This document shows positions 1 through 19,850 of a stretch of 19,850 bases of DNA, one piece after another (the first letter of the stretch is position 1; every line of letters starts with the position of its first letter). Both the position numbers and the translations under genes were made by a program. The stretch covers positions 1 through 19,850 of the forward strand of contig NIVC01005228.1 in assembly GCA_002269645.1 (NCBI GenBank), written 5' to 3'. This DNA is from Macrostomum lignano. Its lineage: Eukaryota. A model generated the notes under the pieces. It made no database searches. It had not been told where the DNA came from and worked only from the letters and a program-made list of their open reading frames with translations.

Positions 1-450
1 AGAAGATAGATAAAGTGTTGAGCAATAGTAAGTGTGCTCAGAGTGTATAGTCAATCAAAACTGAACTTCCCTTTTTGCCTCGGCTGCGCCATTGAATGCA
101 AGCTTTCACTTTCATAGTTGTGAGCTACTCCAATGCACACAGGATGGTCTTCGAACTTCTCCTGTCTAAGTGTTCGCTCAGTGTACAAAAGTTTATTTAA
201 CCGTCTGAGATTCAAAAACAGAGGGTGAGCACGCGCCTTGTCTCACTTCCATTGATCGGATCCGGGGCTTTTGCATAGAAGCACTGCGCCTGCCTGGCAA
301 AATGGAGCTTGGGAGCTTGGGGACCGCTGCGGCTTCTGGGATCAGGGCCATAGGGAAGTGAGAGGATAGGGAAGAAGGAAAAGAACTGAGTGGGAGAAAA
401 GGGAAAGTTATACTCGTAGAGTCTAGGTTAAGTATCACTGAGTATCATTC
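1..450. repeat. Duplicated upstream block, copy 1 (paralogous to 4721-5200)
   Basis: Colinear near-identity with 4721-5200, e.g. shared cattgaatgcaagctttc, tagttgtgagctactcc, ctgtctaagtgttcgctcagtg, gagggtgagcacgc, gggcttttgcatagaagc, ctgcgcctgcctggca. It ends in degenerate gagtatcatt-like units, as copy 2 does. Confidence 0.9.
104..113 (-). promoter_or_regulatory. ISRE/IRF-E-like motif GAAAGTGAAA
   Basis: TTTCACTTTC on + equals GAAANNGAAA on -. It lies in the upstream block of the inferred third paralogue. Motif match only. Confidence 0.35.
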
Positions 451-1142
451 AGTGTCATCTTTAAATAACTTGAGTATATTTAAGTATCATAAAGTATTCA
501 GTATCCAGTATTACTAAGTAATCCAGCTAAAATCCAGGCACTTATTAAAAACTTGTGCCGAGAACGTTAGCATTAAGAGGAATTGTTGAAGCTGATTAAA
601 TAGTCGGTCATATAAAAATTAGACACAGAAGTAACTTTTTTTACACACGAAAGAATTTAGCTCGTATTACTTAAAAATGGGTGGGATAGGATAGAATAAA
701 TAGTGCAATGATGTACCATTTTAAGTAGTCAAAAAGTAAATTGACGGCTTCATGGAAACAGGGTCAAATATAAAATGAAAAATAAAAATAAGTTACGATT
801 TAACTGCTAAGTACACAGCCAAAAAGGGAAAATAAATAATTAAATGAATATATTTTAAATATTAAGTATAAATGTTGCGGAACATATTGTATTTGTATAA
901 ATATTCTGTTGTGGATCAAACCTTGCAGTTAACACTTGTATTTTATCGTTCGAAATAAGATATAGGCATAGCAACTCTTACAGAAAGAAAAGGAAAGCTT
1001 TAGCAGCTTTGGTTAGGAGTTGAGGTTATAGATAAGTAAGAGGTTATAGATAGCTCGTAAAGTAAAGAAAGTAAAGAATCAAGTCTATCATTGAAAGAAT
1101 AAATAACGGTCAAGCTATTCTTCAGGGCACAACATATTCCGT

Positions 1143-2060
1143 CTATTTGATTCCGTACATCCTCATCTTAGCCTCCATCTCAGCCATCCTTGCCCTCTGT
1201 TCATCGAGCTCCTGCTGCTGCAGAGCGATGCGGTCGTCCTTCTCCAGGTCTTTTCGATAGAATTCCAGTGCGGTCTGCAGCGCTTCGATCGCCTTCTTGT
1301 CCAGCTGGATGGTTTCGGCTTTGTCTCCGCTGCTCTTCAGCCTCTTGGCGATAACTTCCAGTTGGTTTGAGTCGTCTCTGAAGCCTCTGGCCAGCTCACG
1401 CATCGCCTTCACATCGACCACTGTGTTCCTGGCCACCACACCGGCTCCAACGCCGCAGGCTGTGCCAGCAGCGGCACCAGCTGCAATCCAGGCGAGTCCG
1501 CCGGTGAAGAAGCCGAGAGCCGCGAGCCCGATCCCTCCAATCGCCAGGCCGGCAGTCTTTGCCGCTCCCCTGTTTCTCGTGCTGTTCGCTTCCTTCTCCA
1601 GCTCATCCGCTTTCTGCTTCAGCTTATCAGTGAGTTTCGTGGCGATTTGCTGTGCTTTGAGCAAGTGGCCGATGAATTCATCGAATGCGGCTGAGAAGTC
1701 GCTCGCCATTCTATGAGTAGAGATGAGCATCTCACAGAACTCCCTGACTACTTCTGGAGGGACGCTGCTCTTGATTTTTGTACTCACGAATCTCTCGAAC
1801 ACTTGGATTTCTTTCCCGAAGTTCTGGAGCCAGACTTCCAGCTTGGATCCGGAGCTCCGCACTTTTTCCAGCTGCAGCTTCAGTTCCTTCAGCAGCGGCT
1901 CATTGGGCAGGTCGAGTTGATCCACCTCGCTTGCGTGCTTCTTCGTTTGCTCGATAACTCTGTACAGCTCGGTTCTATCGTCTTGGAGCAACTTCATCGT
2001 TTTGACAGCCTTGCTGATGCCGCTCAGGACGTCGCCGATCTCTCCCAGCTTCTCAGCCAT
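1143..2060 (-). CDS. Apolipoprotein-L-like / alpha-helical pore-forming-like protein, paralogue A (305 aa, intronless)
   Basis: Open ATG-TAG ORF, GC-rich against AT-rich flanks. Long amphipathic/coiled-coil helices flank a Gly/Ala-rich hydrophobic hairpin (AGLAIGGIGLAALGFFTGGLAWIAAGAAAGTACGVGAGVV) whose FTGG core recalls the APOL LAPFTxG motif. Clear paralogue at 3572-4531. The CDS is secure; the family assignment is by pattern only. Confidence 0.8.
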   Translation of the reverse strand: MAEKLGEIGDVLSGISKAVKTMKLLQDDRTELYRVIEQTKKHASEVDQLDLPNEPLLKELKLQLEKVRSSGSKLEVWLQNFGKEIQVFERFVSTKIKSSVPPEVVREFCEMLISTHRMASDFSAAFDEFIGHLLKAQQIATKLTDKLKQKADELEKEANSTRNRGAAKTAGLAIGGIGLAALGFFTGGLAWIAAGAAAGTACGVGAGVVARNTVVDVKAMRELARGFRDDSNQLEVIAKRLKSSGDKAETIQLDKKAIEALQTALEFYRKDLEKDDRIALQQQELDEQRARMAEMEAKMRMYGIK

Positions 2061-2151
2061 GACTCTTCGAATAGTTTATGTATTGCTTTTGTTTGGAACT
2101 GCTTCACGATTGTCTTTTCTTAAGCTATACGCGTTTTTTAGCGTATGCAAA

Positions 2152-2161
2152 TTTCGGTTTC
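2152..2161 (-). promoter_or_regulatory. ISRE-like motif GAAACCGAAA about 92 bp upstream of the paralogue A ATG
   Basis: TTTCGGTTTC on +, the same core as the classic ISG15-type ISRE, proximal to the ATG at 2060. Motif match only. Confidence 0.4.
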
Positions 2162-2666
2162 TGGAAAAGTATTTAAGATTATAGAGTGAGCAGCTCGCGC
2201 TTGATTTTCCAAAAAAAGTTTTGGCACCCAAATAAATAGAAAATGAGAATGGGCTGAAACACATGCTCACGTAGTTGTTGGTACCTTGTTAAAGATACAG
2301 CCATTTATGCATTTTTCAGTACACTATTTAATGAATTATCTCTTGCATTTTACCCTCCACTTGAGCATATTTGTCATAGTGCAAGTCAGCTCTGCCCTGG
2401 TACCCTGATTCGCGAGCATCTCAACAATGGCGTACGATAATTCCAATGAATTATGTGCTCAAAACGCACGTGTTTTGCCTTACCTTGAGATTCTCGCAGC
2501 TGGAGGCAAAACGCTCTTGCAGTTGCAGGTGTGCATATTAATTAAACCGAACTTCCCTTTCTAATAAGCTCAATGCACAGCTCGGTGCCGCAGCACCAGT
2601 CTGCAAGTCTGCAATCTGCTATGACAAGCTTTGCAGAATCTCGCTCTTGAAAGCGTGGTTCATGGC

Positions 2667-3138
<472 letters not shown>

Positions 3139-3260
3139 CTCTCCGGGGCAACCCCGAGACCGAAATCGAAGCAAGATCAGACATTGGTATTTCACTTTCT
3201 GTGTCGTTAAAATGTTGGTGTCCAAATCTTGGCACGGACATGTGATTTTTAAACAATCAT
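3139..3260 (-). mobile_element. Possible 3' end of a SINE/LINE whose (TAC)n tail seeded the microsatellite
   Basis: On the - strand the hairpin CTCGGGG-TTG-CCCCGGAG (3141-3158) sits directly before the (TAC)n tract. No upstream body is recognisable. Confidence 0.3.
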
Positions 3261-3571
3261 TTTCGAATTAAACTTCGTATAATACACCTTCAAAAGTACC
3301 ACTCATATTTGAAATACTATTTAATTGTACTCAGTATAGCTGTAAAGCATGGTAATAAAAGCAGTATACTAACATACTCACATAAGCTGCAATACCAGCT
3401 CAATGATTGAAGTACCACTTCGAGAAAAATTACATTTGTTTTGTCTGGTGTAAATAGTAAATCGAAAATAAAACTACTCTGAGTTCTGCCTGCTTTTGCC
3501 TAAATGAAACCAAAGAAACATTACAATGAATTTTAAGTTAGTTATTTAATGAAAAGATAAGAAAATTTTAT

Positions 3572-4531
3572 CTATTTAATGCCGTGCATCCTCATCTTGG
3601 CCTCCAACTCAGCAATCCTTGCATCCATTGCATCGCGCTGCTCCTGCTGCCGCCGAGCGATGCGGCCGTCCTGGTCCAGAAGTAGAAATCCAGCTCCACT
3701 TGCTTCACCACCGCTTTCATCCGGGCTTTCATCCCTGCTGAGCAGCTCCAACAGTGTCTGCAGCGCCTCGATGTCCTCGTCTAGTCGGATGCGTCCGGCC
3801 TTGTCGAGAATGCTCTCAATATTCCTTGCTATAACAGCTAGTTTCATTGAGCAATTTCGCATGTTCTCAACCTGCCGTTGTTTTGTTTTTGCGTTAGCGA
3901 CAGTGGTTGCAGCAACGGCACCGGCAGCGACACTAGAGGTGGCTCCAGCGGTAGCGGCGGCAGCTGCGGCTGCAGCGGCCACCAGGGCAGCTCCTCCAGT
4001 AAATAAACTGACGGCCGCGAGCCCGGCTCCTCCAACAGCCAGACCGGCTGCTCCTGCCGCCCCTCGGATTCTCGTCTGGTGCTTTTGCCGCTTGAGCTCC
4101 TCCGCCTTCTGTGTGAGCCTCTCACAGAGCTTCTTTGCGAGCCGATGCGAGTCATTCAGTCCGTCGTTGAATCTTCCAAGAGCTTCACGCGAGTCTCTGA
4201 GACTCCGAATTGATTGCTGCACCTTTTCACAAAACTCTCTCTTTGCTTCACGAGTAAACTCGCTAGAGACGGGAAACAGTCGTTGAAAATGGTTGAACAA
4301 TTCTTTTACTTCCGAGTACCGACACCACGACATGAGCTCGTATCCAATATCGCATACGCTCTGCAGTGCCCGTCTCAGTTTCTCTGACTTCGGCTCATCA
4401 GTCAGTCTTATTTCTTCCATTTGTGTGGCCAGGTGATTCGTCTCCTCGATAAGACAGTGCAGCTCATAACTGCATCCATTAGATGTTGACGTCCTGAAAA
4501 TTCGCGATGCAAAATATGCAAGCTCAGCCAT
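3572..4531 (-). CDS. Apolipoprotein-L-like / alpha-helical pore-forming-like protein, paralogue B (319 aa, intronless)
   Basis: Open ATG-TAG ORF. Shares with paralogue A the segments QKA(D/E)EL, RGAAxxAGLA(I/V)GGxGLAAxxxFTGG, IEALQT and the C-terminus AR(M/I)AE(M/L)EAKMRMxGIK. Carries an extra acidic/Gly insert (DESPDESGGEASGAGF). Confidence 0.8.
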   Translation of the reverse strand: MAELAYFASRIFRTSTSNGCSYELHCLIEETNHLATQMEEIRLTDEPKSEKLRRALQSVCDIGYELMSWCRYSEVKELFNHFQRLFPVSSEFTREAKREFCEKVQQSIRSLRDSREALGRFNDGLNDSHRLAKKLCERLTQKAEELKRQKHQTRIRGAAGAAGLAVGGAGLAAVSLFTGGAALVAAAAAAAAATAGATSSVAAGAVAATTVANAKTKQRQVENMRNCSMKLAVIARNIESILDKAGRIRLDEDIEALQTLLELLSRDESPDESGGEASGAGFLLLDQDGRIARRQQEQRDAMDARIAELEAKMRMHGIK

Positions 4532-4720
4532 GGTTTTCTACACTTTCTGCTTGGCGAAAGCACAGACAAGCATATGAATTAATCCTTCAACCCGTTGAGT
4601 GAAGCAGAGGATGGAACACAAATGGAGTTCAAGTGTACTAATTTAGCCGCATCGTTGGCCAGTCATTTAAGCCTTGAATTGTCTTGAGGCGGGGCTCAGC
4701 GTCTGAGCAGCAGACATGAG

Positions 4721-5200
4721 AGAGATAGCTAAAATCGATTAAGCAGCAGTAAGTGTTGCTCAGAGTGTACTCAATAAAACAGAACTTCCATTTTTGCCTC
4801 GGCTAGGCCATTGAATGCAAGCTTTCGAGTACATACTGGTAGTTGTGAGCTACTCCTATGCACAGTACGTTCTCGAACTTCTCCCTGTCTAAGTGTTCGC
4901 TCAGTGCAAAATAAGTTTATTTATCCGTCTGAGATTTAGCAAATAGAGGGTGAGCACGCACATTGTCTCACTTCAATGAGCAAATCCAGGGCTTTTGCAT
5001 AGAAGCTCTGCGCCTGCCTGGCAGCATGAGGCTTGCGGGGCTTGGGGGACCGCTGAGTGCGGCTTCTGGGGCGATACGGAAGTGGAGGATAGGGGAGAAG
5101 GATAATAACTGGGAGGGGAGAAAAGGGACAGGGTGTAGAGACAGGCGAAAATTATGGAGACGAGCTCGTCCCGGTTGAATATCACTGAGTATCTCTGAGT
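4721..5200. repeat. Duplicated upstream block, copy 2 (putative promoter of paralogue B)
   Basis: Starts about 190 bp upstream of the ATG at 4531 and is colinear with 1-450. Confidence 0.9.
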
Positions 5201-5578
5201 GTCATTGAGTATCATTGAGTATCATTGAGTATCATTGAGTATCGTTGAGTGTCACTGAGTGTCACTGAGTGTCATTGAGTATCATTGAGTATCATTTAGT
5301 ATCATTGAGTATCGTTGAGTGTCACTGAGTGTCACTGAGTGTCATTGAGTATCATTGAGTATCATTTAGTATCATTGAGTATCGTTGAGTGTCACTGAGT
5401 GTCACTGAGTGTCATTGAGTATCATTGAGCATCATTGGCTATCATTAAGTATTATTGCGCAGTGGAATTGATCATTGAATGATATCGAGTATCATTGAGT
5501 ATCATTGAGTATCATTTAGTATCTTTGAGTGTCATTGAGTATCGTTGAGTATCATTGAGTATCGTTGGGCATCATTCA
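5177..5578. repeat. 10-bp minisatellite (GAGTATCATT)n with a 70-bp higher-order repeat
   Basis: The variant unit atcgttgagt recurs at 5241, 5311 and 5381, and atcatttagt at 5291 and 5361, giving a 7 x 10 bp periodicity. Confidence 0.97.
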
Positions 5579-5915
5579 GCCTTGAGATCGCTAACTCGAA
5601 TGTGTCCTTAGGCCAGTAGGCTTAATAATCAATTCTAACACCTCCTTACATCTTACTTTTTGCTCATGAAAATTCTGCATCTAGCGGCTCATCTTAAGTC
5701 ATTACTACTAAGCACTACAAATTAAACTCACAATACTACTAATACTAACACTACAGTTTGTACTAGTCTGCAGTTGCTAAACCAGTAAAGTCTAAATCAA
5801 GACAATGAAATCGTTAAATAAATAAAATAATTGTTCGGTAGAGATTCCGTCTATTGGGGTTGGTGAGTTGGTTAGGTTCAATTGACTTTAATCATGTTGC
5901 ATTGATCATTGAAGC

Positions 5916-6070
5916 GTGATCAGTGACAATGAAGAAAAAAAACTCTGGGAACCTGTGCTGGGCAACAGTTCTCCAATGCAGCTTCTTCGCAAATGCGTAA
6001 GTGGGTTGCACTTCGCTCTCCGCGGCGTAAAAGAGCACAGCAATCTAGACATTGGGCAATTTAGAAATCA
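5916..6070 (+). pseudogene. Relic of a Crypton-type DUF3504 tyrosine recombinase
   Basis: Translation ISDNEEKKLWEPVLGNSSPMQLLR..GLHFALRGVKEHSNLDIGQF follows the DUF3504 pattern EExxLWxxGxLG...PxxL...GxxFxLRGxxEHxxL, including the first catalytic Arg (6021-6023). There is an in-frame stop at 5910, no ATG, and the C-terminal HxxR/H/Y motifs were not found. Confidence 0.7.
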
Positions 6071-7796
6071 GGAGAGAAATGGTAGGCGTAACAACAACAA
6101 ACAACAAAATACGCAATTAGCGTCACAGGGCGCGCTTCAAGGCCAGGTCGCGAACGAACGCCACACCACCGGCCGAATCCGGGGCGCCGGCGTCAGCCAG
6201 CAGGCAGTCGACGAAACGCAGAGTGCGCGCCTGCCCCGCCGGTAGGGTGCCTGCAGCGTTAGCAGCTGTTGCCAGCTGTTGGATCTGGTAAATCTCTTTA
6301 AATCTCTTTATTAGGACTTGCTAAGCATTACGGGAAATATCACTCAGCAACATCGAAAAGTCGCAATCACATAAGATTCCGTCTGTGGTCGCCACTTTTG
6401 AGAGTGCAGGTAAAGTCTCTCAATCTTTGCGAGTGTCGCAACTCAGCTACGCCGCGGCAGACTTGAGTTGAGGAATGAAGTGGAGCAGCGATGTGAGAGG
6501 GTTGGGCGGATTAAAGCTACCCCGATCACTTTTCTCATGTCTTTTATTTCAGAATAAAAGTCCAAGTCCAAGAGAAATTGCTCACTGGCGCATAGAATTG
6601 TCGACTTTTTCAAAGTTGCTGAGTGTATTTTAACGATATATTATAGAATATTCATCAGCGAGAAAAACTTTTCGCTTACGGGCACAATGCACTGCGGCAA
6701 ATCTGGGCGGCCAGTTCGTCCTGTCTGCGGCCAATTCTCATGGACCCGTTCTCTCTGGACCTCTCTGTCCAATTCAATCTTGTTATTCTTATCTTTTTCT
6801 CCCTAGCTGCCTTCTGATTGGCTCCTCAATCTCGCCTCTTTCCTTAGCCGCGCATTCCACCCCTCCGTTTATTATTAGGACTGTCGCGTTGTTTAGGAGT
6901 TCAACTAAGTAAGCACGATGATTTGGTAAAATAAACGATGTCTCTGTTTCGATATATTATTAGTCATAAACGATGCTAACAAAATCGATACAAAAAATAA
7001 TTATTGGCGGGGCGGTGGCGGGGCGCACGTGGACTAAATGGGGTGGTGTGCACACTAGATGTACGCAATCAATAACTCAATAATAGTCATTTAATTAGTC
7101 ATTTAGCGCAAGTACAGCGGCAGGCTCAAACGCTGCCTCATGGACTCAACCCTCCCCTCCAATTCAATGTCATAAATACCAATTTGGGCCCGGCGCCCCA
7201 CCTTATTTCTCTACACTGACCGCTTTACACAGCCTATCGCTTAATCATTTGCTTAGCTCAATTCGGTTAGTTGCGAAGCTCGGCCATAGACTATGATTTT
7301 AGCGCCCTGTATTGAGAATTTTTATTTTAGCAGCTTTCGCAATCTCCCCAGTTTAGCCTATGATCTGTGGGCTCAGTTGCAGTGCAGTTCATTCTGAGCG
7401 CCTTTCCCCAGCTTGTATTCAGCAGAGGCGAGCGAGCAGCGAGCAAATCTGAGGCTTTGTTTTTTTTTAGCAAAGGACCTGACTGGGTAAGTTCAACTTC
7501 TGACAGATTCTGCTATGCCTAATAGGAGCTATATGGAATATTTGTTCGCAAAGAGATTCCATAGGGACCTATTTTATTGCATAGCATAGCTTTAAAGTAG
7601 AGACTTGACGTACAGTTTAGATGGCAATGCTTTACAGTTTTTGTTCTATGTTATATAAAAGCAATATAGATTAAGAGAACTCTGTCATCGTGACAGCCTA
7701 TCTGTCATGTCATTCTTTATTTCGACTTCTTGCTTTTTCAATTTAAATTTGCTGTAGCAGCAGCAGCAGCAGTCTAATGCTCTCTATTTACTGTTT

Positions 7797-8310
7797 GTTG
7801 AGTCTCCGAGATCTCAAACATAAGGTTAGAAATCAAATGTTTTACTTGATGGCAAGTGGCCCAAAACTACGCTTGAGAAGTTTTGTGGGACTTCTTCAAG
7901 TTTATGTTGATAAAATAGTTGCAATTTTGATAGGATCATAAATTTGTCTCTATAAGGGTTTTTGATGGTGCTGATTTCAAATTTGAGATCCATTTTTTGG
8001 TAGCTTTAACCCAATTATATGTAGCTTAAAACCAACCACCGGGGCATGGGGAATGGGGGGTTTTAGGGTGGGGAGATTCTTCATGGGGATTGATTTTATC
8101 AACATAAACTTGAATAGAGACATGGAGACCTATTCAAGATTGTGTTGATTTATTCCCATCCTAATAGGGGGGGGGGTCGTAGCTTAAAACCGACCACCGG
8201 GGCATGGGGAATGGGGGGTTTTAGAGTGGGGAGATTCTTCATGGGGATTGATTTTATCAACATAAACTTGAATAGAGGGCATGGAGACCTACTCAAAAAT
8301 GTGTTGATGA
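7797..8310. mobile_element. Fold-back MITE-like element with a tandemly duplicated right arm
   Basis: ttcaagtttatgttgataaaat (about 7895-7917) is inverted against attttatcaacataaacttgaa at about 8093-8113 and 8251-8272. 8021-8149 and 8179-8308 are a 158-bp-period tandem duplication. No TSD resolved. Confidence 0.55.
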
Positions 8311-8674
8311 ATTCCGCCGTATTACAACAAATAGCATATAAGAAAAAGACTTAAATGAAACACTCACCTTTATTAAATGCATCTTATATGTTGATCCTCA
8401 ATTGACAAATTAGACAAACGGACACCGGGGTTCAATAAATAGCTTAGTATATAGATAACTTATACTCTAAGATACAATTTATAGTAACATATTTTGGCAA
8501 CAGCAACACTCAATTTCAGAGGCAAACTAGCAATCTTCGCCCCCCGTTGGGGGACATCTGTATAGAATCTCTGTTCTCTACAAGTAACAAAAAGATAGCG
8601 AAATAAAGCCTTCACAAAGAAAACAGACAAAATACTCAAATGAAGTGCAATGCAAAAAGAAATCATCGCAAGAC

Positions 8675-8810
8675 AGCAAGCATCCCCCACATAGCAAGCA
8701 TCCCCCAGATTGCAAGCATCCCCCGAATAGCAAGCATCCCCCAGATAGCAAGCATCCCCCAGATAGCAAGCATCCCCCAGATAGCAAGAATAAGCCGAAT
8801 AAGCAAGGGA
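8675..8810. repeat. 18-bp tandem repeat AGCAAGCATCCCCCAGAT, 6 copies plus degenerate copies
   Basis: Units start at 8675, 8693, 8711, 8729, 8747 and 8765, then decay. Confidence 0.97.
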
Positions 8811-10204
8811 CAAATTGAAACGGTTTTCCTAAATTTTTCTATTGTTACATATTAAATATGTTTGTACTCACAAAAGTATTGCTATTATCTCTGCGATTCT
8901 TGGTTGCTATTATCTCTTTGTGATTTTTATTAGAATTATATAGCATAAAAATTACGCATTTCATGCACATTTGTACAAAGCAATGTAACATCCGTAAGAA
9001 TGCAGTATTAGTATTTAAACAAAGATAAATAGACTTGCCACACAGAAAGTAAGGTTTATCTGTGAAGAAATAAAAATGATAAGTTAAGGCATTTTTAAAC
9101 AGTAACCTAGAGATTAGTCATTTTTTTACATACACATTGGTTGATGACAACTCGCACTGAAATTAATTTGAGCCGAAAATTGTTGTTTTTATAATAATGC
9201 CCTACTATGACCATACATACAGAATAAACTGCATGACGCGTACTAAAACGAACAATATTTGTACTGCAGTGGTCCTTAAAACAGATTTTATGAAAAGTTA
9301 CAATGGCAAGAACAAATAGATGTTGCTTCTTGAATCTTGATTTAATACATATACATAAAAATCTTCAAAGTGTCTTTCACTTTACATATCAAATCTCCAT
9401 TTTAAGTCAAGTTAATAATGGATAAGCCTAGTAGCTAAATTCAGTGGTGACTGCAAATCGTACGAAAACTTATATCAGTAATGAAGGACTTAAAAGGGCC
9501 TCGATTATTTCTCACTGTTGACTGTTATCTTTTATTGGTTTTATAATTTCAAAAATGTGCAGCAGCAAAAGAATATTAATTGGTGTATTTTTATGGGAAT
9601 ATTATCCATTCAACAGCTCAATTTGTCTTTATTGAATACATACTCATATCAACTATGCTGCTTTACTAATACATTGTTAAACAGTACCACCAAAATGTTG
9701 AATTCGTCCATTTTCTCTGCCCTTATTTCATTGATTATTCTACTTATAGATTATATTTTCCATAAAAAATACATACACCAAAATTTAAAGTCTTTATGCG
9801 ATAATTAAGCTATCGCAGTCCATTCCTGCGAATACCAATAAAAGTGACTTCCAAAGTTATTACTTATTAGTAGTGTCCGAATCAGAATAAACTATTAACA
9901 CAAAAAATGCATGAGAAACAAAAAGTAAATTTCGGCAGTTTTTTATATATTATTATAGTAAATGTATAGTTTTGGCCAATAAATAAATAGAATTCTTGTG
10001 AACGAAGGCCGAAATGAAGAGTGAATTTCGTTAAATTACATTCACCAACAAGACAACTCCGAATATTTAGCACAATATTTCTTTGCACACATGCCTTGTA
10101 TGATTTTCTTGCAAAAGGCTTACCAACAAGATAGCCCATTGCACAATTTATATACATTTAATTATTTTGGTGATTTATTACATTTAATTATCTGTTTTGA
10201 CATG

Positions 10205-10319
10205 TTTATGTTTGACGCGGTGGCTGTTTTATGTACGACATGGTGGCTCTTTAGTGTTTGACATGGCGGCTCTTTTATGTTTTACATGGTGCCTCTTTAA
10301 TGTATGACATTGTGGCTCC
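10205..10319. repeat. 23-bp tandem repeat x5, consensus TTTATGTTTGACATGGTGGCTCT
   Basis: Five diverged units in register from 10205 with a conserved GACATGGTGGC core. Confidence 0.9.
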
Positions 10320-10605
10320 TTTTGTTTGAAGAACCAAAAAAACCAAAAGACTCATTATTAAAACGGATTTATCATAAGACAAAGAGCTTTACTTTACTTA
10401 AATTGGTAAAGTGCTCCTAAGGTGCTCCTAACTCAGCATTTTAGTCGTAGTTTAACTTACTTAATCACTTAATCAAATTTTTATTTATTTTTTAATCCAT
10501 TTTTTACTTAATCAAATACTTAACCTAGTTAACAGCAAAAATAGTTATAAATAGTCAAAATACAAATAGTCAAATAGTTAACAGCACAGAAATTAAAAAA
10601 ATGAT

Positions 10606-11216
10606 TCATTCTTCAACGACAGTGCTGCGGCTGCGGCTGCGGCTGCGGCTGCGGCTGCGGCTGCGGCTGCGGCGGCGAGGTAGGTCTCTGCACTCTGCCG
10701 CAATGTGGCCGCGCCGCAGGCAGAATCTGCAGAGTCCAACTGTGAAAAGAAAGCGATTAGATTTGTCAATATTAGTTTTGACGTATATTCACTTCACACG
10801 AAATGAGTGGTCAAACGAAAACTGATTTAGTCAAAACTACCCCTCTAAACAAACTCGTAATACAATTAACTTACGTGCGCGCATTTCGTCTCTCACAAAT
10901 CGAGTTCGCGCTGAGCGCGAGTGTAGCTGCAGTTGATGCTGTTGCTGTTGCTGTTGCGGTTGTTGTTGTTGCTGTTGTTGTTGTTGCAGTTGTTGTTGTT
11001 GCTGTTGTTGTTGCTGCTCCTCTTGCTGTTGCTGCTGTTGCTGCATCGGCCAGGGTGCCGGTGGGAGAATAGGGGGTGGGTATGGGTTGGGATAGGGCAT
11101 CCCAGTAGATGGGGGGGATAAAATACACCAGGAAATGGATAGGGATAGGGATAGGGATAGGGATACGGATAGGGATTGGGATAACTTAGGTAGGGATTAC
11201 TTAGGTACGGATTCAT
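10606..11216 (-). CDS. Spliced gene: Pro/Tyr-rich low-complexity, polyQ, CCHC zinc knuckle, RS tail. Exons 11216 (or 11100)-10875 and 10739-10606
   Basis: The donor C|GTAAGT at 10874 and acceptor TTTCTTTTCACAG at 10740 are phase-compatible. The spliced product reads FVRDEMRALGLCRFCLRRGHIAAECRDLPRR(RS)8TVVEE*, a C-x2-C-x4-H-x4-C knuckle. ATG 11100 gives 119 aa with no correction. ATG 11216 needs one extra base in the G7 run at 11111-11117. Confidence 0.8.
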
Positions 11217-11303
11217 AGTACTGGAAAAAAGACTGGCGTGGGCTTTTAAACTTATTTTTTATTTTGTTCGGGCGTATAGTGAAATTGTTAAGAACAGAGT
11301 TGG

Positions 11304-12042
11304 TTATATATACTATAGTGTACAGTGGCCAAAACCAGATAATGGCTGCCTGCTCCACCACCCCAAATTTGCTGTTTTTTCACCCCCAAATCTCTTGTTA
11401 TCTCTAGCAATGATTGGCTCACCCTGTCGGCTTTTGATTCCTGAGTTATTTCTAACCAATCACCTAACTCCCCAGCCCAGCCTAATAAGCCTATATTTTG
11501 TTTTCAGTGGACAATGAGGGTGAGACATCATACTTAATCACCTCATTATTGATTTTATCTGGTGTCTCTCTACCTCTGTCGTGAAAATTTAGCTACAAAA
11601 TGCACTTTTAAGTTTAAGTGTAAGTTTCAGTTTTGTTTTGTAAAAAATAACAAAAGTTATTATTATATAATTTGATATTATATCTGTTAGTATTTGTTCT
11701 TGTAGTCCAAAAAATCAATAACTTTCCGCGGCACGCGTAAACAGCCCAAATAAAGTAATTGCATGAAAAAAGTCTCAGCGATCCAGTTCGACCCAGCGGA
11801 GGGGTTGGCGCTGACTGCAGCCCCCAATCGACCCCAGCCTAAACCAGCGGACCAATCAGAGGCCACCAAAATTATAAAGGTGGCTAAAATTTACAAACAG
11901 GGGTGACTAAAAAATAGAATAGAGTGGACGGTAAGAAAAAGGCTATAACAGAAAGTCGAGATGCTGACCAATCAGACGGCAGCGAGAAAATATTGAGAGT
12001 TGTTTTGGGACGAAGGGGTGGCTGCAGGGCTGCAATATATAA
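11304..12042. promoter_or_regulatory. Bidirectional promoter with mirror-image CCAAT and TATA modules
   Basis: Leftward: CCAAT (ATTGG 11413-11417) then TATATAA on - (11304-11310). Rightward: CCAAT 11852-11856 and 11968-11972, then TATATAA 12036-12042. Each TATA is about 90-105 bp from an ATG. Confidence 0.65.
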
Positions 12043-12145
12043 TAAAAACAAACTGTAAATGCAGTAAACTTTTCGCCTCAACTGTTTCAAGTCAAGCATC
12101 ACTTTTATCTACTTTTAACTTAGATTCTTTAAGTAACGAAGAGAA

Positions 12146-13768
12146 ATGGAATCAAACCCTACGCCAGCCCAGAAGGTCAAATTCGGCATCTCTGCTCTTC
12201 TGCCCGGCTTGATGGATTCACCGGTCGTTGGTCTGATAACGAGACTGACAAAAATCCACGCCTACGAGAACAACAAAGCTGGATCAGGCCAAGTGTTCTC
12301 CTTCACTTTGACTGACGAGACTGCAGACATCAGAGTGAGCGTTTTTGGCAAGGACCTGAAGTCATTGCTGGAAATGTGCCAAACGGTCGAGACAGTGCGC
12401 ATTTCTGGAGGCTGGATCAAAAAGGCTGACCCAAGGTACAACACTACGGAAAACGAGTATGAGATGAGCGTCTCAGTTGACAAAAGCGGCACCATCATGA
12501 CTTCAAACGAGACGGTCAACAGGCGTCCCCGGGACTACAGGAGGATATCGGAAATTTCTGCATGCCAAATGAAAACGTAAATATCTTGCACTTTGTGCCT
12601 TTATTTTCTTTTATACATTTCCTCGTGCTTTGCTTTACTTTAGGGTTACGGTTAGAGTTAGGCTGAGGTTAGGGTTAAAAGCTTGACCGATTTTTTAAGA
12701 TTTCAAGGCTTAATGGGGAGGGGGGCATCGATGAGATGTCAAGGGGGGAAATTGATATGCTAAGGCTTGTGGGGGGAATTGCTAACATGCCAAGGCTTAC
12801 AAGGGACTGCTGAGGTATTGCAAAGAGACGCTACATGTAGTTTATTAAAAAACTTGTAATGCATTTTTTGGCTGCCCAACGGGGGGCGCTGATTGCTAGT
12901 CATTCAGCTAAATTTGCCCTACTCAAAAACTTTCACCGTACGACAGGAAAGTTGACGTTCGTGGCATCATTTCTGCAGTTGAGAAGCCAAAGGAAGTAAA
13001 AACTGGTGCCGGAAAGCTCGTCGATTTAGCAAAAGTTACCATCGTTGATCGGTCCGGGTCCTCTGTGTCCTGCACTTTTTGGGCCAGTTCTTCTGCGCAG
13101 GTGAATAATTGGTCTATCGGCGACATTCTCGCGATTCATGGCTCTCAAGTCCAAGAGTACGCCCAGATGATAAGCCTCGGCTGTTCGCAAGCAGAAGTAC
13201 ATCACTGGCCAGAAAATTCGCAAGAGTTCTCCGACCTAACCGAGTGGTACAACGGCGCCACAGCTAGCCAGCAGCATTTCGAGGCTGTGCGAGCGACACA
13301 GATTCCACCACCTGAGCAGCAAGCATCACATGATGAAGAAATGACATTACACTACCCCGAACGAATGTTTCACCAGTTTAACAACATGCGAAGAATAAGA
13401 CTGCGTTTCGGAAGCAAAGAGGTTAGTTTATTTCGAAAATGTGTGTTCACTTTAGTTTAATCAAAGGCAGTTATTATTGTATACTTCTTATGAGTGTTCA
13501 CTTCAATTTAATCAAAGACAGTTATAATTATATACTTTTCAAACCGAATCCCACTTCACAGGTAACATTTTCACGAGATTCGAACAGCTGGAATCAGCAG
13601 ATGCCCACAGGCTCTACACCTAGGCCTCTGTACACGAGTGACATGTCTCAGCAGAACAGCTGGAATCAGCAGGTACCCACAGGCTCTACACCTAGAACTC
13701 CGTACACTGGTGACTCGAGCACTCGAAATCAAGAATTTTTGACATCACCAGCAGAAGATGAAGACTAA
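12146..13768 (+). CDS. RPA70-like ssDNA-binding protein (OB folds DBD-A and DBD-B, divergent tail). join(12146..12576,12947..13421,13562..13768), 370 aa
   Basis: Exon 1 GSGQVFSFTLTDETADIRVSVF..GGWIKKADPRYNTTENEYEM matches RPA70 DBD-A ([42 protein letters not shown]). Exon 2 KVDVRGII..VTIVDRSGSSVSCTFW..ILAIHGSQVQEY..LTEWY matches DBD-B. Both introns (12577-12946, 13422-13561) are GT-AG and keep the frame, and the spliced ORF is open to TAA at 13766-13768. Not called RPA1 because 70N and DBD-C are absent. Confidence 0.9.
12640..12676 (+). repeat. Degenerate TTAGGG-like repeats in intron 1 of the RPA-like gene
   Basis: ttagggttacggttagagttaggctgaggttagggtta: about six imperfect hexamers. Confidence 0.6.
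13582..13712 (+). repeat. 72-bp-period coding duplication (NSWNQQxPTGSTPRxxYT, two copies)
   Basis: gaacagctggaatcagcag..cccacaggctctacacctag occurs at 13582 and 13654. Confidence 0.95.
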
Positions 13769-13956
13769 TTTTTTCTTTTTGAATTTCTTCAAACTGAATT
13801 CGAACAGATATCAATCAGAACATTTTTTCCTCAACCTCTATTTCTGTGCTGTTGTCTTTTAACTTTCGCAAATTTTGAATTTATATTACATTGAGTATTA
13901 TTAACTGATTGCTAACTGAACCTAGGCTGAGTACGACAGGATTGGATTAGAAGTTA

Positions 13957-15135
13957 CTAATCCTTGAAGGAATAGTAGTGTCGAATCCAATACAGAAGAG
14001 ACCCCATAACACTCTTTTTGTGCAGCCGTCGAAATTGGAACTCATTCAGATAAGATTGAAACAGTTCCTCAGATGTCCGATGCATACGCTTGTACTTCTT
14101 TTTACAGTGACACCACATGGATTCCACTGATTGCGTATGCACATCACGATCAGCAGGAGAGACGAAGTTAAGTGAGTGGTTCACAGTCCGATGATTTGAC
14201 AACCTATTATAAGCTTGCCATTCATCTGACATAATGATTGTGCCAGGCTCCACTCGCTCTTCTATTATGGGTAAAAGAGTCGCTGCAGAACAATCTTTTA
14301 CCGGTATTAGAAAGATATGAGTAGAACCACGTTCAACCATGCCAAACACCCACTTCTGCTCACGCTGACGGCCTTTGTTGTACTTACGCTTGAAGTACAG
14401 GGACTCGTCAATTTCCACTATTTTATTTGGACCGCCTAACTTGAAGGGATGGTCTTCAAGATATTTGGTACAAATTTCACGGCAGAAATTGAACCAGTCC
14501 ACTAGCGTTTGTTGGGACACCTTAGTCTCTGCTGCAATAAAATCAAAGTCACCAATATCAGCAGCCCACCAAAAGATGATATGAAGGCACTGAAACAAAC
14601 TAAGATGAGACCGCTCAAAAAACGATTTCGTGCGAATTGAGGTATTGGTTCGGCAACTCTTGCAATACCATGTTGATTTGTCCGCCACACTTGATCTTTT
14701 GACTAATCCCATTGGACCCGAGCATGACGAACACAACATGGTATTGGCGATTAGTCCGATTCTAACCAAGAATTGCAAAACCTCAGTCTCACTTTCGTGA
14801 AATTGAGTAATGAATGCGGTGTGTGTCGGATTATAATCTAGAACATACCGAGCTTCCTCAATATTTACATTGAACATTTTAGTAGATGCTGCCGGTCGCC
14901 CACGACGCTTACCAGAAGCTTGTTTGACAACATCTTTGGATTTCGTAGAAGCTTTGGAGTCCGCATTATTGGCCGCACAAGCTCCCCCTGGTACAGCCTC
15001 TCGGTCAGCACCACGAGCAGCTTGATTGTCCATAAGTTGGTTCCATTGCTCCTCGAACCCTTGGACGTCTTCCTCAAACAAGTCATCTGAATCAGACGAC
15101 ACGAGAAACGAGAGAATCCACCAAAGAGTCAACAT
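13957..15135 (-). CDS. Merlin-family (IS1595/ISXO2-like) DDE transposase, apparently intact (392 aa ORF)
   Basis: Zn ribbon CSSC..WYCKSC; HTH region; catalytic core LGGPNKIVEIDES (D), KRKYNKGR, WVFGMVER, IIMSDEWQAY (D), VNHSLNFV, HTQSVESMW (E), YLNEFQFR. The true start may be the internal Met MDNQ at 15033. TIRs and TSD were not found. Confidence 0.93.
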   Translation of the reverse strand: MLTLWWILSFLVSSDSDDLFEEDVQGFEEQWNQLMDNQAARGADREAVPGGACAANNADSKASTKSKDVVKQASGKRRGRPAASTKMFNVNIEEARYVLDYNPTHTAFITQFHESETEVLQFLVRIGLIANTMLCSSCSGPMGLVKRSSVADKSTWYCKSCRTNTSIRTKSFFERSHLSLFQCLHIIFWWAADIGDFDFIAAETKVSQQTLVDWFNFCREICTKYLEDHPFKLGGPNKIVEIDESLYFKRKYNKGRQREQKWVFGMVERGSTHIFLIPVKDCSAATLLPIIEERVEPGTIIMSDEWQAYNRLSNHRTVNHSLNFVSPADRDVHTQSVESMWCHCKKKYKRMHRTSEELFQSYLNEFQFRRLHKKSVMGSLLYWIRHYYSFKD

Positions 15136-15731
15136 AATTATATCAGACCTTGGTTGAAGTCTATAACTAAATCTCGAATGAATTTGCTTACCGAAATCAA
15201 GTGCTGCTACTGCCTTAATACACTAGAATGAGTAATATAGTCTTGTACGGTTACTGGCTGGGAGTTGACAGGTGCAAAGGTGCGAAGTGCGAATGTTGGA
15301 AGGTAGCTTTGGCTAGGTGCAAGTGAAAGTGCGCAAGTGCAAAAAATCGAGCGGGTCGTGACGTGGCAGTTTTTAAAAAACGAACAGTGACGTGGCAAAT
15401 TGTACATGCATTAAAACTAAATTGAAAAACTATTATTGGGGAACTTAACAGACAATTGCGTATAAATTTGTAGATAGTAACATTCAATTTTCATTGGCCT
15501 AATGAACTTCTAGCACATGTGCTACTGGTTTAAAAGTCTAGTGGATACACTTTTGAATATGTATTCCTAGAAACTTTTTGTCACCGATCATCATTAAGAG
15601 AATAGGAATTAAGTAAATTATCATCCTATCAACCGTACAGGTAATTCTCTACGCTTTTTGTTGCGTTTTTGTAATTTTGGTTGCCCCATAAGTGTCTACC
15701 GCAAGTTTCAGAAAAATTGGAAAATCGGAAG

Positions 15732-15758
15732 TATTTTATCAACATAAACTTGAAGAAG
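15732..15758. repeat. 27-bp motif that is the exact reverse complement of about 7891-7917
   Basis: tattttatcaacataaacttgaagaag versus cttcttcaagtttatgttgataaaata. Confidence 0.85.
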
Positions 15759-15867
15759 CCCGTTTTGTGCCGTGAGCTTTAATTATTACTCTTATAACAT
15801 TTAGAATGTTTCACGAGCTAAGGCCACAGATAACTTTAGTCTCAGACACAACATCCCTCCCTCAGTT

Positions 15868-16822
15868 AGAATAGGAAAGCCGGTCAGGTTTAGTCAATTT
15901 TATCAAGTCTCTCACGTAGTATTCGATGACGAGGGAGGAAGGCCAGACACGAAGCAGGAATGCAGGAGGATGGGAGAGAGCAGGATAAGAGCGGCTTGCG
16001 ACGGAGCGGACAAATTGATCTTCACGGATGTTTCGGTTGATAAGGGAGGCAAAGGAGGGGGAAGTACGATAACGGCGCGGTGGTCGAAAGGCAAATGGTG
16101 GCCGGCGGACAGCTCGCGTCCTCGATGCAGGCGGAGCTTTACGCGTTGAAGGCGGCAATCAGGTGGCTGGCGATTAACAACAACTGGCACAAAGCTGTGA
16201 TTGCGACAGACAGCAAAAGCTATTAAAAAGACCAGCAAGAACCCGATCGTCTGCAGCATTAGAAAAGCGCTGAGCGAGATGGAAGGGCGAGAGATGGTGA
16301 TGCTGTGGATACCGAGCCACTGCGGGATCGTAGGGAACGAAGTGGCGGACGAATGGGCTATTCGGGCGGTCAGGGAAGTGAGCAATGAAGGAATTGGAGT
16401 CATGGCGAGCACGATGGCGAGGATGGCGAGGAGGCGGTGTAGAAGGAAGGTGTGGAGGCACGAGAGGATGAGGGCGACGTACGGCGGCTCGGAGGGACCA
16501 AGGAAAGATCCGGAGTTCACGAGCAGGAAGGAGGAGGTTAGTTTTACAAGATGGCGTACGGGACACTCGCTGGAGCTGGCAGCGTTTAGAAAGAGAATCG
16601 GGCTGCAGCAGGATGGAAATTGCAGGCAGTGTGGCATGGAGGAGGAGACCATCGAGCACATGGTGGCCTGCCCGGTTCTGGACAGCTGCTGGAGGGGATG
16701 GAGGAGCGGAGTTCTGAGTGAGGTTTGCATGAAGGCGGAGGAAGCGCTGAAGATGTGGGAGTGGTGGAAGAGGAAACCACCGGAAAGCAGCTAGACATCT
16801 ACAACAACAACAACAACAACAA

Positions 16823-16827
<5 letters not shown>
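15868..16827 (+). mobile_element. 5'-truncated, frameshifted non-LTR retrotransposon (I-group-like): RNase H, C-terminal CCHC zinc finger, (ACA/CAA)n tail
   Basis: RNase H motifs across three frames: LIFTDVS, SSMQAELYALKAAI, KAVIATDSKS, MLWIPSHCGIVGNEVADEWA. Then RWRTGHS..CRQCGMEEETIEHMVACP, stop at 16792-16794 and an ACA-repeat tail at 16801-16827. No RT domain is present. Confidence 0.9.
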
Positions 16828-16856
<29 letters not shown>

Positions 16857-16999
16857 CGCTACAACCGGCCGAGCGCGAGCAGCAGCAGCAGGCGCTACGA
16901 CCAGCCGAGCTGGAGCAGCAGCAGGAGCAGCCGCAGGAGACGTAGGAGACGCAGGATCAGTCTACATCAGACTACATCAATTGGGTGAGAGGGTTCCTA
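16825..16999 (+). pseudogene. Inverted partial copy of the polyQ exon at 18692-18900
   Basis: Reads QQQALQPAEREQQQQALRPAELEQQQEQPQET*ETQDQSTSDYINWVRGFL, nearly identical to the - strand ORF. It has a nonsense change CAG to TAG at 16943-16945. Confidence 0.92.
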
Positions 17000-17119
17000 A
17001 TTCGGAATAGGTTAGCTACAGATAAAATTATTATCCGGCCAAATCCTGGTGATGAATCATGACATTGATCACCTTATTAAGTTAACGAAACTTAGTGTTC
17101 CTTTTTGTTCCTGTAACAA

Positions 17120-17510
17120 ACTAACAATAATTGTATAACTATAAAGAACTATTGACTGTAAAACAATAACAACTATAACAACTATAACAACTATAACAAC
17201 TATATCAAGTATATCAAGTATAAAAATTATAGCAACTATAATCTATCAATTATAGCTTATAGTTGTAGCTTATATCTATAGTTATAGCCATGGGCGGCGG
17301 GAGCTTGTGCCCCCCCCCAGAAAATGAGTCCAATTTGTTGTGCTTTTTCTGATTTTAGGCCCTAATTAGCAGTTACAAAGGTACCTGTGCCCCTTTGCCC
17401 TGTGCCCAGTGCCCCCCCCCCCCAAAAATGTTAGGCTCCGCCGCCCCTGGTTATAGCTTATAACAACTATAACAATTAAAGAACTATTAACTATAAAACA
17501 GTAATTGTAA
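17120..17510. repeat. Degenerate AACTATAAC / TTATAG low-complexity array, split by the MITE
   Basis: Repeated aactataac units on both sides of 17289-17449. Confidence 0.8.
17289..17449. mobile_element. hAT-type MITE, 161 bp
   Basis: TIRs CATGGGCGGCGG and CCGCCGCCCCTG (one mismatch), flanked by a perfect 8-bp direct repeat GTTATAGC at 17281-17288 and 17450-17457. An 8-bp TSD with CA- termini is typical of hAT. Confidence 0.85.
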
Positions 17511-17599
17511 TTTCGATAGGTTATCTGTTAATTGTTTGAAATCAATCAAATCGGTCACTTTCGCTTCAACGCACGCCTTGTTGGCATAGTTTTTTCCTT

Positions 17600-18157
17600 C
17601 AACTCGAAAGTCCTTGCAATATGTTTTGCAATCGTTCAGCGAGCTCGTCCGGGCATTGTTTCCTCCATTTCGATAGGTTTCCTTAACCTAGTAAGTTTCA
17701 TTTTTTCTAAATTTCCAGTATTAAGAAGCCAATCAGAAAAGTGCCATAGGATAAATTTTAAATTCGAAATCGAAACTGCTCTGCGACTTTGGTGCTCTCC
17801 TCTGATTGAGTCACGGCAATGTGCGTATTCGTGCCATAGACGCTAAGGAAGTTGCCACCAAATGCCACTGAGTCCTCGGGGGTGAAGACTGCATGGATCC
17901 ACCCTGCCGGCACCAGCAATGTGTTTCTTGGCTGCAGCACAACACGGTAGACTGGGCCTGTTGCTGTTTCGTCCAGGAAAGCATCCGAGTCGGCAGTTTG
18001 CCAGTGCTCATATGCGCGGATGTTTCGCTCAGTAGGCAGCATTAGATAAGAAATTTTACAGCCGCTGGCTAGCGTGAACAAAAGTCGCTTCCACCTAGAT
18101 CTATGTGAAAATTGGTAAATGATTTCTTCGCACTGATCAGCACTGATTCGGGAAGAG
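17600..18157 (-). pseudogene. JmjC histone-demethylase domain (KDM2/KDM7-PHF8-like), frameshifted
   Basis: Across frames: LISAKKSFTNFHIDLGGS (HxD at 18107-18099), FTLASGCKI, TERNIRAYEHW, LVPAGWIHAVFTPEDSVAFGGNFL (third ligand His 17893-17895), FRF(P)NLKFILW. These match the KDM2/PHF8 motifs YTDFH(V/I)DFGG, IPSGWIHAV.TP.D..VFGGNFL and FRFPNFETICW. Single-base losses are needed at about 18079 and 17766. The left boundary is approximate. Confidence 0.9.
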
Positions 18158-18185
18158 CTGATTATAAGCGGCATAAATTATTAAT

Positions 18186-18691
18186 GCTAAATTTGGCATT
18201 CGGAAATACCGACGTCTCGCTAATCACAGCGACGGTAATGTTTGGATCCTCGTCCACCAGAGCCCTGACAGCAGCGATGTTGGCTTCGGTCACAGCTGTG
18301 CTGGGTCGTCCAGACCGGGGGTCGTCGTTCAAGGAGGCCCGTCCGGCGTTGATGGACTCTATCCACCTGGCGACCGTGCGATAGGAAGGGGCTTGGTCCC
18401 CGACTACCTGGACCAGGTCTGCATGGATTTTGACCGCGCTTTCTCCGAGTCGTGAGCGCAAGAAAACGTAGAATTGCCACTGGTCTGGTTGCACTGGCTC
18501 CATTTTTGGCAGATTGTAAAACACCACCTTGCGTTGGCCACGCACAAGTATAACACATTCGAGGGAAAAAAGTCATACTCTATGGTTAAAACCAATATAT
18601 GTCGGCGATTTCGTAAAAAAATTTCATCGCTTTGTGATATGTACTTTTAGAGATATTAGGTCAGTTGCCAAAACTTTTTGAATGCCCCTCG
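18186..18691 (-). mobile_element. 5' half of a mariner (Tc1/mariner) element: TIR plus N-terminal double HTH
   Basis: The - strand reads TA|CGAGGGGCATTCAAAAAGTTTTGGCAAC, a mariner-type TIR with TA at 18692-18693. The ORF from ATG 18503 includes ESAVKIHADLVQVVGDQAPSYRTVARW..LNDDPRSGRPSTAVTEANIAAVRALVDEDPNIT. No DD34D domain or second TIR is in the window. Confidence 0.92.

Positions 18692-19850: not shown

What the first reader, a model, noticed from the sequence alone, without database searches (positions are those of the whole stretch)
12146..13768. Hidden three-exon minimal RPA70: DBD-A+B only, with all four DNA-stacking aromatics retained
Seen: splicing joins three ORF-track fragments into a 370-aa protein. 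Established: human RPA70 stacks ssDNA with F238, F269, W361 and F386. By manual alignment these are F (QVFSF), Y (DPRYN), W (CTFWA) and Y (VQEYA) here. The N-terminal 70N protein-interaction domain and DBD-C (zinc ribbon, trimerisation) are missing and are replaced by a short unique segment and a duplicated STPR-containing 24-aa repeat. Inference: a stand-alone ssDNA binder that cannot join the RPA trimer, either a transposition accessory factor or an RPA competitor.
Basis: partly seen in the sequence, partly recalled or inferred. Interest (0 to 1): 0.7.

Follow-up and report, generated by a model that had tools for sequence, protein, structure and literature searches.

The report
Helitron transposon's own RPA-like ssDNA binder
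The three-exon gene is real and encodes a compact two-domain relative of the RPA70 single-stranded-DNA binder, but it is the passenger gene of a rolling-circle (Helitron) transposon of the flatworm Macrostomum lignano, which is a known kind of Helitron accessory gene and is already annotated.

Summary
Exons 12146-12576, 12947-13421 and 13562-13768 have GT..AG introns and give a 370-aa protein. That protein is identical to UniProt A0A1I8G617 of Macrostomum lignano. Pfam, PDB sequence search and an AlphaFold model all show RPA70 DBD-A plus DBD-B and nothing else from RPA70. All four DNA-stacking aromatics are kept. One was mis-mapped: human F238 corresponds to F67 in VSVFG, not to QVFSF.

The gene lies inside a canonical Helitron on the minus strand. 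The Helitron 3' end (C/G hairpin, CTAG, then host T) is at 8527-8553. Four other genomic copies show a unit of about 14.4 kb. It carries a Rep/PIF1-helicase gene with STPR and a weak OTU match, and ends in 5'-TC. The window holds only the 3' 5.36 kb and breaks at 13882.

A second Helitron family and an RPA-only 3.5-kb Helitron carry diverged paralogues of this gene. dN/dS is about 0.18.

RPA-like genes downstream of Rep/Hel, including 358-aa versions with only DBD-A and DBD-B, are already published. This is a new member of a known kind. The likely role, inferred and not shown, is coating the single-stranded transposition intermediate.

The parts
8526..8526 (.). Host nucleotide flanking the Helitron 3' end. 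It is T on the element's strand and A on the + strand.
   Evidence: The same boundary sits next to three unrelated flanks in the window, L001 and L006. A T follows CTAG in every copy.
8527..8553 (-). Helitron 3' terminus: CCCCCAACGGGGGG hairpin, 9-nt spacer, then CTAG-3'.
   Evidence: Pattern scan. The fold gives a 5-bp G:C stem, which on its own is no better than shuffled sequence (z -1.1). The C-run/G-run plus CTAG is conserved in families A, B and D, with different loops and spacers.
8527..13882 (-). The 3'-terminal 5,356 bp of a Helitron of about 14.4 kb (family A). This copy has no Rep/Hel gene.
   Evidence: 99.3% identical to L006 and 96-98% to L001, L004 and L005 over exactly this span. 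Full copy in L001 runs 6418-20797. tblastn with Rep/Hel pieces finds nothing in the window.
12146..12576 (+). Exon 1 (aa 1-144, phase-2 end): N-terminal peptide and OB fold DBD-A, with F67 at 12344-12346 and Y98 at 12437-12439.
12577..12946 (+). Intron 1 (370 nt, GT..AG). It contains a degenerate TTAGGG-like run.
   Evidence: The position is conserved in L002 and L003.
12947..13421 (+). Exon 2 (aa 144-302): OB fold DBD-B (W189 at 13080-13082, Y215 at 13158-13160), the post-DBD-B helix (aa 236-250) and the start of the conserved C-terminal mini-domain.
13422..13561 (+). Intron 2 (140 nt, GT..AG). It contains a 51-bp tandem duplication.
   Evidence: Present at the same place in L003 and L008 and absent in L002.
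13562..13768 (+). Exon 3 (aa 303-370 plus stop): end of the mini-domain (..VTFSRD), two 24-aa repeats (13583-13654 and 13655-13726), and the acidic tail QEFLTSPAEDED.
   Evidence: (pLDDT below 50 from aa 319).
13882..13883 (.). Breakpoint where this copy stops matching all other copies. The other copies continue into a ~100-bp tandem duplication, a repeat array and the Rep/Hel gene.
13957..15135 (-). Neighbouring intact 392-aa ORF with an ISXO2/IS1595-type DDE transposase domain. It lies outside the Helitron fragment and is not part of the RPA-like gene's element.
   Evidence: Pfam PF12762 at 4.1e-25. No terminal inverted repeat was found. The exact protein is not on record.

Best explanation
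The gene is the accessory RPA70-like gene of a canonical Helitron (HLE1-type rolling-circle transposon) of Macrostomum lignano.

Shown: it encodes two tandem OB folds homologous to RPA70 DBD-A and DBD-B with the four base-stacking aromatics. These are followed by the conserved post-DBD-B helix, a small conserved helix-plus-beta-strand module, and a disordered tail with a duplicated 24-aa unit and an acidic end. The gene lies between the Helitron's Rep/Hel gene and the element's 3' terminus. In this family it is on the strand opposite to Rep/Hel. The window's copy is a fragment that kept the 3' end and an intact RPA-like gene but has no Rep/Hel.

Inferred mechanism: Rep nicks the 5' end of the element and the PIF1-type helicase peels off one strand. 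The RPA-like protein then coats that single strand, or the circular single-stranded intermediate, through the high-affinity DBD-A/B core. This would protect the strand and keep it unfolded, as SSBs do for rolling-circle replicons. Because it lacks 70N and DBD-C, it should act as a monomer outside the RPA70/32/14 trimer. The conserved C-terminal module and tail are the likely contact with Rep/Hel or a host partner.
For: RPA70 A/B homology. Aromatics retained and conserved in five subfamilies.

Helitron context:
- The 3' hairpin plus CTAG plus T lies at 8527-8553, with three different flanks in different copies.
- Four other copies share a unit of 14 kb or more. It carries STPRs (1.2e-09), OTU (weak, 0.0021), Helitron_like_N (3.6e-46) and PIF1 (1.2e-19) on the opposite strand.
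- The 5' end TCCTATATACTAAAAATGAAAT is at L001 20797.
- A second, complete 11.3-kb Helitron (L002 436-11713, A|TC...CTAG|T) carries the 45%-identical paralogue just downstream of Rep/Hel and 0.6 kb from the 3' end.
- A third family is a 3.5-kb Helitron carrying only the RPA-like gene.

Selection: dN/dS is 0.18 overall, 0.20 for DBD-A, 0.10 for DBD-B and 0.16 for aa 226-310.

Literature: RPA lies downstream of RepHel in HLE1, with OTU upstream and STPRs specific to HLE1 (PMC11417382). A 358-aa Helentron RPA ORF with only DBD-A and DBD-B has been described (PMC4067079). RPA-only 'semi-autonomous' Helitrons are known in rice (PMC4683698).
Against: - No biochemical function has been shown for any Helitron RPA-like protein. 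HELIANO's authors note that such genes are often fragmented and may not be essential.
- The window copy has no Rep/Hel and no 5' end, so this particular copy cannot be autonomous.
- Some sister copies carry a nonsense codon (L004 W336*) or 1-nt deletions (L005, L006), although the deletions could be PacBio errors.
- Between two Helitron families the RPA-like gene has diverged much more than Rep/Hel: dN 0.53 against about 0.11. This means weaker constraint or module exchange.
- dS is near saturation, so the dN/dS values are rough.
Confidence: 0.82

Rival explanations
1. RPA decoy or stealth binder. The protein's main role is to out-compete host RPA on transposon ssDNA. Because it lacks 70N and the RPA32-binding DBD-C, the intermediate would not recruit the host's RPA-dependent checkpoint and repair factors. 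This refines the accessory-factor model and does not exclude it.
For: 70N and DBD-C are absent from the gene and from whole elements. The high-affinity A/B core and its aromatics are retained. That 70N and RPA32 are the protein-recruitment surfaces of RPA is established knowledge about RPA, not a result obtained here.
Against: Nothing in the sequence distinguishes competition from simple coating. The conserved C-terminal module points to a positive partner interaction rather than mere absence of interactions.
Confidence: 0.2
2. Functionless captured fragment. The Helitron picked up the A/B exons of the host RPA1 gene, as Helitrons often pick up gene fragments, and carries them passively.
For: Helitrons are well known for gene capture. 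Only part of RPA70 is present. Some copies are broken.
Against: - dN/dS is 0.1-0.25 in every region, including the non-RPA C-terminal part.
- Complete ORFs with their own start, introns and stop are conserved across at least four subfamilies at 35-65% identity.
- The four DNA-stacking aromatics are invariant or conservatively replaced.
- Identity to any canonical RPA70 is only 20-26%, so this is not a recent capture.
Confidence: 0.06
3. Host gene. It is a domesticated or lineage-specific RPA1 paralogue (in the manner of RADX, MEIOB or Teb1) that merely lies near transposons in a repeat-rich genome.
For: - The Pfam OB_MEIOB_N match is borderline: 27.2 bits against a cutoff of 27.
- The gene is transcribed and annotated in a core gene set that was filtered against repeat annotations.
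- The window copy is intact although its Helitron is truncated.
Against: - In every locus examined the gene lies between Helitron ends, or at a fixed offset from a Helitron end and Rep/Hel.
- It is multi-copy: at least 5 loci of family A and at least 8 gene models of family B.
- Its flanks differ right at the element terminus.
- There is no third OB fold as in MEIOB or RADX.
Confidence: 0.05

Closest known systems
RPA-like genes of canonical Helitrons (HLE1), for example plant Helitron RPA (PHRPA) and the RPA domain found downstream of RepHel in the HELIANO survey (PMC11417382, PMC4683698)
   Same: The gene is an RPA70 homologue carried inside a TC...CTAG Helitron that inserts at A|T. It lies downstream of Rep/Hel. 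The element also has STPRs and OTU upstream of Rep, as HELIANO reports for HLE1. An RPA-only derivative exists (L007/L008), like the rice Mothra mother element.
   Different: The host is an animal (a flatworm); Thomas et al. 2014 describe animal Helitrons as typically encoding a single ORF. In the window's family the gene is inverted relative to Rep/Hel. No sequence relationship closer than to generic RPA70 was found. No phylogeny against plant PHRPAs was made.
Helentron (HLE2) RPA ORF, for example the 358-aa mite Helentron protein with only RPA1_DBD_A and RPA1_DBD_B (PMC4067079)
   Same: Same size class (358 against 370 aa) and the same two-domain A+B architecture, without 70N or DBD-C. It is a separate ORF next to Rep/Hel.
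   Different: The carrier here has Helitron features, not Helentron features. It has 5' TC, A|T insertion and STPRs. No AP-endonuclease and no DUF6570 was detected. HELIANO places RPA upstream of RepHel in HLE2 and downstream in HLE1; here it is downstream.
Human RPA70 DBD-A/DBD-B (PDB 1jmc, 1fgu)
   Same: Tandem OB folds with the best sequence and structure match. Equivalents of F238, F269, W361 and F386 are all aromatic. The conserved helix after DBD-B is present.
   Different: Identity is about 21%. There is no 70N, no DBD-C or zinc ribbon, and no evidence of RPA32/14 partners. There is an extra conserved C-terminal module and a disordered repeat tail with no detectable homologue.
SSBs of rolling-circle replicons and phages (bacterial SSB, T7 gp2.5), as a functional analogy only
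   Same: An element-encoded ssDNA binder accompanies a Rep nickase and a helicase. A disordered C-terminal tail ends in acidic residues in three subfamilies: EDED, EDD and MDE.
   Different: There is no sequence homology. The OB arrangement is eukaryotic RPA-type. The acidic tip is not universal: family D ends in NEFL. That SSB tails work this way is recalled knowledge and was not tested here.

Membership tests
Canonical RPA70 / RPA1 | N-terminal 70N (RPA70N, PF04057) protein-interaction domain | tested here: not met
   No Pfam hit. tblastn with six full-length RPA70s gives no match to their N-termini anywhere in the window or in full elements. The start codon and N-terminus are conserved in paralogues.
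Canonical RPA70 / RPA1 | Tandem DBD-A and DBD-B OB folds with ssDNA-stacking aromatics | tested here: met
Canonical RPA70 / RPA1 | DBD-C with zinc ribbon (PF08646) that forms the trimerisation core with RPA32 and RPA14 | tested here: not met
   No Pfam hit. No tblastn match. hhalign of aa 226-318 against an RPA70 profile matches only the post-DBD-B helix; the match to the DBD-C region has probability 0.2%.
Helitron (HLE1) element | 3' end CTRR preceded by a short GC hairpin about 10-12 nt upstream, followed by host T | tested here: met
   Window 8527-8553 on the minus strand, with host T at 8526. The hairpin energy alone is not significant, but the motif is conserved in three families.
Helitron (HLE1) element | 5' end TC preceded by host A, with no target-site duplication and no terminal inverted repeats | tested here: inconclusive
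   Met in full copies: L002 position 436 (a|TCCTATATAC...) and L001 20797. Absent from the window because this copy breaks at 13882.
Helitron (HLE1) element | Rep (HUH, Helitron_like_N) fused to a PIF1-type helicase | tested here: inconclusive
   Met in sister copies L001, L004, L005 and L006 and in L002: Helitron_like_N 3.6e-46 and PIF1 1.2e-19. Not present in the window.
Helitron-encoded RPA-like accessory gene | The gene lies between the element termini at a conserved position relative to Rep/Hel in multiple copies and families | tested here: met
   Family A: 5 loci. Family B: L002, 0.6 kb from the 3' end. Family D: inside a 3.5-kb Helitron.
Helitron-encoded RPA-like accessory gene | Binds ssDNA and contributes to transposition | not testable with these tools
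Helentron / HLE2 | AP-endonuclease domain, DUF6570, T|T insertion, subterminal inverted repeats | tested here: not met
   No such Pfam hits in the Rep/Hel ORFs. Termini are TC...CTAG with A and T flanks.
MEIOB | Three OB folds including a C-terminal OB that binds SPATA22, and a clear PF24903 match | tested here: not met
   PF24903 scores 27.2 bits, at the cutoff of 27, and is weaker than the RPA matches. The model has only two OB folds.

The most novel reading that the evidence does not exclude
Macrostomum Helitrons maintain a private, monomeric RPA made of the DBD-A/B core plus a new C-terminal adaptor module. It coats the transposon's ssDNA intermediate in place of host RPA. It would both assist the Rep/PIF1 helicase and hide the intermediate from RPA-dependent checkpoint signalling. 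Short RPA-only Helitrons (L007/L008) would spread by supplying or exploiting this factor in trans.
Probability: 0.25. Interest if true: 0.55.

Novelty: new member of a known kind. Interest (0 to 1): 0.3.

Why it matters
Helitron-borne RPA-like genes have been noted since Helitrons were first described, but none has a demonstrated function.

M. lignano could make that question testable. It is a transgenic-ready laboratory flatworm. It holds complete Helitrons with near-identical copies: the window copy is 99.3% identical to L006. It also has at least four diverged subfamilies of RPA-like genes under purifying selection, and an RPA-only derivative element.

For genome annotation, the practical point is that the entries called 'Replication factor A protein 1' or 'hypothetical protein' in M. 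lignano are transposon genes, not the host RPA1. For the scan itself, the finding is real but ordinary.

Tried and rejected
1. Merlin/IS1595 as the carrier. The adjacent transposase ORF (13957-15135) suggested a cut-and-paste element carrying the RPA gene. I rejected this for three reasons. The shared repeat unit ends at 13882, before that ORF. No sister copy has the ORF. No terminal inverted repeats were found. The exact-protein look-up found nothing.

2. Vestigial DBD-C. The helix plus three strands at aa 282-315 looked like a possible remnant of DBD-C. hhalign against an RPA70 profile gave probability 0.2%, so this is not supported.

3. Tandem Helitron at the window's left flank. The L001 flank is the 5' end of another Helitron. 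The window and L006 flanks show no convincing similarity to it.

4. Acidic C-terminal tip as a universal feature. It is present in three subfamilies but not in family D.

5. P0019. This top-scoring 4022-aa hit is a 26-fold tandem repeat of an RPA fragment from another source. Its score is additive and it is not a close relative.

6. Word-indexed homologue searches reached only six proteins. The exhaustive search was needed to find the other subfamilies.

7. The HELIANO supplements were not available, so I could not check whether Macrostomum was in their survey.

Full report
**Organism and gene model.**
The window is from the flatworm Macrostomum lignano. The 370-aa product is identical to UniRef100_A0A1I8G617 ('Replication factor A protein 1'). 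It differs at two residues from GenBank PAA48194.1. The GenBank annotation of assembly NIVC01 was derived from a genome-guided RNA-seq transcriptome built with StringTie and TACO (PMC5730564). The junctions therefore have indirect transcript support at a 99%-identical sister copy.

A 64%-identical genomic relative from a Logan assembly (L003) has both introns at the same places. The 45%-identical paralogue in L002 keeps intron 1 and lacks intron 2. So the gene is real, but it is not hidden.

**What the protein is.**
- Pfam finds two OB domains: REPA_OB_2 at 3.9e-12 and tRNA_anti-codon at 2e-10.
- The best solved-structure relatives are human RPA70 DBD-A/B, 1jmc and 1fgu, at about 1e-14 over aa 15-226.
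- An AlphaFold model built on a 60-sequence alignment has mean pLDDT 82.5, and above 90 across aa 11-265.
- Its top Foldseek matches are 1fgu_A and 1jmc_A at E about 2.6e-17. For the DNA-bound form 1jmc_A, the target-normalised TM-score is 0.77.

I mapped the aromatics through the HMMER alignment to the full-length human chain. F238 corresponds to F67 (VSVFG), F269 to Y98, W361 to W189 and F386 to Y215. The assignment was wrong, but the conclusion that all four aromatics are retained is right. All four positions stay aromatic in five subfamilies.

No 70N or DBD-C is encoded anywhere in the window or in complete sister elements; tblastn with six full-length RPA70s found none at E<=1.

After DBD-B comes a helix (aa 236-250, with W244) that aligns with the conserved helix after DBD-B in RPA70. 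Next is a small helix-plus-three-strand module (aa 282-315, pLDDT 65-79) with no detectable homologue. Last is a disordered tail holding two 24-aa units, 17/24 identical, and an acidic end.

**Genomic context.**
Look-ups of the near-identical proteins returned four other M. lignano loci: L001, L004, L005 and L006. In each, a gene with Helitron_like_N lies 4.5-6 kb downstream on the opposite strand. DNA comparison shows that they share a unit of 14 kb or more. The window matches that unit only from 8526/8527 to 13882, at 99.3% identity to L006.

The left boundary is sharp and abuts three unrelated flanks. Read on the minus strand, it is a textbook Helitron 3' end...GTCCCCCAACGGGGGGCGAAGATTGCTAG followed by T.

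In L001 the other end of the unit is TCCTATATACTAAAAATGAAAT at position 20797. This gives a 14,380-bp element. Its minus-strand ORFs carry STPRs, a weak OTU match, Helitron_like_N (3.6e-46) and PIF1.

The window contains none of the Rep/Hel gene. At 13882/13883 it departs from all sister copies into unrelated sequence. That sequence holds an intact IS1595/Merlin-type transposase ORF and other transposon debris. Whether this is an insertion or a truncation cannot be decided inside the window.

**Other Helitron families.**
- Family B. The paralogue P0002 lies in a complete 11.3-kb Helitron (L002 436-11713). The element is flanked by A and T and has the same 22-nt 5' end and a related hairpin-CTAG 3' end. 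Its order is STPR, OTU, Rep, PIF1 and then the RPA-like gene, all on one strand. The gene's stop codon is 0.6 kb from the 3' terminus.
- Family D. A further subfamily (P0023/P0166) sits in a 3.5-kb element with Helitron ends and no Rep/Hel within 10 kb. This resembles the RPA-only 'mother element' of rice Mothra (PMC4683698).

The exhaustive profile search found 1864 relatives, but only about ten scored below 1e-30. The named ones among these are all M. lignano proteins, and the rest are unnamed contigs from Logan assemblies. Ordinary RPA70s of many eukaryotes follow at about 1e-25 and 20-26% identity.

**Selection.**
For the window copy against L003, dN/dS is 0.18. By region it is 0.20 for DBD-A, 0.10 for DBD-B and 0.16 for aa 226-310. 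dS is near saturation, so these values are rough, but pN is far below pS.

Near-identical copies differ by 0.2-0.6% in exons. The window copy is intact. L004 has W336*, and L005 and L006 have single-base deletions that may be sequencing errors.

Between families A and B the RPA-like gene has diverged much more than Rep/Hel. It is at 45% amino-acid identity with dN 0.53, against 82-85% identity and dN about 0.11 for Rep/Hel. I cannot tell whether this reflects weaker constraint or exchange of modules between Helitron lineages.

**Comparison with what is known.**
HELIANO (PMC11417382) reports RPA enriched downstream of RepHel in HLE1, OTU upstream of RepHel, and STPRs almost exclusive to HLE1. 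This is the layout found here. Thomas et al. (PMC4067079) described a 358-aa Helentron ORF with only RPA1 DBD-A and DBD-B. They also restate the long-standing proposal that such proteins bind ssDNA during transposition.

The present gene is therefore a new member of a known kind. Its modestly unusual points are:
- the animal (flatworm) host with canonical Helitron ends;
- the inverted orientation in the window's family;
- the conserved non-RPA C-terminal module.

**Mechanism.**
Shown: homology, fold, retained DNA-stacking residues, position inside Helitrons, and purifying selection.

Inferred: the protein coats the strand displaced by Rep/PIF1 as a monomeric A/B-type SSB outside the RPA trimer, with its C-terminal part contacting Rep/Hel or a host factor. 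A decoy role against host RPA is compatible with this and is untested.

Noticed in passing
L001 6417/6418 and 20797/20798 (also L005 234/235 and 14600/14601): Head-to-tail Helitron junctions read CTAG|TCCTATATACTAAAAATG with no host base between them. Related Helitrons therefore lie in tandem. The joint is the same one that a circular transposition intermediate would give.
   Followed up: partly
L007 8243-11755; L008 8245-11768 (with a second 5' end at L008 4815): A 3.5-kb element with Helitron ends (a|TCTTATATACT ... hairpin-CTAG|t) carries only an RPA-like gene (P0023/P0166) and has no Rep/Hel within 10 kb. It is a 'semi-autonomous' Helitron like the rice Mothra mother element. L007 and L008 are 99% identical beyond the element, so its boundaries lack confirmation from independent flanks.
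   Followed up: partly
L001 versus L002 (Rep, PIF1 and RPA-like genes): The RPA-like gene has diverged 4-5 times more at non-synonymous sites than Rep/Hel between the same two Helitron families. Its synonymous sites also look more saturated. This means faster evolution or module swapping, and it is unexplained.
   Followed up: partly
window 13957-15135 (-): An intact 392-aa ORF has an ISXO2/IS1595 (Merlin-type) DDE transposase domain at 4.1e-25. It begins 75 bp after the Helitron breakpoint. No terminal inverted repeats were found and the exact protein is not on record.
   Followed up: partly
window 1143-2060 (-) and 3572-4531 (-): Two paralogous ORFs of 305 and 319 aa have a coiled-coil-like N-terminal half, a Gly/Ala-rich hydrophobic stretch and the same C-terminus (..EAKMRM[YH]GIK). 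Pfam hits are weak only. A (CTA)n microsatellite of about 157 units lies between them at 2667-3138.
   Followed up: no
window 5916-6245, 16201-16794, 17758-18545, 16802-16999 / 18656-19402: Transposon and gene debris is present. It comprises a DUF3504 fragment, an RNase H plus zf-RVT fragment, JmjC and mariner-type HTH fragments, and a Gln-rich repeat ORF whose 42-bp repeats recur as an inverted copy 1.7-2 kb away.
   Followed up: no
window 12640-12680 (intron 1) and 13439-13537 (intron 2): Intron 1 contains a degenerate TTAGGG-like run (ttagggttacggttagagttaggctgaggttagggtt). Intron 2 contains a 51-bp tandem duplication.
   Followed up: no
L001 19112-19531 (-) and equivalents in L002, L004, L006: The Helitron Rep/Hel protein starts with a Pfam STPRs DNA-binding domain (1.2e-09).
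   Followed up: yes
P0019 (protein from the representative library): A 4022-aa predicted protein consists of 26 tandem copies of an RPA70 DBD-A/B fragment, from an unidentified source. It is probably a tandem genomic array read through by gene prediction.
   Followed up: no
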